Positions 1-64,000 of a stretch of 64,000 bases of DNA are shown here, piece by piece (positions within the stretch are counted from its first letter, which is position 1; every line of letters begins with the position of its first letter). The position numbers and the translations under genes are program-made. Below the pieces are notes generated by a model. The model was not told the DNA's origin and did no database searches. It saw only the letters and a list, made by a program, of their open reading frames with translations. Origin of the DNA: Clostridiales bacterium (GTDB taxonomy: Bacteria; Bacillota; Clostridia; Christensenellales; UBA1242); contig SVIQ01000001.1 in the NCBI GenBank assembly GCA_015069415.1, positions 11,860-75,859 on the forward strand, written 5' to 3'.

Positions 1-302
1 GCTAAGGCAACTGCAAACACATAATATGGCCAAAATTGATTACTGCTCCAGTCCCAAAATGTTTTACCAAAATATGCTAGCATGTTGAGTATTCCACATA
101 AAAACAAAATACACCCAAAGAACATACTGCTGTCAATTTTATAGTTAAATGCCCTGGCAATTAAAAGCAATCCTATCAAAATCAATGTAACAGCAAAACT
201 TATTCTAAAAAACGGAAAATCAATCGGAAGTAAATCCAAAACAAAACATGCAAGGTTAACTAAAAGAACTGTATAGTATAAAATCTTAGACTTTTTGCCC
301 AT
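1..302 (-). CDS. hypothetical multi-pass membrane protein, 3' end cut by window edge
   Basis: Not in ORF track (no stop in window). ATG at 302-300 is preceded by AAGGAG (rc of 308-313). The frame is open to position 1: MGKKSKILYYTVLLVNLACFVLDLLPIDFPFF..., hydrophobic. The start overlaps the lgt stop by 17 nt. Confidence 0.55.
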   Translation of the reverse strand, partial: MGKKSKILYYTVLLVNLACFVLDLLPIDFPFFRISFAVTLILIGLLLIARAFNYKIDSSMFFGCILFLCGILNMLAYFGKTFWDWSSNQFWPYYVFAVAL

Positions 303-1113
303 TTTTTCTCCTTTTTATAATGTTATAGGTAATGATAACTATTCCTACTACTACAAGTAAAGAACTTAATAGTTGCGAAACTCTAATTCCAGAATTTCCA
401 ACAAACAACGAATCAGATCTTAGCCCTTCAATCAATGTTCTGCCAATCCCGTACCAAACCAAATAAAATCCAGTCGTCGTTCCTTTTTCTTTTGATTTAT
501 TGTAGACAATTAAAAGCAATACTAAACCAATTAAATTCCAAAGACTTTCGTAGAAGAATGTGGCTTGATACCATGCTTGTTCAGCTTCAATAAACACTGC
601 ATAAGGAAACCATTGAAGTTTTGAATTAGTAACCAAATTTCCGTATGCCTCTTGATTAAAGAAATTGCCCCATCTTCCCATTGCTTGACCTAAAATTAAA
701 CAAGGGACGCAAATGTCAAACAAATCAATTATAAGTTTAAAATTCTTTTTAATTAAACAAAAAATTAAAATGCCAATTACTCCACCGATAACTCCACCAT
801 AAATTGCAAGACCTCCTTGCTTTATGTTGAAAAGTTCACTAAATGTGTAATTGTAATCTGAAAATATGCAGTAATAAAGTCTCGCCCCAACAACAGCACA
901 CGGCAAAACTATTAACGCGAGGAAAAAAATGTCATCGATAGAGACTCCTCTCTTTTTTGCAAGTCTGCAAGCAAGTAGTATCCCCACCAGCATAGAAAAA
1001 GCCATAATCAAGCCATAAAACCTGATTTCAAAATTTCCTATAAAAAATCCTGCAGGAGGAATGTAATACGTCTTCATTTCCCTTATTATAGAAAACGGCA
1101 GAAAAAAAATCAA
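286..1113 (-). CDS. lgt: prolipoprotein diacylglyceryl transferase
   Basis: Polytopic membrane protein with the Lgt signature GRWGNFFNQEAYG and a YGGVIGG stretch. The start is uncertain: TTG at 1113 or ATG at 1077 (MKTYYIPP...). Confidence 0.85.
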   Translation of the reverse strand: MIFFLPFSIIREMKTYYIPPAGFFIGNFEIRFYGLIMAFSMLVGILLACRLAKKRGVSIDDIFFLALIVLPCAVVGARLYYCIFSDYNYTFSELFNIKQGGLAIYGGVIGGVIGILIFCLIKKNFKLIIDLFDICVPCLILGQAMGRWGNFFNQEAYGNLVTNSKLQWFPYAVFIEAEQAWYQATFFYESLWNLIGLVLLLIVYNKSKEKGTTTGFYLVWYGIGRTLIEGLRSDSLFVGNSGIRVSQLLSSLLVVVGIVIITYNIIKRRKNGQKV

Positions 1114-1190
1114 GCAAAATTATAGGAGATTTAGTCGAAATTTCTTTAAAATTTTTAGCAAAAGATTTTCGCATTGCATAATTATTTCAT

Positions 1191-2453
1191 ATGGAATATT
1201 TTGGAACAGACGGCATAAGATTGCCAGTAAAATCTTTTAAGTACACTTTTTTTAAAAAAGTCGCTAAAGCCATTGCACTTTATTTTAATGAAAAGGATTT
1301 AACTCCCACTCTGCTCGTTGGCAACGACGGAAGAATTTCATCTGATTTTATCCTTAGTTCTTTGGAAAGCTCGTTGCTTTCTTTGGGCGTAAAAGTTGAA
1401 AATGTTGGAACTTGTTCTAGTCCTTGTTTAGCTTTTTTAACAAAAAAACACAAATATCCTTTAGGACTTATGATTACAGCCTCTCACAACAACTCTAATT
1501 TTAATGGTTTAAAATTTTTTAACACATTAGGTGAAAAAGTTGGTGATGATTTTGAATCACATTTTGAAGATTTAATGAAATCTAAAAAAAGAATTAAACT
1601 TAAATTCGAAAAACGAAAACAATCTGAAGATTTAGTCAATGATTATATCCGCCACCTAAAAAGATTAAAGAAAAACAACATTAATTGCATCTTTGATTGC
1701 GCTTTTGGTGGAACTAGTGAAATCGTTAAACAACTATTTCCAAAGCATAGAATAATTAACGCTAATCCAAATGGTACAAATATTAACGAAAACGCAGGTT
1801 GTACACAAATAAAAATGCTTCAAAAAGTGTGCATTAAAGAAAAGAAAATAGGTTTTGCTTTTGATGGAGATGGCGACAGAGTTTTTTGTGTAGATGAAAA
1901 AGGTGAGATTTTAGAAGGCGATGATTTGCTTTTTATTTTATCTAACATTTACTTAAATCAAGGAGACAAATTAGTTGGAACAATTTACACAAACTCCGCA
2001 CTCGAAAAAAGTTTAACAAAGAGAGGAATGGAATTAATAAGAGTACCTGTTGGAGACAAAGAAATTAGTAAAAAAATGAATGAAATCAACTCTTCTTTAG
2101 GTGGAGAAAATTCTGGACACATAATTTTAAAACCATTCACTCCAACTGGCGACGGACTTTTAATTTCTATTCTTATTTGCAACATTATGCAGATTACTAA
2201 AAAATCTCTAAATGAATTGGTTTCAAATTTTAAAAAAAACTTCATTTCTCGTGCTAGTTTAAGTTACAACAATCTTGATTTAGATAAATTGTTATCTGAC
2301 ATTAAAAATTCTCAGTTTTCTTCACGCGTAATAACAAGGAAAAGCGGAACAGAGCCGGTTTTAAGAGTGTTTGTTGAAAATGAGGACATGGAAACAGCAA
2401 AAAAAGAATTTAATGAAATCTTAAATCTTTACAATAAATCCCTAAATTTTTAA
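1191..2453 (+). CDS. glmM: phosphoglucosamine mutase / phosphohexomutase family
   Basis: Active-site TASHNN (phospho-Ser loop), metal loop FDGDGDR, GGENSGH, and C-terminal RKSGTEPVLRV. Confidence 0.8.
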   Translation: MEYFGTDGIRLPVKSFKYTFFKKVAKAIALYFNEKDLTPTLLVGNDGRISSDFILSSLESSLLSLGVKVENVGTCSSPCLAFLTKKHKYPLGLMITASHNNSNFNGLKFFNTLGEKVGDDFESHFEDLMKSKKRIKLKFEKRKQSEDLVNDYIRHLKRLKKNNINCIFDCAFGGTSEIVKQLFPKHRIINANPNGTNINENAGCTQIKMLQKVCIKEKKIGFAFDGDGDRVFCVDEKGEILEGDDLLFILSNIYLNQGDKLVGTIYTNSALEKSLTKRGMELIRVPVGDKEISKKMNEINSSLGGENSGHIILKPFTPTGDGLLISILICNIMQITKKSLNELVSNFKKNFISRASLSYNNLDLDKLLSDIKNSQFSSRVITRKSGTEPVLRVFVENEDMETAKKEFNEILNLYNKSLNF

Positions 2454-2496
2454 GAAAATATTTTGTTCTTTTTTCTAAATATGATATAATTAAATT

Positions 2497-3162
2497 ATGA
2501 ACTATTTTATTACAGAAGATTGGAGCGAAAAATTAAGTAACCGCTTCCCTATTGAATACAAACGCGAATTATTTACATGGTTAGAGAGTGAATACGCATC
2601 TAAAACTGTTTTCCCTCCAAAAGAAAAAGTTTTTAACGCTTTAAATTTATGTGAATTAAAAGACGCTAAAGTTGTGATTATTGGGCAAGACCCTTATCAC
2701 ACACTTGGACAAGCAGATGGTCTTGCATTTAGTTGCCACAACGGAACACCACAACCAAGTTTAAAAAATATCTTTAAAGAAATTAATGAAGACTTAGGTT
2801 TGTCTATGAGCGGAAGTACAGACCTAACTCCTTGGGCAAAGCAAGGTGTAATCCTTTTAAACACTAGCCTAACCGTCATTGAGCACATGCCTGCAAGCCA
2901 CTCAAACAAGCTTTGGCACACTTTCACAACTGAAATTGTTAAAATTTTAAATGAAACTAATCAACCCATTGTCTTTATGCTCTGGGGAAATCATGCAAAA
3001 TCCTTCTTGCCAATTCTAAACAACCCTAACCATTTAATTTTAACAAGCGCACACCCTAGTCCATTTTCTGCATACAACGGATTTTTCGGATGTCGTCATT
3101 TCAGCAAATGCAACGAATTTTTAGTTTCAAAAGGAATTACACCTATCGACTGGAAATTATAA
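2497..3162 (+). CDS. ung: uracil-DNA glycosylase
   Basis: GQDPYH water-activating loop, HPSPFSA C-terminal motif, about 220 aa. Confidence 0.9.
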   Translation: MNYFITEDWSEKLSNRFPIEYKRELFTWLESEYASKTVFPPKEKVFNALNLCELKDAKVVIIGQDPYHTLGQADGLAFSCHNGTPQPSLKNIFKEINEDLGLSMSGSTDLTPWAKQGVILLNTSLTVIEHMPASHSNKLWHTFTTEIVKILNETNQPIVFMLWGNHAKSFLPILNNPNHLILTSAHPSPFSAYNGFFGCRHFSKCNEFLVSKGITPIDWKL

Positions 3163-3179
3163 AATTTTGCATATTTTAG

Positions 3180-3208
3180 TTGACAAGTAAAAAACTTTGA
3201 CTTATAAT
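3180..3208 (+). promoter_or_regulatory. sigma-A type promoter of the ileS leader
   Basis: TTGACA (3180-3185), 17-nt spacer, TATAAT (3203-3208). Confidence 0.7.
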
Positions 3209-3215
3209 GAAAACA

Positions 3216-3278
3216 ATGTTAGAACTTATTTTAGCAATTATTATTATAGGACACATCGTTTTACCTATCAAGCTATAG
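3216..3278 (+). CDS. putative leaderless Ile-rich leader mini-ORF (MLELILAIIIIGHIVLPIKL)
   Basis: ATG lies 7 nt after the -10 hexamer and has no SD. 7 of 20 codons are Ile, including ATT ATT ATT ATA at 3237-3248. It is followed by the terminator at 3305-3332. Confidence 0.35.
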   Translation: MLELILAIIIIGHIVLPIKL

Positions 3279-3304
3279 GCATGCGTTTTGCTGTAATAAT
3301 AAAA

Positions 3305-3332
3305 ATGTCAGCACACGCGCTGACATTTTTTT
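3305..3332 (+). terminator. intrinsic terminator / attenuator between the ileS promoter and the ileS SD
   Basis: Stem ATGTCAGC/GCTGACAT (3305-3312 / 3319-3326) followed by a T7 run. The ileS SD AAGGAG is at 3348-3353. Confidence 0.8.
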
Positions 3333-3358
3333 AAAATAATTTTTAATAAGGAGAAATT

Positions 3359-6300
3359 ATGAAAAAAGAATTAGGAAATCCAAATTTTGTCGAACTAGAA
3401 CACAATGTTCTAAAATTTTGGAAAGAAAATGATTGTTTTGAAAAACTAAGAAAACAAAACGAAAACAACGAACGCTTTAAGTTCTTGGACGGCCCTGCTA
3501 CTGCAAACAACCGTTTAGGAATTCACCATTTCTGGGGACGTACAATTAAAGATTCTGTGATTCGTTACAACGCTCTTAAAGGACGTGATTGTCAGTATCA
3601 AAACGGTTTTGACGCTCAAGGACTTTGGGTTGAAGTTAACGTTGAAAAAGAATTAGGTCTTAACGGAAAACCTGAAATTTTAAAGTACGGAATTGACAAC
3701 TTCACTAACAAATGTATGGAAAGAGTTAACTACTTCGGAAGCGAAATGACAAATCAAAGTATTCGTATGGGTCAATGGATGGATTGGGACAATTCTTACT
3801 ACACCAACACAGACGAAAACATTACTTCAATTTGGCATTTCTTGAAAAAGTGTGATTCTAATGGTTGGATTATTAGAAAAAATCGTCCTATGGCATGGTG
3901 CCCTAGATGTGGAACTAGTTTAAGTGAACATGAAATGAGTTCATCTTATCACGAAGTTGAGCACACTGCAATTTTTGCTAAATTCCCAGTTAAAAATAAA
4001 GACTTTAAAATTGTTGCTTGGACAACTACTCCATGGACATTGAGTGCAAACACTGCTCTTGCTGTTAACCCTGAATTTGATTACGCACTAGTTAACTTCC
4101 ACGGCGAAAAATTAGTTTTAGGAAAAGATAGATTATCTATTTTAAAAGAAGAAGTTGAGATCGTTGACACATTTAAAGGTAGCGAACTTGTTGGTCTTAC
4201 TTACGAAACATGTTTCCCAGAACTTAGCGAGCAACAATACGAGCACAAAGTTGTTGCTTGGGATATGGTTGACAACAAAGAAGGAACTTGTGTTGTTCAT
4301 ATCGCTCCAGGTTGTGGTGCTGAAGACTTCGAATTGGGAGTATCTCTTGGACTCCCTGAGTACTGCCCTATCAACGAACAAGGCGTTATGCTTGAAAACA
4401 CAGGCTTCTTAGCAGGACACAAAACAACTGAAGTTGTTGAACTTGTTGTAAACAGACTCAAAGAAGACAACAAATTATTGTATTCTCACAAATATAAACA
4501 CAGTTATCCTTACTGCTGGAGATGTAAAACTGATTTAGTTTACAGATTAATCTCAGCATGGTTCATTAAAATGGACGACATTCGTCCACTTGCATTAAAT
4601 GCAATTCAAGATGTCGAATTTAAGCCAGAATACGCTAAAAAAAGAATGACTGACTGGTTAAACAACATGGGAGATTGGAACATTTCAAGAAATCGTTTCT
4701 ATGGACTTCCTTTACCTTTCTATGTTTGTGAAAAATGTGGAAAAGTGCATGTAATCGGCTCTTTAAATGAACTCAAAGAAAAAGCCGTTGACCCAAGCCT
4801 TGTTGACAAACTTCCTAACATTCATCGTCCATGGATTGACGACATTAAAATCAAATGTGAATGTGGAGAAATCTGCTCACGTATCCCAGACGTTGGTGAC
4901 GTATGGCTAGATGCAGGTATTACTCCATTTAGTACTAAAAAATACTTCACAGACAAAGAATTCTTCGAAAAGAACTTCCCTAATGATTATGTTTGTGAAA
5001 TGATTGAACAAATCAAACTCTGGTTCTACTCTCTTCTTGTTATGAGCGTAGTTTTAACCGGAAAAGCTCCTTATAAAAAATTAGTAACATACCAATATGT
5101 TCGTGATGAAAACGGTGGAGAATTCCACAAGAGCGGAGGAAACTCTCTTGAAGCCGACCACGTTGCAGACAAAGTTGGTGCAGACGTTGTAAGATATTTA
5201 TTCTCTTCAACAAGCCCTACTCTTGACATGCGTTTTGGTTACTCTTTAACTGATGAAACTAGAAGAAAATTAATTGCATTCTGGAACATTTACACATTCT
5301 TTAACACTTACGCTTGCATTGACAATCCAGACCTAGCCCACTTCACTCCAAAGACTGAAGACTTAACGACAAGCGACAAATGGTTAATCGAATCAATCAA
5401 CAAATTCAATGCCGAATCAGACAAACTTTACGCCGACGACAAACAATATGCCGTTGTTAAAATGTTTGAAAAATTAGTTGATGACATTTCAAATTTCTAC
5501 ATTCGTTCAAACAGAAAACGTTTCTGGAAGTCTGAAGACAAAAATGACCAAATGACAGCTTACTGGTGCTTATATCAAGCAATCAAGTCTATGATTAGAG
5601 TTATGAGTCCTATTACTCCATTCTTAAGCGAACATATCTGGCAAAATCTTGTTAGAGAAATTGAAAAAGACGAAAAATTATGCGTTATGATGAGCGGTTT
5701 CCCAACAAGCATTTACCCTGAAAGTTTTGGCGATATTGTTGAACTTACTGATTATGCTAGAAACATCATTTCAAGTGCTCAAAGACTTAGAAATGAAAAT
5801 CAAATTAAGATTAAGCAACCGCTTAAAACAATGTTTGTAAACGGAAAAGAAAATGTTAAAGATGCAGTTGCTCTCTACCGCGACATTATTGAAAGCGAAC
5901 TTAACATTAAAAATATTGTAATTGAAAATGACAATTCTAAATTTAACATTGAATTCTTAAATCTTGATTTCCGTAAAGCCGGTGCAGTTCTTAAAGGTGA
6001 TGTTCAAAAAGTTAAAAATATGTTAACTAACGCAACAGAAGAAGAAATGGCTAAAATGGTTGAAGGTTTCAAATCTGGAACTGTTCAAGTTGGAGAATTC
6101 TCACTTGCGAGTGACTTGTTTACATTGAACGCAAAAGCAAAACAAGACTACGTAATTGCTACTGAAAATGACATTACTGTTGTTCTTGACATTACAATCG
6201 ACAGAGACCTAATGCTTGAAGGACTTATGAGAGAATTGGTTCGTTCTGCGCAAGTTATGAGAAAGACTGCAAACTTCAACATTGAAGATAGAATTACTCT

Positions 6301-6466
6301 TGAATTTGTTACAGACAGCTCTGATTTGAATGAAGTTTTAACAAAATTCGAAAACAGAATTAAGTCAGAATTACTTGCAACTTCAATCACTTCAATCGAA
6401 AATCCAGAATACGAAGAAATAGTTGAAATTCAAGACGAAAAAATTACAATAAAAATGAAAAGATAA
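3359..6466 (+). CDS. ileS: isoleucyl-tRNA synthetase, long (type-2-like) form
   Basis: 1035 aa class I aaRS. HIGH region reads PATANNRLGIHHFWGR. CP1 editing domain and Zn-type CxxC pairs are present. The KMSKS position reads EFHKS. Confidence 0.9.
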   Translation: MKKELGNPNFVELEHNVLKFWKENDCFEKLRKQNENNERFKFLDGPATANNRLGIHHFWGRTIKDSVIRYNALKGRDCQYQNGFDAQGLWVEVNVEKELGLNGKPEILKYGIDNFTNKCMERVNYFGSEMTNQSIRMGQWMDWDNSYYTNTDENITSIWHFLKKCDSNGWIIRKNRPMAWCPRCGTSLSEHEMSSSYHEVEHTAIFAKFPVKNKDFKIVAWTTTPWTLSANTALAVNPEFDYALVNFHGEKLVLGKDRLSILKEEVEIVDTFKGSELVGLTYETCFPELSEQQYEHKVVAWDMVDNKEGTCVVHIAPGCGAEDFELGVSLGLPEYCPINEQGVMLENTGFLAGHKTTEVVELVVNRLKEDNKLLYSHKYKHSYPYCWRCKTDLVYRLISAWFIKMDDIRPLALNAIQDVEFKPEYAKKRMTDWLNNMGDWNISRNRFYGLPLPFYVCEKCGKVHVIGSLNELKEKAVDPSLVDKLPNIHRPWIDDIKIKCECGEICSRIPDVGDVWLDAGITPFSTKKYFTDKEFFEKNFPNDYVCEMIEQIKLWFYSLLVMSVVLTGKAPYKKLVTYQYVRDENGGEFHKSGGNSLEADHVADKVGADVVRYLFSSTSPTLDMRFGYSLTDETRRKLIAFWNIYTFFNTYACIDNPDLAHFTPKTEDLTTSDKWLIESINKFNAESDKLYADDKQYAVVKMFEKLVDDISNFYIRSNRKRFWKSEDKNDQMTAYWCLYQAIKSMIRVMSPITPFLSEHIWQNLVREIEKDEKLCVMMSGFPTSIYPESFGDIVELTDYARNIISSAQRLRNENQIKIKQPLKTMFVNGKENVKDAVALYRDIIESELNIKNIVIENDNSKFNIEFLNLDFRKAGAVLKGDVQKVKNMLTNATEEEMAKMVEGFKSGTVQVGEFSLASDLFTLNAKAKQDYVIATENDITVVLDITIDRDLMLEGLMRELVRSAQVMRKTANFNIEDRITLEFVTDSSDLNEVLTKFENRIKSELLATSITSIENPEYEEIVEIQDEKITIKMKR

Positions 6467-6470
6467 TTGA

Positions 6471-6500
6471 AAAAATCGCAATAAAATGCGATTTTTTTTG
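6471..6500 (+). terminator. ileS terminator
   Basis: AATCGCA/TGCGATT hairpin followed by a T-run. Confidence 0.8.
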
Positions 6501-6570
6501 TTTTTTAATTAAAAATTTTTTATATTTTTTTAAAAAAATAATATAAGTAATAAATAAATTAATAATTAAC

Positions 6571-6597
6571 AAAAAAGAAGGAATTCCTTCTTTTTTT
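6571..6597. terminator. bidirectional hairpin; terminator of the 6604-7884 gene
   Basis: The palindrome AGAAGGAATTCCTTCT is flanked by an A-run and a T-run. Confidence 0.75.
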
Positions 6598-6603
6598 AGT
6601 ATT

Positions 6604-7884
6604 TTATGGTTTTGCTTCATTTTTCATTTCTTCGAAATAATCTCTCGCGATATATTGAGCCACTTCTAATATTTTTCTTACACTCAACGTTCCCATATAT
6701 TCAAGGTCTTTATTGTTTCTTCCATCGTAAAAATCAAATCCATCATTATGATTATAATAATATCTTCCATGCATTACAGAATTTCTTATTCTATTTATGT
6801 CAATACTAGGTTCATTAAATAAATTTTCTATGATATCCAATCTTTCAAAAGAGAACATTGAAAATAGTATGTTTGAAATTATTACAGTTTTAAATTTTCC
6901 TCCCAGATAAAAATATATTACATGTGTCATATCGTCGTTAGTAATGTCTGGAATATTTTTTGCCTCATCTATTATTGTTCTAAACAAATCCTCCAAACTT
7001 TTATATTTAGAACTTAAATTAATTAATGCTTTACCCGCATCAATTAAATCACACACAAGATTAAAGCAATTAAATTTATAAGGATATGACTTAAAAATAA
7101 AATTTGGCCTATATGGACTAGCCATACGTTTTCTTAAATCTTCATCGTGGAAAAATTTTCCTGCAAAAAAATGACTTAAAGTTTGTAATTGACGTTCGTC
7201 TAGATTTTCTTCATTCCCAGTTTCATTGTTTATTTCTTTAACATGCTTACTAATTTGTTCTGGAATAAGAACTCTTTGTTTTTTATTCTTTTGCTCAATC
7301 TTTATTCCATTAATCATTAAATCTGTAACGCAACCTTCTAAATCTGTCAGGTTACTCAAGCAAAGCATTATGAAAGCACTTAAATCTTCAAACCCAATTT
7401 TTATGTTATGTCTACTTGTAGATTTCCTAATTTGAGATTGAATATGAATGTTAAATTCTTCATCCATATACCAATTAGAAATAGTTTCTCTGTCGGTATT
7501 GTGCGCAAAGGACTCCCTAATTATTTTTAAGAGTTGCAAAGCATCTGTGTTTTTTTCAATTCCGTCTACATCAATTTTTGTCTTAATGCTTCTTAATTTG
7601 TTCTTTACTCTTTGAGAACTTGAATTTAGTCCAGCTTCTTCAACAATTTCATAAGCATAGCACGTTTGTTGCATCATAAAAGACAGTTGAGTATGTCTAA
7701 GAATATACTGTAATACCTGCTCTCTCGAAATATCCTCTGACGGCCATCGATTATACGATTGTAATGTGTCCTTCATTATTCTTAAAAAACTAATATGAGG
7801 TTGACTTTCCCATTCTTTAAAAGCTTTAAGAAATATAGTTTCCATTGATAAATTGTATCTATGAAAAAACTTTTTGTCTAACAT
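6604..7884 (-). CDS. hypothetical protein with two Rx4H (HEPN-like) motifs
   Basis: IIRESFAH (R123-H128, nt 7501-7518) and RIRNSVMHGR (R367-H372, nt 6769-6786). SD AGGAGG lies upstream, only 8 nt after the acpS stop. Otherwise helical and not recognisable. Confidence 0.5.
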   Translation of the reverse strand: MLDKKFFHRYNLSMETIFLKAFKEWESQPHISFLRIMKDTLQSYNRWPSEDISREQVLQYILRHTQLSFMMQQTCYAYEIVEEAGLNSSSQRVKNKLRSIKTKIDVDGIEKNTDALQLLKIIRESFAHNTDRETISNWYMDEEFNIHIQSQIRKSTSRHNIKIGFEDLSAFIMLCLSNLTDLEGCVTDLMINGIKIEQKNKKQRVLIPEQISKHVKEINNETGNEENLDERQLQTLSHFFAGKFFHDEDLRKRMASPYRPNFIFKSYPYKFNCFNLVCDLIDAGKALINLSSKYKSLEDLFRTIIDEAKNIPDITNDDMTHVIYFYLGGKFKTVIISNILFSMFSFERLDIIENLFNEPSIDINRIRNSVMHGRYYYNHNDGFDFYDGRNNKDLEYMGTLSVRKILEVAQYIARDYFEEMKNEAKP

Positions 7885-7892
7885 ATTTCCTC

Positions 7893-8237
7893 CTAATCTA
7901 TAAGCACAACCGCGGTTGCAAAATCTTTACAATGCGAAATTGAAACGTCAATTCTACTAACAAAATGTTCTTTTAAAATTGATTCAATGTATTTTGTTTT
8001 ATTTATATAAGGCTTTCCTGATTCTGTATGCAAAATTTCAATTTGGCTGTAAATAATATTTGTATCATCCAACGCTTTAACAAAAGCCTCTTTAGCACAA
8101 AAGAATCCGCAAATTCTTTCACTTTTATTTTCAAATTGATTGATATATTCAATCTCATTTTCACTAAAAATTCTTTTCAGTCCCTCTTCAGTCCAATGAT
8201 CAAATCTTGAAATATTTTCAATGTCAATTCCTATCAT
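7893..8237 (-). CDS. acpS: holo-[acyl-carrier-protein] synthase
   Basis: 114 aa, with N-terminal IGIDIENISRF, FCAKEAFVKAL and SISHCKDFATAVV. Confidence 0.85.
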   Translation of the reverse strand: MIGIDIENISRFDHWTEEGLKRIFSENEIEYINQFENKSERICGFFCAKEAFVKALDDTNIIYSQIEILHTESGKPYINKTKYIESILKEHFVSRIDVSISHCKDFATAVVLID

Positions 8238-8238
8238 T

Positions 8239-8847
8239 TTAATCTTCCTCCGTTTCTAAGTTAAGCAAATTTAATGTGTGTTTTACCGTGTCCCATCTGT
8301 AACCCATAGACAAAAGTCTACGAATTAATTTGTCGCAATTTTCTTTTGTTTTTTCTTTGTTTTTGAAAAACTTTCTTGCGTTGTTAAGACAACTTTCATC
8401 ATCATCAATTCCTTCCACACTTTCATCTAAAGTGTCGCCCTTAACACCAAATGACGCAAGCTTTTGCTTAACTTTGTTTTTACTAAAATTTGGATTGCTT
8501 CTGACATACATATCACTAAAGATTTTATCGTTAATAATACCATAATCTTTTAACTTAAAAACAACCTCATCTATTGTATCTTTTTTAAATTCTTTTTTGT
8601 AAAGATAATCTTTGATTTGTTTTTCAGTTTTTACATTCGAATTTATGTATTTTAAAGCCATGTTGTAAGCAATTAAATTTTCACTTTCCTTAACACTTTT
8701 AAAAAATAAATCGTCATCAATTTCACCTACTGACAATCCATTTTTTACGATTATATCACTAGCTAAAAGGTATTCTTCATCATTAGTTACAGCCACAAAA
8801 ACATTTGCATTTCTTTTGCTTTTTAATTTTAATCCTAAAATTTCCAT
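8239..8847 (-). CDS. recX: RecX-family regulatory protein
   Basis: About 200 aa with repeated three-helix RecX-like segments (KDYLYKKEF..IDEVVFKLKDYGIINDKIFSDMYVRS ... LIRRLLSMGYRWDTV). Confidence 0.65.
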   Translation of the reverse strand: MEILGLKLKSKRNANVFVAVTNDEEYLLASDIIVKNGLSVGEIDDDLFFKSVKESENLIAYNMALKYINSNVKTEKQIKDYLYKKEFKKDTIDEVVFKLKDYGIINDKIFSDMYVRSNPNFSKNKVKQKLASFGVKGDTLDESVEGIDDDESCLNNARKFFKNKEKTKENCDKLIRRLLSMGYRWDTVKHTLNLLNLETEED

Positions 8848-8888
8848 AAGCTTATTATATCATAATTTTATTTCTTTAACAATATTTT

Positions 8889-10200
8889 TTAATTAAATTT
8901 TTTGTTTGCTAAATTTGAATTGTAAAATTCTTCTTCTCCAGTGATTTCTTTAATAATTTTAAAAAATTTTGGAAATTCAATTTTTTGATTTTCGTTGGAG
9001 AGTTCAATTTCTAAAATTGCTTTATCCTTCCAAAAAGGATAAATATCAATTTCAAAATACTGGTTATTATGCATTAAACAATATCTTGTTTTTCTAATAG
9101 GATGTTTAGCAGTATCCGACTCTAGCAAAAGATTTAAATACTCTTCTTTAGTAATTCTACTTTCTGTTTCATATCTTTTTGTGTCGCTAATTTTTCTCTT
9201 TACTGTTTTTGTGTAAGTGTGATATCCGTTTTTACCCCTTTGACGAATTCTAATTTCTTCATCTCCAGATTTTAAATACGTTTGAATAATCTCAACCTTT
9301 TCACAGTTCTGTAGCTTTTCTAAGTAGTCAATGTCTGGATATTCAATCAAAAATTTTCTTTCGATTTCACAAGGCTCATCCTCTCCAAGCACATGTGAAA
9401 TTTCCGACATTAATCTTCTCATCTTATTTTCAAAATCTGTTGAATTGTCTATTACTCTTAAATGCGGATGCCCCATCCAAGCACGCAATGTTTCATCATC
9501 TTTTCTTTCAGCCTCTTCGACATTTTCACGTCTAGCCTTGTTGTTTTCTTTTGTGTAAATTTCCTTAGCATCTTTAGCTACAGACACAAGATGGAAAACA
9601 GCATCATACTTATCTCTTAACTCAATCTCATTTTTGTTGAGTTTTTTCAATGCATTGTTAAATTCCAATTCTGTCATGTAAGCTTTGCAATCTATTACTC
9701 CTCTATCGTAAACAATCAAAACTTTGTCATAATCTTTCACATGTTTAGCTGACTCTTCGTAAATCTTTTCTTTTTCAAGTTGAAGTTTTACGATAGCATC
9801 TTGAAAGTTTTGATTAGTGTCGATTGTGTATGGTGACACTCCACCAAGAATTAACTCTGATGCCGTTTCAGAAACAAACATAACCATATACCCACGCTTT
9901 GTGAATTCTTTTTGAATCCAACTCATTGCGGTAGATTTTCCCAGAACATGGCCCTCCAGTTATAGCAATTTTGTAGATTTTCTTGTTATTATCCTTATTT
10001 AATGGGACTAATTCGTCCAATGTAACATTGAAAATTTTAGTAAGTTCTAACAATGTTTTTAAAGAAGGTTCTGCCTTAGCATTTTCCCATTTTGATATTG
10101 TTTTGTTAGTTACAAACAATTTTTCAGCCAGTTCTGATTGCGTTAGCCCTTGAGACACTCTTAATTCGTAAAGTTTTCTAGAAAAATCAAATTCTTTCAT
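8889..10200 (-). pseudogene. frameshifted gene: XRE-type HTH + P-loop (AAA_28/NadR-kinase-like) NTPase + CYTH domain
   Basis: ORF 9868-10200 ends ITGGPCSGK and then goes out of frame. Removing one A from the A4 run (rc of 9936-9939) gives GGPCSGKSTAMSWIQKEF..., joining it to ORF 8889-9926. The CYTH ExExK motif reads EIERKFLI. Confidence 0.75.
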
Positions 10201-10366
10201 ATTTACACCTCTATTAGAACTATTCTACCAGAAGTATTTTACCAAATCAAGCGACAAATGTCGAATAAAAGTAGATATTTTTTTATGTGTTAATAAAATT
10301 TTACATATTTTTTAAAATCGTTTTATTAATTTACCTTTTTGTGATATCATTACATTGAGGTGGAAA

Positions 10367-11623
10367 ATGAAAATAAAAAACATTGTAGCCTACGAAGTCA
10401 TTGACAGTCGAGGCAATCCTACCGTCGAATGTGAAGTTACCCTCACAGACGGAACAAGTGCAACCGCAATTGTTCCTAGTGGAGCAAGTACGGGTGAACG
10501 TGAAGCTTTAGAACTTCGAGACGGAGGCACGCGCTATCACGGAAAAGGCGTTTTAAAAGCATGTGAAAACGTAAACAAAATTATTGCAAAAGCATTGATC
10601 GGTAAAGATGCAAGCAAGCAAAAAGATATTGATGAAACAATGATCTCTTTAGATGGCACAGAGTTTAAAACAAATTTAGGTGCAAATGCTATGCTATCTG
10701 TTAGTCTTGCAGTAGCTACAGCAAATGCTAAACAAAAAGGTAAACCTTTGTTTAAAACTTTAGGAAATGGTACTCTTCTCCCTACTCCAATGATGAACGT
10801 AATCAACGGCGGAGCACATGCAGACTCAAACGTAGATTTCCAAGAATTTATGATTATGCCTATTGGTGCAAAAACATTTAGCGACGCAATACAAATGGCT
10901 AGCGAAACCTTTATGGAATTAAAGAAAGTTTTAAAGAAGAAAAAATATAGCACTTCAGTTGGCGACGAAGGAGGATTTGCTCCTAACTTTAAAAACAATG
11001 AAGAACCTTTACAAGCAATAATTCAAGCAATTGAAAATGCTGGTTTCACTCCAGGCAAAGACATATCTATCGCCATGGACGTTGCTTCCAGTGAATTTTA
11101 CGATAAAGAAAAGAAAAAATATGTATTATCAAAAAGTTCTAAACAAGAGTTAACCACTGCCGAAATGATAAAATGGTACACAGAATTAATTAAAAAGTAC
11201 CCTATTATATCAATTGAAGACCCATTAGACCAAAACGACTACAAAGGTTGGATTAGTATCACAAAAAAATTAGGTGATAAAATTCAATTAGTTGGAGATG
11301 ATTTATTTGTCACAAATCCTAAGATATTCAAAGACGGAATTGAAAAAGGAATGGCAAATGCAATTTTAATTAAACTTAATCAAATCGGAACTTTAACCGA
11401 AACTTTAGAAACAATTAAACTTGCAAAAGAAAACGGTTACAACACTATTATTTCTCATAGGAGCGGTGAAAGCGAAGACACATTTATCGCAGATTTGTCA
11501 GTAGCCGTTGAAAGTGGACAAATTAAAACAGGTTCAATTTCAAGAAGCGACAGAGTTGCTAAATACAATCAATTAATTAGAATCGAAAGAAAATTAGGTA
11601 AAAAAGTGAGGTTTAACATATGA
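10367..11623 (+). CDS. eno: enolase
   Basis: Full-length enolase similarity ([23 protein letters not shown]-like SHRSGESED). ATG at 10367 follows GAGGTGG; the track start at 10355 is an upstream TTG. Confidence 0.95.
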
Positions 11624-12276
11624 TAATTGCAGTTGACGGACCTGCCGGTAGCGGAAAATCTACAGTAGCAGATATTGTTGCAAAAAAATTAGGATTTATT
11701 CATTTTAATTCAGGACTTTTATATAGAGGAATTACTGCCTACTTACTAAAAAATGAACTTGATATTAATGACGTAAAAAAAGAAGATATAATACTAGAAA
11801 CAAGTTTTATAGGCGATGTACAACATGTTTTCGTTAACGGTGAAGACTACACCCCATATTTAAGAGAAAATATTGTTAGCATTAACAGTACAATCGTTGG
11901 AAAGAATCCAATCACAAGACAAATCGTTGATGATTGTCAAAGAACTTTCTGTTCTGCTAACAATTGTATAATTGACGGACGAGATATTGGTACTCATGTA
12001 TTCCCTAACGCTGAACTAAAATTCTACGTTGACTGTAATGTCAAAGTTAGAGCTAAAAGAAGATTTTTAGAAGAACAAGAAAAAAATTCAAACGTAAGTC
12101 TTAAAGCCATTGAAATGCAAATCATTGAAAGAGATGAAACTGACAAAAACAGAAAAATTGCTCCTTTAGTTCAAGCTCCAGACGCAATATATATTGACAC
12201 AAGCGATCTTACCATTGATCAAGTAGTAGAACTTATGATGAAGTACTATTATGAACTTGGATTAACACAAAAATAG
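11620..12276 (+). CDS. cmk: cytidylate kinase
   Basis: [14 protein letters not shown]-loop, about 218 aa, and a 4-nt overlap with eno. Confidence 0.85.
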
Positions 12277-12298
12277 GCAAATTGCCTATTTTTTTTGT
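12271..12298 (+). terminator. cmk terminator
   Basis: ATAGGCA/TGCCTAT hairpin followed by a T8 run. Confidence 0.8.
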
Positions 12299-12391
12299 TT
12301 AAAAAGTGATAATTTAATAAAAATTTTCAAATTTTGGGTTACTTTTCTTAAAGTTTTGAATATTTTATTAAAATATTTTAAAAAATGGGTA

Positions 12392-12420
12392 TTGACAAAT
12401 TGGAAGTTTCAGTTTATACT
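12392..12420 (+). promoter_or_regulatory. sigma-A type promoter
   Basis: TTGACA, 17 nt, TATACT. Confidence 0.6.
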
Positions 12421-12456
12421 TACAAGACCAAAAGAAAATGGTCACAGGGAGGGTTT

Positions 12457-14118
12457 ATGGCCACAAAAAAATTTACAGAAGCAGAAATTAATGAATTAAT
12501 TACATATATTGAAAATTTAAGAGATGGTAAAATTTCTACAATCGATGGTATGCCTAACGAAGATATTATTGCATTGAACAAGAAAATCATCTCCCTTCTT
12601 TCTCACAAAAATGATGCAAACAACAATCTTAGAATTCGTAAATTACACACCAAGAGAGATTGGTTGCTTAAGAAAGGTTCTTTATTCTCTGTTTTAGGAT
12701 TCTCAGCTTTTATGGGAGCAACAGGACTCACAGCTGGACTTATTGAAGGAGCAAGTGCAGGAATTGTTTCAACTAGTACATTTGCAACTGCTATGAACTT
12801 AGGTGGAATCGCTGCCGGAGCATCTTTACTCGCTTCAATTGGCTACATTCAAGCAAAAAAATTAATTACAAGAGCTTACTACAAATCTAAATTTAAAACT
12901 AAAGATAAAGACTTATTAGATGAAACTGCTGAGTTTGGATTAACAAAAGCATTTACAAAAGGAAAAAATAAAGGAAAATCTTTAATTGACCTCATTAAAG
13001 AAACAGATGCTGAAATTCGCAAAACTAAAGAAAGTATGACTTCTGCCAATTTCTTTAAGAAAATTGGTTTGTTTGCAAAAATGACTTATCTTAACATTAA
13101 AAACAGAAATAGATTGCATTTTGTCATGGATGAGCAAGCAAGAATTGATGCACTTTTAAAGAAGTATCCTGAAAATTCTTCATTACTTGCTAAAAAGGAA
13201 GTTATAACTGACTACGAAAGAGATTTCATATTTGACGAATTGATTTCAGCTTTAAAAACTAAAAAATTCGAAAACTTAGACATTTTAACTCGTGGTTTAG
13301 ATTTGTCTGACATTAAAGAACTTTTATCTAAATATGAACTTACTAGTACAAAAACAGAAAAAGGAAAAGGATTACTTCTCAAGACTTTAGAAAGAAGTAT
13401 TGCTAGAACTGAATCTATTGCCCCAGTTGTTATTCCAGGTCCAGACGTTCATAAGTTTAAACGTAGAACAGAAATTGTTCCAGATCTAGTTGACCCAGAT
13501 TCAGACAAGAAACCAGACACTGATCCAAAACCTGAAGACAAACCTGAAAAGAAGCCTGAAGATAAACCAGCAGTTATTGAAACATTTGGAAAAGACGATT
13601 ACGTTACTTATATAATTCGTGACGGAGAATCAGTTGAAACTGTCTGCACTTTCTACTGCAGAAAAAATATAAAAGGACAATTTAACCTTTTCGATATTCA
13701 AATTGACCCAGCTACAAATTCAGCTTCTTACAATGGTAGACCATGTGTAATCATCGCAGACAATATTAGAAAAAAAGCAACAATTCAATTTGCAGATGGT
13801 TCAACTGAAACTATTATTAGTCAAGCAATCAAAACAACAATTGATGGCGTTGTAAAACAATTAGAATTCTTAACAACAAAACCTCAATTGTTTGCTAAAG
13901 CTAAAAGATCAAGATTTTTGAAAAAAGGTGTAGAACCACAAGGAATTTACTCAGACAAAACAATTGAATCTTTAATCAGTGCTTACTATGATTCAATTAT
14001 GTCAGTATCTAATCCACAAGTAACTGGAGCCGTTAAAAACCTTCACTTTGATGTTCAAAGAGCAATTGACGAAGTACATCTTACTGGTCCAAAAACTCCA
14101 GAAAGTTCTACAACTTAA
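12457..14118 (+). CDS. hypothetical membrane protein with Pro/Lys/Asp-rich linker
   Basis: ATG at 12457 follows GGGAGGG and lies downstream of the promoter, so the track start at 12385 is upstream of the predicted TSS. There is a Gly/Ala-rich TM block and a KKPDTDPKPEDKPEKKPEDKP linker. Confidence 0.6.
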   Translation: MATKKFTEAEINELITYIENLRDGKISTIDGMPNEDIIALNKKIISLLSHKNDANNNLRIRKLHTKRDWLLKKGSLFSVLGFSAFMGATGLTAGLIEGASAGIVSTSTFATAMNLGGIAAGASLLASIGYIQAKKLITRAYYKSKFKTKDKDLLDETAEFGLTKAFTKGKNKGKSLIDLIKETDAEIRKTKESMTSANFFKKIGLFAKMTYLNIKNRNRLHFVMDEQARIDALLKKYPENSSLLAKKEVITDYERDFIFDELISALKTKKFENLDILTRGLDLSDIKELLSKYELTSTKTEKGKGLLLKTLERSIARTESIAPVVIPGPDVHKFKRRTEIVPDLVDPDSDKKPDTDPKPEDKPEKKPEDKPAVIETFGKDDYVTYIIRDGESVETVCTFYCRKNIKGQFNLFDIQIDPATNSASYNGRPCVIIADNIRKKATIQFADGSTETIISQAIKTTIDGVVKQLEFLTTKPQLFAKAKRSRFLKKGVEPQGIYSDKTIESLISAYYDSIMSVSNPQVTGAVKNLHFDVQRAIDEVHLTGPKTPESSTT

Positions 14119-14149
14119 GAAAATTATTTACGAAATGGAATTATTAAAT

Positions 14150-14178
14150 AAAAAACACCGAAAATTCGGTGTTTTTTT
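14150..14178. terminator. bidirectional terminator
   Basis: ACACCGAAAATTCGGTGT hairpin flanked by an A-run and a T-run, between convergent genes. Confidence 0.8.
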
Positions 14179-14716
14179 AATAATTTTTAGATTCAACTTC
14201 AAAGTATGCTTGAGGGTGAGAACAAACTGGGCACATTTTTGGAGCAGATTTTCCAACGTGTTTATGACCACAATTTCTACATTCCCAAACAACGACTTCT
14301 TTCTTTACAAAACATTTCTTCTTTGAAACGTTCTCAAGAAGTGCGTTATATCTTGCTTCGTGTTCTGCTTCGATTTTTGCTACACCTTCAAAAAGTTTTG
14401 CGATGTCTGTAAAGCCTTCTTTTCTTGCAGTCTTTGCAAATTCAGCATACATATCAGTCCATTCGTAATTTTCTCCAGCAACTGCATCTTTTAAGTTAGT
14501 TAAAGTGTCTGGAACTTCTCCTCCGTGCAACAATTTAAACCACATTTTTGCATGTTCTTTTTCATTGTCTGCAGTTCTTGAGAAAATTTCAGCAATTTGT
14601 TCATAACCTTCTTTTTTTGCTTTACTTGCATAATAAGAATATTTATTTCTTGCTTGACTTTCACCTGCAAAAGCAGTCATTAAATTTTGTTCTGTTTGTG
14701 AACCTTTTAATTCCAT
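14177..14716 (-). CDS. rbr: rubrerythrin
   Basis: N-terminal diiron ferritin-like domain (ExxH pairs) plus a C-terminal rubredoxin-like CRNCGH...CPVCSHP. Confidence 0.9.
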
Positions 14717-14782
14717 AATTCCTCCTATTCTTTTGTATTATACAAAAAATTTTACATAAAAATCAATCAAATTTTAGCAAAA

Positions 14783-16051
14783 TTAATTAAATCTATCTTT
14801 CTTTTTTACCATTCCTTTTTCTCTACCATTATTTTTTGGAACGTAGTACACTCTGTCTTTTAACTTGTCTGGTAAATATTGTTGTTTGCAATATCCTCCA
14901 AAATTATGAGGGTACTTGTACTCTGGTGGATTTTTCTCATCGTAATGGTAATTTTTTAAGTGTTCTGGAATGTTATCATCCGGATTAAACTCCGCGTCAT
15001 GTCTTGCTCTTTCTAAAGCCTCAATCACACTATTTGATTTTTCAGCTTCACACACATAAATTATTGCATGAGTCAAAGAAATTTCTCCTTCTGGTAGTCC
15101 TAAATTTTTGATTGCATTCATTGCAACCATTGCCATTAACGATGCGTTGCTATCTGCCATTCCAACATCTTCGCTAGCATGAGCAATTAGACGCCTGCAA
15201 ATAAGTAGCGGATCACATCCCGCACGAATTAATCTTTGAGAATAATAAATCGCAGCATCACTGTCACTGCCCCTTAGGCTCTTACAAAAAGCTGAAAGCA
15301 TATCGTAGTAAAAGTTTTCGTCAACACTGATTACAGGTTGTTGAATACATTGTTCCGCCACCGCTTTAGTAATCTTAATTTTTCCATCAACCATTGGAGT
15401 TGTTGTTACAGCAAGCTCTAAAGCATTGTAGCCAGATCTAAGGTCTCCGTTAGAGAAATTTGCAAAATGATTAAGCGCATCTAACTCAATTTCTACATCA
15501 AGTTTTCCATAACCTCGATCAATATCTTTTAACGCAATTAAAAGAGCATCTTTAATGTCCTCATTCGTTAAATGCTTAAACTTAAACACTCTACATCTAC
15601 TAACAATAGCGGGAGTTAGTGACACATGTGGGTTTTCTGTAGTAGTACCAATTAAAGTAATATATCCCCTCTCAACAGCTTCCAAAATGCTGTCACTTTG
15701 AGACTTGCTCCACCTGTGACATTCATCCAAGATTAACATAGTACTTTTGCCTGTGAGTTCGAAGTTTTGTTTAGCATCCATGATTACTTTTTTGGCATCG
15801 GCAACACCACTTGCTACAGCATTTAATTTTACACTTTCAAGACCTAATGATGACGCAATAATGAACGCTAAAGTAGTTTTACCAACACCTGGAGGTCCGT
15901 AAAAGATACAACTTCCAAGCCTATTCACTTTTAGCGCACGTCTAATCAATGAATCTTGACCTACAATATGCTTTTGACCAATAAATTCGTCTAAATTTCT
16001 AGCCCTCATTCTTTCTGCTAAAGGGGTATTGTTAACAAACATTTCATCCAT
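14783..16051 (-). CDS. rarA: replication-associated recombination protein A (MgsA/RarA AAA+ ATPase)
   Basis: GPPGVGKTT Walker A, ILDECHRW Walker B, and a MgsA C-terminal domain. Confidence 0.9.
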   Translation of the reverse strand: MDEMFVNNTPLAERMRARNLDEFIGQKHIVGQDSLIRRALKVNRLGSCIFYGPPGVGKTTLAFIIASSLGLESVKLNAVASGVADAKKVIMDAKQNFELTGKSTMLILDECHRWSKSQSDSILEAVERGYITLIGTTTENPHVSLTPAIVSRCRVFKFKHLTNEDIKDALLIALKDIDRGYGKLDVEIELDALNHFANFSNGDLRSGYNALELAVTTTPMVDGKIKITKAVAEQCIQQPVISVDENFYYDMLSAFCKSLRGSDSDAAIYYSQRLIRAGCDPLLICRRLIAHASEDVGMADSNASLMAMVAMNAIKNLGLPEGEISLTHAIIYVCEAEKSNSVIEALERARHDAEFNPDDNIPEHLKNYHYDEKNPPEYKYPHNFGGYCKQQYLPDKLKDRVYYVPKNNGREKGMVKKKDRFN

Positions 16052-16073
16052 GTTTTAATTATAACACAAGTTC

Positions 16074-16658
16074 TCATTTTTTACAATTATTAACACTAAC
16101 TTTTTTTGTTTTGCCCCTAAGTTTGTATGTTAAAATGAAAGGAATTTTAAATTTGTTTTGTCTAATTTTCAAATTGTCTTTATTAACTCTAATGCCTAAA
16201 GTATTTCGAATTGTTTTTAAATATAATTTCAGCTTTTCAGCACGCGTCAAATTAAAAATATTATTAAGTATATCTATCCTAGCTTCTTTTTTTAATGTTT
16301 GCAAATCTAACTTATCTGAAAATAATTCTATTGCAAAGTACTTGTAAATTTTATCTAAATCAATCGAAATTTTACATTTCCCTAAGCATGTGAAATAAAT
16401 GTATCCATTCTTTGTCATAACCTTATCAACGTTAATCAAACTAAGTTTCGTATCCTCTCTTTGAACAAAAACATTTTTATCTACATGCATAACTTTTGCA
16501 TCGTTTATTTTTAATCTATGACGTAATTTTGAAACAAATATTAAGCCAGTTTTCGTAACTTTCATTTCTGGAAACGGGAAAAAATTATATCTAACCCTCG
16601 TTTTTACTTGAACAGTTAGAATAAAAGCCATTAAATATGCAATAATCACTAATATCAC
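16074..16658 (-). CDS. hypothetical protein, N-terminal TM helix
   Basis: ORF only; Lys-rich; no motif recognised. Confidence 0.4.
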   Translation of the reverse strand: MILVIIAYLMAFILTVQVKTRVRYNFFPFPEMKVTKTGLIFVSKLRHRLKINDAKVMHVDKNVFVQREDTKLSLINVDKVMTKNGYIYFTCLGKCKISIDLDKIYKYFAIELFSDKLDLQTLKKEARIDILNNIFNLTRAEKLKLYLKTIRNTLGIRVNKDNLKIRQNKFKIPFILTYKLRGKTKKVSVNNCKK

Positions 16659-16698
16659 AAATTAATTTTTTACAATCAAGTAAAGTTTTAAAATACAT

Positions 16699-16727
16699 TT
16701 GACAAAAACTTTATTTACAATTAGAAT
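16699..16727 (+). promoter_or_regulatory. gap promoter
   Basis: TTGACA, 17 nt, TAGAAT. Confidence 0.6.
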
Positions 16728-16743
16728 AAAATTAAAGGAGTAA

Positions 16744-17757
<1,014 letters not shown>

Positions 17758-17768
17758 TGAATGGACGC

Positions 17769-17797
17769 AAAAAACACCAGAATTTCTGGTGTTTTTT
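17769..17797. terminator. bidirectional terminator
   Basis: ACACCAGAATTTCTGGTGT hairpin followed by a T-run. Confidence 0.8.
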
Positions 17798-17807
17798 ATT
17801 TAGTTAT

Positions 17808-18176
17808 TTAAAACATTCCATAATAGATTATCATAATTACAATATCAATAATAGATATAACTAAACCGGCAATTGCTAAACCTTTACCTCTAAGATTTTC
17901 GTTGTTTTTGATATTCTTTAATGCGATACTACTTAAAATTAAACCGATAATTCCGCAAATCATACCTGCAAACACAATTCCAGCTAAAGACAATACAAAT
18001 CCAGCGATTGCCTTACCTGAAAATTTCTTTGTTTGAACTTCATTTGATTCAACTTGAGTATTTTCAGTTTCAGCAACAGGATCAACAACTTCTGCGGTTT
18101 TCTTAATTTCCGCACCGCATTCTTTACAAAATTTGTCAGTGTCAGCTACTTTTTTACCACAATATGAACAAAACAT
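17808..18176 (-). CDS. zinc-ribbon membrane protein (DUF4190-like)
   Basis: N-terminal CSYCG...CKECG zinc ribbon and two C-terminal TM helices. Confidence 0.55.
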   Translation of the reverse strand: MFCSYCGKKVADTDKFCKECGAEIKKTAEVVDPVAETENTQVESNEVQTKKFSGKAIAGFVLSLAGIVFAGMICGIIGLILSSIALKNIKNNENLRGKGLAIAGLVISIIDIVIMIIYYGMF

Positions 18177-18249
18177 ATAACCCTCCTAACTATAATTTAC
18201 AAAAAATTAAAAACTTTGTCAACTTTTTATTTGATTTAGACTATCATTA

Positions 18250-18284
18250 AAAACGAAAAATCTCAATTATTATGAGATTTTTTT
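18250..18284 (-). terminator. terminator of the 18292-18618 gene
   Basis: AAATCTCA/TGAGATTT hairpin with flanking T-runs. Confidence 0.65.
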
Positions 18285-18291
18285 AATTATT

Positions 18292-18618
18292 CTAAACTTC
18301 TAAATCTTCATCAGAAGATCCACATTCATCTCCGAATGAAAATCCCATTCTTTTTAAATATGCTTCGCGTTCTTCATATGTCATTTTATTGAAAAATTCT
18401 TTAAAATTTTCAATTACTAATTCTGGATCGATTCCCGTCCTGTGCATATCTCTTTCAGAATATTCAATTTCTTCTACTTCAGTTTCTACATCTTCTTCAA
18501 TTTCTTCATCATCCGAAAATTTAAAACCCATTTTCTTAAGATACGCAACTCTCTCTTCATATGTTAATGAATCAAAAAAACTTTTAAATGTATCTAACAC
18601 ATCTTTTGGATCTACCAT
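18292..18618 (-). CDS. small acidic protein made of two tandem ~45-aa repeats
   Basis: DPKDVLDTFKSFFDSLTYEERVAYLKKMGFKFSDDEE versus DPELVIENFKEFFNKMTYEEREAYLKRMGFSFGDECG. Confidence 0.55.
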   Translation of the reverse strand: MVDPKDVLDTFKSFFDSLTYEERVAYLKKMGFKFSDDEEIEEDVETEVEEIEYSERDMHRTGIDPELVIENFKEFFNKMTYEEREAYLKRMGFSFGDECGSSDEDLEV

Positions 18619-18675
18619 GTCTACCTCCTTAATTTTACGCTTTTATTATAATATGCTTTTTTTTATTGTCAAGAC

Positions 18676-18891
18676 TTATCCAGATTGTTTAGCCTTTCTT
18701 AAATTCAAAACAATCCCAACAATTGCGCTAATCATTAAAGCGAATTCCAAACATGCTCCGACATAGCTAGCAATCAACAACATGTAAATTATGTTAAGGA
18801 GATTTCTACACATTGCCCCAACTTTGACAAATACAATGTTTGAAAAAATCATTCCAGACAAATAAATAAGCATTGAGAATAACGGCAACAA
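18676..18891 (-). CDS. possible small hydrophobic protein
   Basis: ORF only; TTG start; no SD nearby. Confidence 0.25.
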   Translation of the reverse strand: MLPLFSMLIYLSGMIFSNIVFVKVGAMCRNLLNIIYMLLIASYVGACLEFALMISAIVGIVLNLRKAKQSG

Positions 18892-18959
18892 AGTCGGCTA
18901 AAACTACTAAAACTTGTGATAAAAAGTATATTTTCTCTCCCTTGCCCTATTAAATTCTT

Positions 18960-19604
18960 TTATAAAGTACTATTTTTTTGATATCTCTTTCCCAAGTATC
19001 TCAAAGCTTTATTGAGTGCTTTAAACCTATATGTACTATTTAACTCTTCTCTAGACAATTGATTGAAAGGTTTTCCAGTTTTTCCTTCTACAAACAACGA
19101 ATAAAAATAAGGTTTCTTAATTGGCTCATTTATTGTTTCAGAAATCCAACCTTCTGTTCTTTCTGTAAACTGAAGATGTTCTCCTGTTGAAAACATAATC
19201 GTTACAGCACAACGATATTCTGCTGTTCTGTTATCTTCTCCCACCAATTTATTCAATAATTTTATAATGGAATAATGTTTAGGAAGTTCTGGATTTTGCA
19301 TTAAATCTAAATCTGCATATCTGCCAGTAAATATTCCAGGTTCTCCGCACAAAGCATCCACAAACAATCCTGCATCATCTGTAATAATTGGATAATCTAT
19401 ATTATTAGCTCTACAAAAATCTAAAACAGCATAAGCTTTCAAAACAGAATTTTCTTGAATTGTGCGTCCAGTTTCTTCTATTTCTCCTCTATTCCAACCA
19501 ATATCAGACAAAGACAAAACTTGCAAATCTAGATTTTCATTAGCGATAATATCATTCAAATCCTCTAATTTTCTGTTGTTCGTAGTTGCAAAAATTACAA
19601 TCAT
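18960..19604 (-). CDS. rdgB: non-canonical purine NTP pyrophosphatase (RdgB/HAM1 family)
   Basis: N-terminal IVIFATTNNRKLEDL (ATxNxxK motif), about 200 aa. Confidence 0.65.
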   Translation of the reverse strand: MIVIFATTNNRKLEDLNDIIANENLDLQVLSLSDIGWNRGEIEETGRTIQENSVLKAYAVLDFCRANNIDYPIITDDAGLFVDALCGEPGIFTGRYADLDLMQNPELPKHYSIIKLLNKLVGEDNRTAEYRCAVTIMFSTGEHLQFTERTEGWISETINEPIKKPYFYSLFVEGKTGKPFNQLSREELNSTYRFKALNKALRYLGKRYQKNSTL

Positions 19605-19840
19605 GATTTATCTCCAGTATTTTATGTTTTTATAATATCATAAATCTTTGTTTTTAGCAATTAAAACATCTTCTGATTTATTAACAAAAACTCAAATTTT
19701 GAGTTTTTAATATTTTGTTACGCAACTGTAATCATAATATTTTCTATTTTTTCTTAACATCTACAATCGTTGAGAAAACTAAACGTTCAGCCCATAAAGT
19801 TTAAATGTTTTAAATTTACCTGAAAACATATGTTGCAAAT

Positions 19841-19902
19841 CATTCTTGCATAAAGAAAAATACGCAACCATTATTATTTCTAATGGATGCGCACACTTCT
19901 CT
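19841..19902. repeat. direct repeat copy A (duplicated tRNA-Ser(UGA) terminator region)
   Basis: A 33-nt perfect core, AAAGAAAAATACGCAACCATTATTATTTCTAAT (19852-19884), equals 21649-21681. On the minus strand it forms a hairpin plus T-run after the HD-gene stop. Confidence 0.8.
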
Positions 19903-19963
19903 ATTAGCGAAACGTAAATAATAGCATTTGAACACTGATTTTATTTTAATATTATTCATTTTA

Positions 19964-21586
19964 TCATACAATAAGACCTTCTTCAAATAAACCAAAGGAA
20001 GAATCTATTTTAAATTTAACTCTTTTCCCTTCCACAATAAAACTATCATCAAACGAACTCATATTAACAAATTCTAAATCTTCATCCACTTTGGAAGATC
20101 GTGCAAATGATGTATAAGCAGCAGAATCACAAGTTTGAATCATTCTACATATTCCGCATAATCCTTTAATTTCTTGTTCAGTTGCTTTTCTTCCTAAATA
20201 TGAAAATAGTAAAGATGAGCAATATTCACGTAAATCTTGTAGTGCGTCTACATTTCCTCTCACATAATAATCACTCGTATATTTTTGAGAGTCTAAAGCT
20301 AAACATTTGACTAACTCAAAGTCACGTTTTGTTAAATTCAAAGTTTCACACAATTGTTGCATATGTGTAATTGTTGTTTCTCTAACTTTCTGATAGGGCT
20401 TATATTTACCTAAGTCATGAGAAAGTAAAACAACATATACAATACTTTTTAATACAGGATTTATATCTGATGCTAAATCATAGCTATCGTCAAACAATTG
20501 CATTGTGGATAATGTATGCTCTCCAATAGTATATCCTTCCCAGACTTGAGCACTAGATTGATACACCTGTTTTAATTTTGGATTTTTTTCACATACATAC
20601 TTCATTATATCTTTAGGATTTTTTGTTAAAATATCTTGTGTTTCTTCGTCCCCAAACTCCGAAAAGCATTCAGCTATCGGGCTGTAATATGCTTCAAGTG
20701 CACTAATCGTTTTCTCTACCTGTGCACGAGTATTAAATTTGTGAAAATCAAACAATGTTACAGCTTCAACATCATCTGCTGAATCACTTCCTATCGGTAT
20801 CTTGCATCCAATAATATTATTATCTTGGTAAAACGCATCTATAACACCAAATTCTCCAAGTGGGAAAAATGTAGATTTGCCCGAATCATTCTTAATAAAA
20901 ATTGAACTTTTCTTTGCTAGACCTGTTCCATCGTTAAAGTGCACTCTTATTATCTGATCAAACATATGATGCGTGATAGCATATAACTGATTCCTTGAAT
21001 GCATAATAGTAACACAATAATCTATTGCTTTTTCATCAATCCTTTTTGATTTTGCATATTCAATAAATTTTGCAATTACTTTTTCTTCATATAAATTTTG
21101 TTTTAAATAGTTATTCTCATCTCGTATAGTTTTTACAAAATCATCTATCAGGGCTAAACAGTCTAAATATCTTTGTTTATCTTGATAATCGACTCTCATA
21201 TAATGTGTTTGATTCTGATTTAATAAAGTTTCCAAAGCCTTTAAACACAAAATTTTTCCACCATTATGTAATTTATCATAAACAGATGTGTCAAAAATAA
21301 AAGCATCTTCATTGTAAGATGTTATGTCAATAACTTCAGGAGTGCCACCTCTTTGGCTAGCACGCATTTTTGCATATTCTATAGCTCGTTCTTCTTCGTC
21401 ATTAAATGCATAAATCATGGGTTTATTATATGCATTTATTATTCGTTTTTCTGATTTGTAATTTGGATTAATGACAAATTCCGTACCTTCGTTTGATCTA
21501 GCGTGTTGTAATTTCATGTCTTTAACTCTTTTTAACACTCCATATCTAATTAAAGTTTGTATAGCTTTTAATCTTTCGTCGAGCAT
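19964..21586 (-). CDS. hypothetical protein with C-terminal HD phosphohydrolase domain
   Basis: H361 (GEHTL), H394-D395 (LLSHDLGK) and D491 (QTCDSAAY) fit the H..HD..D pattern. The N-terminal ~350 aa are not recognisable. ATG at 21586 follows GGAGG; the track start is 21598. Confidence 0.55.
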   Translation of the reverse strand: MLDERLKAIQTLIRYGVLKRVKDMKLQHARSNEGTEFVINPNYKSEKRIINAYNKPMIYAFNDEEERAIEYAKMRASQRGGTPEVIDITSYNEDAFIFDTSVYDKLHNGGKILCLKALETLLNQNQTHYMRVDYQDKQRYLDCLALIDDFVKTIRDENNYLKQNLYEEKVIAKFIEYAKSKRIDEKAIDYCVTIMHSRNQLYAITHHMFDQIIRVHFNDGTGLAKKSSIFIKNDSGKSTFFPLGEFGVIDAFYQDNNIIGCKIPIGSDSADDVEAVTLFDFHKFNTRAQVEKTISALEAYYSPIAECFSEFGDEETQDILTKNPKDIMKYVCEKNPKLKQVYQSSAQVWEGYTIGEHTLSTMQLFDDSYDLASDINPVLKSIVYVVLLSHDLGKYKPYQKVRETTITHMQQLCETLNLTKRDFELVKCLALDSQKYTSDYYVRGNVDALQDLREYCSSLLFSYLGRKATEQEIKGLCGICRMIQTCDSAAYTSFARSSKVDEDLEFVNMSSFDDSFIVEGKRVKFKIDSSFGLFEEGLIV

Positions 21587-21637
21587 ATTACCTCCCATAT
21601 ATTTTTCATTATATCACAAATAAAACAAATTCCAAAA

Positions 21638-21700
21638 CATTCTTGTAAAAAGAAAAATACGCAACCATTATTATTTCTAATAAGGTGCGTACAATTCTCT
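21638..21700. repeat. direct repeat copy B (terminator directly 3' of tRNA-Ser(UGA))
   Basis: See copy A; it abuts the tRNA 3' end at 21703. Confidence 0.8.
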
Positions 21701-21702
21701 TC

Positions 21703-21790
21703 TGGCGGAGAGCTAGGGATTCGAACCCCAGGAGGCTTGCACCTCGGCAGTTTTCAAGACTGCTGTATTAGACCACTCTACCAGCTCTCC
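21703..21790 (-). tRNA. tRNA-Ser (anticodon UGA), CCA encoded
   Basis: GGAGAGC acceptor, anticodon loop CTTGAAA, long variable arm, GGTTCGAATCC T-arm, 88 nt. Confidence 0.9.
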
Positions 21791-21808
21791 ATATCTTGAT
21801 ACTCTGAT

Positions 21809-21837
21809 ATATTATCACATTTTTTTTCTTTTGGCAA
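21809..21837 (-). promoter_or_regulatory. tRNA-Ser(UGA) promoter
   Basis: Minus strand: TTGCCA, 17 nt, TAATAT. Confidence 0.55.
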
Positions 21838-21995
21838 GAGATTTTTAAAAAAAGTTACGCAAAAATTAAAATTTATTATCACTTTAAAATTAGAAAAACA
21901 AATCTCATATTAAATAAACAAATTTCTCCGTTTTAAAAGAAAATGTAATTTATTGTTAATCACAATAAAATCTTCACATATGCACATAATAACAT

Positions 21996-22223
21996 ATGGC
22001 TTATTTCAATTATCATGCAAAAGCTAAAAATTTGATCAAGGCCGGACATTGTTTTTCTGCTAGTCTTATGGAAGAATATCATCACATTCGTCCAGCTCTT
22101 GTTTTATACTTTGACAACTGTCGCCCTATCCCAATTCGAGAATATATGTGGAGTGATTACCTTCCTCTTTTAAATGAATTAAAAGTAAACATTATCAACG
22201 AATGTAATATTCCAATAAACTAA
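21996..22223 (+). CDS. small hypothetical protein
   Basis: 75-aa ORF with its own downstream terminator. Confidence 0.45.
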   Translation: MAYFNYHAKAKNLIKAGHCFSASLMEEYHHIRPALVLYFDNCRPIPIREYMWSDYLPLLNELKVNIINECNIPIN

Positions 22224-22250
22224 AAAAGAAAGCTTCTCGCTTTCTTTTTT
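22222..22250. terminator. bidirectional terminator
   Basis: AGAAAGC/GCTTTCT hairpin flanked by an A-run and a T-run. Confidence 0.75.
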
Positions 22251-25200
22251 AACCTAATTCGTCTGTGTTGATTGAGTAAATAAAAGTCTTAGTTACAGGT
22301 TTTTTATATGCTTTCTCTACTGCTAGTTTATACAATGCTAATTGCTCTTCATATTTTTTCTTTAAAACTTTAAGCGGAAGTGAAGAAAATTTGTAGTCGA
22401 CAATTACGATTTCATTTTCAAATTCAATGATTAAATCTACTACACCTTGAATTAAAACCTTATCGTTAACGGACGAATTTACAACATTCGAATATGGAAC
22501 ATACATCATAAATTCCGCTTCTTTTCTTAAATTTTGTGCATTTTTTACTAAATTTTGAAGTTTTTTGTGCGCTTTTTCTATTTTTTCATAATCTACGTCT
22601 TCAAAATCACTATTTTTTACATAGTCCGAATTCAAGTCTAACAATTCAAGTGCTTTATGATAATGTGTACCTATTTGAGCCTTATCTTCAGCCTCATATT
22701 GTGCAGATTTTTCAATCCAATCGCGGACTACAAACCTCTCACTTTCACTTTGTTCTTGATTAATTCCAGTAACTGTATTTTTTAATGGAATCTTGAATTT
22801 GTCTTTATTCGAATATTCAAAACCAACACTTAAATCTTCAATTTCTCTTGTTTCAAATTCATCTATCGAATTATTAACGTTTATTTCATCAACTATTTCA
22901 ATATCGCAAAATTCAGTTTCAGTTAACTCATCATTTAATTTTGAAATAAATGGTGAAATGAGCATATTTGAATAATTTGTGAGTTTCAATTCCCCTTCCA
23001 TTAACTTTTTAGGACATTCACCAACAACTATCAACTTATTTTTAGCTCTTGTCAATGCAACATAAAGAAGTCTCATCTCTTCTTTATATCCCTTTTCTTC
23101 ATTTTTTAGATTGATTGCAAACTTTGTAAGACTGTTTGAGCGAGTTCTTTTTGAAGTATCATAAAAATCAAATCCAAGACCAATATCCGCATTGTAGTTT
23201 ATTGTTGAATTATCACCAACATAAGAAAATTGTTTGCTTGCATTATATAAAATTACAACCGGATACTCCAATCCTTTACTTTTATGAATGGTTTGAATCG
23301 TTACACTATCCTCCATATCGTTCGTTGCAAAATCATTACCTTTACCAATGTTACTTGTTACGACCTCGATAAATTCACTAAGCCCCAAAGTTTCTTCCAT
23401 AGGTGTTAACTTTTGCAAAAACTCTTCCAATAGTTTTAATTCTTTTTCGCCGTTTTCTTTTCTAAGTATAAAATATTTTAATTTTTTATCGCTCAAAATA
23501 AATCTAATGAGTTCACCATTCGTTGAAACAAAAGATTTTTTCTTAATGTCTTCTAAAATTTTGAAACCGTTAGCAATTTCTTCTTGCTCTTTGTTCTCAA
23601 CTAAGTTTTCAAAGAATGAAGATTCTTTGTTTCTTATTGATACCACATCTTCAAAATCCAAATTAGTAAGTGACATAAAGGTTGCTAAATAATCAACGTC
23701 ATCAGCTACACCTACTACACATTTTAAAATTGAAATAACAAGCTTTACAATTTCACTCTTTTTTACGTCGAGTTTATTGTTAATGCTTAAAGGTACGGCG
23801 TTCTCTTTCAAAAGATCGATGAGCTCAACAGTGTCAACATCTTTTTCCGACCTTGATAAAATTGCAATATCTTTGTACGTTAAAACTCTTTCTTGTTTCA
23901 AATTTGCATCATAAAACGAAGTCCCAATCAACTTTGAAATTTTATCCAAAACAACCAAAGCCAACGGATTTTCTTTTTTGCTAGATTTTCCAATGTTATC
24001 TTTAACACTGTAAACACCAACATCTAAAGATTTTTCTTCATCATTTTTTACAAGTAAAATTTTCACTTTGTCATCAATTATATCATCGCGTTTAGGTTGA
24101 ATCAAACTTGTATTTTTATAATCAATATCTGCTTTTTTCTTTGTCATCAAATTAGAAAAAACTTGATTTATAAAATTTAAAATTTTCGGATTGCTTCTAA
24201 AGTTCACATTCATATCAAAAGCTGTTCCTAAACTTTGATTATTTTTTAAATCATTATATTTATCTAAGAACCACTCAGGGCTAGAACCTCTAAATCCGTA
24301 AATTGATTGCTTAACATCTCCCACCATAAAAAGTTTTGTGTTTTTTCCAACCAAACTTTTCATAAGTTTATCTTGCAAAGGATTTACATCTTGATATTCA
24401 TCAATGAAAATATAATGATATTTTTCTTGAAGTTCATGTCTTACTTTTTCATTTTTTAAAAGCTTTATCATTAAACGATTTAAATCATTGAAATCAATTA
24501 AATTATTTTTATTTTTTAAATTTTGATAATTTTTTATGAAATTATTTAAAATTTCAATAAAAATATCGAAATAATTTAATATTTTTTGATTATTTTCAAA
24601 TATTTTTTCATTAATATCATTTTCTTCAAAATTTGAAACCAACTTTTTTATTTGATTTTGAGATTGATTTATTTCTTTTAAATCGTCATTTTTATTTAGC
24701 TCACCGCGTGAAAATTCTACAAATTTTATTTGATTTAAAACAGACAAATTGTAATCCAAAGATAAATTTTCATTAAATTCTTCAAGTGAATTATAAAGTG
24801 CTAAAACTTTATCTTTTAATTCTTTTTCACTAGGCAAATTCTCTCTAATTGAACTTTTACAATTTTCAATTTTATTGCAAAGATAATCAACCACAATCTT
24901 CTGAGATTTTTCATTTGAAACATATTCATTTCTTGATTGAAACAAAAACTCTTCATAATTCTCAAGACTGATAATGTTATTGTAAATTTCTAAAATCAAT
25001 GATTTTACATTATCTAAAGATCTAGAATTTCCACCAAACAAATCTAGCAAAATGTTTAATTTATTTTCATCTTTCATGAAATTATCTATAGTAACTTTCA
25101 TTGCTCTAGACATAAAATAATCACGACTTGAATCACTGATAATTTCAATATTTGGAGAAATCTCTAATTCGTAAAAATACTTTCTTATAGTTTTAGAACT

Positions 25201-25509
25201 AAACCCATCAATTGTATCAATGCTTGCAACTTTAACTTGATCTATTAGCGACAAATATTTTTCTTTTTCTGGAGATTTTTCCATCTCTTCGTTAATCTTT
25301 TTTATAAGTCTCTCTTTCATCTCGGTTGCTGCCAAAACAGTAAAAGTTACAACTAGCAAATTCTCTACCGGCACATTATCATTAATAATTAAATTACCAA
25401 TTTTTTCAATCATCACAGTAGTCTTTCCACTACCAGCACCCGCACTTACCAACTGAGTCGAAGCTAATGAGTCTAAGATTTCTTGTTGTGTTTTTTCAAA
25501 CTTTTTCAT
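22249..25509 (-). CDS. addA: ATP-dependent helicase/nuclease subunit A
   Basis: UvrD-like helicase with AGAGSGKTT Walker A and FIDEYQD, plus a C-terminal RecB-type nuclease (GVVDLI...VDYK). Confidence 0.9.
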   Translation of the reverse strand: MKKFEKTQQEILDSLASTQLVSAGAGSGKTTVMIEKIGNLIINDNVPVENLLVVTFTVLAATEMKERLIKKINEEMEKSPEKEKYLSLIDQVKVASIDTIDGFSSKTIRKYFYELEISPNIEIISDSSRDYFMSRAMKVTIDNFMKDENKLNILLDLFGGNSRSLDNVKSLILEIYNNIISLENYEEFLFQSRNEYVSNEKSQKIVVDYLCNKIENCKSSIRENLPSEKELKDKVLALYNSLEEFNENLSLDYNLSVLNQIKFVEFSRGELNKNDDLKEINQSQNQIKKLVSNFEENDINEKIFENNQKILNYFDIFIEILNNFIKNYQNLKNKNNLIDFNDLNRLMIKLLKNEKVRHELQEKYHYIFIDEYQDVNPLQDKLMKSLVGKNTKLFMVGDVKQSIYGFRGSSPEWFLDKYNDLKNNQSLGTAFDMNVNFRSNPKILNFINQVFSNLMTKKKADIDYKNTSLIQPKRDDIIDDKVKILLVKNDEEKSLDVGVYSVKDNIGKSSKKENPLALVVLDKISKLIGTSFYDANLKQERVLTYKDIAILSRSEKDVDTVELIDLLKENAVPLSINNKLDVKKSEIVKLVISILKCVVGVADDVDYLATFMSLTNLDFEDVVSIRNKESSFFENLVENKEQEEIANGFKILEDIKKKSFVSTNGELIRFILSDKKLKYFILRKENGEKELKLLEEFLQKLTPMEETLGLSEFIEVVTSNIGKGNDFATNDMEDSVTIQTIHKSKGLEYPVVILYNASKQFSYVGDNSTINYNADIGLGFDFYDTSKRTRSNSLTKFAINLKNEEKGYKEEMRLLYVALTRAKNKLIVVGECPKKLMEGELKLTNYSNMLISPFISKLNDELTETEFCDIEIVDEINVNNSIDEFETREIEDLSVGFEYSNKDKFKIPLKNTVTGINQEQSESERFVVRDWIEKSAQYEAEDKAQIGTHYHKALELLDLNSDYVKNSDFEDVDYEKIEKAHKKLQNLVKNAQNLRKEAEFMMYVPYSNVVNSSVNDKVLIQGVVDLIIEFENEIVIVDYKFSSLPLKVLKKKYEEQLALYKLAVEKAYKKPVTKTFIYSINTDELG

Positions 25510-28502
25510 TACTCCTCCTCTTTAAAACTGTCTAAATTTATTTTGTTTACATCTCTGCTCTTTACATTCCTTGATGATTTTAAGCACACATGAACATATG
25601 GACAATATTCACAAGGATTGCTAACAGAACTAGGACTAGAATCTATCACTCCAGACTTAATTTCATCTACTGCTTTTTCGCTTACTTTTATGGCATACGA
25701 TTTCAAATCATTCATTTGAGAATTTTCTAATTCTTTATATCCTATTGTTTTGTTTGCCAATCCCTTAGAATTCATCTTAACATTTACAATGTCACTTTTT
25801 TCTCCAGGAACCAATCGTTTATCCAACGCTTTCAAAACATCTTCATCATTGAAGAAAAATCCTTTCATAGAATAAGGATTACCCTCTTCTTTTGTATAGT
25901 TGTTTCTAATAGGTAAATAAAATTCTCCAACAACCTTTTTCCCAGTAATGCGTTCTATTGCATTTGCATACAAAAACAATTGCAATTTGTTGCCGTAGTA
26001 TAATTCTTTTAAACTAGCATCGGCTTTACCGGTTTTGTAATCTACAATTCTAAGTAAATCTCCAAACTCATCAACTCTATCAATTTTTCCAATTATATCA
26101 ACATTTTTTAACTTCAATGAATTTTCTCCACTAAAGTCAAATTCCAATTTTTTGCTGTCTATTTTAAACAAAGAATTTTCATCGATATAATTTAAACCAT
26201 TGATTACTCTTAATGTTTCTTCTTTCAAATTTTTAATTATAGGATTATCGGCATTCAATTTCAATCTCTCATCTTTTGAAATAATTCTCTCAATTTCTCC
26301 ATCTATAAAATTTTGAATTTCTCCAACTTTCTTATCACGTTTGTAATAAACATAAAGAATTTCATGGATGATATTACCTACATCAAGTGACAAAACATCA
26401 TTTTTTAATTCTGGCTTAATTTTTAATAAATTTGTAAGAAAAGAATAAAACGGACATTTAAAATAATTTTCAAGTTGCGAAGCGGAAATTGTTGAAAATT
26501 CTTTAAAAATACTTAAATTTTTAAGATTTTTATTGTTTATTTCCTTATTTTTAATTATTTTTTCAAAAATTTCTTTATTTTCTTTATCGTATTTACAGAT
26601 TGCTTCAATATTATCCCATTCACTCAAGGCTTCATATTTACCATATTCAAATATTGACAAAATAGGTAAATCAAACATTTTCTTTATTCCTAAAATTACT
26701 TCACTTGGATTATGAGAATATGTAACTGTTAGAGCTGATTCAAAAGACGTAATAAGATTATACAACCTCAATCTTGCAAGTCTGTTAATATGTGAAATTG
26801 TCGGACTTAACTTATGAGAAAAATTTAATTTTTCAATTTCAGAATCTAGAATTATTCCACAATCATATTTTGTAGACGGCGCATTTTCATGCGTGCAATT
26901 TACCACATAAAAATCTTTAAATATTTCCATTGAATTGTTAGCATCCACAATCTTTACGCAATCAAGAGACAATGGAAGATTATTAATTTTTACAAGTCCT
27001 CCAACTCTTAAAAATATATCGTAGAATTCTTGCGCTGTTGCATATGGATAAAATTTTAAAATTTCATCAAACAAATTATCTACATTTTCAAATGATTTTT
27101 TAAGCAAAATTGATGTTTGCAAATCTTCATTTGCTAAAGATAATTCAACTAATTGATCATTAAAATTCAAATCCTTTAAAACTTTCTTATATCGATTAAT
27201 AACGTCAAATGCAGTTTCATTTTTAGTGAAATCAAAATATGATAAAAATTCAATTAAAACATTTTTATCTTCTTCAAACTCAACTCCTAAATCATGTTTA
27301 AAGTTTAACTTTCCTTTTAAATTTAAAAAATTTAAACGTTTAATTAAAGATATTTTTCTATCATCTTCAATCATAATAAACGGAGAATTTATTAAATCAA
27401 TTAGATGACAAAGATTGTAACTCTCAAGATTATATTTCATTAAACTTAGTAAAAATTTGTAAAAAACACTTTTATTTAATGAAATTTGCTCATCAATATA
27501 GTAATTTATCTCATATTTTTCAAAAATTTCTTTTATTTTTGTGGACAAGCTTTCCAATCCAAAAACAGCAACACCAAAGTTTTCAAACTTTTGCCCATTA
27601 ATAACTTTGCTTTTAATATCTCTCGCTACAACCTCAATTTCTTGAGATTTGTCTTTACATGAAAAAACCCTAACCTCATCATCCTGCAACTCTTTCTCTT
27701 TGAGATTAGTTGAAAAAACATTATCTTGCAAAAATTGTCTTACATTATTTTCATGTCTTTCACTTGTCTCAATCTCAAATGGAATTTGTCTAATTAATGA
27801 TATATTTCTTAACTGTTCAACAACTTCACTGTTGTAAATATGTTTATTACTTTTCTTTGAATTATAATTAAAAATTTTAACATTATTCTCTAGACTCAAC
27901 TGCTCAATGATTGAATATTCTACCGCAGTAAAATCATCAAATCCTACAAAAACTAAATTTTGATTTTTTCTTCCATCTGAAACACTAAAAACAGATATTA
28001 AAAAGCAATCAGAAGCGTCAAGAAGTCCAGCTTTATTTTTTTCATATTCTTCATAAATTAAAGCCAAGTCTTGAATTTTGTCTTTAAGAGAAATCTCTGA
28101 ACTCTCAAACTTAAGCATCTCTTCTGGTAAAATTTTTGAAGCCTTTAATTGTGCAATTGTATTAAAGATTTCTTCGGCATATGTAAACGAATAAGTTTTG
28201 CTTTTTAGTGTTAAAAGTTTGTCAAAATTTTCATTTAAAATTTTATGAACCAACAACACACTTCCCGTTTTACTTATCTGATTTTCTTTTTTTATCTCCA
28301 CATTTTTCTTTGCAAAACGATTAAGTGTTGAAACTTTAATATTAAACGACGATTCAATATTTAGTCTTTCAAACAAAAATTTTTCCATATAAAGACTTAA
28401 CTTATCTGGAACAATAATTTCAATATTTTCAACGGTTTGAACATACTCCAACAATTCAATTAATGAATCATGAAAAGATGCAACATTTTGAACTTTTATC
28501 AT
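25509..28502 (-). CDS. addB: ATP-dependent helicase/nuclease subunit B
   Basis: Upstream of addA with a 1-nt overlap. C-terminal PD-(D/E)xK (GKIDRVD...IVDYKTG) with Fe-S cysteines (CPFYSF ... CEYCPYVHVC). Confidence 0.85.
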   Translation of the reverse strand: MIKVQNVASFHDSLIELLEYVQTVENIEIIVPDKLSLYMEKFLFERLNIESSFNIKVSTLNRFAKKNVEIKKENQISKTGSVLLVHKILNENFDKLLTLKSKTYSFTYAEEIFNTIAQLKASKILPEEMLKFESSEISLKDKIQDLALIYEEYEKNKAGLLDASDCFLISVFSVSDGRKNQNLVFVGFDDFTAVEYSIIEQLSLENNVKIFNYNSKKSNKHIYNSEVVEQLRNISLIRQIPFEIETSERHENNVRQFLQDNVFSTNLKEKELQDDEVRVFSCKDKSQEIEVVARDIKSKVINGQKFENFGVAVFGLESLSTKIKEIFEKYEINYYIDEQISLNKSVFYKFLLSLMKYNLESYNLCHLIDLINSPFIMIEDDRKISLIKRLNFLNLKGKLNFKHDLGVEFEEDKNVLIEFLSYFDFTKNETAFDVINRYKKVLKDLNFNDQLVELSLANEDLQTSILLKKSFENVDNLFDEILKFYPYATAQEFYDIFLRVGGLVKINNLPLSLDCVKIVDANNSMEIFKDFYVVNCTHENAPSTKYDCGIILDSEIEKLNFSHKLSPTISHINRLARLRLYNLITSFESALTVTYSHNPSEVILGIKKMFDLPILSIFEYGKYEALSEWDNIEAICKYDKENKEIFEKIIKNKEINNKNLKNLSIFKEFSTISASQLENYFKCPFYSFLTNLLKIKPELKNDVLSLDVGNIIHEILYVYYKRDKKVGEIQNFIDGEIERIISKDERLKLNADNPIIKNLKEETLRVINGLNYIDENSLFKIDSKKLEFDFSGENSLKLKNVDIIGKIDRVDEFGDLLRIVDYKTGKADASLKELYYGNKLQLFLYANAIERITGKKVVGEFYLPIRNNYTKEEGNPYSMKGFFFNDEDVLKALDKRLVPGEKSDIVNVKMNSKGLANKTIGYKELENSQMNDLKSYAIKVSEKAVDEIKSGVIDSSPSSVSNPCEYCPYVHVCLKSSRNVKSRDVNKINLDSFKEEE

Positions 28503-28638
28503 GTGTTCATTTTAGCATATATTCTGATTTTTTGCAATCATATTTAAATTAGCCTAAATTTTAAATCTTCCAAATTTTTACTTTTAAATTATTGAATAAA
28601 ACAGAAACATTTTCACATAATACGATTGGAGGTGCTAT

Positions 28639-28803
28639 ATGTCTAACAGTAAACAATGGAGACCTGGTGAAACCGTTCCAGAATCTGCTACTTACGTTGC
28701 TTATGACGCTCAAGGTCATAACGGTGGTAGTCTTTACTTAGAAAAAGGTAAAAGATTCCCTGCAACTCAACATTCAGGTAGCTATTACACTAAAGGTGAA
28801 TAG
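28639..28803 (+). CDS. YjzC-like small protein (54 aa)
   Basis: Not in track (<60 aa). GGAGGTG SD is followed by MSNSKQWRPGETVPESATYVAYDAQGHNGGSLYLEKGKRFPATQHSGSYYTKGE, which resembles the YjzC family (RPGE..P..G.Y). Confidence 0.6.
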   Translation: MSNSKQWRPGETVPESATYVAYDAQGHNGGSLYLEKGKRFPATQHSGSYYTKGE

Positions 28804-28823
28804 TATCTAATGCCATTAGGCAA

Positions 28824-28855
28824 CAAAAAATAGCCATATTAGTGGCTATTTTTTA
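28824..28855. terminator. bidirectional terminator
   Basis: ATAGCCA/TGGCTAT hairpin flanked by an A-run and a T-run. Confidence 0.75.
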
Positions 28856-28868
28856 ATTAATTACGATA

Positions 28869-29219
28869 TTATGCGAAAGACACACTTGATGAACAAAGCA
28901 TACCAGACCAGTCAACACCAATTTCCTCAAGAGCTTGGATAAGTTCTTCAACTTCTTCAATTGTGCATGTTTCAATTACAGCTTTTCTTAATTGACAATA
29001 AAATTCATCTCTGTTTTCAAATTCTTTAATAAATCTAGTTAAATAATCTGAATCATTTAATGCAACAATTTTGCGAACATAATAAGCACACTGAGCTGGT
29101 GCTGTTCTGTTGCAATAATCAATAATATTTCTAAAATCCCACTCTGTAGTAGTCTCTTTTTTATCTTCTGTGTTAGTCTCCGCATTTTTCGCAATCATCG
29201 CTGAAATTAATTTAGTCAT
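28869..29219 (-). CDS. hypothetical protein (116 aa)
   Basis: ATG at 29219 follows AAGGAG; the track start at 29300 has no SD. Confidence 0.5.
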   Translation of the reverse strand: MTKLISAMIAKNAETNTEDKKETTTEWDFRNIIDYCNRTAPAQCAYYVRKIVALNDSDYLTRFIKEFENRDEFYCQLRKAVIETCTIEEVEELIQALEEIGVDWSGMLCSSSVSFA

Positions 29220-29305
29220 ATATATCTCCTTTTTAGCGCGAATGGGACGTATTTTACCATAAATAAAATTTTTGTCAATAGTTTTTTCAAAGTTTTTCAA
29301 AATTT

Positions 29306-29334
29306 GTTGACATCTAGCTTTTTATTTGGTATAA
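29306..29334 (+). promoter_or_regulatory. tRNA-Ser(GCU) promoter
   Basis: TTGACA, 17 nt, TATAAT. Confidence 0.65.
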
Positions 29335-29390
29335 TAACTTTGCTTTAAATACATTATATGTACGTAAAGTGAAAAAATTACCAAAAATAT

Positions 29391-29481
29391 GGAGAGTTAC
29401 TCAAGAGGTCGAAGAGGCGTCCCTGCTAAGGATGTAGGCGTCGCAAGGCGCGCGAGGGTTCAAATCCCTCACTCTCCGCCA
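29391..29481 (+). tRNA. tRNA-Ser (anticodon GCU), CCA encoded
   Basis: GGAGAGT acceptor, anticodon loop CTGCTAA, long variable arm, GGGTTCAAATCCC T-arm, 91 nt. Confidence 0.9.
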
Positions 29482-29504
29482 ACAAGTGATAATTTGAACT
29501 CGGC

Positions 29505-29535
29505 GGGTTCAAATTTGACACAACTTACTCCGCCA
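29505..29535 (+). repeat. degenerate copy of tRNA-Ser 3' end (scar F1)
   Basis: GGGTTCAAAT...ACTCCGCCA versus the tRNA sequence GGGTTCAAATCCCTCACTCTCCGCCA. Confidence 0.65.
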
Positions 29536-29544
29536 CGAAATCGT

Positions 29545-29579
29545 CCATCCGCACCAATAAGGTATGGGTGGATTTTTTT
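29545..29579 (+). terminator. terminator following scar F1
   Basis: CCATCCGCACC/GGTATGGGTGG hairpin followed by a T7 run. Confidence 0.7.
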
Positions 29580-29649
29580 AATTTTTTACAAATATGCATA
29601 CAAATTTCAATAATATATGTTATACTATACTCGATTAAAGGAGTTGTTT

Positions 29650-30537
29650 ATGGCAGAGTTAAAATTATTTAAAGTTGGTAATGAAGTAAAAGAATTAAAA
29701 TCAAGTAGTGCAACTATTGAGAAAGAATTACAAAACACTATTGAAAAGAACATGTATGATTTTTTTGGTGTTAGGTTTTTACAAAGTGAATATAGAATTG
29801 ATAACGGCAGAATGGATTCTATTGGCATTGATGAAAACAATTGCCCTGTAATATTTGAATACAAATGCCACTCTAACGAAAATGTTATCAATCAAGGCTT
29901 ATTTTATCTAAATTGGCTACTTGAGCATAAAGCCAATTTTAAGTTGTTAGTAATTGAAAAATTAGGAATTAAAGAAGCTGAAGAAATTGATTGGTCTATG
30001 CCAAGAGTTATTTGCATTGCTGGAGATTTTAATAAATATGATGAAGAAGCAATTAAGCAAATCAATAGGAATGTTTCTTTAATTAGATATAAAAAGTATG
30101 AAAACGATTTGTTATTGTTTGAATTATTAAACACAAATACAGTAGCTCCACTTGAAACAGAAAAAGACATTGTTAGTAAAAAACAAGTAGATAAAACTTT
30201 TACTGAACAATACGAAAATGCTCCTGTTAAATTTAAAGACATCTTTAATGAATTAAAAGAGTTCGCGTTAAGTTTGGGTGATGATGTTTCCGATAACACT
30301 TTAAAGTTGTATATGGCTTTCAAAAAAATTAAAAACTTCGCAACGATGGAAATTTATCAAGGGAAAATACTTGTTAATTTTAAATTAAATCCCGACAACT
30401 TCCAATTAACTGATACATTAAGAGATGTTAGAAATATCGGTCATTGGGGTTGCGGAGATTTACAATTAATAATTAAATCTGAAAAAGATGTTGAATTGGC
30501 AAAAACATTATTACAAAATGCTTACGAGGAGAATTAA
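29650..30537 (+). CDS. PD-(D/E)xK nuclease-fold protein (NucS/DUF91-like N-domain) with DUF5655-like C-terminal domain
   Basis: GRMDSIGIDENNCPVIFEYK places D56, E70 and K72, followed by QGLFYLNWL. The C-terminal half (KFKDIFNELKEFALSLGDDV...LYMAFKK) looks DUF5655-like. ATG at 29650 follows AAAGGAG. Confidence 0.6.
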   Translation: MAELKLFKVGNEVKELKSSSATIEKELQNTIEKNMYDFFGVRFLQSEYRIDNGRMDSIGIDENNCPVIFEYKCHSNENVINQGLFYLNWLLEHKANFKLLVIEKLGIKEAEEIDWSMPRVICIAGDFNKYDEEAIKQINRNVSLIRYKKYENDLLLFELLNTNTVAPLETEKDIVSKKQVDKTFTEQYENAPVKFKDIFNELKEFALSLGDDVSDNTLKLYMAFKKIKNFATMEIYQGKILVNFKLNPDNFQLTDTLRDVRNIGHWGCGDLQLIIKSEKDVELAKTLLQNAYEEN

Positions 30538-31359
30538 ATGCTATTAACACAAATTAAAGATAAATTTTACGATGATTTTTTAAAAGAGCCAACCAAAGAC
30601 AAATTGCAACAATTTTTTAAAAACAATTTTGGAGAACTAAATTTTGTTGACTTTAAAGAAACTTGGATACATAAAGGCCATTTAGCAAAAACTATTTTAG
30701 CAATGGCAAACTCAAGAGGAGGAATAATAGTTTTTGGTGTTAAAGAAAATGAAGATCATACAATAACACCAATAGGATTACAAAGTTTTGAAGACAAAGG
30801 AGAAATAGGACAAGAACTTTCAAAATATATAACTCCTAATTTAGATTGGATTGTTTTGGATTTTAATTACGACTCTCCTTTATATGAGGCATCCTTAAAT
30901 ACAAAATTTCAAATTTTAGTAGTTAACGATACACCTGAAAGATTACCTTTTATATCTATGTCAGAAACAACAGGTTTAGATAAAGATGTTATTTATATAA
31001 GAAGAGATACTAAATGCGAAAAAGCTAATTCGGAGGAAATTGAAAACCTTATATCTGCAAAAATTGAAACAATCTTTAAAGAAGATTCAAATATGACATT
31101 AGAAAAACATTTGTCTCAATTAAAATGCTTATATAATGAATTGCCACAAAAAGTTAAAAAATTGGTTCGTAGGTCAGATAGTGTATTGTCTTCTACCTTG
31201 ATGGCATTTGGACAATCGGCATATAAACTACTATATGGTGAAAATGAATATGAAGAGGTTGATAATCCTGACTACCCTGAAGAAACTTACGAAGCATTCA
31301 TTGTTAGAATGATAAAAATGAAAAAACTTAAAATTGAAAAGGTTTTAGATTTAAAATAG
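30538..31359 (+). CDS. stand-alone AlbA_2 / Schlafen-like domain protein
   Basis: ELNFVDFKETW...LAKTILAMANSRGGIIVFGVKEN matches the AlbA_2 core (E.EFK ... AFANt.GG.i.iGv). The ATG directly abuts the TAA of the upstream gene. Confidence 0.6.
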   Translation: MLLTQIKDKFYDDFLKEPTKDKLQQFFKNNFGELNFVDFKETWIHKGHLAKTILAMANSRGGIIVFGVKENEDHTITPIGLQSFEDKGEIGQELSKYITPNLDWIVLDFNYDSPLYEASLNTKFQILVVNDTPERLPFISMSETTGLDKDVIYIRRDTKCEKANSEEIENLISAKIETIFKEDSNMTLEKHLSQLKCLYNELPQKVKKLVRRSDSVLSSTLMAFGQSAYKLLYGENEYEEVDNPDYPEETYEAFIVRMIKMKKLKIEKVLDLK

Positions 31360-31388
31360 GTTATTGAATAAAAATGATACATAAATAT

Positions 31389-31420
31389 GCGGTTCGGTTC
31401 GAGTCCCTAATGCCTCGCCA
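31389..31420 (+). repeat. orphan tRNA 3'-end fragment (scar F2)
   Basis: GGTTCGGTTCGAGTCCCTAATGCCTCGCCA contains a T-loop, acceptor 3' strand and CCA. There is no matching 5' half upstream. Confidence 0.6.
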
Positions 31421-31427
31421 ATCGCAA

Positions 31428-31458
31428 CCTAAATCGAACTTTCGATTTGGGTGTTTTT
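31428..31458 (+). terminator. terminator following scar F2 (also ends the two-gene cassette)
   Basis: CCTAAATCGAA/TTCGATTTGGG 11-bp stem followed by a T-run. Confidence 0.8.
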
Positions 31459-31479
31459 ATAAATAAAAAAGTTTGAGAT

Positions 31480-31569
31480 TTATTTCTCAAACTCTTCACA
31501 ACTCACTCCATTTGGATCTGGGAATGGGGCAAATTTCTGTTTCTTAATAACATCTACTTTTTTCTTCAT
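31480..31569 (-). CDS. possible 29-aa ORF (MKKKVDVIKKQKFAPFPDPNGVSCEEFEK)
   Basis: GGAG SD. The stop lies inside the hairpin GTTTGAGA/TCTCAAAC (31471-31492), which has a T-run on the minus strand. Confidence 0.3.
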   Translation of the reverse strand: MKKKVDVIKKQKFAPFPDPNGVSCEEFEK

Positions 31570-31682
31570 ATTTTTAACTCCGATTATTTTTTCTATTATA
31601 ACAACTAATCATAAAAAAGTCAATATTATATAAATAAAGTTTTAGTCATTTGAAATATTTAATAATTCGTTTTACGTTACAT

Positions 31683-31694
31683 ACTCTCCGCCAA
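31683..31694 (+). repeat. exact 12-nt copy of tRNA-Ser(GCU) 3' end (scar F3)
   Basis: ACTCTCCGCCAA equals 29471-29482. Confidence 0.55.
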
Positions 31695-31797
31695 TGTCAC
31701 AATATGTGGTATTTTTTATTTTCTAATCATGACTATATATTGTAATAAAATTTCATAAAAACAGTATTATGCATGGTATGTAGGTAATAAAAAATTA

Positions 31798-31849
31798 TAT
31801 ATATAAAAAAAGAAATGACTTAAAAACGCCTTTTCTTTTTTTATATATA
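31798..31849 (-). terminator. 18-bp perfect inverted repeat downstream of the 31878-33194 gene
   Basis: TATATATAAAAAAAGAAA (31798-31815) pairs with TTTCTTTTTTTATATATA (31832-31849). Confidence 0.5.
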
Positions 31850-31877
31850 ACGTTATTAAAGCAAGTTGGTCTTATTA

Positions 31878-33194
31878 TCAACAATCGTTATTAGAGAAAT
31901 TTTTAAATTTTATATTCGGAGAATTGCAGAAGAAATCTGAACTATACGCCTCGTTTGGAACTCTTCCTACTTTTGTATTGTCGCTTTTCCTATCTCTTAA
32001 TTGCTCAACAGGATTTGGAGCTACTTCAAATCGATAATCCCTACCGTAGCCTCTAATATGGAAATCTATAACATTGTGTGATGGTACAATTTCAGGACTA
32101 GGATTTATAATGTTTTGATACAAGAAGAAATTTGCGTCTTTCGGCAGTTGGTTTATGTTTATGTATTCTTCGCAGTCGCCAGTAAATTGAACTGTATTAT
32201 TTAAAATGTTTCTTACATACTCAATATTTTCATGCAATGAAATTGGTTCTGGGAATTCTCCGTCAGGTATAACATCTTGCCAGCTTTTATTTTCATATTT
32301 TTCTAACAACTCACAAGCTTTATGAAGATGGGCAATCTCCATATGAAGATGTTCTTCCCAAATATCTTTTACATATGGATCGGTTTCAGTTAAATAACAT
32401 GACCAATATAAATAACATTCGGTATATTCGTGCCACAACAACATTTCAAGCCATGTCGCACCTGAATCCATTAGTGATTCATATTGTGTAACATGTTCTT
32501 CTTCCACCTGCGAAATTTCCATGTAGAGTTTTCTTGCAAGATCGCTTTTCACAAGATTAGTTACATTCATGTAATAATTCATCGTTTGTTGTTCCGCTGC
32601 AGTGATAATCATTGTGTTAAGCACAGATTGTTTATCCATTTTCTTTGAATTCATTGCAATTTTCACATTGTCTACATTAAGTCTGTGATGAGCAATAGTT
32701 GGTCTACCCGGCATAATTTCCGTATATCTTCCAACCAATCTTTCTGCTTTTATACCTTGCTCCATCTCTAGCAAATTGGAAAAACGATAAAGATGATCAA
32801 AATCTTCAAGTAAGGCAAAATCTAAAGCTTTTTTTACATAGCAATCCGTTTCTCTTTTTGCAAGTTCAGCAGTCAAATCCACCGCCAGCTGTTCATAGCT
32901 TATCGTATGTTCTAAAATACTTTCATTAGCCGGTTTTAACAAAGACAATCTAATTTGTTGTTGTTTTTCAATAGAACGCGTTAGCGCGAGTTCTCTACGC
33001 AAATCATTATTTGTTGTATGCCTAGCAAAATTGTGCGAAAACCAATTTGCTTCAAACTCTGTACCGTTCATTAAGATAATTCTTGCTTTGGTGTAAGGGT
33101 CAACAATGTTCTTGTTGTATGGTTTTGGATAAAGTTGTTTCCAATTCTTGAAACTACTAAATAGATTCATGGGTTTTTCTTTAAATGGATTCAT
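31878..33194 (-). CDS. ferritin-like diiron-carboxylate superfamily protein (family uncertain)
   Basis: Repeated E...ExxH elements (ESILEH, QVEEEHV, EEHLHMEIAHLH). AAAGGAGG SD. Confidence 0.5.
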   Translation of the reverse strand: MNPFKEKPMNLFSSFKNWKQLYPKPYNKNIVDPYTKARIILMNGTEFEANWFSHNFARHTTNNDLRRELALTRSIEKQQQIRLSLLKPANESILEHTISYEQLAVDLTAELAKRETDCYVKKALDFALLEDFDHLYRFSNLLEMEQGIKAERLVGRYTEIMPGRPTIAHHRLNVDNVKIAMNSKKMDKQSVLNTMIITAAEQQTMNYYMNVTNLVKSDLARKLYMEISQVEEEHVTQYESLMDSGATWLEMLLWHEYTECYLYWSCYLTETDPYVKDIWEEHLHMEIAHLHKACELLEKYENKSWQDVIPDGEFPEPISLHENIEYVRNILNNTVQFTGDCEEYININQLPKDANFFLYQNIINPSPEIVPSHNVIDFHIRGYGRDYRFEVAPNPVEQLRDRKSDNTKVGRVPNEAYSSDFFCNSPNIKFKNFSNNDC

Positions 33195-33337
33195 ATTCCT
33201 CCTTTAATTCTTATCTTTAAATTAATATGAAATATTTTAAAAATGTGACAATCTCGAATTGTTTTGTAATTTCTTTAGAATAAGACACAATATAATTATA
33301 AGAAGAATCTCATGAAAATAATTTATGTTCAAATTTT

Positions 33338-33369
33338 ATAATTTCACAAAAAAAAACTATTGAATTCAA
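33338..33369 (-). terminator. terminator of the 33378-33977 gene
   Basis: AACTATTGAATTCAATAGTT palindrome flanked by an A-run and a T-run. Confidence 0.7.
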
Positions 33370-33377
33370 TAGTTTTT

Positions 33378-33977
33378 TTATTTCTTATTAGTTTTATTTA
33401 AATATTCTTCTACTGCCTTATCTAACGCATTTTCTTCAAGAAGAATTGACTTGTTATGCTTTTTTAGATACTTTGTCCAACTTTTATAAGCAGTAAGTAT
33501 TCCGTTATAAAATTGAATATTAGGTAAAATTTCCACTTTTTGTACATACTTATTGTTTACAAAAACAAAGAACATATAATTAAACATATCGTCAATAAAA
33601 TTAAATGCAAGAATATCTCTGTTTATTGTAGTTGACAAAGCTTCTAACCATTGAGCATATGTCAAAATACCTTTGTAATCATCTTTAGTAAAAGACGATG
33701 TTTTGCGTCTTATATCGTCATCGCACTTTTTCTGAATATCAATTAAATCTGGAGTTTCAGTGAAATTATTCCAAAATTCTAACAAAAAGCTCGCTTCATT
33801 TATGTCTTTATCTCTTCTAAATTGTAAAAATAATGCCACAGCACCAACAACTGCGGTAATAAGCGTAATAACTTCTGCAATCCTACTACCAAGACTTTCA
33901 TCTAAGAGTAACGTAGAAAATAATCCAATACAGATTAAAAATATTGATGAAAATGTAATTAATGATTGTTTCTTCAT
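33378..33977 (-). CDS. hypothetical membrane-anchored protein
   Basis: Two N-terminal TM helices followed by a soluble domain; no motif recognised. Confidence 0.45.
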   Translation of the reverse strand: MKKQSLITFSSIFLICIGLFSTLLLDESLGSRIAEVITLITAVVGAVALFLQFRRDKDINEASFLLEFWNNFTETPDLIDIQKKCDDDIRRKTSSFTKDDYKGILTYAQWLEALSTTINRDILAFNFIDDMFNYMFFVFVNNKYVQKVEILPNIQFYNGILTAYKSWTKYLKKHNKSILLEENALDKAVEEYLNKTNKK

Positions 33978-34065
33978 AATTCTCCCCTCTATCTAATAAT
34001 ATCATTTTGTAAAAACATATGTCAACAAATTATATGAATATTTGTTGATTTGCTATCGGATAAAA

Positions 34066-34090
34066 TAAAAAAAATTCGTACTGAGTACGA
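34066..34090 (-). terminator. terminator of the glycosyltransferase/acyltransferase operon
   Basis: TCGTAC/GTACGA hairpin with a T-run on the minus strand. Confidence 0.65.
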
Positions 34091-34094
34091 TTTT

Positions 34095-35009
34095 TTATTT
34101 TTCGATATTTATAGTTTCTGAAACAATATAATCAGGTCTTCCTTTTACTTCTTGATAAATTCTACCTAAGTACGTATTTGAAAACGACTGAATCATAAAT
34201 AACAGACTGAACAGCATTCCTATTGTTGGGAACAACCATGCCGAAACTGGAAGGTAAATTTTAAACATTGCAAGAGTCGTAAAGACAGTTAAGCAAATTT
34301 GACTTGCAATATTTATTAATGTTCCCAACCAAAAAGCAAGACACAAAGGCCAAGTAGAATTTCCTATAATTCCAGCGCTTGCAAATCCCATTGCTTTTTT
34401 GAAAATATTTTTCCCACTTTTGGATTTTACTTTGCTTGAATATTGGACAGTTGCTTGTTTAAATCCTACCCAAGAAGTAACAGCGACAATTTGTTTATCT
34501 TGTTCTGTTAATGAACAAATTTCATTTACGACTTTTTTGTCATACAATTTAAATTCATCAGTATCTAATGGGATATCAATTTTGGAAACCCAGAACAAAA
34601 ATTTTAAATATATGCGTTTAAAAAATCTAGTAAAAGCATTGCTTTTTGCTTTGTTTTGAACATGAACAACTTCATTTCCTTGTTTCCATTTCTCAATCAT
34701 TTGAGGAATTAGATTTAACGGTAAATCAAGTTTCACATCTAGCTCAATCACGCAATCGCCTTTTGCATTTTTAAATCCACAAACGAGAGCCGATTGTTGA
34801 CCAAAATTTCTACTTAAAGTTATAACTTTTACATTTTTGTTTTGAGCAAAATCTTTTAATAATTCTGGAGTTTTATCTTTACTCCCATCATCTACAAAAA
34901 TGATTTCATAATCACTATTCAAAGATTCAACAACAGGCATTAATTTTTGATAAAAATCTTTTAAATCTTTCTCTTCATTGTAACAAGGCACAACAAAACT
35001 AATTTTCAT
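34095..35009 (-). CDS. family 2 glycosyltransferase with two C-terminal TM helices (GtrB/CsbB-like polyprenyl-phosphate glycosyltransferase)
   Basis: ISFVVPCYNEE, VDDGSKD, a DxD-like region, and a hydrophobic C-terminal pair. Confidence 0.7.
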   Translation of the reverse strand: MKISFVVPCYNEEKDLKDFYQKLMPVVESLNSDYEIIFVDDGSKDKTPELLKDFAQNKNVKVITLSRNFGQQSALVCGFKNAKGDCVIELDVKLDLPLNLIPQMIEKWKQGNEVVHVQNKAKSNAFTRFFKRIYLKFLFWVSKIDIPLDTDEFKLYDKKVVNEICSLTEQDKQIVAVTSWVGFKQATVQYSSKVKSKSGKNIFKKAMGFASAGIIGNSTWPLCLAFWLGTLINIASQICLTVFTTLAMFKIYLPVSAWLFPTIGMLFSLLFMIQSFSNTYLGRIYQEVKGRPDYIVSETINIEK

Positions 35010-35019
35010 AAAAATCCTT

Positions 35020-35913
35020 TTAGTTTTTTAGAGTTGTGTATTCTAATTTTTTTCCGTAAAAATCTTCATACACCTTAACCCACATTTCGTAGTTTAAATC
35101 TTTCATATATTTAATGTTTTCTTTAGCACTCAATTCAGCCTTTGGATAAATTGGTTCAAGAATATGTACAGTATGCGTAATAATCGGTCTTTTTTCTTTA
35201 GTTTTCTTGTCTGTAAATTCACTATTCTCAAGCGTTATGAAAACAGGCAGAACTGGAACATTGTTTTTAACAGCAAATTTAAAAGCTCCATCCTTTAGAG
35301 GCTTTGGTTTTTTGTAGTCTGGCCACATACTTTCTTCCGGATAAACCAAAATGAATTCGCCTTTCTTTAGCATGTTGTCAACTGCTCTTAAAAATAATTT
35401 CATAGTTTGCATATTAGAACTTAACGGCAAAACTCCACAATTTTTCATAAAGAACTTTAGAACTGGTGGATTTGTGTAATTTCCTTCTCTCACTACTCTG
35501 TACAATCTTTTCTTGCCACAAGCTTTCATCACTTTTTGCATAATGAAACTGTCTGTAGCACCGAAATGATTACATGTCAAAATAGCCCCAGTTTTAAGTT
35601 TTGTCCAATTTCCAATTCCTTTAATTTCTTTAATTGCAAACATTCCTTTTTTCATGAAATTGTTAATTCCAATTTGAGAAAGCCAGTTAGCAATTTTAAA
35701 TTTAATTTTAGTAGACAATTTCTTTTGTTCGTAGTCTATTTCGTCTGGCAACAATTCATATGTTGGAGGATCATTTAAAACGTCAACATCAAATTTCCCA
35801 ACACGTTCTAAAAGCTCAATTCTTTCTTCTGTTGAGAGATTGTCCCAACCTACTTCTTTTTTCCATTCTGCATTTTCATCGGTAAGAACAACCAACTTCT
35901 TTTCCTTCTTCAT
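35020..35913 (-). CDS. lysophospholipid acyltransferase (LPLAT/PlsC) family protein
   Basis: HxxxxD as NHFGATD, and a PEES motif (VYPEESMW). Confidence 0.65.
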   Translation of the reverse strand: MKKEKKLVVLTDENAEWKKEVGWDNLSTEERIELLERVGKFDVDVLNDPPTYELLPDEIDYEQKKLSTKIKFKIANWLSQIGINNFMKKGMFAIKEIKGIGNWTKLKTGAILTCNHFGATDSFIMQKVMKACGKKRLYRVVREGNYTNPPVLKFFMKNCGVLPLSSNMQTMKLFLRAVDNMLKKGEFILVYPEESMWPDYKKPKPLKDGAFKFAVKNNVPVLPVFITLENSEFTDKKTKEKRPIITHTVHILEPIYPKAELSAKENIKYMKDLNYEMWVKVYEDFYGKKLEYTTLKN

Positions 35914-35957
35914 TATTTTCTCCTTGATTTGTTAAACAAAATCATTTTTCATATCAT

Positions 35958-36950
35958 CTAAATGTTTGCCATTACAGTTTGAACAAATTGAAATCCAGAG
36001 AAACCTTCATCTTCGTCTTTAGGTTTTATGAAAGTGTTGTAGTAATTATTAGGATTTTCACCTTCAGCAACAATCATATCCATAAATCCATTGAAATTGT
36101 CAACGTCTTTTTTGTATTTTTCAGCTGAGTAATTATCTCTAATGTTATGAATGTAATCTTTAAATTCTGTCATATCAACATATTTCCAGAATTCGTCCCC
36201 ATAAGGAACTTCAGCATGCCAAGGTTTCCAGATTAAATTATAATGAATTAAATGAATATCCTTAACATCAACATCTTCCGTACAAGGCATTTTATCCCAC
36301 AAACCTGAAATGTAATGAACTTGATCTTTACAAATAACATTCAAATAATCTTGATCTTGAACAACAAATTTATATTTAGCAAGCAAATCAATGAATTGTT
36401 CTTCAAATCCTTGTCTTCTCATTTCTTTTAAATTCATTACTAAAACACCAGCATTGAAATAATTTTTATGAGTTGAAAATCCTAATCCCTTAGAAATGTA
36501 AGGTTGAACTTTTTCCCAATTAGCAACGAATTCGTCAGTTGTTGCTCCAACTAAATTATTTCCAATGTCAATATTGTATAAATCTGCAACATCGCTTCTT
36601 ATTACAATATCTGGATCTAAATACAATGCTTTGTCATAATTTGGGAACAAAGATGTTATAAACAATCTGTAATAAGTAACTTTTGTGTAATAAATACATG
36701 TATGTAATGTTTGTTCTAATTTTGAAAGCGAAGGAGTAACATCTACAAAATCAACAGAAATGTTATCGCTTTCGTATTTTTTAATTTTTTCAATGTTTTC
36801 AGCACTTATTCCACTGTTCAAAACTTTTACTACGTATTTGTAATCTGGTGAACAATTTTCTCTCATAGATTCAAGTGTAACAGCAAGGAATGGAATGTAA
36901 TTGTCATCAGTTGCGGTAAAAATTGGAACTTCTTTTAATTTATTTGTCAT
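35958..36950 (-). CDS. family 8 glycosyltransferase
   Basis: TATDDNY, LYLDPDIVI (DxD) and YFNAGVLVMN. ATG at 36950 (MTNKLKEV) is preferred over the track start at 37022. Confidence 0.7.
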   Translation of the reverse strand: MTNKLKEVPIFTATDDNYIPFLAVTLESMRENCSPDYKYVVKVLNSGISAENIEKIKKYESDNISVDFVDVTPSLSKLEQTLHTCIYYTKVTYYRLFITSLFPNYDKALYLDPDIVIRSDVADLYNIDIGNNLVGATTDEFVANWEKVQPYISKGLGFSTHKNYFNAGVLVMNLKEMRRQGFEEQFIDLLAKYKFVVQDQDYLNVICKDQVHYISGLWDKMPCTEDVDVKDIHLIHYNLIWKPWHAEVPYGDEFWKYVDMTEFKDYIHNIRDNYSAEKYKKDVDNFNGFMDMIVAEGENPNNYYNTFIKPKDEDEGFSGFQFVQTVMANI

Positions 36951-37008
36951 AAAATTTCCTTTTAATGTTCTAAAATTTGTAAATAATTTTCTTGTTTTCT
37001 TAAAATTT

Positions 37009-37869
37009 TTATTTTTCATCATTTGCCCCTTTTTCTTGCATTAATTTTTGTCTTTCGTATAATTTTTTGTAATAAACGTACTCATAAAGCACATCGTCAA
37101 ATTTATAACAGCCAAACACTTTATGAATGTCACTAACTTTCCATGGTTTAATATTAACTGTTCTTGGATAAGGAAGTAATTTAAGAGTTTTGCAGAAGTG
37201 TCTAATAATAGTATCTTTCTTTAACCATTTTTGATCATTAAAACGTTGTGATAACAACATTTTCTTAGTTGTACAATTGTAAATAGCACTCTGATCAGAG
37301 AAAACCATATGTTTTTCATTGATCATTCTTCTTGCTTTTTCGAGAAGTTTTGTTTCTTTAATTCGTTTCATATTAAACAACAAAACGCCAGCATTAATAT
37401 AATCTGAGTGAAGGAATTTCTTACCGTAGTGATCTTTTGCCGCAGCATATTCATAATCACCTAAATCAATGTCGTAAAGCTTTCTTATGTCATCGTTTAC
37501 AAGCAAGTCAATATCTAAATATAACAACTTGTCTTCAGGCATACCTTCAACCTTGTCGGCAAGAAGTCTTAACAAAGTATAAGGAGTGCAATAACTTCCC
37601 TCATTTGGAGAACCTCCAAGTTCTGACTTGTAAAGCTCTGTAACATCCACTTTAACACATCTGCTTAATGGATTAGTTTCCTTTAGCATTTTGTCAATAA
37701 ATTCAATTTGATCATCTTCAATTGGTGTAAATTTTGGATTTAGATAACTTACATCCATTGTATAAACATAAGCTGTAATTGGCTCTTTGCAATACTTTTC
37801 AATCGACAACAAAGTTGTCATTACTCCATCAAACACATATGAATTTCCACTAAATAAAATATTAATCAT
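37009..37869 (-). CDS. family 8 glycosyltransferase
   Basis: LYLDIDLLV (DxD) and YINAGVLLFN. Confidence 0.65.
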   Translation of the reverse strand: MINILFSGNSYVFDGVMTTLLSIEKYCKEPITAYVYTMDVSYLNPKFTPIEDDQIEFIDKMLKETNPLSRCVKVDVTELYKSELGGSPNEGSYCTPYTLLRLLADKVEGMPEDKLLYLDIDLLVNDDIRKLYDIDLGDYEYAAAKDHYGKKFLHSDYINAGVLLFNMKRIKETKLLEKARRMINEKHMVFSDQSAIYNCTTKKMLLSQRFNDQKWLKKDTIIRHFCKTLKLLPYPRTVNIKPWKVSDIHKVFGCYKFDDVLYEYVYYKKLYERQKLMQEKGANDEK

Positions 37870-38644
37870 CTGTTTCCCCTTTTTTATATTCTATCATTTC
37901 AAAGTTACTATTTTTACTTCTCTCTAACATACATTCATAAATACGATTTCTTAAATCTTCTTGTTGTTCCTTTAAATTCAAATCTGAGTTTGGATAAAAA
38001 GGTCCATCAACATAAATAACTATTTTAGGTTTTTTCTTGTTTCCATTTTTTTGATACGTAGTTGTAAAACAAAACGAAGGTTCTTGAAATCTAGCTGGAT
38101 ATCTAAAAGATGTTGATTTAAATGGTCTAATACTTGTGTAATATGGCCAAATGTGAGCTTCTGGATAAATCACAACAGGATGTCCTTCAAGAATTCTTTT
38201 TTCCATAGCATTTACAAAATTTCGCGTTCCATCAACAGAACTTGGCAATGGCAAAGCTCCTAACATTTTAGTTGCTCCCCAAATTCCAGGCACATTCATG
38301 TTTTCACTTGCAACAACCATATATGTTCTTGTTGGAAAACTAATTGTATGAGGTGACAAAACATCACTCGCCTTGTTTGTGTGATTAGCGTAAACAAAAT
38401 AACCTTTACCTTTAAAATTCTTTAAAACTTTTCTGTTTACATATTTAACACCTCTAAACCATTTGTACATAAAAGCAATTGGTGTAGCAATTATACGGTA
38501 AGCAATAAAAGAGAAAAATTTGTAAATAGGATTTTTGTTGATATATTTGTAATTTGCACTTATCTCTTTAGGTTTAATTTTAGAGCCAGAAAATTCATCA
38601 TTCAATTCATCATTGTAATAAATCACTTGTTTTGTTTTTTCCAT
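37862..38644 (-). CDS. LPLAT/PlsC-family acyltransferase
   Basis: NHTNKASD (HxxxxD) and IYPEAHIW. Confidence 0.65.
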   Translation of the reverse strand: MEKTKQVIYYNDELNDEFSGSKIKPKEISANYKYINKNPIYKFFSFIAYRIIATPIAFMYKWFRGVKYVNRKVLKNFKGKGYFVYANHTNKASDVLSPHTISFPTRTYMVVASENMNVPGIWGATKMLGALPLPSSVDGTRNFVNAMEKRILEGHPVVIYPEAHIWPYYTSIRPFKSTSFRYPARFQEPSFCFTTTYQKNGNKKKPKIVIYVDGPFYPNSDLNLKEQQEDLRNRIYECMLERSKNSNFEMIEYKKGETDD

Positions 38645-39157
38645 ATCTTCTCCTAAAACATTTTCGACAACCCAATTATACTAACAAATACTAAAAAAAC
38701 AAAGGATTTTTGACGTTTTCCTCTCTAAACTTGAAGCCTAAAAAGTAGAATATATTTTCACTCTCTATTTTGAATAGAAAAACAACTCTACTCACAGTAG
38801 AATCAATCAAAAAACTACTTATTTTAAGCAGTTTTTAAGTATCTAAATTTTCTAATTTAATTCTATTAAAGAATTTAAAACATTTCTAAAATTTAAGATA
38901 ATTTGACTAAATTTTATTAAAATATTCAAAATAGCAGTCTTTAATCTAAATCTTTTTGCATTAAAATTAGTTTTTCCCAAACATTAATTCATTTTTTTAT
39001 CCTACAAAATAATAACATACCACAGTAAACCCAGTCAAACCTTTAAGAAAAAAAAGATTTTGTCAAATTTAATGAAGATTGAACAATGAAAAATGAAGAA
39101 TTAGAAAATCACTTTAAACTTTCCGCAATTCTTCATTATTCACTCTTAACTATTCAT

Positions 39158-39184
39158 TAAAAAACTCAGGATTTATCCTGAGTG
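39158..39184 (-). terminator. terminator ~165 nt downstream of the 39350-39928 gene
   Basis: ACTCAGG/CCTGAGT hairpin with a T6 run on the minus strand. Confidence 0.65.
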
Positions 39185-39349
39185 ATTTTCTGCGCCCGGA
39201 GTGGTTCCGTTTTTTATCCACTTCAGCACATATCAAACATTATTTAAGGTGTAATTTTCTTGTAAATTTTATACTTCCAAACACATTAAATCTTCAAATT
39301 TTGAGTTTATGGAAAATGTTTGAGATCTTTAAATTGAAATGTTGAAAGA

Positions 39350-39928
39350 TTATTTTTTATCAATTCCAAAACATTCTACAAATAACTTCTTACCAACATA
39401 ATTATTGATATCAATGTTTTTGTTTCTATAATATTCATTCCAATAACTAACCATTCTTGAATTTGCTTTTTGCATATAGTCTTTATTAATTGAACAAAAT
39501 TTCTTTAAATCTACACAATCCTTATTTGAGAAATAAGAATATAAATTATCTAAAATTTCAATCACATAACTATCAGCTAATTTAATTATATATGGCAAAC
39601 ACCAATCTTCATAACCTAAATTTAGAATTTGATTTACACTCTTTTGTCTAATATATCCATCACAACATCTTGTAAAAATACAAAAATAAATCAATTGTTG
39701 AGTTGTGTTCAATTTTTTAATATCTCTACAATCTTTGTAATACACTCTTTCAGGCAATGCAATAATTTCACCATTTGATAATGTGAAGTTTATGAAACCA
39801 GAAATATTATCTGCAATTGAATTTTCAAGATATGATTCATTACTAATTAGTTTTGAGACAACTAAAACATCTTCTTTTAAACTAGCAGGAAATGCTTTAA
39901 TCAATATTTCCAAATCATTTCTATCCAT
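39350..39928 (-). CDS. hypothetical protein (192 aa)
   Basis: ATG at 39928 follows AAGGAG; no motif recognised. Confidence 0.5.
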   Translation of the reverse strand: MDRNDLEILIKAFPASLKEDVLVVSKLISNESYLENSIADNISGFINFTLSNGEIIALPERVYYKDCRDIKKLNTTQQLIYFCIFTRCCDGYIRQKSVNQILNLGYEDWCLPYIIKLADSYVIEILDNLYSYFSNKDCVDLKKFCSINKDYMQKANSRMVSYWNEYYRNKNIDINNYVGKKLFVECFGIDKK

Positions 39929-40013
39929 ATAGATCTCCTTGTTGGTTATTTTAACACAAATTTTATAATCTTTCAAGGTTTATTTTTAAAAATTCTCAAC
40001 TTTTGCAAGAAAT

Positions 40014-40043
40014 GAAAAAAGACTTAGGCTGATTCCTAAGTCT
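40014..40043 (-). terminator. tRNA-Asn terminator
   Basis: GACTTAGG/CCTAAGTC hairpin with a T-run on the minus strand. Confidence 0.75.
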
Positions 40044-40047
40044 TATT

Positions 40048-40122
40048 TGGCGCCCCGAGTAGGGCTCGAACCTACAACCTATCGGTTAACAGCCGAGTGC
40101 TCCACCATTGAGCTATCGAGGC
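40048..40122 (-). tRNA. tRNA-Asn (anticodon GUU), CCA encoded
   Basis: GCCTCGA acceptor, anticodon loop CTGTTAA, GTAGGTTCGAGCCCTAC T-arm, 75 nt. Confidence 0.85.
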
Positions 40123-40143
40123 ATTTTTGTTGACAACGCTTTT

Positions 40144-40172
40144 ATATTACTACATTTTTAAGACATTGTCAA
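40144..40172 (-). promoter_or_regulatory. tRNA-Asn promoter
   Basis: Minus strand: TTGACA, 17 nt, TAATAT. Confidence 0.6.
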
Positions 40173-40190
40173 CAATTTTTGTTAAGTTTT

Positions 40191-42395
40191 TTAAATTTTT
40201 GTTAACTTTTTAAATAAATCATATCTATTTAACAAATCTAGATAATTTACTTTAATTAAAGCATTTTTTACTTCCGCTCTAAACATTTCCACAACTTCAT
40301 CATCAACTTCTTCGTCTTTTATATAATTTTTAAAATCGTAAGTATGAACATGATTAGAGAAAACTCCTCCAGTGTTAGAATAATAGATTGTCATGTCGTA
40401 CCATTCTCCATTATGTTCATAAACATAATCGGCTGGTCTAAACAGACTATGACCAACATAGAAATTCTCATTAAACGGAACTCCTAAAAGTTCTAACAAT
40501 GTTGGTATTATATCATATGCAGAAGTAAATCTGTCGTTTACAATATATTTTGTTTTTGTGTTGTCTGACATTACTGAAGTGTTGTAATTTTTTAATCCCG
40601 GACTTGAAATTATGCAAGGAATAGTGTTTACATCTCTACTTGAAACATCTCCTAAGTCTAAACCTTTAAAGATATTGGTCAACTGATCGTAGTAAGCATA
40701 GTGATCTGAGAACAAGCAAATTGTAGTTTTATCTTCAATACCATACTCTTTTAGCTGATTTACAATCACACCAATCGCATCATCAAGACCTTTTACTCCA
40801 CAGTAATAAATTAAGAGTTCATCACAGAAACCGTTGTATTCATCTCCATAGTTATCTAGCAATCTTTGATAAAATTCAGTGTAAGTTAAATCATCTTTAT
40901 CTTTGTCTTCATCTAGCTCGTAATTGCCTTTTTTGTTAATTACGCAATCATCTTCACCATACTTCAACAAATCATAATATTTGATAACATCCCCGTCATA
41001 CTTGTTGTCTTTCATTTTGTACGAACCATGAGATGACACGTTTAAATAGAACGAATAGAAAGGATTTTCATTGTAATTTTTTGGAACAATGTAATCAATT
41101 GCATTTTCTGCAAACTTTCCTTCCGCGTCCCATCTGTTCCATTTTAGTTCATTTCCAGTGTAAACATGATCGCCATTTTCATCTTTGATTCCGTCTTTAC
41201 CAACAACAACATCAAAACCTAACTTTTCATGAGTTTTGTTTCTGTTGTAGAATGTAATTTCATTTGAATGAATGTAACTTGTTGTGTAACCTAATCTGTT
41301 CAACATATTAGGCATTGCAAATCCCATTGTTGTTTCATCACGGTTGTTTAAAACGTCTGTCATGCTTCTTCCAACCGGATAACTTCCAATTATTCCAAAG
41401 CCTTCACTAATATTAGTTTTTGATTTAGCATAGAAATTTTTTAGTCTCAACGAATCATTACCCTGATTTGAATTTGTTGTGTCAGATTCGTAATCGTCTC
41501 CATACATTAAAGCGTAAATGTTTGGAGCAATCTCTGGTGACATATTTTCAAAAGTAGGGTCATGAGTTCCATCGCTAAAACCAAACCACTCAAGAGATTC
41601 CATCATAACAACAATAACATTATTGCCTTTATCTACTCCGAAAACATCTTCGTTTCTATTTCCAGCAGTGCCATACATTGAGCCATTTTCGAAGTATTTA
41701 ATTGTTGTCTGCTCCATGACTTCATTTTCCCAGTTGACTTGATTAACTATCAAATTTGCAAAATAACCAAATGTTCCAAACTTTTGATAACTTTGAGTTT
41801 TTAAGAAAATGGTGTTCATCAAGAATGAATCACTGTTAATGTAATTTTCGTCAGTAATCAGCGCTTCTGATTTTACTTTACCTCTAACTTGAAAATATCC
41901 AGCCAAACTAAAACATTGAACAGCTATCATTAAAAATACCACAAAGACTGAATAATGTTTTTTTACACTGATTTTTTCTTTTGCAACAAATTTATAAACT
42001 AAGAATCCGCACAATATTAAAGCGATAGCAATAGCGATGAGTTGCAAAATAATTGTAAAGTAAAGGAAGTTTGAAGTCATTGCCAATGTTGCTTCTTTTA
42101 AAAGTCTTATCATATCAATAGAGAACATATCTCCGTATATCATAAGAAGTGAATAGTTTACATAAATCAGGAAAACTTGAACAAGAATTAGCAAACTGTA
42201 AATTATGTACTGAGCTAAATAATTAGGCACCAAATATACAACCATTGCAAGCATCAAAATAATGCTGAAATTATACAAAAAATATTCTGGCACCACTCCA
42301 AATTCTAGAAACCTAAATGTGATAAGTTCTAGCAAAAGTGCCGACAAAACATAATATAAAACCAATAATAACTTGTTGCTTAAAGCTTTTAACAT
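40191..42395 (-). CDS. ltaS: LTA synthase family (sulfatase-fold) membrane protein
   Basis: Five or more N-terminal TM helices plus an extracellular alkaline-phosphatase/sulfatase-type domain (VVMMESLEWF, SSHGSY). Confidence 0.7.
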   Translation of the reverse strand: MLKALSNKLLLVLYYVLSALLLELITFRFLEFGVVPEYFLYNFSIILMLAMVVYLVPNYLAQYIIYSLLILVQVFLIYVNYSLLMIYGDMFSIDMIRLLKEATLAMTSNFLYFTIILQLIAIAIALILCGFLVYKFVAKEKISVKKHYSVFVVFLMIAVQCFSLAGYFQVRGKVKSEALITDENYINSDSFLMNTIFLKTQSYQKFGTFGYFANLIVNQVNWENEVMEQTTIKYFENGSMYGTAGNRNEDVFGVDKGNNVIVVMMESLEWFGFSDGTHDPTFENMSPEIAPNIYALMYGDDYESDTTNSNQGNDSLRLKNFYAKSKTNISEGFGIIGSYPVGRSMTDVLNNRDETTMGFAMPNMLNRLGYTTSYIHSNEITFYNRNKTHEKLGFDVVVGKDGIKDENGDHVYTGNELKWNRWDAEGKFAENAIDYIVPKNYNENPFYSFYLNVSSHGSYKMKDNKYDGDVIKYYDLLKYGEDDCVINKKGNYELDEDKDKDDLTYTEFYQRLLDNYGDEYNGFCDELLIYYCGVKGLDDAIGVIVNQLKEYGIEDKTTICLFSDHYAYYDQLTNIFKGLDLGDVSSRDVNTIPCIISSPGLKNYNTSVMSDNTKTKYIVNDRFTSAYDIIPTLLELLGVPFNENFYVGHSLFRPADYVYEHNGEWYDMTIYYSNTGGVFSNHVHTYDFKNYIKDEEVDDEVVEMFRAEVKNALIKVNYLDLLNRYDLFKKLTKI

Positions 42396-42481
42396 ATTTA
42401 ATATTATAAATCTAATGTGTTATTTTGTCAAATTTATTTCATACAATTGCAAAATATTGTTTTATTTGATATAATTCTAGT

Positions 42482-43390
42482 ATGTTTAACTGGTTTAAAA
42501 ATAATCACAAAGTTTTAGTACCTAACGATTTTAGCGACGGACTTTTAACAAGCCTTTTTGCTAAAGTAAAAGTCGGCTCTAAGCTTGTAGTTCCTGAAAA
42601 TTCTATATGTTTTGTTAGTTTTCATGACAAAGATTATGCTACTCTAACTTCTGGTTCATACGAATTTACTAGGTCTAATTTTGCGTCTCTTTTTGAAAAG
42701 CAAACGAACAAAAAAACAGAATTAAAAGAGTTAAATGTTGATTTATTCTTTTTAAATTTAACAAGTTTTTCAAGAACGTACTCTTTTAAAGAAAAGTACA
42801 AAATCAACAATCAAACTTGTAAATTGACATTTTCTCTAGATTTAGATTTAAAAATTTCTAATGAAGAAAAATTTAAAAGCTTAATTTTAGGTGAAGTTGC
42901 CTTTGCTAGTGCTAAAATAACTGATGAAATCTTAAATGAATATTTTTACATTTTCCTTAAAAATTTCTTTTTAAGAAAAAAATTTTCTTATCTTTCTTTA
43001 GAAGCAGAAGAAAAAGAGGAATTTAACAAAAAACTTATTATTTACGCAAGCAAAATCGGACTAGAAATTAGTAATATTAATTTGCAAATAACATCAAACA
43101 CTCCAGTTAAAGAAAAACCAATTTCAATCTTTAATAAAAAACAAAAAAGTGATGAACCTCAAAGCATCTTTTCAAATTCTCAAGAAACAACAAAAAACAA
43201 TGAGACTTTATCCGTTGAAAAAGAAGAAAATGCTAAAAAAGACATTTCTGAAATAAAAGAAAATCAAACGGAAACTATTGACGAAGAAGTCGCAAAAGAA
43301 TATAATAAGATTGATGTTTGTCCGAATTGCAAACGTAAAATTATTAAAGGATCAATATTTTGCCACATTTGTGGTTACAATTTAATTTAG
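42482..43390 (+). CDS. SPFH/Band7-like (YdjI-type) protein with C-terminal zinc ribbon
   Basis: The N-terminal pattern resembles the Band_7_1 family. The C-terminus is CPNCKRKIIKGSIFCHICG. Confidence 0.45.
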   Translation: MFNWFKNNHKVLVPNDFSDGLLTSLFAKVKVGSKLVVPENSICFVSFHDKDYATLTSGSYEFTRSNFASLFEKQTNKKTELKELNVDLFFLNLTSFSRTYSFKEKYKINNQTCKLTFSLDLDLKISNEEKFKSLILGEVAFASAKITDEILNEYFYIFLKNFFLRKKFSYLSLEAEEKEEFNKKLIIYASKIGLEISNINLQITSNTPVKEKPISIFNKKQKSDEPQSIFSNSQETTKNNETLSVEKEENAKKDISEIKENQTETIDEEVAKEYNKIDVCPNCKRKIIKGSIFCHICGYNLI

Positions 43391-43398
43391 GAGATATT

Positions 43399-43587
43399 AT
43401 GAAAAAATTTAAGAAAACAGACATTATCGCATACGTACTTGAAAATCACAAAAACGCTGAAGAAATTTTAACTTCTTTCGGTCTTCATTGTTTGTACTGC
43501 CCTTGCGCACAAATGGAAACACTTGAAGAAGCTTGTTCTGTTCACGAAATTGATGTTGAGGAACTTTTAAAAGCTTTAAATAAGTAA
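43399..43587 (+). CDS. DUF1858-type small redox-disulfide protein
   Basis: GLHCLYCPCAQMETLEEACSVHEIDVEELL. ATG at 43399 follows AGGAG; the track start at 43360 sits inside the previous gene. Confidence 0.6.
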   Translation: MKKFKKTDIIAYVLENHKNAEEILTSFGLHCLYCPCAQMETLEEACSVHEIDVEELLKALNK

Positions 43588-43615
43588 AAAAATTTTACAA
43601 ACCTTTAAAACTTAC

Positions 43616-43647
43616 AAAAAAGATGTTCACAATGAACATCTTTTTCT
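43616..43647. terminator. bidirectional terminator
   Basis: AGATGTTCA/TGAACATCT hairpin flanked by an A-run and a T-run. Confidence 0.8.
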
Positions 43648-43648
43648 T

Positions 43649-44560
43649 TTAGACAAGCTTTTTTGTTGCCATCATGTAATAACAACTGATTTTATACCCA
43701 GCATTACCATATAATTTGTCTAGTCCGGAATACGTATAACTTAGACTTGCGTTTTTCAATCCGATATCATGCAGATACTTTGTACCTAATATAACCATAT
43801 TCGTACCAATTCCTTGATGAGTTTCTGAAAATCTCACACAAGTGCAACCTACGTTGCCTAAATCTTTTGCTTCTGTTTCAACTGAAACAATAATGCAACC
43901 AACTATTTTATTTTCTTTTTCTGCAATAAGAACTTTTTTATTGCTAGTTTCTTGATAAAACTGTTCATTTTTATAATACTTAGAAAATTTTTCATCTTGA
44001 TACTGGCATGCATCATCAGCGCAATCCACTATTTCTTCCATGTCTTTTATGTTAGCCCATCTATATTTTACATTTTTTATTGTATCGTTTATTGAATTTT
44101 CAAATTGGTTAAAATTGCTTAATTTCATCTTCATATCAAAGCAATTACAATCCCATGAATGATAATAACCTCTTTTTTCAAAAAATGTACTTGCAATATC
44201 ATCTACTTCTTTAACCAAGCACTCATTAACTGAATCATAATATTTTTTACTTGTTGGTACTCCCGGCATTAAATAATTAAATCCTACCCCAACTATAACA
44301 TTATTATATCCATTGTTTTTTATTAAATTTTCAGATTCTTTTAATAACTCTGCACCAATACCTTTGTTTCTGTATTTTTTATCAACGAAAAAGAATAATA
44401 TCGTGTTTTTATTAATAACAGAAATTGCTATTAGATTATTTCCATCATCTCTTCTTTCTATGAAATAATTATTTTCGTTGCTTAGAATTTCTTTTATTGT
44501 TTTTTCTTCTCTATTGATATATGAAAATTCTTCTCTAAAAATTTTTATTATTTCATCCAT
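43649..44560 (-). CDS. GNAT-family N-acetyltransferase (two GNAT-like halves)
   Basis: FFVDKKYRNKGIGAELL (acetyl-CoA loop), with a second half containing HQGIGTNM. Confidence 0.6.
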   Translation of the reverse strand: MDEIIKIFREEFSYINREEKTIKEILSNENNYFIERRDDGNNLIAISVINKNTILFFFVDKKYRNKGIGAELLKESENLIKNNGYNNVIVGVGFNYLMPGVPTSKKYYDSVNECLVKEVDDIASTFFEKRGYYHSWDCNCFDMKMKLSNFNQFENSINDTIKNVKYRWANIKDMEEIVDCADDACQYQDEKFSKYYKNEQFYQETSNKKVLIAEKENKIVGCIIVSVETEAKDLGNVGCTCVRFSETHQGIGTNMVILGTKYLHDIGLKNASLSYTYSGLDKLYGNAGYKISCYYMMATKKLV

Positions 44561-44600
44561 ATTCTTAATCCACCTTTTTAGATTATATCTTAATTACTTT

Positions 44601-46379
44601 TTAAATGTTTTCGCTTAAGAACATTTTCTTGAATTGTTCATTCTTTTCGAACAGTTCGTTAAACGTTCCGCTATCACAAATTTTTCCGTTTTCCAAGAAA
44701 TAAATCTTGTCAACATTTTTAATCGTTGAAAGTCTGTGAGCAACAATAACAATTGTATGCTGTCCTTTCATGTTTTCAATACTTTTTTGAATATGACTCT
44801 GAGCGAAATTGTCAAGCGAACTTGTGCTTTCATCAAACAAAATGATTTTCGATTGCTTTAATAATGCTCTTGCAATAGCAAGTCTTTGACGTTGTCCTCC
44901 AGAAAGTTTTACACCACTTTCTCCTACTTTCGTATCGATTCCTTTTGGCATAGCTTTTACGTCTTCGTCAAACGAAGCTCTGTGTAAAACTTCCCAAATT
45001 TCATCATCAGTCGCATCTTTCTTTACAAGTAACAAATTCTCTTTAATTGTCATGTCGAAAATGTAAGGAAATTGATTTATTAGTGAAATATTTTCTTTTA
45101 AACTAAACTTAGAGATTTTCTTAATGTTAATATCATCTATTTTTATTTCACCTTTATCAGCTTCATTAAGCTTTGCAATTAAAGATAAAATCGTACTTTT
45201 TCCGCTACCAGATTTTCCAACAAAAGCAACAGACGTGTTAGGTTCAACAACAAATGACAACTCTGTAAAAATAGGCTCTTTCTTTTCCATTTCTACTGTT
45301 TGTTTTTTCTTAGATTCTTCATCTTCTTTTTCTTTTACTTCTGCGTAAGCAAATTGAACATTCTTAAATTCAATTTTACCCTTAGAATTTTTTAATACCT
45401 TATTACCAAATTTTTCTGCAGGATACTTCGTTTCATCAAACATAGCAAACATTCTTGAGCAACTTACAGAAATTTCTGTAAATCCTTTTATAATGGCTCC
45501 CACACTCCAACATAAATAATATAAGTTACCTCTGTAAGAATAAACCAAAATGTATGTAGCCAATGTTATAATGTCAAGTTTCATTAAAGAAATTCCGACA
45601 GCTAAAATTATAATACCAAAAACTTCTAATAATAAATTTCTAGTGTTCCAAAAGCTAGTTTGAACAACATTTTGCTTGATCTTTTGTTTTTTGTAAGCTT
45701 CAAAAGACATATCTGTAGATTCAAACAACTTTTCTTCAAGACCTAAAGCCTTAATGTCCTTTTCACTTTCTACTATTTCATTTACTAACGAATAAGTTTT
45801 GTCATTAATCTTTTTACTTTTTGTGAGTTGCTTTTTATTTATTTTTGCACCAACAGTTTCAACAGTGAAACATACGATCAATGTAAACACATACAACAAG
45901 CCAATTATCCAATTAAGTGAAATTATGTAAGCAACAATAATAAAATTTGTAAACGTTTCTGCCATAGATTCAACAACTGTGCTTAATTTGTCTAGAATAT
46001 CTTTTGGATCATTCATAATTCTTTGAACAAAAGTTCCCGAATTATTATTTGTAAATGTTGATGTTGAAAGTTCAAAACTTCTTTTTGTTAAATCTTTAGC
46101 CATTTCTTTCCAAATAATGTTAGCATATTTTATGTAGTGACAATAATTGTACCACCATGAAAATCTGCATATTACTGTAGCTGAACCAGCTAAAATTAAA
46201 AATCTTACAGCTTCGTAATATTTCCCAATTGTAACTCGAGATAAAAAGTTAGCAAACAACAAAGTACTTGCACCTGAGCTCGCGCACGCAAGAATAAGTG
46301 TTAAAATATAAACAAACACTGCAATTTTATGTTTGTTTAAATACAATCTAATATTTTTCTGATTTTTATTTTTTTCCAT
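44601..46379 (-). CDS. ABC exporter, fused permease/ATPase (MsbA/LmrA-like half transporter)
   Basis: Six-TM domain, GKSGSGKST Walker A, LSGGQRQR signature and ILFDESTSSLD Walker B. Confidence 0.85.
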   Translation of the reverse strand: MEKNKNQKNIRLYLNKHKIAVFVYILTLILACASSGASTLLFANFLSRVTIGKYYEAVRFLILAGSATVICRFSWWYNYCHYIKYANIIWKEMAKDLTKRSFELSTSTFTNNNSGTFVQRIMNDPKDILDKLSTVVESMAETFTNFIIVAYIISLNWIIGLLYVFTLIVCFTVETVGAKINKKQLTKSKKINDKTYSLVNEIVESEKDIKALGLEEKLFESTDMSFEAYKKQKIKQNVVQTSFWNTRNLLLEVFGIIILAVGISLMKLDIITLATYILVYSYRGNLYYLCWSVGAIIKGFTEISVSCSRMFAMFDETKYPAEKFGNKVLKNSKGKIEFKNVQFAYAEVKEKEDEESKKKQTVEMEKKEPIFTELSFVVEPNTSVAFVGKSGSGKSTILSLIAKLNEADKGEIKIDDINIKKISKFSLKENISLINQFPYIFDMTIKENLLLVKKDATDDEIWEVLHRASFDEDVKAMPKGIDTKVGESGVKLSGGQRQRLAIARALLKQSKIILFDESTSSLDNFAQSHIQKSIENMKGQHTIVIVAHRLSTIKNVDKIYFLENGKICDSGTFNELFEKNEQFKKMFLSENI

Positions 46380-46380
46380 A

Positions 46381-46422
46381 AAAAAAATCCTCCCAATGTT
46401 TAATTTCGCTTACATGAAAGGA
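46381..46422 (-). terminator. attenuator hairpin that contains the ABC-gene SD
   Basis: Minus strand: UCCUUUCAUGU...ACAUUGGGAGGA followed by U8, running directly into the ATG at 46379. Confidence 0.65.
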
Positions 46423-46440
46423 CACCGTGATCGACAAAAT

Positions 46441-46503
46441 TTAGGCCTTATCACATAAGCATTTAATAATATTTAATTGATTTTTAATCATTAATTTGCT
46501 CAT
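46441..46503 (-). CDS. leader peptide MSKLMIKNQLNIIKCLCDKA
   Basis: AAGGAGGG SD 7 nt upstream; it lies between the consensus promoter and the attenuator hairpin. Confidence 0.5.
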   Translation of the reverse strand: MSKLMIKNQLNIIKCLCDKA

Positions 46504-46538
46504 GATAAAGAGCCCTCCTTGTTTAGTTTAATATTTTC

Positions 46539-46567
46539 ATTATATTCTTTAAAGTTTCAATTGTCAA
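46539..46567 (-). promoter_or_regulatory. promoter of the leader / ABC exporter
   Basis: Minus strand: TTGACA, 17 nt, TATAAT. Confidence 0.65.
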
Positions 46568-46701
46568 CATTTTTTTTAAAATTTTTTAACTTTAATAAAC
46601 TATAAAATTTTTTACATTGAAAATTTTTACTAAAACATTTTCTTTAAATTTTGAATAATATGTTGTAGAACACTCTATGTGTTCAAAATAAAGGAGAAAA
46701 C

Positions 46702-47052
46702 ATGAATTACTACAATTCAAGAAATTTTGGAAATTGCAACTGTGAAAAAGACTACAACGGCAATTTTAGACATGATGAAAATTACAATAGTTATGACAAC
46801 TGTAATGACGATTACAATAAAAAACATGATTATAATAACTGTCATAAAAATCAAGAATATTTTTGCTGTTACCCTAGTTACTGCGATGATAGAAATGATG
46901 ACAATTTTGAAGACAAAAAAGATTGTTGCAACAAAAAAAGAGGTTGCTGTCGCCAATGGGAAAATGAAAACAACTGTGATGACAAAAAACAAAATTCATG
47001 TCAACACAAAAAATGTTGTTTTTGGTGTTGCTTTAAAAGATTTCACTTTTAA
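46702..47052 (+). CDS. Cys/Asn/Asp/Lys-rich low-complexity protein
   Basis: AAAGGAG SD. I count 17 Cys in 116 aa, several as CC pairs. No signal peptide or TM helix. Confidence 0.5.
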   Translation: MNYYNSRNFGNCNCEKDYNGNFRHDENYNSYDNCNDDYNKKHDYNNCHKNQEYFCCYPSYCDDRNDDNFEDKKDCCNKKRGCCRQWENENNCDDKKQNSCQHKKCCFWCCFKRFHF

Positions 47053-47212
47053 CTGATTAAAAAAGGTAGTCAAACGGCTACCTATACATATAAATTTAAA
47101 TTTTTAATGTTTTCTCTTTTACTAATTCAAAAAATAAATATTAAATCGTTAAAATAATGAAAATACTTTGTATTTTATTATTTTTTTATTATAATAACAT
47201 TAAGGGGTGAAT

Positions 47213-49576
47213 ATGAAAAAAGATAATTTTTCTAATTTAAATTATTTTAAAAACTTAGATAAATATTTTAGAGCAACAAATTATTTATCAGTTGCTCAAC
47301 TTTACTTACTAGACAATCCTTTACTCAGAGATCATAAGTTAAATGAAAATGACATTAAGAAAAAATTAGTTGGACACTGGGGAACAATTCCTGGTCAAAA
47401 CTTTGTTTACGCTCACTGTAACAGAGCAATTAATAAATATGACTTAAATATGATTTTATTGTCAGGCCCAGGACATGGCGGAAACTTCTTTGTTGCAAAC
47501 AGTTACTTAGAAGGTGTTTACTCTGACTACTATCCAAAATGTTCAATGGACAAAGTTGGAATGAAAAATCTTTGCAAACAATTTTCTTTCCCTGGTGGAA
47601 TTGGTTCTCACTGCGTTCCTGAAACTCCAGGTTCAATCAACGAAGGTGGCGAATTAGGTTACTCTCTTGCTCACGGATTTGGTGCCGTTTTTGACAATCC
47701 AGATTTAATTGCAACCGTTATCGTTGGCGACGGAGAAGCTGAAACTGGACCTCTAGCAACATCATGGCACAGTATTAGATTTTTAAATCCAGTAACAGAC
47801 GGGGCTGTCCTTCCTATTCTACACTTGAACGGTTACAAGATCAGTAATCCAACCCTCCTTTCACGCCTACCAAAAACTCAACTTAAAAAGTTGCTTGAAG
47901 GTTATGGTTATGCTCCAGTATTTGTTGAAGGCGACAAACCAATGAATATGCATAAACTCATGGCTCAAGCTATGGATAAAGCTGTTGAAAGCATTAAATC
48001 CATTCAAGAAAATGCTAGAAACGGAAAAGTTAATGACAATATTATTTGGCCAATGATTGTTTTGAGAACACCAAAAGGCTGGACTGGTCCAAAAGTCGTT
48101 GATGGAAATATGGTTGAAAATTCATTTAGAGCTCACCAAATTCCTATCCCTATGACAAAGCCTGAACATATTGAAATTTTAGAAAAATGGCTACTTAGCT
48201 ACAAACCAGACGAATTATTTGATGAAAATTATCGTTTAAAACCTGAAATAGCTTCTCTTGCTCCAAAGGGAAACAGAAGAATATCGGCTAACCCAATTAC
48301 AAATGGTGGACTTTTACTAAAAGAACTTAAAACTCCAAACATTGACAAACTCGGACTTAAATTCAAAGGTCACGGGACAATTCAAGCTCAAGATATGCTA
48401 GTTTTAGGGGAATACATTAAAAGATTGTTTGAACTAAACAAGAAAAATAAAAATTACCGAATATTCAGTCCAGACGAAGCGATGAGCAACAGACTTTACA
48501 AAGCATTTGAAGTTGAAAACAGAAGTTTCAATGCAAAAATTTTACCAACTGATGAAAAACTTTCTAAAGACGGAAGAATCATGGATTCATTCTTATCTGA
48601 ACATATGTGCGAAGGTTGGTTGGAAGGATATTTGCTCACTGGTAGACACGGATTGTTTGACAGTTACGAAGCATTCATTCGCGTTGTCGACAGTATGGTT
48701 GCGCAACACGCTAAATGGCTCAAAGTTTGCAACGAAATCGAATGGAGAAAACCTATTTCTTCTCTAAACTTAATTTTAACAAGTAATGTTTGGCAACAAG
48801 ACCACAATGGATTTACTCATCAAGATCCTGGATTTATTGATCATATTGCAAACAAAAAAGCGGACGTTGTAAGAGTCTACTTACCTGCTGATGCCAACTG
48901 CCTACTCTCTTGCTACGACCACTGTGCAAAAAGTAAAAATTACGTAAATGTTATTACAGCTTCAAAACACCCAACTTACCAATGGTTAAGCATTGAAGAA
49001 GCAAAAGAACATTGCTTTAAAGGTGCTAGCGTTTGGGAATGGGCATGCTTAAATGATTACAGTAAACCTGACGTTGTCATTGCTTCATGTGGCGACACTG
49101 CAACAGTTGAGTCGCTTGCTACAGTAAAACTCATTAAAGAATATTTACCAAATCTCAATGTAAGATTTGTAAACGTTGTTGATTTAATGAAACTTGTGTC
49201 AAACAAATCACACCCTCATGGATTGACAGACGCTGAATATGACAAGATATTCACAAAAGATACTCCAATCATATTCAACTTCCACGGTTACCCTCAGTTA
49301 ATTCACACTTTAACATATAACAGACACAATCAAAATCTTCATGTTTCAGGCTACAACGAAGAAGGAACAATTACCACTTCTTTCGACATGCGTGTATTAA
49401 ACAAAACTGACAGATTTAATCAAATGCTTAAAGTTTTAAAATACATTGACATTTCAAAAGAAAAGTCTCAAGAACTCACTAAAATCTTTAAGAACAAACT
49501 TAAAGAACACTATTCTTATATTCGTGAATATGGAATAGACTTGCCAGAAATCAGAAACTGGAACTGGAACGATTAA
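47213..49576 (+). CDS. xfp: xylulose-5-phosphate/fructose-6-phosphate phosphoketolase
   Basis: About 790 aa with GHWGT, EGGELGYSL and GDGEAETGP ThDP-binding motifs. ATG at 47213 follows AAGGGG. Confidence 0.9.
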   Translation: MKKDNFSNLNYFKNLDKYFRATNYLSVAQLYLLDNPLLRDHKLNENDIKKKLVGHWGTIPGQNFVYAHCNRAINKYDLNMILLSGPGHGGNFFVANSYLEGVYSDYYPKCSMDKVGMKNLCKQFSFPGGIGSHCVPETPGSINEGGELGYSLAHGFGAVFDNPDLIATVIVGDGEAETGPLATSWHSIRFLNPVTDGAVLPILHLNGYKISNPTLLSRLPKTQLKKLLEGYGYAPVFVEGDKPMNMHKLMAQAMDKAVESIKSIQENARNGKVNDNIIWPMIVLRTPKGWTGPKVVDGNMVENSFRAHQIPIPMTKPEHIEILEKWLLSYKPDELFDENYRLKPEIASLAPKGNRRISANPITNGGLLLKELKTPNIDKLGLKFKGHGTIQAQDMLVLGEYIKRLFELNKKNKNYRIFSPDEAMSNRLYKAFEVENRSFNAKILPTDEKLSKDGRIMDSFLSEHMCEGWLEGYLLTGRHGLFDSYEAFIRVVDSMVAQHAKWLKVCNEIEWRKPISSLNLILTSNVWQQDHNGFTHQDPGFIDHIANKKADVVRVYLPADANCLLSCYDHCAKSKNYVNVITASKHPTYQWLSIEEAKEHCFKGASVWEWACLNDYSKPDVVIASCGDTATVESLATVKLIKEYLPNLNVRFVNVVDLMKLVSNKSHPHGLTDAEYDKIFTKDTPIIFNFHGYPQLIHTLTYNRHNQNLHVSGYNEEGTITTSFDMRVLNKTDRFNQMLKVLKYIDISKEKSQELTKIFKNKLKEHYSYIREYGIDLPEIRNWNWND

Positions 49577-49606
49577 AAAAAGGACGCTTAAATGCGTCCT
49601 TTTTTA
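49575..49606. terminator. bidirectional terminator
   Basis: AGGACGC/GCGTCCT hairpin flanked by an A-run and a T-run. Confidence 0.8.
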
Positions 49607-49607
49607 C

Positions 49608-49946
49608 TTAATCAACTTCTTCATGTTGTTCTGGATACCATGCTGGAGCACAAGGTATTCCCAACCTAAATTTTCCTTGCCAGTAGTATTTTTCATTTTT
49701 ATCAATTAGCACAACGTCATCTTGCTTTAATTGATACTTTTTCCCTTCAACAACTAAGACACCAGAACCACTTAAAACATGAGCCATTTCTTTGCATTTG
49801 CGATTTATTGCCCATTTTTCTAATGGAAATCTGCCATCAATGTCTACTATGCAATAATTTATATCTTTGTCTTCAATGTTATATTCGTAAGTCTTGTTTG
49901 TAGGTCCAACAAATAACTCAGCATCTTTAAAACTTTTATAAATCAT
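49608..49946 (-). CDS. cupin-domain protein
   Basis: Small beta-barrel-like sequence (EMAHVLSGSGVLVVEGKKYQLKQDDVVLI). ATG at 49946 follows GAGGTTGGAG. Confidence 0.5.
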   Translation of the reverse strand: MIYKSFKDAELFVGPTNKTYEYNIEDKDINYCIVDIDGRFPLEKWAINRKCKEMAHVLSGSGVLVVEGKKYQLKQDDVVLIDKNEKYYWQGKFRLGIPCAPAWYPEQHEEVD

Positions 49947-50029
49947 ACTCCAACCTCTTGTTTTCATTATACCATAAAATAAAAAGATTTGTATCAAAAA
50001 ATACTTTTTTAAAAAGTATTTTTCTTAAT

Positions 50030-51100
50030 TTATTTTTCTTTATTTTTTCTTTTAAAGTGTACAATTAAACCCGCAACCAAGAAACCTAATCCAACAACTA
50101 AGAGTGTTGCCCAAATAATGTAATGAATGTTTCTATCTATCATACCATTTGCAGAAGTCCAAACAGACAAATCTGCTTTCATAATATTCATGTCGTCAAA
50201 CATTTCTCCTCTAATTGATGGATTATCGTAAAGTCTAAAAAATTGAGGTAGTCCTAAATATAAGAACATATTTGTTAACAAAAGTACAAAACTTGTTTTG
50301 AGAAGACCATTAACTTTGATGAATTTAATTGACATTAGCAAATTCAAGAAAACATAGAATACTGAAGAGATAGGTAACGCATATTTAATGTACCAACCAT
50401 GAGTCGCGTAGCCATTTGATACTGAATAGATTTCAATTGCTAAAAGCATAATGTTAAGAACAACAAAGTCAATTCCAACTAGTACAAATTCTTTGTATTT
50501 CTTTAATTTTTCAAAAATTTTGTACTTTGAAATGTAAATTGGCATAAATATAATAACTAATCCTAACAAAACTGGTAATGTTGCAACAAAGAACCAATCC
50601 CCTTTTGTGTAAATGCAACAAGTCATAAGCAAAACACAAAGTGATGCAAACATGCTAAGTGGCACAAATATTAGCTTATGTTTATTAATTAACTTTGGTA
50701 AGTTTGTAAACGAAAATGCGAGTAATAATGCTGACGCTACAATCCAAAACCAAGAAAGAGTTTTATCTATTGCTAAGTTACAAATGAAGCAAGGAATTAG
50801 AGCAACAGCATAAGCAATGTAGAAGAACAAACTCCACGACACACTAAACGCTCTCCATTTCTTTGCTTGAGATTTTTCTTCTCTTGTTTTTTTATCAACA
50901 CTAGCCGTAATCAATTCGTGTTCGGTCACTCCTAAAATTTCACTTAACTTTGGAAGTAATGTTATGTCAGGGTGAGCCACATCTTTTTCCCACTTACTAA
51001 CCGCCGATTCTGTGACAAACAATTTGTTAGCCAATTCTTTTTGAGTCAAGTTTTTTTCTTGTCTTTTAGATTTTAAAAAATCTCCAAAACTATTTTCCAT
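50030..51100 (-). CDS. XRE-family HTH fused to a polytopic membrane domain
   Basis: N-terminal LTQKELANKLFVTESAVSKWE followed by about 8 TM helices. Confidence 0.6.
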   Translation of the reverse strand: MENSFGDFLKSKRQEKNLTQKELANKLFVTESAVSKWEKDVAHPDITLLPKLSEILGVTEHELITASVDKKTREEKSQAKKWRAFSVSWSLFFYIAYAVALIPCFICNLAIDKTLSWFWIVASALLLAFSFTNLPKLINKHKLIFVPLSMFASLCVLLMTCCIYTKGDWFFVATLPVLLGLVIIFMPIYISKYKIFEKLKKYKEFVLVGIDFVVLNIMLLAIEIYSVSNGYATHGWYIKYALPISSVFYVFLNLLMSIKFIKVNGLLKTSFVLLLTNMFLYLGLPQFFRLYDNPSIRGEMFDDMNIMKADLSVWTSANGMIDRNIHYIIWATLLVVGLGFLVAGLIVHFKRKNKEK

Positions 51101-51223
51101 AAATTTCTCCTTTTCTTGACTAAATTATATCACGCCCAAATAAAAATTTTCTACTATTTTTTCAAATTTCCTACTTGAAAAACATTCAAGTTGATTTTTT
51201 AATAAATTTCATGTTGAAATTAT

Positions 51224-51249
51224 TAAAAAATTAGGACTATTTCCTAATT
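51224..51249 (-). terminator. recR terminator
   Basis: ATTAGGA/TCCTAAT hairpin with a T-run on the minus strand. Confidence 0.65.
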
Positions 51250-51256
51250 TTCTTTT

Positions 51257-51850
51257 TTACATTTCGCGTCTTGATGAAAGAGCTTTAGATAAAGTTACCG
51301 CATCTGTAAATTCCAACTCACTTCCCATAGCAACTCCTTGAGCAATACGAGTTACTTTTACACCTAACGGTTTAAGAAGATTTGCAATATACATAGCAGT
51401 TGCCTCTCCTTCAACATCTGGATTTGTTGCTACAATTACTTCTTTAATTCCTTCTTCGCTAACACGAGTTAAAAGCGAACGAACATTAATGTCATTAGGT
51501 CCTTTTCCTTCCAAAGGATTAATTACGCCATGAAGCACATGGTATGTTCCATTAAACTCTCTAACCTTTTCCATTGCCGTTACATCTTTTGGCTCTTTTA
51601 CAACACAAACAATCGGCTCTTTCTTTGGATTAGAGCAAATATCACAAATTTCTTTGTCTGTAAAATTTGAACAAACTTTACATGTATGGATACATTCTTT
51701 TGCCATAATGCACGCGTCTGCAAAATCTCTAACCTCTTGTTCACTCATTGTAAGTAAATGATAAGCAAAACGTTGTGCCGTCTTTTTACCAACAGATGGA
51801 AGACGAGAAAATTCGTTAACGAGTCTTTCCATTGAGTCAATCTGATTCAT
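51257..51850 (-). CDS. recR: recombination protein RecR
   Basis: HhH motif LPSVGKKTAQRFAYHLL, a C4 zinc finger (CKVCSNF..CDICS) and a Toprim domain. Confidence 0.9.
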   Translation of the reverse strand: MNQIDSMERLVNEFSRLPSVGKKTAQRFAYHLLTMSEQEVRDFADACIMAKECIHTCKVCSNFTDKEICDICSNPKKEPIVCVVKEPKDVTAMEKVREFNGTYHVLHGVINPLEGKGPNDINVRSLLTRVSEEGIKEVIVATNPDVEGEATAMYIANLLKPLGVKVTRIAQGVAMGSELEFTDAVTLSKALSSRREM

Positions 51851-52173
51851 TAGAACATTCCACCCATTCCGCCCATAGGCATTTTGTCTTTACTCATTTC
51901 ATCAGCCTTAGCGCTTGCGTCATTGATTGCAACGATCAACAAATCTTCAAGCATTTCAACGTCGTCAGGGTCTACTGCAGTTTTGTCTAGTTTAATAGAC
52001 TTAATTTCTTTTTTACCGTTCATAACAACAGTTACCATTTCACCGCCTGCTTTTCCAATCACTTCTGCGTTTTCTAATTCTTCTTGAGCTTTTAACATTT
52101 GCTCTTGCATTTTTCTTGCTTGTTGCATAAGGGCGTTCATATTCATTCCGCCACCAAATCCACCGTATGCCAT
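51850..52173 (-). CDS. ybaB: YbaB/EbfC nucleoid-associated protein
   Basis: 107 aa with Gly/Met-rich termini, in the conserved dnaX-ybaB-recR order. Confidence 0.85.
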   Translation of the reverse strand: MAYGGFGGGMNMNALMQQARKMQEQMLKAQEELENAEVIGKAGGEMVTVVMNGKKEIKSIKLDKTAVDPDDVEMLEDLLIVAINDASAKADEMSKDKMPMGGMGGMF

Positions 52174-52176
52174 AAT

Positions 52177-53673
52177 CTACTCCTTAAATTTAATTTTGTC
52201 TTTAAATATTTCTTTTAAATTGTCTTTAATGTCTTGCTTTGATGCTGTTGATTTATCATATTCAACTTTAACTTCGGCAATGCTATCATCAAATAAATTT
52301 ACTACTTTTAATATTACATTAAGTCGTTCTGCATTGTCAATCAATTCGAAGCTACTTAAATCATTTGTGTAAATAATCAACTTGTTTACTAGTCTTTCTA
52401 CTTTAACAACACTCATCAAAGCATTGGACAAAGCAAACATGTTTCTCTCTTTAATTTTGATTAAAACATTTCCCCAGATTTTGTCCATTTCGTCGCTAAC
52501 AACCGCTTCAACCTTCTTCTCTTCTACTTTCACTTGTTGAACAGGTTGATAACTTTGTTGCACAGGTTGAACATTTTGAACTACATTTACAACCGGTTTT
52601 TCAATTAAAGATAAACATGTTGCTTCAAACAAGTTTTCAGGATTTAAACTGTACTTTAAATTTAATTCAGTTTCACTAAACTTAGTGAATGCACGTTTTA
52701 AAAATTCTAAATCAAAGTTTTTACTTGTTTCTGAAAAGTTTGCAAACTCTCCAGGAAGAATGTCAAGAACGGCATAATCTGTAACACCTACTTTAATCAT
52801 TATTAAAGTTTTAATGTAATCAGCCATTTCTTTACATAAAACTTGAATGTTTTTGCCTGTTCCCAAAGCTCTTTTAATTGCAACGAACATTTCATTTAAA
52901 TTTTCATTGGTTAGATTTATTAAAATCTCTTTTATGCTATCCTTGCTAGACAAGCCAATAACCTGTTCTGCCATTTCATGTGTGATTTTGTAATCACAGA
53001 ATGACGCAACACTATCTGCAATAGACAAAGTGTCACGAACACTTCCTTCTCCAGCTTTTGCAATTAAATGAAGACTTTTTTCGTCATATGTTATACCCTT
53101 TTTGTCAAACACATACTTTACTTGTTCAATCAATGTTGAAAGCGGAAGTAATTTAAAATCAAAACGTGTACAACGCGACAAAATTGTTGCCGGCAACTTG
53201 TGAATCTCTGTCGTGGCCAGGATGAAAATCACGTGCTTTGGCGGTTCTTCAAGAGTTTTAAGTAATGCATTAAAAGCACTATCTGTTAACATATGAACTT
53301 CGTCAATAATATAAACTTTATATTTACCAATCAATGGAGGAAAACTAACCTTTTCTCTAAGATCACGAATTTCCTCAACTCTGTTGTTACTAGCAGCATC
53401 TATTTCAATTATATCTGTGTTTGTTTCACTAAGAGCAACACACTCTGCGCACATATCGCAAGGATTTCCATCTTTACTGTGTGTACAGTTTACCGCTTTT
53501 GCAAAAATTTTTGCTGTACTAGTTTTTCCCGTTCCTCTTGGTCCACAGAACAAATATGCATGAGTAAGCCTGTCTAATTTTATTTGATTTTTTAAAGTTT
53601 TGACAATATAATCTTGACCTATAACTTCATCAAAATTTTTAGGTCTAAATTCACGATACAATGCTAAATTCAT
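52177..53673 (-). CDS. dnaX: DNA polymerase III subunit gamma/tau
   Basis: GPRGTGKTS Walker A, a CxxC Zn module (CDMCAEC), IIDEVHML and the SRC motif. Confidence 0.9.
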   Translation of the reverse strand: MNLALYREFRPKNFDEVIGQDYIVKTLKNQIKLDRLTHAYLFCGPRGTGKTSTAKIFAKAVNCTHSKDGNPCDMCAECVALSETNTDIIEIDAASNNRVEEIRDLREKVSFPPLIGKYKVYIIDEVHMLTDSAFNALLKTLEEPPKHVIFILATTEIHKLPATILSRCTRFDFKLLPLSTLIEQVKYVFDKKGITYDEKSLHLIAKAGEGSVRDTLSIADSVASFCDYKITHEMAEQVIGLSSKDSIKEILINLTNENLNEMFVAIKRALGTGKNIQVLCKEMADYIKTLIMIKVGVTDYAVLDILPGEFANFSETSKNFDLEFLKRAFTKFSETELNLKYSLNPENLFEATCLSLIEKPVVNVVQNVQPVQQSYQPVQQVKVEEKKVEAVVSDEMDKIWGNVLIKIKERNMFALSNALMSVVKVERLVNKLIIYTNDLSSFELIDNAERLNVILKVVNLFDDSIAEVKVEYDKSTASKQDIKDNLKEIFKDKIKFKE

Positions 53674-54266
53674 GATATGTCTCCTTTTATTGCCTTTATT
53701 TTTTTCTTAATTGCTTGAAGAGAATTGTCTACTTGCTTTGTTGTCATGTTAAATTCTTCACCAATTGCCACATAACTTACTCCTTGCAAGAATTTGGAAA
53801 GAATTGCAAATTGTTCTTCTGTTAAAACATTTTTAATTTTTGTCATAATATCATCATTAAATTCTTTATCCATAAACATTTTTTCAACATTACTTTCATC
53901 GTCGACAATTACCAAACTAGACTTTTCATCCATAGACCCATCAAAGTACTTAATAGGAAGATACTCGTTCAGCGGTGAATTCTTTTTTCTGTTTGCAAGT
54001 TTTACAGCATTTTGAAGTTGACGATGAATGCAAAGAGAAGCAAAGGCACTAAAGTTTTTATTTTTTGTTTCATCGTAAACTTTTATCGCTTTGTACAAAC
54101 CAATAATTCCCTCTTGAATTAAATCGTCGTAACCACCGCCAATTAGGAAATACTCACGTGCAATAGCACTAACCTTAGGCATATATTGTCTTAAGATTTG
54201 TTCCATTGCATCATCATCTCCACCTTGCGCTTTTACAATCAATTCATTGACTTCAATTTCGTCCAA
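53670..54266 (-). CDS. sigH: sigma-70 family factor, SigH-like
   Basis: Region 2 reads DLIQEGIIGLYKAIKVYD. A region 4 HTH is present. It follows mrnC-rlmB as in the Bacillota sigH neighbourhood. Confidence 0.65.
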   Translation of the reverse strand: MDEIEVNELIVKAQGGDDDAMEQILRQYMPKVSAIAREYFLIGGGYDDLIQEGIIGLYKAIKVYDETKNKNFSAFASLCIHRQLQNAVKLANRKKNSPLNEYLPIKYFDGSMDEKSSLVIVDDESNVEKMFMDKEFNDDIMTKIKNVLTEEQFAILSKFLQGVSYVAIGEEFNMTTKQVDNSLQAIKKKIKAIKGDIS

Positions 54267-54986
54267 CTAATTACTCCTTTGTCTAACAACTTCGTAAACC
54301 GCCACCGCACACGCATTTGATGCATTCAAACTGTTCACTTCTCCATACATATCAAGGGACACAATTTCATCACAGTTTTCACCAACCAAACGTGAAATTC
54401 CTTTACCCTCGCTACCAACAACTATTGCAGTAGGATACGAAAAATCACATTGGTAAATTTTTTTGTTTCCAGCCTCTAAGCCGTAAACCCAAACACCTTG
54501 ATTTTTTAGTTCGTTGATTGTTCTTGTTAAATTTGTTACTTTCACTATATTCATATAAGACACAGCACCTGCACTAGTCTTGTAAACAGTGTCGTTAACT
54601 TCGCATGCTCTGTTTTCTGGAATGATTACTCCATGAACCCCTGCACATTCGCAAGTTCTAATGATTGCACCAAGATTGTGCGGGTCACTAATTCCGTCTA
54701 ATATTACAATGAAAGGTTTTTCGCCCTTTCTTTCTGCTGTAAGCATAATATCTTTAACTTCTACATACTTGAAATTAGGAATAAAAGCCACAACTCCTTG
54801 AGTTTTCCCTTTTGCAATGCGCTCTAAATCGTTTTGACTTACTTGCTCAATAGGAACACCCTTGCTGTTTGCCATGTCCATAATTTTTAGTATTTCTTTG
54901 TTGTTAGATTTTTCAACAATAACTTTATCTATTCTTGTCTTAGAATTTAACAATTCCCTAACAACATTAATTCCTTCAACTAACAT
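54267..54986 (-). CDS. rlmB: 23S rRNA 2'-O-methyltransferase, SpoU/TrmH family (RlmB-like)
   Basis: SpoU motifs: DGISDPHNLGAIIRT, VVGSEGKGIS and NASNACAVAVYE. Confidence 0.8.
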   Translation of the reverse strand: MLVEGINVVRELLNSKTRIDKVIVEKSNNKEILKIMDMANSKGVPIEQVSQNDLERIAKGKTQGVVAFIPNFKYVEVKDIMLTAERKGEKPFIVILDGISDPHNLGAIIRTCECAGVHGVIIPENRACEVNDTVYKTSAGAVSYMNIVKVTNLTRTINELKNQGVWVYGLEAGNKKIYQCDFSYPTAIVVGSEGKGISRLVGENCDEIVSLDMYGEVNSLNASNACAVAVYEVVRQRSN

Positions 54987-55372
54987 AATTTTTTCTCCAC
55001 AAATTCTTTAAACATATTGTCCAGTTTTTCTTTTTGTTCAGTCAAGTACCAATACCCAACTAATGTTTCAAGTTGAGTAGCTAAACTATATTCTTCATGT
55101 GTGCTATTTTTTGCAATATTATTTAAATGAGAATTTCTTGCTCTACGAACAATGTCGCTTTCTTCTTCATTTAATGTATCTTTTAAATTTCTTAAAATTT
55201 CCGCTTGATAACTTGCTTTTACAACGCTATTTGCTAATTTGTTCAAATTGTTAGGCTTAGAATCATTGTTTTTTAGCAACCATTCTCTAACCATCAATGT
55301 AAAAACAGCATCTCCTAAAAAAGCAAGCGACAAAACATTTTTCAAATTATAATTATTGTTTTCGCTATTCAT
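54980..55372 (-). CDS. mrnC: mini-ribonuclease III
   Basis: LAFLGDAVFTLMVREWL (RNase III signature). ATG at 55372 gives about 130 aa; the track's 38-aa N-terminal extension is unlikely. Confidence 0.7.
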   Translation of the reverse strand: MNSENNNYNLKNVLSLAFLGDAVFTLMVREWLLKNNDSKPNNLNKLANSVVKASYQAEILRNLKDTLNEEESDIVRRARNSHLNNIAKNSTHEEYSLATQLETLVGYWYLTEQKEKLDNMFKEFVEKKLC

Positions 55373-55471
55373 ACTAAGAATATAACACAGAATCGAAAAA
55401 AAGTAAAGAAGTTGTTTAATTTCTTTGACAATTTTGTTTAAATTCAGTATGCTAATATTAGGAGTTAAAAA

Positions 55472-55990
55472 GTGGAATTTATTCAAAAGATGAAAAAAAG
55501 AGAGTTCTTTGAAATGACTCTCAAAGCATTAGCTGGTTTCATAGCAGGATTTATTGCTATTATTCTAATGGAAGCTATGATTTATGGAATTCAGTTAAAC
55601 AGTTTAAAAAAGAATGGAACTATGTCGGTTTCTCAAGACAATATTACTAAAATTTATTGTGTTGAAGAGTCTAAAGGAAAGTATTATGCCTTCTTCTACA
55701 ATGAAGATGCAAAAAAGAATGGAGCTTCTTCTGATTGGTCATGTAAAGGTGAAACTTTGTACACTAAAGAACAATTAAACAAGTACAAAGAACGTAACAT
55801 TGAAGTTATTTATCATGCTCCAAGTGCTTTCGATTTTTCAATTACAAAAACTCATTATGTTGCAATGACCTTGTTTATTTCTGGAATCGCAGGAATTTTC
55901 ACATATCAATTTATTAATTTACACAAAGAGTACAAGAAAATTGAAGAACATTACAAAAAAACAGGTGAAATTTTAATTTCGAATATGTAA
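55472..55990 (+). CDS. hypothetical membrane protein
   Basis: GTG start after AGGAG; TM helices at both the N and C termini. Confidence 0.45.
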   Translation: MEFIQKMKKREFFEMTLKALAGFIAGFIAIILMEAMIYGIQLNSLKKNGTMSVSQDNITKIYCVEESKGKYYAFFYNEDAKKNGASSDWSCKGETLYTKEQLNKYKERNIEVIYHAPSAFDFSITKTHYVAMTLFISGIAGIFTYQFINLHKEYKKIEEHYKKTGEILISNM

Positions 55991-56013
55991 AAAAGGACAT
56001 GTGTCCTTTTTTT
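55991..56013 (+). terminator. terminator
   Basis: AGGACA/TGTCCT hairpin followed by a T-run. Confidence 0.75.
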
Positions 56014-56086
56014 GTTAAAAAGATTGACAAAATGACAATTTGAAGTTACAATAATAGTATTAACAAATTAAAAAGGGGTGACGAAA

Positions 56087-56605
56087 ATGTTAAAAATTAC
56101 TAGAAAACAAAAATTAAGAGCAATTATTGAAGAAGTTAAAAAAGCTATGAAAAACGACTTATTTGTTTATAGATCATCTAAATCTGAAACAAAACAAGCT
56201 TATACAAATTTACTTAACGGATATAAAAATAGCAAAATATCTCAATCAATTAAAACATATGTTGAAAATTTCAATAATATTAACCATGATGGAAAATATG
56301 TTGAACTTTCAGACGAATTTGCAGAACTTTTAGAAAAATGGATGAAAGCCAGAGAGTCATTGGAAACCAAAGTTAGAAATTTGAAAGAAATTTATTCTCC
56401 AAATACTGACATTCAAGAAACTCAAAGATTAGCTCTTACTGGTGGTGGTTACGAAACAAAAACTATCATTAAAAACAAAACTAACTATACTGACTTTATC
56501 TCATCAAATAATGATGTAACTTGGCAATTAAGTAACGGCGTAAGAAGTTTAGATGCTAAAAAAGAACATGGCCAAAATTCTTGGATGTATGATATGATGC
56601 CTTAA
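56087..56605 (+). CDS. hypothetical protein
   Basis: ATG at 56087 follows AAAGGGG; no motif recognised. Confidence 0.45.
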   Translation: MLKITRKQKLRAIIEEVKKAMKNDLFVYRSSKSETKQAYTNLLNGYKNSKISQSIKTYVENFNNINHDGKYVELSDEFAELLEKWMKARESLETKVRNLKEIYSPNTDIQETQRLALTGGGYETKTIIKNKTNYTDFISSNNDVTWQLSNGVRSLDAKKEHGQNSWMYDMMP

Positions 56606-56610
56606 TGATT

Positions 56611-56637
56611 AAAAAAAGCCCATTCGGGCTTTTTTTA
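56611..56637. terminator. bidirectional terminator
   Basis: AAGCCC/GGGCTT hairpin flanked by an A-run and a T-run. Confidence 0.8.
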
Positions 56638-57096
56638 ATTTAAAATCCATAATGCTAAATTTAATGCCGTTGCAACACTTACCCATATTGGATAAATTGA
56701 AACTATTAAACCATAAACATATTTCTTTTTGAAGATTTCACTTACTAAAACATAAGCAAAGATTAAATTGAAAATAATGAAGATTAGTCCGCCCAACGTT
56801 TGATTCAATGTAAAGAAGATTAAACACCAAAGAACATTTAAAATTCCATTAATGATAATCAAAACATAAAGCTTTTTATCAATTAAACCTTCGCTTTCCA
56901 TTCTCCAAAGAATAATTGCAAAAGTTAAATAAATCACAGACCAAACAATTGGTATTAATTCATTTGGAATCCACTGTGTAGGAACACGTAAAGAATTAAA
57001 CCATTCCATTCCGATATTTACAAAAACACTACCTAAAACTGCAACTAAAATAATTCCTGCAACTATTAAAATTCTATTTCTTAATTTTGTATTCAT
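56635..57096 (-). CDS. tspO: TspO/MBR family tryptophan-rich sensory protein
   Basis: Five TM helices, a Trp-rich sequence (MEWFNSLRVPTQWIP...VWSVIY), about 150 aa. Confidence 0.65.
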   Translation of the reverse strand: MNTKLRNRILIVAGIILVAVLGSVFVNIGMEWFNSLRVPTQWIPNELIPIVWSVIYLTFAIILWRMESEGLIDKKLYVLIIINGILNVLWCLIFFTLNQTLGGLIFIIFNLIFAYVLVSEIFKKKYVYGLIVSIYPIWVSVATALNLALWILN

Positions 57097-57151
57097 ATTC
57101 TATCTTATGCTTGTCTAATTCCATTTATTCGTAAAACAAAAAAGAGAACAT

Positions 57152-57379
57152 TCAATTCTCTCTTCCTAACAAAAAATCTGTTGTAACATTAAAATAATTT
57201 GCAAGTTTGTCTAACGAATCAATTTGTGGCACACTTTTTTTAGACATCCATGTAGAAATTGTTGTTCTAGGAATTCCTGTTTCACTGGCTAAAAAAGTAA
57301 TCTTAGTGATTCCTTTTTCATACATAAGTTCTCTAAGAATTTCCACAAATTTATCACGTATTTCACTTATTGTTCTCAT
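57152..57379 (-). CDS. XRE-family HTH transcriptional regulator
   Basis: ITKITFLASETGIPRTTISTWMSKK helix-turn-helix, 75 aa. Confidence 0.7.
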   Translation of the reverse strand: MRTISEIRDKFVEILRELMYEKGITKITFLASETGIPRTTISTWMSKKSVPQIDSLDKLANYFNVTTDFLLGREN

Positions 57380-57416
57380 CTACAATTATTCTACAACAAA
57401 GTTTAGAAAAAATCAA

Positions 57417-57444
57417 ACAAAAAAGGCATAAGAAACATTTCTTA
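57417..57444 (-). terminator. leuS terminator
   Basis: TAAGAAA/TTTCTTA hairpin with a T-run on the minus strand. Confidence 0.65.
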
Positions 57445-57456
57445 CACCTATTTTTA

Positions 57457-59859
57457 TTAAACAACAATGTTGAAAATTCTACCAGGAATGTAAATTATCT
57501 TTTTAATTCCACTAGCAACATACTCTTTAACATTCTCTATTGCTTTTTCCTTGATTTCATCTTCACTTGCAGTTCTACTTACAGTTATCTTTCCTCTCAA
57601 TTTTCCGTTAACTTGAATAGGAATTTCAACTTCATCAAGAACTAGAGCAGATTCATCAACTGATGGCCAAGTTGCTTCTTCATATTTTCCATAACCCATA
57701 GCATCGAACAATTCGCTTGCCAAATGAGGAGCAAAAGGACTTATGATTGTAATCAATTTTTTATACTCATCTCTAGAAATTTTTCCAACTTTATAAACTT
57801 CATTAACCAAAATCATAACAGCAGAAATAGCTGTGTTAAATTTTGTATTATCAATGTCTGCGGAAACTTTTTTTATTGCAGCATTAAGATGGTAACTCAA
57901 TTCTTTAGTTTCAGACTCTCCACTAACCAATTCTTGAATATTCCAAATTCTATTTAAAAGTTTGTTACAAGCTTTTAATCCTTCTTCGCTCCAAACAACA
58001 GATTCACTGTACTCTCCTATAAACGACATCCATAAACGCAAAGAATCTGCGCCATACTTATCCACCATTAATCTTGGGTCAACGCCGTTACCAGCACTTT
58101 TACTCATTTTCTTACCGTCGGCTCCCAATATCAAGCCTTGTGAAATACGTTTTTTGAAAGGTTCTTCCACAGGAGACAATCCTAAATCATACAACATTTT
58201 TACCCAATATCTCGCATATAACAAATGTCTAGTTGTGTGTTCATTTCCTCCATTGTATAATCCTACAGGCAACCATGCTTTTAAAGCGTCCATACTCGCA
58301 AACTCTTTGTCATTATGCGCGTCACAATATCTCAAGAAATACCAACTTGAGCCAGCCCAACCAGGCATTGTGTCTGTTTCTCTCTTTGCAGGTTTATCAC
58401 ATTTTGGACAAGTCGTATTTACAAATTCAGGAATCATAGACAATGGACTTTCACCATCTTTTGTAGGTTCATAACTTACAACTTTAGGAAGAGTTACAGG
58501 CAAATCTTTTTCGTCCACAGGAACCCAACCACAGCAATCACAATGCACCATAGGAATAGGCTCACCCCAGTATCTTTGACGAGAGAAAATCCAATCTCTC
58601 ATCTTAAAGTTCACTTGTTTTCTAGCAACTCCCATTTTAATTAGTTTTTCAGTTATTGCTTCTTTTGCTTCTTCAACAGTAAGACCTGTAAATTCTTCAC
58701 TATTAATCAATTTGCAACCTTTACCTAAGTAATCTTGTTTTTCAAATGCGCATTCACTGACATCTCTACCATCTATTACTTGAATCATAGGAATTTTATG
58801 TGAAATTGCATATTCAAAATCTCTTTGGTCATGACTCGGAACTGCCATTACTGCTCCAGTGCCATAGTTTGCAAGAACAAAATCTCCAATGTAAACATCT
58901 ACTTCTTTTCCATTTACAGGATTAATTGCTTGAATTCCTTCAAGTTTACAGCCAGATTTTGATTTGTTCATCTCTGTTCGATCAAACTCTGATTTCTTTG
59001 CTGTCTCTTTAATATACTTTTCAACTTCTTCCCAATTTTTAATCATAGGGCGCAATTCTTGAACAATCTTTCCTTCTGGAGCAAGAACCATAAATGTAAT
59101 ACCGTATATTGTTTCAATACAAGTTGTAAAAATTGAAAATTTTCCTCCTTGTTTAAGTTTGAAATCTACTTCGACTCCGTAACTTTTTCCAATCCAGTTT
59201 AATTGACTTTGTTTAATGTGATCAAGGTACTCAGTTTTGTTCAAATCGTCTGCAAGACGTTCTCCATACTGAGTCATCTTAAACACCCATTGAGATTTTG
59301 TTTTTTGAACTGTTTCGCTGTGACATTGACAACAATTTCCATCTTCAACTTCTTCGTTTGCAAGAACACCACAATTAGGGCACCAGTTTACTTTTGTGTC
59401 TTGTTTTTCAACTGCACCCTTTTTGAAAAATTGAATAAATTGCCATTGTGTCCACTTGTAATAATCTTCATCGCAAGAGTTAATAGACCTGTCCCAATCA
59501 ATAGACATTCCTAATCCTTTAACTTGATTTTTAAAAGTTTCTATATTTCTTTCTACAATTTCTTGAGGAGCTTTGTGCTCTTTAATTGCAGTACGCTCTG
59601 CTTCCAATCCAAAAGCATCTGTTCCAAATGGGAACAAAACATTTTTTCCCATCATTCTACGCTTTCTTGCATAAGCATCAATAGCAGTATAACTTCTTGC
59701 ATGACCCATATGCAAACCTATTCCACTAGGATAAGGGAATTCAATCAAAACATATTCATTTTCTTTATCTTTTTCATGATTGTTGACTTTATATGTTTTT
59801 TTCTCATCCCAGTAATTTTGCCACTTCTTTTCGACTTCACTAAAATTATACTCTTTCAT
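57457..59859 (-). CDS. leuS: leucyl-tRNA synthetase
   Basis: HMGHARSY (HIGH), KMSKSAGN (KMSKS), a CP1 domain, 800 aa. ATG at 59859 follows AAAGGAG; the track start at 59925 lies inside the leader terminator. Confidence 0.95.
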   Translation of the reverse strand: MKEYNFSEVEKKWQNYWDEKKTYKVNNHEKDKENEYVLIEFPYPSGIGLHMGHARSYTAIDAYARKRRMMGKNVLFPFGTDAFGLEAERTAIKEHKAPQEIVERNIETFKNQVKGLGMSIDWDRSINSCDEDYYKWTQWQFIQFFKKGAVEKQDTKVNWCPNCGVLANEEVEDGNCCQCHSETVQKTKSQWVFKMTQYGERLADDLNKTEYLDHIKQSQLNWIGKSYGVEVDFKLKQGGKFSIFTTCIETIYGITFMVLAPEGKIVQELRPMIKNWEEVEKYIKETAKKSEFDRTEMNKSKSGCKLEGIQAINPVNGKEVDVYIGDFVLANYGTGAVMAVPSHDQRDFEYAISHKIPMIQVIDGRDVSECAFEKQDYLGKGCKLINSEEFTGLTVEEAKEAITEKLIKMGVARKQVNFKMRDWIFSRQRYWGEPIPMVHCDCCGWVPVDEKDLPVTLPKVVSYEPTKDGESPLSMIPEFVNTTCPKCDKPAKRETDTMPGWAGSSWYFLRYCDAHNDKEFASMDALKAWLPVGLYNGGNEHTTRHLLYARYWVKMLYDLGLSPVEEPFKKRISQGLILGADGKKMSKSAGNGVDPRLMVDKYGADSLRLWMSFIGEYSESVVWSEEGLKACNKLLNRIWNIQELVSGESETKELSYHLNAAIKKVSADIDNTKFNTAISAVMILVNEVYKVGKISRDEYKKLITIISPFAPHLASELFDAMGYGKYEEATWPSVDESALVLDEVEIPIQVNGKLRGKITVSRTASEDEIKEKAIENVKEYVASGIKKIIYIPGRIFNIVV

Positions 59860-59876
59860 AATTTCTCCTTTAAAAT

Positions 59877-59903
59877 AAAAAATTGACAGCGGTTGTGCTG
59901 TCA
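59877..59903 (-). terminator. leuS leader attenuator terminator
   Basis: Minus strand: UGACAGC-ACAACC-GCUGUCA followed by a U-run. The alternative 9-bp helix GGUUGUGCU (59925-59933) / AGCACAACC (59891-59899) overlaps it. Confidence 0.7.
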
Positions 59904-59952
59904 TCAAATTATTTAGCACAACCAAAACACTGTGCCTATATGGATAGGCACT

Positions 59953-59988
59953 CTAGCGTAATAGTAATGCTAAGCTGTTTATTTTCAT
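59953..59988 (-). CDS. putative leaderless Leu-rich leader mini-ORF (MKINSLALLLR)
   Basis: ATG begins 6 nt after the -10 hexamer. 4 of 11 codons are Leu (TTA, TTA, CTA, TTA). Confidence 0.3.
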   Translation of the reverse strand: MKINSLALLLR

Positions 59989-59994
59989 GCTTTT

Positions 59995-60023
59995 ATATTA
60001 TCACAATAAAAATGTCTTGTCAA
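59995..60023 (-). promoter_or_regulatory. leuS leader promoter
   Basis: Minus strand: TTGACA, 17 nt, TAATAT. Confidence 0.65.
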
Positions 60024-60040
60024 CAAATATTAACAAGTTT

Positions 60041-60355
60041 TTATTTTCGAACAAAACTATTGCAAGGAGCTTTGTCTTTTTCACTTCCTACAAAAATTCC
60101 GTTAGAAAAACATTCTCCGCCTTTGTTGAAAATGCAATGAACAGAATCACATGAAATTTGCATAGTTTTACAATGATGATAAGGAGCCATATCTGGCTCA
60201 TGAAAAAACATGTCACGTGAAACATCTTCCACTTCTTTTTCTGCAATTATATTAATGTCCTCACAATAAGCATCAACATCTACATGCAAGTTTTTTCTAC
60301 AACATTTTGCCCTGTCATTATACGAGCAACTATATTTTCTACATACTACATCCAT
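60041..60355 (-). CDS. DUF1540-like Cys-rich small protein
   Basis: Two copies of a V.C....C.YN....C pattern (VVCRKYSCSYNDRAKCC and ISCDSVHCIFNKGGEC). The start is uncertain: ATG at 60355 or TTG at 60391. Confidence 0.45.
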   Translation of the reverse strand: MDVVCRKYSCSYNDRAKCCRKNLHVDVDAYCEDINIIAEKEVEDVSRDMFFHEPDMAPYHHCKTMQISCDSVHCIFNKGGECFSNGIFVGSEKDKAPCNSFVRK

Positions 60356-60450
60356 AGTAATATTTTCTGAAAATAAAAAAAATTTATGCAAAAACTGTCG
60401 ACAAATTAAAATTTTTATGATATAATTCGCAAAACCTAAAGGAGAATATT

Positions 60451-60903
60451 ATGGATTTACTAGAAAAAACAGCTTGGAAAAATGTAATTGAAGATGATAC
60501 AGATCCCGAAATCTTGGTCTCAACATATGAAAAAAGACTTTTAGAAGCAATTAAAAATTCCGGATTAACAAGAGATGAAAAGGACGATTATTACACTACT
60601 TTAATGGATTATATTAAAGAAGCCCCACAAATAAAAAATATTTTAGATTATGCAGATTGGTTGGATATTGTAACTTACATTCACAACAGTCTAAAACATA
60701 AAATTGAAAAACATTTATTCAATCCTGCAAACAGAACTTTAGACAAGTATCAAGCAACTCAAATTTATGCTAGATTAATCAAAAGTTTTAATGAAATTTC
60801 TTCAAGAATTGCACTTCACTTTGAATTGTCTGAAGATTTAGATGTTCCTGTTCTTCACAAATCAAGATCATTACTTCCAAAGTTTGACCCTCTCACTTTT
60901 TAA
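60451..60903 (+). CDS. hypothetical protein
   Basis: AAAGGAG SD, 150 aa, helical; no motif recognised. Confidence 0.5.
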   Translation: MDLLEKTAWKNVIEDDTDPEILVSTYEKRLLEAIKNSGLTRDEKDDYYTTLMDYIKEAPQIKNILDYADWLDIVTYIHNSLKHKIEKHLFNPANRTLDKYQATQIYARLIKSFNEISSRIALHFELSEDLDVPVLHKSRSLLPKFDPLTF

Positions 60904-60962
60904 TATCTTTAAATCAATTGCGAAATTTTAATTTATTTGATATAATTAAATAGAGGTAAAAA

Positions 60963-61406
60963 ATGAAAGTTATTTTAATTAAAGACCTTAAAGGCAAAGG
61001 AAAAGCTGGTGACATCATTGATGTTAACCCAAATTATGCAAGCAACGTTTTGATTAAACAAGGAATTGCAAAAGAAGCAAATGCTAGCAATCTCAATGAC
61101 CACAAAGGCAAAGTAGAATCAAAAGCATTCCATCATGGAGAAATGGTTAAAGAGTACCAAGCATTGGCAGACAAAATTAAAAATAAAACATATGATTTCA
61201 CACTTAACGTTGGAGCCAACGGAAAAGCTTTCGGTTCAATTACAAAACAAGAAATTTTACAAGCATTAACTAATGACGGAATTAAAATTGAAAAAAATCA
61301 AATTAAAGATTTCCCAAGCATTAAAAGTGTTGGAGCATATAGAATTACACTTCAATTAATCAAAGAAGTTTCAGTTGACATTATAGCCAACGTAATTGTA
61401 AAATAA
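60963..61406 (+). CDS. rplI: 50S ribosomal protein L9
   Basis: MKVILIKDLKGKGKAGDIIDV N-terminal domain, 147 aa. Confidence 0.9.
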   Translation: MKVILIKDLKGKGKAGDIIDVNPNYASNVLIKQGIAKEANASNLNDHKGKVESKAFHHGEMVKEYQALADKIKNKTYDFTLNVGANGKAFGSITKQEILQALTNDGIKIEKNQIKDFPSIKSVGAYRITLQLIKEVSVDIIANVIVK

Positions 61407-61437
61407 AAAAATGAGAGATAACTTCTCTCATTTTTTA
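61405..61437. terminator. bidirectional terminator (rplI / glyQS)
   Basis: ATGAGAGA/TCTCTCAT hairpin flanked by an A-run and a T-run. Confidence 0.8.
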
Positions 61438-61443
61438 TATCAA

Positions 61444-62808
61444 TTAATATTGTATTTTTTTAGTAACATAATCTACTAATTCGTCAATACTTAAACGGAT
61501 TTGTTCCATTGTGTCACGGTCGCGAATTGTCACTGTGTTATCTTCAAGAGTGTCAAAGTCGATTGTAACGCACATTGGAGTTCCAATTTCATCTTGACGA
61601 CGGTAACGTTTACCGATTGAACCGGCTTCATCATATGTTACCATGAAATGCTTGCTAAGTAATGCAAACACATCCATAGCCTTTTCGCTTAAATTCTTTT
61701 GAAGAGGAAGAATTGCAACTTTGTAAGGAGCAATTGCTGGATGGAAATGCATAACTACACGAGTGTCTCCACCTTCTAAAGTTTCTTCTTCATATGCTTC
61801 ACAAAGAACAGCAAGTGTCAATCTGTCAGCACCGATTGAATATTCTACAACATTTGGAATATATTTTTCGTTAGTGTAAGGATCAAGATACAACATAGAC
61901 TTACCACTAAATTCTTGGTGACGACTTAAATCCCAATCTCCTCTGTGATGAATTCCGTTTAATTCTTGCCATCCGATTGGATATTTATATTGAATGTCAC
62001 ACGCAGCTTTAGCATAATGTGCAAGTTTATCATGATCATGATATCTTAAGTTTTCAGCATTGAATCCGATTGAAAGCAAGAAATCCCATGCTTTTTTCTT
62101 GTATACTTCATAATCAGCTAAGCTATTTTCAGCTTTGCAAAACCATTGGTGTTCCATTTGTTCAAATTCAATAGTTCTAAAAGTGAAGTTTCCTGGAGTT
62201 ACTTCATTTCTAAACGCTTTACCGATTTGAGCAATACCAAAAGGAACTTTAGCTCTCATACTACGTTGTACATTTAAGAAGTTAACAAATTCTCCTTGTG
62301 CTGTTTCTGGACGAAGATAAATTAAATTTTGATTTTCGTCAGTAACACCTCTAGAAGTTGAGAACATAAGGTTGAAATTTCTAATATTTGTCCAATTACA
62401 TTTTCCACACTTAGGGCAAGCAACTTTATTTTCAAAAATGTAGCTTTCCATTTCTTCGTTTGTCATTGTATCTGGATTAATTTCACCTTTGCTGTGATTT
62501 TCAATTAAATTGTCAGCTCTTTGTCTAGCTTTACAATTTTTACAATCCATTTTAGGATCGCTGAAAGACGCAGTATGGCCACTAGCATCCCAAACTTTAC
62601 TATTCATGAAAATGTCAGCATCGACACCATATGAAGATGGAGCTTCTTGTACAAACTTTTTCCACCAAGCTCTTTTAATGTTATTTTTAAGTTCAACTCC
62701 CACTGGACCATAATCCCAAGTGTTTGCAAGTCCGTCATAAATCTCGCTACCTGGGAAAATAATTCCTCTAGACTTACATAAATTTACAATTTTGTCAAAA
62801 TTTTCCAT
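61444..62808 (-). CDS. glyQS: glycyl-tRNA synthetase, alpha2 (GlyQS) type
   Basis: Class II motifs (YLRPETAQG, FRNE, GADR) and an anticodon-binding C-terminus. ATG at 62808 follows AAAGGAG; the track start at 62868 is unlikely. Confidence 0.9.
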   Translation of the reverse strand: MENFDKIVNLCKSRGIIFPGSEIYDGLANTWDYGPVGVELKNNIKRAWWKKFVQEAPSSYGVDADIFMNSKVWDASGHTASFSDPKMDCKNCKARQRADNLIENHSKGEINPDTMTNEEMESYIFENKVACPKCGKCNWTNIRNFNLMFSTSRGVTDENQNLIYLRPETAQGEFVNFLNVQRSMRAKVPFGIAQIGKAFRNEVTPGNFTFRTIEFEQMEHQWFCKAENSLADYEVYKKKAWDFLLSIGFNAENLRYHDHDKLAHYAKAACDIQYKYPIGWQELNGIHHRGDWDLSRHQEFSGKSMLYLDPYTNEKYIPNVVEYSIGADRLTLAVLCEAYEEETLEGGDTRVVMHFHPAIAPYKVAILPLQKNLSEKAMDVFALLSKHFMVTYDEAGSIGKRYRRQDEIGTPMCVTIDFDTLEDNTVTIRDRDTMEQIRLSIDELVDYVTKKIQY

Positions 62809-63031
62809 AATTTTCTCCTTTTTAATAAAAAATTTTATTGCAAACTTTGTTTGTTTTAAACTTTTCATTTTAATCGCAATTTATTGTAGATTAAATAATT
62901 AAAAGTTTAAAAATTGTGAGTTTACGAACACATTAAAATTTTTTGTTTCAAAATAGCTTAATTATATGTTAACGAGTTCACGAGTAACATATAATTTTCT
63001 CCTTTTTTTATTTTAAGGTTGCAAAGGAATA

Positions 63032-63190
63032 TAAAAAATCCCCATGCATACGCATAGGGACGATAATTCATCTTACCGCGGTTCCACCCTAATTGGACAA
63101 ATCCCACCTTAATTTCTTGTTACGCCAAGAGGAGCGAACGTCATTTTCACGTTTCCAAGCAAATCGCCACTTTGCTTATTGGATTAACTT
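63032..63190 (-). promoter_or_regulatory. T-box riboswitch (Gly), glyQS leader
   Basis: Minus strand: AATTAGGGTGGAACCGCGG (rc of 63076-63094), ...CGTCCCT, terminator CCCTATGC-GTAT-GCATGGGG followed by a U-run (63032-63059), and a candidate GGC specifier at 63124-63126. Confidence 0.85.
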
Positions 63191-63191
63191 T

Positions 63192-63220
63192 ATTATACGT
63201 CATTTTTTTTAATAAGTCAA
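63192..63220 (-). promoter_or_regulatory. T-box leader promoter
   Basis: Minus strand: TTGACT, 17 nt, TATAAT. Confidence 0.65.
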
Positions 63221-63316
63221 CACTTTTTCAAATTTCATCATTAAATCTAAAACAATATTTTTTAATAAAGAAATTCTAATCAAATAATGTCAAGTAAATT
63301 AAAAATTGTTTCAAGC

Positions 63317-63345
63317 AAAAAACTCTAGAAAATCTAGAGTTTTTA
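63317..63345 (-). terminator. terminator of the 63347-63613 gene
   Basis: AACTCTAGA/TCTAGAGTT hairpin with a T-run on the minus strand. Confidence 0.75.
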
Positions 63346-63346
63346 A

Positions 63347-63613
63347 TTACTTTTTAGTTGTCTTCTTAGCAGGAGCTGTCGCAACTGACTTCTTAGCTAC
63401 TGTTTTAGCAGGAGCTTTTGCTGTTGTTTTTGCAACTGTTTTACTAACTGTTTTTGTAGCAGTTTTCTTCGCTGTAGCTTTTACTTCTTTTTTTGGCAAT
63501 GGATTCAATTTATTATACTCATTAACCAACTCTTTACATTTTGACTCTAATTCTTGTAAAGCTTCGAACATTTCGTTAATTATGTCTTTTGATTTTTCTT
63601 TTTTCATAATCAT
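63347..63613 (-). CDS. small protein with coiled N-terminal half and Lys/Ala/Thr-rich basic tail
   Basis: The tail KKEVKATAKKTATKTVSKTVAKTTAKAPAKTVAKKSVATAPAKKTTKK has histone-H1-like composition. Confidence 0.5.
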   Translation of the reverse strand: MIMKKEKSKDIINEMFEALQELESKCKELVNEYNKLNPLPKKEVKATAKKTATKTVSKTVAKTTAKAPAKTVAKKSVATAPAKKTTKK

Positions 63614-63641
63614 TTTCCCCCATAAAACTTATAACTTATTA

Positions 63642-64000
63642 TTAATTGCTAGAACTTACTTCATCAATCTCTTTCTCTGCGTTTTCTCTTCTTTTTTCGC
63701 ATTCTCCAAGAAGCGCTCTTAGTTTACCTAAAACACCTCTTATTCCTTTAGCTGTTTTTGCCATACTTTCACTTCTTTCTGTACTTTTTGTTATATTTGC
63801 CAACAATCCCTTAGACTCGTCAATGAGAAAGCTTTGAATAAAGCTTATATATTCTGCATACTTAATTTCTAAATTCTGAAGTTGAACTGCATTTACTCCC
63901 GCATTCCCAAGCTTTCCAAATCCTGCAAATTGATTTTTTGCATCATTATACATTGCATGTAAAACTGAAATAGAAATAGTTTCAGAACCTTCTTCTAGAG
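63642..64000 (-). CDS. hypothetical protein, possibly 5'-truncated by window edge
   Basis: The track gives M at 63953, but the frame stays open upstream to position 64000 (...LEEGSETISISVLHAMYNDAKNQF...). Confidence 0.4.
   Translation of the reverse strand, partial: LEEGSETISISVLHAMYNDAKNQFAGFGKLGNAGVNAVQLQNLEIKYAEYISFIQSFLIDESKGLLANITKSTERSESMAKTAKGIRGVLGKLRALLGECEKRRENAEKEIDEVSSSN

Follow-up and report, generated by a model that had tools for sequence, protein, structure and literature searches.

Our profile comparisons show that, at the level of sequence, the 426-aa product of a gene located in a 64,000-nucleotide stretch of DNA (the whole of which is called here the window) consists of two diverged copies of the small pEK499_p136-type HEPN domain, both with the catalytic motif. 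The protein, hereafter X, corresponds to MBE7076286.1, which NCBI labels 'hypothetical protein', and its family is at present unannotated, since neither NCBIfam nor PADLOC has a model for it and X scores under the Pfam threshold. The best reading of X is that of a predicted latent single-chain HEPN RNase. We infer for it a composite active site, an RNase activity and a biological role, and the explanation that we favour, with more confidence than doubt, is that X is a chromosomal, partnerless RNase in which two pEK499_p136-type domains of one chain would build an intramolecular composite site, with a function leaning to conflict or stress. HEPN RNases normally need two chains per active site, and to our knowledge Cas13 is the only well-known HEPN case with both halves in one polypeptide. 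Apart from Cas13, we found no HEPN protein described as carrying a pair of such domains on a single chain.

Table 1. Features of the gene X locus and of the predicted domains of its product (positions in the window)
Feature	Position	Strand	Remarks
Gene X (predicted tandem-HEPN protein)	6604..7884	-	426 aa, ATG start; from the ORF list
Shine-Dalgarno AGGAGG	7889..7894	-	overlaps the acpS stop; 4 nt 5' of the X ATG; read from the sequence
Bidirectional intrinsic-terminator-like hairpin	6571..6596	both	palindromic, T-runs on both strands; directly 3' of the X stop
recX	8239-8847	-	upstream of acpS; Pfam RecX_HTH1
acpS	7893-8237	-	directly upstream of X; Pfam ACPS
Promoter-like site TTGTTA, 17-nt spacer, TG-TATAAT	8854..8882	-	within the 41-nt gap 5' of recX; consensus match only
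N-terminal pEK499_p136-like HEPN domain (~residues 1-185), predicted	7330..7884	-	hhalign against the pEK499_p136 profile
Inter-domain alpha/beta linker (~residues 186-264)	7093..7329	-	conserved D229 and Q232; outside the hhalign match of the N half to the C half
C-terminal pEK499_p136-like HEPN domain (~residues 265-426), predicted	6607..7092	-	PF18736 and hhalign
HEPN motif 1, R123-E-S-F-A-H128, then N129	7501..7518	-	C-terminal end of helix 115-127 (AF2)
HEPN motif 2, R367-N-S-V-M-H372, then G373-R374	6769..6786	-	end of helix 363-372 (AF2)

The open reading frame and its two Rx4H motifs lie where the sequence-only reading had placed them, as verified by residue-to-nucleotide arithmetic, and the signals that it had described around the gene were also found (Table 1). 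A strong Shine-Dalgarno sequence precedes the ATG of X, which is located 8 nt downstream of the acpS stop codon (TAG, 7893-7895), and recX-acpS-X is probably one operon. The promoter-like site upstream of recX belongs to a class of sites that is no more frequent in the region than expected from shuffled sequences. The gene ends at the bidirectional terminator, and a second hairpin (6469-6498) is found after the convergent ileS; terminator-like sites number 4, versus 0.9 expected. These two hairpins, together with AT-rich filler, make up the 137-nt spacer downstream of X.

The pair of Rx4H motifs is by itself not significant, because 14% of the shuffles of the X protein also contain at least two of them (0.67 expected); X has in addition a third one, R374-H379. 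The pair becomes significant by its conservation in all the relatives and copies that we compared. The sequence-only reading had made its proposal depend on the conservation of the motif residues among homologues, and R123, H128, R367 and H372, as well as N368 and D387, do not vary among 62 full-length relatives sharing 16-59% identity with X, with N129 and G373 each conserved in 98% of the 62 sequences. The mean column identity of this family alignment is 24%, most of the scaffold being variable. Both motifs are also kept in 21 out of 21 family copies from the window and related loci, including three paralogues of 377-379 aa (L001-L003). The two motifs are asymmetric, motif 1 being RxxxAHN and motif 2 RNxxxHG, and the invariant residue that flanks the motif is a different one in each.

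To which HEPN family do these motifs belong? The pEK499_p136 family (Pfam PF18736) has as prototype a 166-aa protein of the E. coli plasmid pEK499 (WP_000528932.1), and we used for hhalign a profile built from 96 of its sequences. The N half of X aligned to this profile with a probability of 90.4% (E 1.4e-6, 139 columns; P 0.59 in the reversed control), spanning positions 14-153 of 166 and with LRNSVAH aligned to IRESFAHN. The C half aligned to the same profile with an E value of 1.4e-4 (probability 52%), and the N half aligned to the C half with an E value of 9.4e-5 and the motifs in register, although the probabilities of these last two comparisons were only 52-59%; the reversed controls gave P 0.18-0.6. 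PF18736 itself matched residues 363-422 of X with 23.3 bits, just under the gathering threshold of 26.6, so the earlier statement that the rest of the protein matches nothing recognised has to be revised; the N half had no Pfam match. PF18736 is matched by 15 of the 62 family members (best E 1.8e-7), and other HEPN models are matched by fewer (RiboL-PSP-HEPN by 2/62 and MAE_28990 HEPN by 1/62). Weak motif-level matches to the PADLOC models CARF_HEPN, RTasHEPN, Csx1, Cas13a and Cas13c were also seen among the relatives. Two sequence traits of the HEPN superfamily are found in X: its halves resemble the curated HEPN family pEK499_p136 in significant profile alignments, and a conserved Rx4-6H motif is present twice in the chain (R123/H128 and R367/H372).

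The AlphaFold2 (AF2) model of X has a pLDDT of 86 and a pTM of 0.88. In the N half it predicts helices at residues 4-27, 33-43, 54-86, 91-99 and 115-127, three strands, and a helix at 165-179. The two halves of X and the AF2 model of a pEK499_p136 homologue (P0081) have a common topology, in which a helix ending in Rx4H is followed by three strands and a long helix. According to PMC3710099, the Rx4-6H motif of HEPN domains is located where helix-3 ends and the loop that leads to helix-4 begins, and both X motifs occupy this position in the predicted secondary structure, which is a statement on the order of elements and not on the 3D arrangement. The presence of two HEPN domains in one chain, as first proposed for this gene, is thus supported by invariant motifs, by halves that align to pEK499_p136 and to each other, and by motifs that end helices in the AF2 model. 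When the full X model was compared with BFVD and the PDB, and the pEK499_p136 model with the PDB, Foldseek returned nothing below an E value of 1e-3; its top matches had TM scores of ~0.1-0.2 and were PH-like folds or long proteins made of helices. Sequence searches of X, the X family profile and pEK499_p136 against PDB chains gave only noise. Since Foldseek gave no significant match, to an HEPN structure or any other, the assignment of X to the HEPN fold rests on sequence profiles and topology.

The same searches bear on whether X is an enzyme at all. The HEPN domain of AbiA is enzymatically inactive and responsible for dimerisation (review PMC13064643), and X might likewise be an inactive HEPN-like scaffold whose domains serve for binding or dimerisation only, a proposal that would agree with the lack of a Foldseek match confirming the active-site geometry. 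We consider this very unlikely, because the catalytic arginine and histidine of both motifs, plus N368, are invariant in a family where most other positions vary. If X is an RNase, its two domains could pair within the chain or between chains. In solved HEPN sites the catalytic histidines are ~8 A apart (DARNA preprint). The single-protein HEPN defence enzymes ApeA, DARNA and AbiF all dimerise or oligomerise, and each domain of X could likewise associate with the equivalent domain of another chain, either head-to-head or by domain swapping, so that the active form would be a homodimer or an oligomer in which the two canonical sites are separate. The invariance of both motifs would be equally expected in such an assembly, but the high pTM of the monomer points to one compact two-domain body in the model, and the asymmetry of the motifs is what would be expected for a fixed heterotypic pair. 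Pairing between chains is therefore, in our opinion, rather unlikely, and we favour the intramolecular site.

The family of X is small, with 68 clusters among 1.84 billion representatives, and X and its relatives are ~370-450 aa in length, with two domains each. Short representatives (90-167 aa) were considered as stand-alone single-domain ancestors, and this was rejected; we read them as C-terminal fragments of full-length members. A genome scan with a 13-sequence alignment, a pattern-limited search, found the family in at least five species representatives. Genes of the family are also present on JGI contigs. X is chromosomal and would be fixed in a clade of uncultured low-GC gut Bacillota. 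The gene order recX-acpS-X-ileS-UDG is kept in three related loci (L001, L002 and L015), at 45% and 37% identity, and recX-acpS-X is kept also in L016. A second conserved context is secA-X-tdk, and further relatives are found in the housekeeping contexts thyX-X and methyltransferase-X. The GC content of X (0.286) matches that of its neighbours (0.284 for acpS). Because the gene order is kept down to 37% identity and the GC content is native, a recent horizontal insertion of X was rejected, and the gene cannot be described as 'inserted behind acpS', as had been done at first: it is a conserved syntenic member of the recX-acpS-X-ileS group. Among the annotated genes in the syntenic block X evolves fastest, with 37-45% identity where acpS shows 69-73%, ileS 57% and enolase 78%, and L001-L003 and L016 have extra copies at the same locus (1 to 2 copies per locus, deep paralogues). 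No relatives of X were found in the phage, plasmid and IMG/VR collections scanned, PHROGs gave no meaningful match, and no defence-island context was found in our searches.

What could be the role of such an enzyme in its host? It might be a lineage-specific endoribonuclease of RNA processing or decay, expressed constitutively from the recX-acpS operon, with a narrow specificity that makes an antitoxin unneeded. This housekeeping role, for which Las1 is a precedent (reported to be an essential HEPN endoribonuclease of eukaryotes), would account for the conserved order beside core genes, the other housekeeping contexts, the native GC content, and the lack of a conserved partner gene and of any mobile-element, phage, plasmid or defence association in the searches made. 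However, the fast evolution of X relative to its neighbours, its variable copy number and the small size of its family are more in keeping with a conflict gene than with an essential RNase, and we regard the housekeeping role as somewhat unlikely. The stable operon with housekeeping genes fits a housekeeping RNase equally well. The sequence-only reading had suggested a stand-alone abortive-infection or stress RNase; of this proposal, the lean to conflict is favoured by the fast evolution and the local paralogues, no association with defence islands, phages or plasmids was found, and abortive infection stands as one of two live options.

We show that no partner gene accompanies X. The absence of a neighbouring antitoxin-like, MNT or CRISPR component, claimed from the sequence alone, was borne out: no MNT, antitoxin-like or defence gene adjoins X, whose neighbours are acpS and recX on one side and the terminator with the convergent ileS on the other, and no CRISPR-like direct repeats were detected in the 64 kb window. 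Across 17 related loci no partner gene is conserved, MNT included. A conserved small partner gene was rejected as a candidate, as the ORFs of 149 aa (L001) and 108 aa (L006) have no Pfam match and the window lacks an ORF in the corresponding place. A tandem repeat array near X (TRF) and a known RNA family at the locus (Rfam) were likewise not found, and after these and the direct-repeat searches we rejected both a CRISPR array and an RNA antitoxin of the ToxI/AbiFr type. These results also bear on the proposal that X is the HEPN toxin of a toxin-antitoxin module, AbiF-like or of type III, and would be neutralised by a small RNA encoded in cis. The AbiF toxin is restrained by a cis-encoded non-coding RNA (PMC12737573), and X shares with it the lack of a protein antitoxin, but the gap between acpS and X is only 8 nt, and the 137-nt downstream spacer is occupied by the hairpins and filler described above. 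This downstream space varies among orthologues (L001 has its 149-aa ORF there), no repeats or Rfam matches are present, and neither X nor its relatives match the Abi_2 Pfam model. An AbiF-like module is, with these data, highly improbable.

We propose that the two HEPN domains of X, joined by the ~80-residue alpha/beta linker, would pack as an intramolecular pseudo-dimer, and that R123/H128 (with N129) and R367/N368/H372 may build one composite, metal-independent endoribonuclease site, analogous to that formed between two chains in HEPN homodimers and within one chain in Cas13. X would be co-transcribed with recX and acpS, and since it has no protein or RNA antitoxin its activity would have to be narrowly specific, or latent until triggered. 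The fast evolution of X compared with the adjoining genes, and its local paralogues, incline us to a role in conflict or stress, in which X would act on its own as an RNase of immunity or abortive infection, rather than to a housekeeping role. No biochemical data on any pEK499_p136-type protein were found in the literature searched.

If this proposal is correct, X would represent a second, unrelated single-chain HEPN solution and a convergent architecture, in a protein roughly half as large as the smallest Cas13 proteins. It would provide a minimal scaffold on which to study the gating of an HEPN site that lacks a partner, and might also be of use in engineering as a compact RNase module. X would then be an immune sensor-nuclease of a new, self-contained type, or else an HEPN RNase with a housekeeping role in bacteria, and of the latter we know of no precedent. 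The placement of X is unusual for an HEPN protein, with stable synteny in a housekeeping operon and no antitoxin, yet with fast evolution and paralogues, and it makes the question of housekeeping versus conflict-only use of bacterial HEPN enzymes directly testable in this family.

Several known systems resemble X in part. The HEPN-MNT pairs (HepT/MntA, type II/VII toxin-antitoxin) also have an Rx4H HEPN nuclease, whereas X is not accompanied by an MNT or any further small partner gene, whether beside it in the window or conserved among the 17 related loci. AbiF/AbiD (Abi_2) is, like X, an HEPN RNase without a protein antitoxin (PMC12737573), but AbiF is a symmetric homodimer neutralised by its RNA, and no RNA or repeat adjoins X. 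ApeA and DARNA (PD-T7-3) are also comparable, as stand-alone proteins of ~450-600 aa with an Rx4H RNase domain, without antitoxin and latent until triggered; the DARNA motif (R117/H122) even lies at a position similar to R123/H128 of X. In contrast to X, with its two motif-bearing domains, these proteins combine a single HEPN domain with a sensor domain that is not catalytic, and they form homodimers or dodecamers, and their PADLOC models match neither X nor its 61 relatives.

Like Cas13, X carries a pair of Rx4H HEPN motifs on a single chain; the two motifs of Cas13 build a composite RNase site within the molecule (ApeA preprint). X differs in having no crRNA-recognition lobe and no CRISPR-like repeats in the surrounding window; it has no PADLOC match, and those of its relatives are weak (1/62 to Cas13c, E 0.0045, and 1/62 to Cas13a, E 0.029). 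Cas13 has been traced to AbiF, which was proposed as its precursor (PMC12737573), and since X is pEK499_p136-like the two would come from different HEPN clades and their resemblance would be convergent. We suggest, tentatively and with some doubt, that X represents an origin of the intramolecular HEPN pseudo-dimer independent of Cas13, by fusion or duplication of pEK499_p136-type domains, as a compact 426-aa monomer of the core chromosome that needs neither antitoxin nor guide RNA.

The family to which X is most similar is pEK499_p136, as both halves align to it profile-to-profile with the Rx4H in register, the motifs are alike (LRNSVAH versus IRNSVMHG and IRESFAHN in X), and the predicted order of elements is the same, although the PF18736 match of X is limited to the C half and to a score below the gathering threshold. 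The pEK499_p136 proteins are single-domain, of ~160 aa (most of those retrieved had 150-170 aa), and X has two domains and a linker. Their hosts are Proteobacteria and Bacteroidota, where they are often plasmid-borne, and they have been reported beside restriction-modification, Pgl, ART/Macro and NamA genes, whereas X is chromosomal and found in housekeeping operons of low-GC Bacillota. What appears to be new in X, as judged from its profile alignments, is the presence of two domains of this known HEPN type in one chain.

Our results indicate that the 426-aa protein with two Rx4H motifs (here X) is a putative tandem of two HEPN domains of the pEK499_p136 type, joined by a linker of about 80 residues, because Pfam, profile–profile alignments and predicted structures all point to this arrangement. 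The gene, whose product is entered at NCBI as the hypothetical protein MBE7076286.1, follows recX and acpS, both identities being backed by Pfam. The sequence-only reading had described its ORF, a Shine–Dalgarno sequence and a gene start 8 nt past the acpS stop codon, a bidirectional terminator and the positions of both motifs; the sequence bears these out, and the motif positions agree exactly (see table). Three Rx4H matches occur in X where 0.67 are expected, and at least two appeared in 14% of shuffles; the pair alone is unremarkable.

Features of gene X and of other regions of the window
Feature	Position	Strand	Remark
Gene X	6604-7884	-	ORF, 426 aa
Rx4H motif 1, R123-H128	7501-7518	-	read from sequence
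Rx4H motif 2, R367-H372	6769-6786	-	read from sequence
acpS stop codon TAG	7893-7895	-	8 nt ahead of X ATG
AGGAGG	7889-7894	-	overlaps acpS stop codon
Palindromic hairpin	6571-6596		T-runs on both strands; 3' of X stop codon
Second hairpin	6469-6498		after convergent ileS
Apparently split gene	8889-10200	-	upstream of recX
First ORF of split gene	9868-10200	-	XRE-type HTH (HTH_3); C-terminal Walker-A-like ITGGPCSGK
Second, overlapping ORF	8889-9926	-	AAA_28 match only from model position 15 onward
ileS leader	3163-3358		196 nt
577-aa ORF	12385-14118	+	between cmk and rubrerythrin
Direct repeats	63349-63421		two imperfect 34-nt copies, 39 nt apart

A word-indexed search returned 13 relatives. 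When 1.84 billion cluster representatives were scanned exhaustively with HMMER, 68 of them matched, nearly all being 370-450 aa long and aligned end to end. Short matches were considered as single-domain relatives and rejected, being fragments of full-length members. In the alignment of 62 sequences (mean column identity 24%) only R123, H128, R367, N368, H372 and D387 are invariant, which settles in the affirmative whether the motif residues are conserved among homologues; conservation is 90% or higher at N129, Q232, P268, G373, Y386 and L394. Both motifs are kept in every copy from the window and the fetched loci, including three divergent paralogues of 377-379 aa (related loci L001-L003). 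That X is an inactive scaffold seems to us very improbable.

Pfam gave a near-threshold match of residues 363-422 to PF18736 ('HEPN pEK499 p136'; 23.3 versus 26.6 bits) and none for the N half alone. PF18736 is matched by 15 of the 62 family members (best E 1.8e-7), RiboL-PSP-HEPN by two and MAE_28990 HEPN by one, and some members weakly match HEPN-bearing PADLOC models. Against the family of the pEK499 plasmid prototype WP_000528932.1 ('HEPN family nuclease', 166 aa), profile–profile alignment placed the N half (1-205) with a probability of 90.4% (E 1.4e-6; 139 columns, positions 14-153 of 166) and the C half (225-426) with 52% (E 1.4e-4; 100 columns); the halves aligned with each other at 59% (E 9.4e-5; 143 columns), and the N half resembles pEK499_p136 more closely than it does the C half. 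All three alignments keep the motifs, and the stretches that follow them, in register, and reversed-sequence controls gave P 0.18-0.59. The tandem may stem from either a duplication or a fusion of two related genes; D229 and Q232 are conserved in the linker.

In the AlphaFold2 model of X (13-sequence alignment; pLDDT 86, pTM 0.88) the motifs end helices 115-127 and 363-372, each followed by three strands and a long helix (165-179 in the N half, 402-423 in the C half). The same order is found in the model of the pEK499_p136 homologue P0081 (helix 88-100 with R96..H101, three strands, helix 135-161), and the HEPN Rx4-6H motif has been placed at the end of helix-3 (Anantharaman et al., PMC3710099). 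Foldseek gave no significant match for the full X model in PDB and BFVD or for the pEK499_p136 model in PDB, and the prototype sequence matched no PDB entry. Of the earlier proposal of a single-chain two-HEPN RNase, the two-HEPN architecture is supported by the profile alignments and the model topology.

We consider it most likely, and somewhat probable, that X is a single-chain HEPN endoribonuclease, in which the two domains would pair as an intramolecular pseudo-dimer and form one composite site. The two motifs have diverged (RxxxAHN and RNxxxHG), and each is flanked by an invariant residue of its own, in line with a fixed heterotypic pair. The high pTM says only that the two modelled domains form one compact body; pairing of like domains in trans, within a homodimer, is unlikely. 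Since no antitoxin accompanies X, the predicted enzyme must either have a narrow specificity or be latent.

X had been described as inserted behind acpS. It is not an island insertion: it has the same GC as acpS and recX (all X-family loci lie at 27-35% GC), and the gene order enolase-cmk / recX-acpS-X / ileS-UDG is found again in both L001 and L002 (X 45% identical) and in L015 (37%). L003 and L016 share this order apart from small insertions. In a deeper branch, consisting of Candidatus Onthoplasma and 'Clostridia' metagenome-assembled genomes, the arrangement is secA-X-(108-110 aa ORF)-tdk-rubrerythrin, and other members lie after thyX, after a methyltransferase gene or beside SPFH/NfeD genes. 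We found no neighbour conserved across these contexts, no antitoxin, MNT or defence gene among the neighbours, no relatives in phage, plasmid or IMG/VR collections and no CRISPR-like repeats in the 64 kb window; that no antitoxin-like, MNT or CRISPR component adjoins the gene had already been noted. No repeat array or known RNA family was found near X, and we regard an AbiF-like RNA-antitoxin module as extremely unlikely.

A CitMHS transporter gene is inserted in the acpS-X region of L003 (6808-7944) and, with an HD-domain gene, of L016 (3574-5295), so the operon junction tolerates insertions. Small ORFs without Pfam match lie directly downstream of X homologues in L001 (9315-9764, 149 aa), L006 (9334-9660) and L005 (9307-9633; both 108-110 aa); the window has no counterpart, X and ileS being separated by 137 nt with two terminators. 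T-box leaders are common for ileS in Bacillota; the leader here matched neither a T-box nor another Rfam family at gathering thresholds, and the whole window yielded only three tRNAs. The direct repeats, one of only two families in a whole-window scan, probably lie inside repetitive coding sequence.

What could be the role of X? The synteny of X speaks for a housekeeping RNase, a serious rival although the less probable one, but fast evolution and extra copies hint at a role in conflict. Among the annotated genes of the block, X evolves fastest (37-45% identity, against ileS 57%, acpS 69-73%, enolase 78% and UDG 80%). Extra copies at the same locus, 22-31% identical to X and with both motifs kept, amount to a lineage-specific expansion around recX-acpS: one of 377-379 aa upstream of recX in L001 (5823-6962), L002 (1669-2808) and L003 (4648-5781), and one of 428 aa after the CitMHS-HD insertion in L016 (5383-6669). 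By analogy with ApeA and DARNA, we slightly favour an RNase that acts alone in immunity or stress. The MazF/EndoA RNase toxin of Bacillus subtilis is presumably encoded a few genes downstream of acpS, a positional parallel that is speculation and not evidence.

The position of the L001-L003 paralogue is taken in the window by a gene seemingly split by a frameshift, which is a pseudogene or else an artefact of the assembly; the C-terminal part of its second ORF is CYTH-like by eye, and Pfam reports no such domain. The 577-aa ORF has no Pfam match, and its positional counterparts (620 aa in L001, 698 aa in L003) are only 26-30% identical, and it therefore diverges faster than X; L015 has a 749-aa gene there.

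Regarding known systems, X matched no PADLOC system, and the 2013 HEPN census describes no tandem HEPN domains in one protein. X has the two-HEPN single-chain layout in common with Cas13, but lacks a CRISPR array, a guide-binding lobe and Cas13 sequence membership; the origin of Cas13 has been traced to AbiF, an HEPN clade other than that of X (PMC12737573). Although X neither reaches the gathering score of PF18736 nor shares its single-domain architecture, it is related to this family and is predicted to work like an HEPN RNase.

Follow-up and report, generated by a model that had tools for sequence, protein, structure and literature searches.

A compact islet at a tRNA-Ser gene carries a PDC-S18 nuclease and a Schlafen-like nuclease, both from catalogued families

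At the 3' end of a tRNA-Ser(GCT) gene, the window (the whole 64-kb stretch of DNA that we analyzed) includes an islet of approximately 1.9 kb that has two genes, here A and B, and no others. All features reported below are on the forward strand. The tRNA-Ser gene (29391-29481) is the integration target adjoining the islet; it is identified by ARAGORN, and by Rfam with 53 bits (E = 5.4e-10). The Rfam search recovers this real tRNA alone, and the remaining matches are noise. Gene A (29650-30537) encodes a 295 aa protein, characterized with PADLOC, Pfam and Foldseek, in which a NucS-fold PD-(D/E)xK domain is followed by a C-terminal DUF5655 domain. Gene B (30538-31359) encodes a 273 aa protein, characterized with Pfam, Foldseek and alignments, that has an N-terminal helical leader, a Schlafen/AlbA_2 nuclease domain (residues 33-164) and a tail (residues ~170-273). 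The islet has no methyltransferase, ATPase or integrase, in agreement with a preliminary description of the locus. The locus is an ordinary defence islet made of members of two catalogued families.

For gene A, we favor the ATG at 29650 over the start at 29617 given in the list of open reading frames, because the homologues are 295 aa long and begin with MAELKLFK, and because there is an AAAGGAG at 29637-29643, upstream of that ATG. The nuclease domain covers approximately residues 25-165, with D56, E70 and K72 as the catalytic residues. The assignment of A to the PD-(D/E)xK nucleases, originally made by reading those three codons, holds: the codons are as described, the three residues are invariant in 77/77 distinct relatives (down to 44% identity), and Foldseek finds the NucS fold. 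The AF2 model of A is of moderate quality (pLDDT 69.1, with residues 1-24 below 50), and its best PDB matches are the NucS/EndoMS structures 2vld and 5gke (Foldseek probability 1.0). The C-terminal half, which had been described as DUF5655-like, matches Pfam DUF5655 at residues 185-295 (E = 3.9e-11, 43.4 bits for a cutoff of 24). The more specific claim of a NucS/DUF91-type nuclease stands for the fold but not for the sequence family, as Pfam NucS_C stays below threshold (17.6 bits versus a cutoff of 24). A second curated model, NCBIfam NF003270, scores 18.7 bits versus a cutoff of 216. A shares with NucS/EndoMS the catalytic fold and the D...ExK block, but it has no Pfam match N-terminal to residue 40, so that the NucS N-terminal domain, responsible for dimerisation and mismatch binding, is absent; A has a DUF5655 domain instead, and its context is of the mobile and defence type, not housekeeping. 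We reject A as a NucS orthologue for being below the curated cutoffs and for the absent N-terminal domain. The Shedu protein SduA, which is used in defence, is likewise a PD-(D/E)xK nuclease and a structural neighbour of A (Foldseek probabilities of 0.99 for 8ps5 and 0.93 for 8ti9). A matches none of the PADLOC Shedu models and its domain architecture differs, and we reject this candidate as well. A has no PHROGs family, and the A profile finds no PDB sequence at E <= 10.

A is not undescribed, as had been proposed for the module, but a full-length member of the PADLOC single-gene candidate PDC-S18. It matches the family end to end with model PDLC04946 (E = 2.5e-123, 409.7 bits; protein residues 1-294 aligned to profile positions 18-322 of 365), and two further PDC-S18 models also match. 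The PDCs are candidates of one or more genes that were identified by their location within BREX, DISARM and type I R-M systems, an approach called "guilt-by-embedding" (Payne et al., bioRxiv 10.1101/2024.01.29.577857). In our literature searches we found no paper naming PDC-S18, the PDCs tested elsewhere being other ones, and the searches on PDC-S18 and DUF5655 returned nothing useful. In the mechanism that we propose, A would cut DNA, and DUF5655 would be the part that recognizes a nucleic acid or another trigger.

The relatives of A show the trait that defines the PDCs, as they are embedded in BREX and in type I R-M systems, and they also occur in type II and other R-M-like operons. In one arrangement, a D12 methyltransferase precedes A and a DpnII endonuclease follows it, with 15 loci in the cluster on the upstream side and 12 in that on the downstream side. 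There are 10 loci in which A is followed by a PLD/ResIII/DUF3427 protein, and 6-7 loci in which it lies between an ATPase_2/DUF234 gene and an N6_Mtase gene. A relative of A sits between BrxB and BrxC in two loci (L048 and L050), and another forms the arrangement hsdM-hsdS-A-hsdR on the Cupriavidus plasmid NZ_CP038637. At a tRNA-Ser in locus L025, we find Ymh-HEPN-A-PDC-S32. Different from these embedded relatives, the A of the window is outside any system, at the tRNA-Ser gene and with a Schlafen gene abutting its stop codon.

In gene B, Pfam SLFN_AlbA_2 (PF04326) matches residues 33-164 over all 118 profile positions (E = 3.3e-15, 57.1 bits for a cutoff of 25.3), and there is no match to HATPase_c_4 or to an HTH in Pfam at E <= 1. 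The earlier reading of B as an AlbA_2 protein that has neither HATPase_c_4 nor a winged helix is therefore sustained. The AF2 model is of moderate quality (pLDDT 73.5, with the tail below 65), and its best Foldseek matches are SLFN14, SLFN11, SLFN5, SLFN13 and the tRNase domain of SAMD9, with probabilities of 0.99-1.0. The Ex4DxK motif is intact (E33-LNFV-D38-F-K40), and there is an additional E70. All 30 relatives of B, the most distant at 32% identity, have E33, D38 and K40, and 26 of them have E70. Among PDB sequences, the B profile finds weak Schlafen matches only, which we use solely to place the acidic position of the GG..GV(D/E) motif, with a register that is uncertain by one residue. 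In PHROGs, the only match of B is to a phage "DNA helicase" family, where it is limited to the AlbA_2-like N-terminus and is not informative. The tail of approximately 100 aa, which the preliminary description called unrecognisable, is indeed unannotated in Pfam. It is mostly helical and conserved, with many invariant residues in the alignment. A tail-only search against 1.84 billion representatives finds it in one family of ~270 aa proteins, plus fragments, and since the tail is confined to its own family, there is no domain-shuffling clue to its function. Some large multi-stretch matches in that search look like repeats.

Prokaryotic Schlafens (pSlfn) have been shown to defend against phage (PMC13056530), and as defence nucleases they have been described in 2025-26 (PMC13056530, PMC13462974). 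With RorSlfn5 and EcoSlfn7 (PMC13056530) and with Cash (PMC13462974), B shares the fold, the Ex4DxK motif and an architecture with the nuclease at the N-terminus and a variable domain at the C-terminus, and these families, like that of B, are linked to defence islands and R-M systems. The C-terminal domain of B differs in that it is not Ig-like, DUF262, HisKinase or Csx15. The architecture and the R-M association of B match the description of Cluster 4 in PMC13462974, except that in the window there is no adjacent R-M system. B fits a published kind, the pSlfn with an unannotated C-terminal domain linked to R-M, and in that sense the word "undescribed", used for the module, does not hold for B. 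The Ex4(E/D)xK motif is needed for both defence and tRNA cleavage in RorSlfn5 (PMC13056530) and CbCash (PMC13462974). By analogy with RorSlfn5 and Cash, B would be a latent tRNase that, once switched on, would halt translation in the manner of abortive infection, and its C-terminal tail would do the sensing or the regulation. Of four pSlfn architectures assayed in E. coli, two did not protect (PMC13056530), so that membership in the pSlfn domain family does not guarantee defence.

The relatives of B are frequently found with restriction systems. They belong to type I R-M in 8/22 genome loci, plus L122, typically in the order hsdM-hsdS-B-hsdR. Other neighbours are BpuJI with a C5 methyltransferase, GmrSD/HNH, ApeA-HEPN, AAA_21 and PDC-S34, and a few loci have housekeeping neighbours. 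The preliminary description had suggested looking for known defence genes next to the homologues, and the relatives of A and of B are each embedded in or beside R-M, BREX or other defence genes. NCBI names the relatives of B "ATP-binding protein" or "helix-turn-helix domain-containing protein". B has in common with the COG2865-type AlbA_2-HATPase_c_4-wHTH proteins the N-terminal AlbA_2, and its relatives have in common with them the product name, but B has no HATPase_c_4 and no HTH. Together with the NucS-fold match of A, those names, the few housekeeping neighbours and the 30.4% of pSlfn genes that have no defence neighbour (PMC13056530) would agree with roles other than defence, in which A is a NucS-related nuclease for DNA repair or recombination and B is an AlbA-like nucleic-acid-binding protein or a regulator. 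We find such roles very improbable. The absent NucS N-terminal domain and the low NucS scores argue against the first, and the preserved nuclease motif of B, with no HTH or ATPase domain, argues against the second. Moreover, both families are patchy and mobile, being present on plasmids, in viral contigs and in tRNA islets, as well as inside R-M and BREX operons.

The same neighbourhoods bring up a comparison with PrrC. PrrC combines ABC-ATPase and HEPN domains, and B has neither; the similarity is therefore only positional, between an RNA-targeting suicide nuclease inside a type I R-M operon (EcoprrI) and relatives of B between hsdS and hsdR. A PrrC-like guard function, where an R-M complex keeps A and B silent until phage anti-restriction releases them, would make both genes accessories of restriction systems that here are orphaned, and either inactive or reliant on an R-M system elsewhere in the genome. 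Both families do recur in R-M and BREX operons and both occupy the hsdS-hsdR slot; PrrC is embedded almost exclusively in type I R-M (bioRxiv 10.1101/2024.01.29.577857), and more than half of the defence-linked Schlafens have R-M or another nuclease nearby (PMC13462974). By analogy this arrangement is conceivable, but we regard it as unlikely. The R-M partners are of several kinds (type I, II, IIG and BREX), which makes a specific docking partner unlikely, and several loci of B and of A have no R-M gene in the flank. The rest of the 64-kb window has no strong R-M match among the 25 of 59 PADLOC families listed, which are of the kind expected from AddAB. In addition, the A-B cassette is maintained at 98% identity, with open reading frames and catalytic residues intact, in two contexts that are free of R-M.

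A and B are laid out as one operon. The promoter-like region (29585-29626) includes a TTTACA (29585-29590), an AATAAT and an extended -10 element TGTTATACT (29618-29626), and in our scan the combination TTTACA-18-AATAAT scores 10 of 12. The extended -10 that the preliminary description assigned to the pair is present at that position, but statistically it is indistinguishable from chance. Since promoter-like sites are no more common than chance in the region (13 found versus 16.2 expected), a promoter for A and B is only plausible. Upstream of it and inside the cassette, there is a terminator-like hairpin followed by a run of seven Ts (29543-29580), with an RNA folding energy of -17.9 kcal/mol (z = -3.9). 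In the copy of the cassette at locus L023, the hairpin has -19.3 (z = -5.7), and the pairing is kept despite two substitutions. This hairpin would shield the A-B operon from read-through from the tRNA gene. It is missed by the consensus terminator scan.

Downstream of gene B, an intrinsic terminator (31424-31458) ends the A-B transcript. The scan identifies it at 31427-31452 plus the T-run, and its folding energy is -14.5 kcal/mol (z = -5.4). The terminator described as the pair's own is thus real, but most likely it is not the pair's own. It is outside the cassette that the window has in common with loci L023 and L024, and it is homologous to a hairpin that in L025 follows a direct repeat, the displaced 3' end of a tRNA-Ser. 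From this comparison of sequences, the terminator is therefore most likely the native terminator of the tRNA-Ser gene displaced by the insertion. As a part of the mobile cassette we reject it, given that it is beyond the shared segment.

The borders of the islet are two copies of tRNA 3' ends. Scar 1 (29505-29535; GGGTTCAAAT...CTCCGCCA) is a degenerate copy of the tRNA-Ser 3' end, identified by local alignment and by the homology boundary. Its alignment to tRNA-Ser(gct) scores 20, while the maximum in 500 shuffles is 18; it is weaker than scar 2, yet above all shuffles. Scar 2 (31389-31420; GGTTCGAGTCCCTAATGCCTCGCCA) is a fragment of a tRNA 3' end that has the exact T-arm motif GGTTCGAGTCC, for which the only other exact matches in the 64 kb are two real tRNAs. 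It aligns to the 3' end of tRNA-Ser(tga) with a score of 24 (maximum 20 in 500 shuffles). The comparison with an independent genomic context delimits the portable A-B cassette to 29522-31410. Between the window and loci L023 and L024, the identity is 98.1% over 1889 bp, and both flanks are unrelated. The left edge at 29522 is within scar 1, and the right edge at 31410 is within scar 2. That the scars bracket the pair, as initially described, is confirmed by both cassette ends and by both alignments exceeding the shuffles. In L023 and L024 there is a 15-nt repeat, CCTAACTT[T/C]CCGCCA. A different islet containing A, in L025, is preceded by a tRNA-Ser that is 85% identical and bordered by a direct copy of that tRNA's 3' end, CTCTTCCCGCCA (an exact 12-nt repeat), after which comes the terminator homologous to that of the window. 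The locus thus has the features of a tRNA island, with an insertion beside a tRNA gene whose 3' end is repeated at the opposite border, and the characterization of the pair as island cargo agrees with two defence-associated genes at a tRNA gene. Neither the A-B cassette nor the L025 islet has an integrase, and in two contexts the A-B cassette is documented with tRNA 3'-end repeats as its borders and no integrase of its own. When we looked for an "empty" tRNA-Ser site, the exact look-up of the flanking genes gave only the same arrangement (L131) or nothing.

The ATG of gene B (30538) comes directly after the TAA of gene A (30535-30537), just as the preliminary description reported, and the Shine-Dalgarno of gene B, GAGGAG (30526-30531), lies 6 nt ahead of that ATG, within the final codons of gene A. 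These abutting codons and the internal Shine-Dalgarno are one argument for an obligate two-gene system, in which A and B would cooperate, for instance as sensor and effector or with the DNA nuclease licensing the Schlafen RNase. A second argument is that a single 1.9-kb cassette, with a common promoter and common borders, appears in two unrelated contexts, and a third is the speculation in PMC13462974 that R-M-linked Schlafens might sense the products of DNA cleavage. The linkage test goes the other way, and we consider an obligate pair quite unlikely. Excluding the 98%-identical copies of the cassette, we find A upstream of B in 0/29 loci of B (with at least 1 kb upstream) and B downstream of A in 0/72 loci of A (with at least 900 bp downstream); the counts are for a non-random sample, as loci were retrieved by short peptide patterns and redundant contigs are included, and tblastn would miss distant analogues of either gene. 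The co-occurrence of A and B is restricted to the 98%-identical copies of one cassette in two contexts. The two-gene module of the preliminary description, which had itself proposed this linkage check, is thus contradicted by it. The nearest other relatives of B (63-67% identity) belong to R-M loci of type I or IIG or adjoin a helicase, with no A, and those of A (88-94%) accompany either a D12 methyltransferase or Ymh-HEPN together with PDC-S32, with no B. The relatives of A stand just as close to a variety of unrelated genes downstream of them, and the TAA/ATG junction is, as far as gene layout goes, operon packing and not a sign of obligate partnership.

On balance, and with somewhat better than even confidence, we read the locus from its sequence as an integrase-less islet at tRNA-Ser(GCT) carrying two independent single-gene anti-phage candidates that would be transcribed as one operon. 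Each gene belongs to a catalogued family whose members are normally alone inside restriction systems, and A and B are therefore most likely independent. Counting against independence, A and B travel together in two contexts and their junction is unusually tight, which is compatible with a young functional partnership. Also, because the relatives of B usually accompany a restriction system and there is none near the B of the window, B may lack a partner that it needs. In a further reading, the unit would be a recent composite: A and B would now be functionally coupled, with DNA cleavage or end sensing by the PDC-S18 nuclease replacing the usual restriction enzyme and licensing the tRNase B, in a unit that would also spread without an integrase at repeats resembling tRNA-Ser 3' ends. 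We see little chance of this being the case. If true, it would be a minimal and portable "restriction-free" version of the layered defence of R-M plus Schlafen, and interdependence of A and B would make the locus a case of a Schlafen RNase that has come to work with a stand-alone nuclease in place of a restriction system.

The two families can replace each other as cargo in one set of slots, namely hsdS-hsdR of type I R-M, the DpnII-type methyltransferase-endonuclease, BrxB-BrxC and tRNA-Ser islets, which supports the idea that embedded genes are autonomous defence genes. The cassette is a compact, natively promoted construct of ~1.9 kb that suits the study of two uncharacterised families, PDC-S18 and the R-M-associated pSlfn. 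Some pSlfns are fused to a "TBP-like" domain (PMC13056530), and this domain might be related to DUF5655, as a Rosetta-stone link.

Genes A (29650-30537) and B (30538-31359) are two ORFs on one strand of the window, and the preliminary description proposed them as a candidate undescribed two-gene defence module. We confirmed their junction, in which the gene B ATG at 30538 is the base right after the gene A TAA (30535-30537), and we find a GAGGAG 6 nt 5' of this ATG, within the final codons of gene A. For the start of gene A we prefer the ATG at 29650, which has AAAGGAG at 29637-29643; the homologues are all about 295 aa with an MAELKLFK N-terminus. In order to assess linkage, we assembled a set of loci, 22 from genomes for B and, for A, 80 from metagenomes and 11 of viral origin, together with plasmid matches and the contigs that carry the closest relatives. 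Retrieval relied on short peptide patterns, the set includes several redundant contigs, and no flank exceeds 6-8 kb. By tblastn against all loci, A and B occur together only in the comparison loci L023, L024 and L130, each 98-99% identical to the window. Excluding these three, A is present in 0/29 B loci that have 1 kb or more of upstream flank, and B in none of the 72 A loci whose downstream flank reaches 900 bp. The A-B pairing is a juxtaposition in a single lineage, and the proposed module does not survive the adjacency test. The next-closest relatives of B (63-67% identity) sit elsewhere, without A, in L122 (hsdM-hsdS-B-hsdR on an integrase/Mob element), L125 and L127. Those of A (88-94%) are found after a D12 methyltransferase in L027, and between a Ymh-HEPN protein and PDC-S32 in L025. 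An obligate A-B system, to which the abutting ORFs would be suited, is improbable given these counts; in gene A relatives the next gene, whichever it is, starts within about 12 nt of the A stop codon, so tight packing is general to A contexts and not specific to A-B. The best supported reading, which we hold to be probable, is that A and B are each an autonomous single-gene defence candidate, and that they lie stacked in a tRNA-Ser islet and share a transcript. Our data show the folds, motifs, gene layout, cassette borders and absence of linkage; substrates, triggers and defence activity are inferred.

Gene A carries the GRMDSIGIDENNCPVIFEYK block, with the D56, E70 and K72 codons positioned as first described, and all 77 distinct relatives, with identity down to 44%, share the three residues without exception. 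The DUF5655 domain proposed for its C-terminal half is found by Pfam at residues 185-295 (E = 3.9e-11, exceeding the cutoff). The NucS-type nuclease assignment holds at the level of fold, but not of profiles: the AF2 model (mean pLDDT 69; nuclease core mostly 75-89) resembles NucS/EndoMS catalytic domains (match probability 1.0) and, more weakly, Shedu SduA, Card1 and FokI-type PD-(D/E)xK domains, but Pfam NucS_C (residues 40-94) is sub-threshold and NCBIfam NucS scores far under its family cutoff. Gene A would be a DNA endonuclease, for which DUF5655 may provide recognition or regulation. The PADLOC PDC-S18 models match gene A over its whole length with E = 2.5e-123, a match we consider decisive. 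PDCs are "phage defence candidates" predicted by guilt-by-embedding, with BREX, DISARM and type I R-M as the host systems (bioRxiv 10.1101/2024.01.29.577857; PMC12988326). Our literature search found no paper naming PDC-S18, and the candidates assayed in PMC12881386 are others.

Gene B has the AlbA_2 core reported earlier (Pfam SLFN_AlbA_2, full profile, residues 33-164, E = 3.3e-15), and Pfam finds neither HATPase_c_4 nor HTH in it, also as reported. A PADLOC search with gene B gave no match. In the AF2 model, confidence is high across residues 11-170 and low in the tail; the model matches SLFN14, SLFN11, SLFN5, SLFN13 and the SAMD9 tRNase domain (probability 0.99-1.0). The catalytic motif E33-x4-D38-x-K40, of the form Ex4(E/D)xK, is kept in 30/30 relatives with identity down to 32%. 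RorSlfn5 (E15/D20; PMC13056530) and CbCash (E17/D22; PMC13462974) both need this motif in order to defend and to cleave tRNA. A third acidic residue, E70 in the GG..GV.E segment, is Glu in 26 of the 30 relatives and Asp in two more, and aligns within one position of the SLFN13 GVDD acidic residues. The family (279 matches, mostly Clostridia) is about 270 aa long, and its conservation spans the full length and takes in the C-terminal tail. Searched alone against 1.84 billion representatives, the tail is seen only in this same architecture. With a tail so confined and the Schlafen domain and motif, gene B fits the pSlfns fused to unannotated domains, which are 17.2% of pSlfns (PMC13056530). It may be a latent tRNase, switched on via the tail as in other pSlfns. 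The components are thus not undescribed: gene A is a catalogued PADLOC candidate, and gene B is a pSlfn, a class validated in 2025-26. Among the B homologues, P0004 (67% identity; L127:325-3974) directly follows a 913-aa SF1 helicase with a weak PF09848 SLFN-g3_helicase match, a layout resembling a split-gene form of the nuclease-plus-helicase of mammalian group III Schlafens.

Both families are embedded cargo in restriction-type operons. A relatives lie between a D12 methyltransferase and a DpnII endonuclease in clusters of 15 and 12 loci. Other A contexts are BrxB-A-BrxC, ATPase_2/DUF234-A-N6_Mtase, DUF4143 ATPase-A, A followed by a PLD/ResIII/DUF3427 protein, and hsdM-hsdS-A-hsdR on a Cupriavidus plasmid (NZ_CP038637.1 76388-89317), where A is annotated "DUF5655 domain-containing protein". 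B is in hsdM-hsdS-B-hsdR or variants in 8/22 genome loci; elsewhere it follows BpuJI and a C5 methyltransferase, or adjoins GmrSD_N/HNH, ApeA-HEPN, AAA_21 or PHP-AAA proteins, or PDC-S34. Since A (in the Cupriavidus plasmid) and B (in Clostridia) are both seen between hsdS and hsdR, both are able to fill the same slot in different genomes. These contexts would also suit R-M-dependent "guard" accessories, orphaned in the window, which we regard as unlikely. Non-defence roles for A and B seem very improbable. In L033:225-3068 and at least 11 like loci (L034-L042, L047, L028), A relatives (74-78% identity) have a D12-class adenine methyltransferase on one side and a DpnII-family endonuclease on the other, and so are embedded in a type II R-M operon; the guilt-by-embedding screen left type II out. 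Four genes occupy the hsdS-hsdR interval of a type I R-M operon in Ruminococcus flavefaciens ATCC 19208 (L009:5296-14893), where B is joined by a PDC-S34 protein and by unannotated ORFs of 267 and 170 aa. In L125:1303-8481, the B homologue (63% identity) follows a 1197-aa Eco57I/MmeI-like methyltransferase and is also flanked by a 241-aa unknown and a 647-aa HATPase_c_3 protein, a neighbourhood that may be a larger uncharacterised system. The B homologue at L001:148-2109 (65% identity), which immediately follows a GmrSD_N/HNH type IV restriction-like gene, is broken into two ORFs (176 and 92 aa), a probable frameshift or pseudogene.

A complete tRNA-Ser(GCT) lies next to the islet at 29391-29481. 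Aligned to tRNA-Ser 3' ends, the two proposed tRNA 3'-end scars (29505-29535 and 31389-31420) both outscore all 500 shuffles, and scar 2 has an exact T-arm motif. The cassette 29522-31410 is the exact extent of 98.1% identity between the window and L023/L024, with unrelated flanks on both sides, and both of its borders fall inside the scars. In L023/L024 it is flanked by an imperfect 15-nt repeat, CCTAACTT[T/C]CCGCCA, and upstream genes in L023/L130 are phage- or MGE-like (HTH_3, Lin1244_N, DUF4417). The islet contains no integrase, in agreement with the preliminary description, and its neighbours are housekeeping genes (AddAB on one side, glycosyltransferases on the other). A and B could also be a freshly coupled nuclease-Schlafen unit moving as an integrase-less tRNA-end cassette, a reading to which we give little credence. 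Two autonomous candidates remain our preferred reading. In L025:1347-4030, a tRNA-Ser 85% identical to that of the window is followed by the Ymh-HEPN (PD-Lambda-3_B-like) gene, A and PDC-S32 (AbiJ_NTD4), and the islet ends with an exact 12-nt tRNA 3'-end copy, CTCTTCCCGCCA, and a hairpin terminator homologous to window 31424-31458. This second islet has other cargo, and tRNA-Ser thus looks like a recurrent hotspot of integrase-less defence islets. The strong terminator assigned to the pair is present as a hairpin at 31424-31458, but the homologous hairpin after the L025 repeat indicates that it most likely belonged to the tRNA-Ser gene from the outset and was displaced when the insertion occurred. 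A stable hairpin with a T7 run at 29543-29580, between scar 1 and the A promoter and missed by the consensus scan, keeps its pairing in L023 despite two substitutions, and looks like a second, terminator-like element of the cassette. Promoter-like elements for the pair are present but lack statistical support. L131 (JGI 3300032167) has the islet arranged as in the window and is probably the source of the window. In the left flank, AddA and AddB (22249-28502, minus strand) account for the Cas4 and GajB PADLOC matches of the window, and a YjzC-like 54-aa ORF (28639-28803, plus strand) lies just upstream of the tRNA; a YjzC gene also adjoins the L025 islet. Between the islet and the glycosyltransferase cluster, a 438-aa ORF (31878-33194, minus strand) with no Pfam, PADLOC or PHROG match and, beside it, a gene for a DUF4760 membrane-like protein (33378-33977, minus strand) with a marginal Csx23 match could be further variable cargo.
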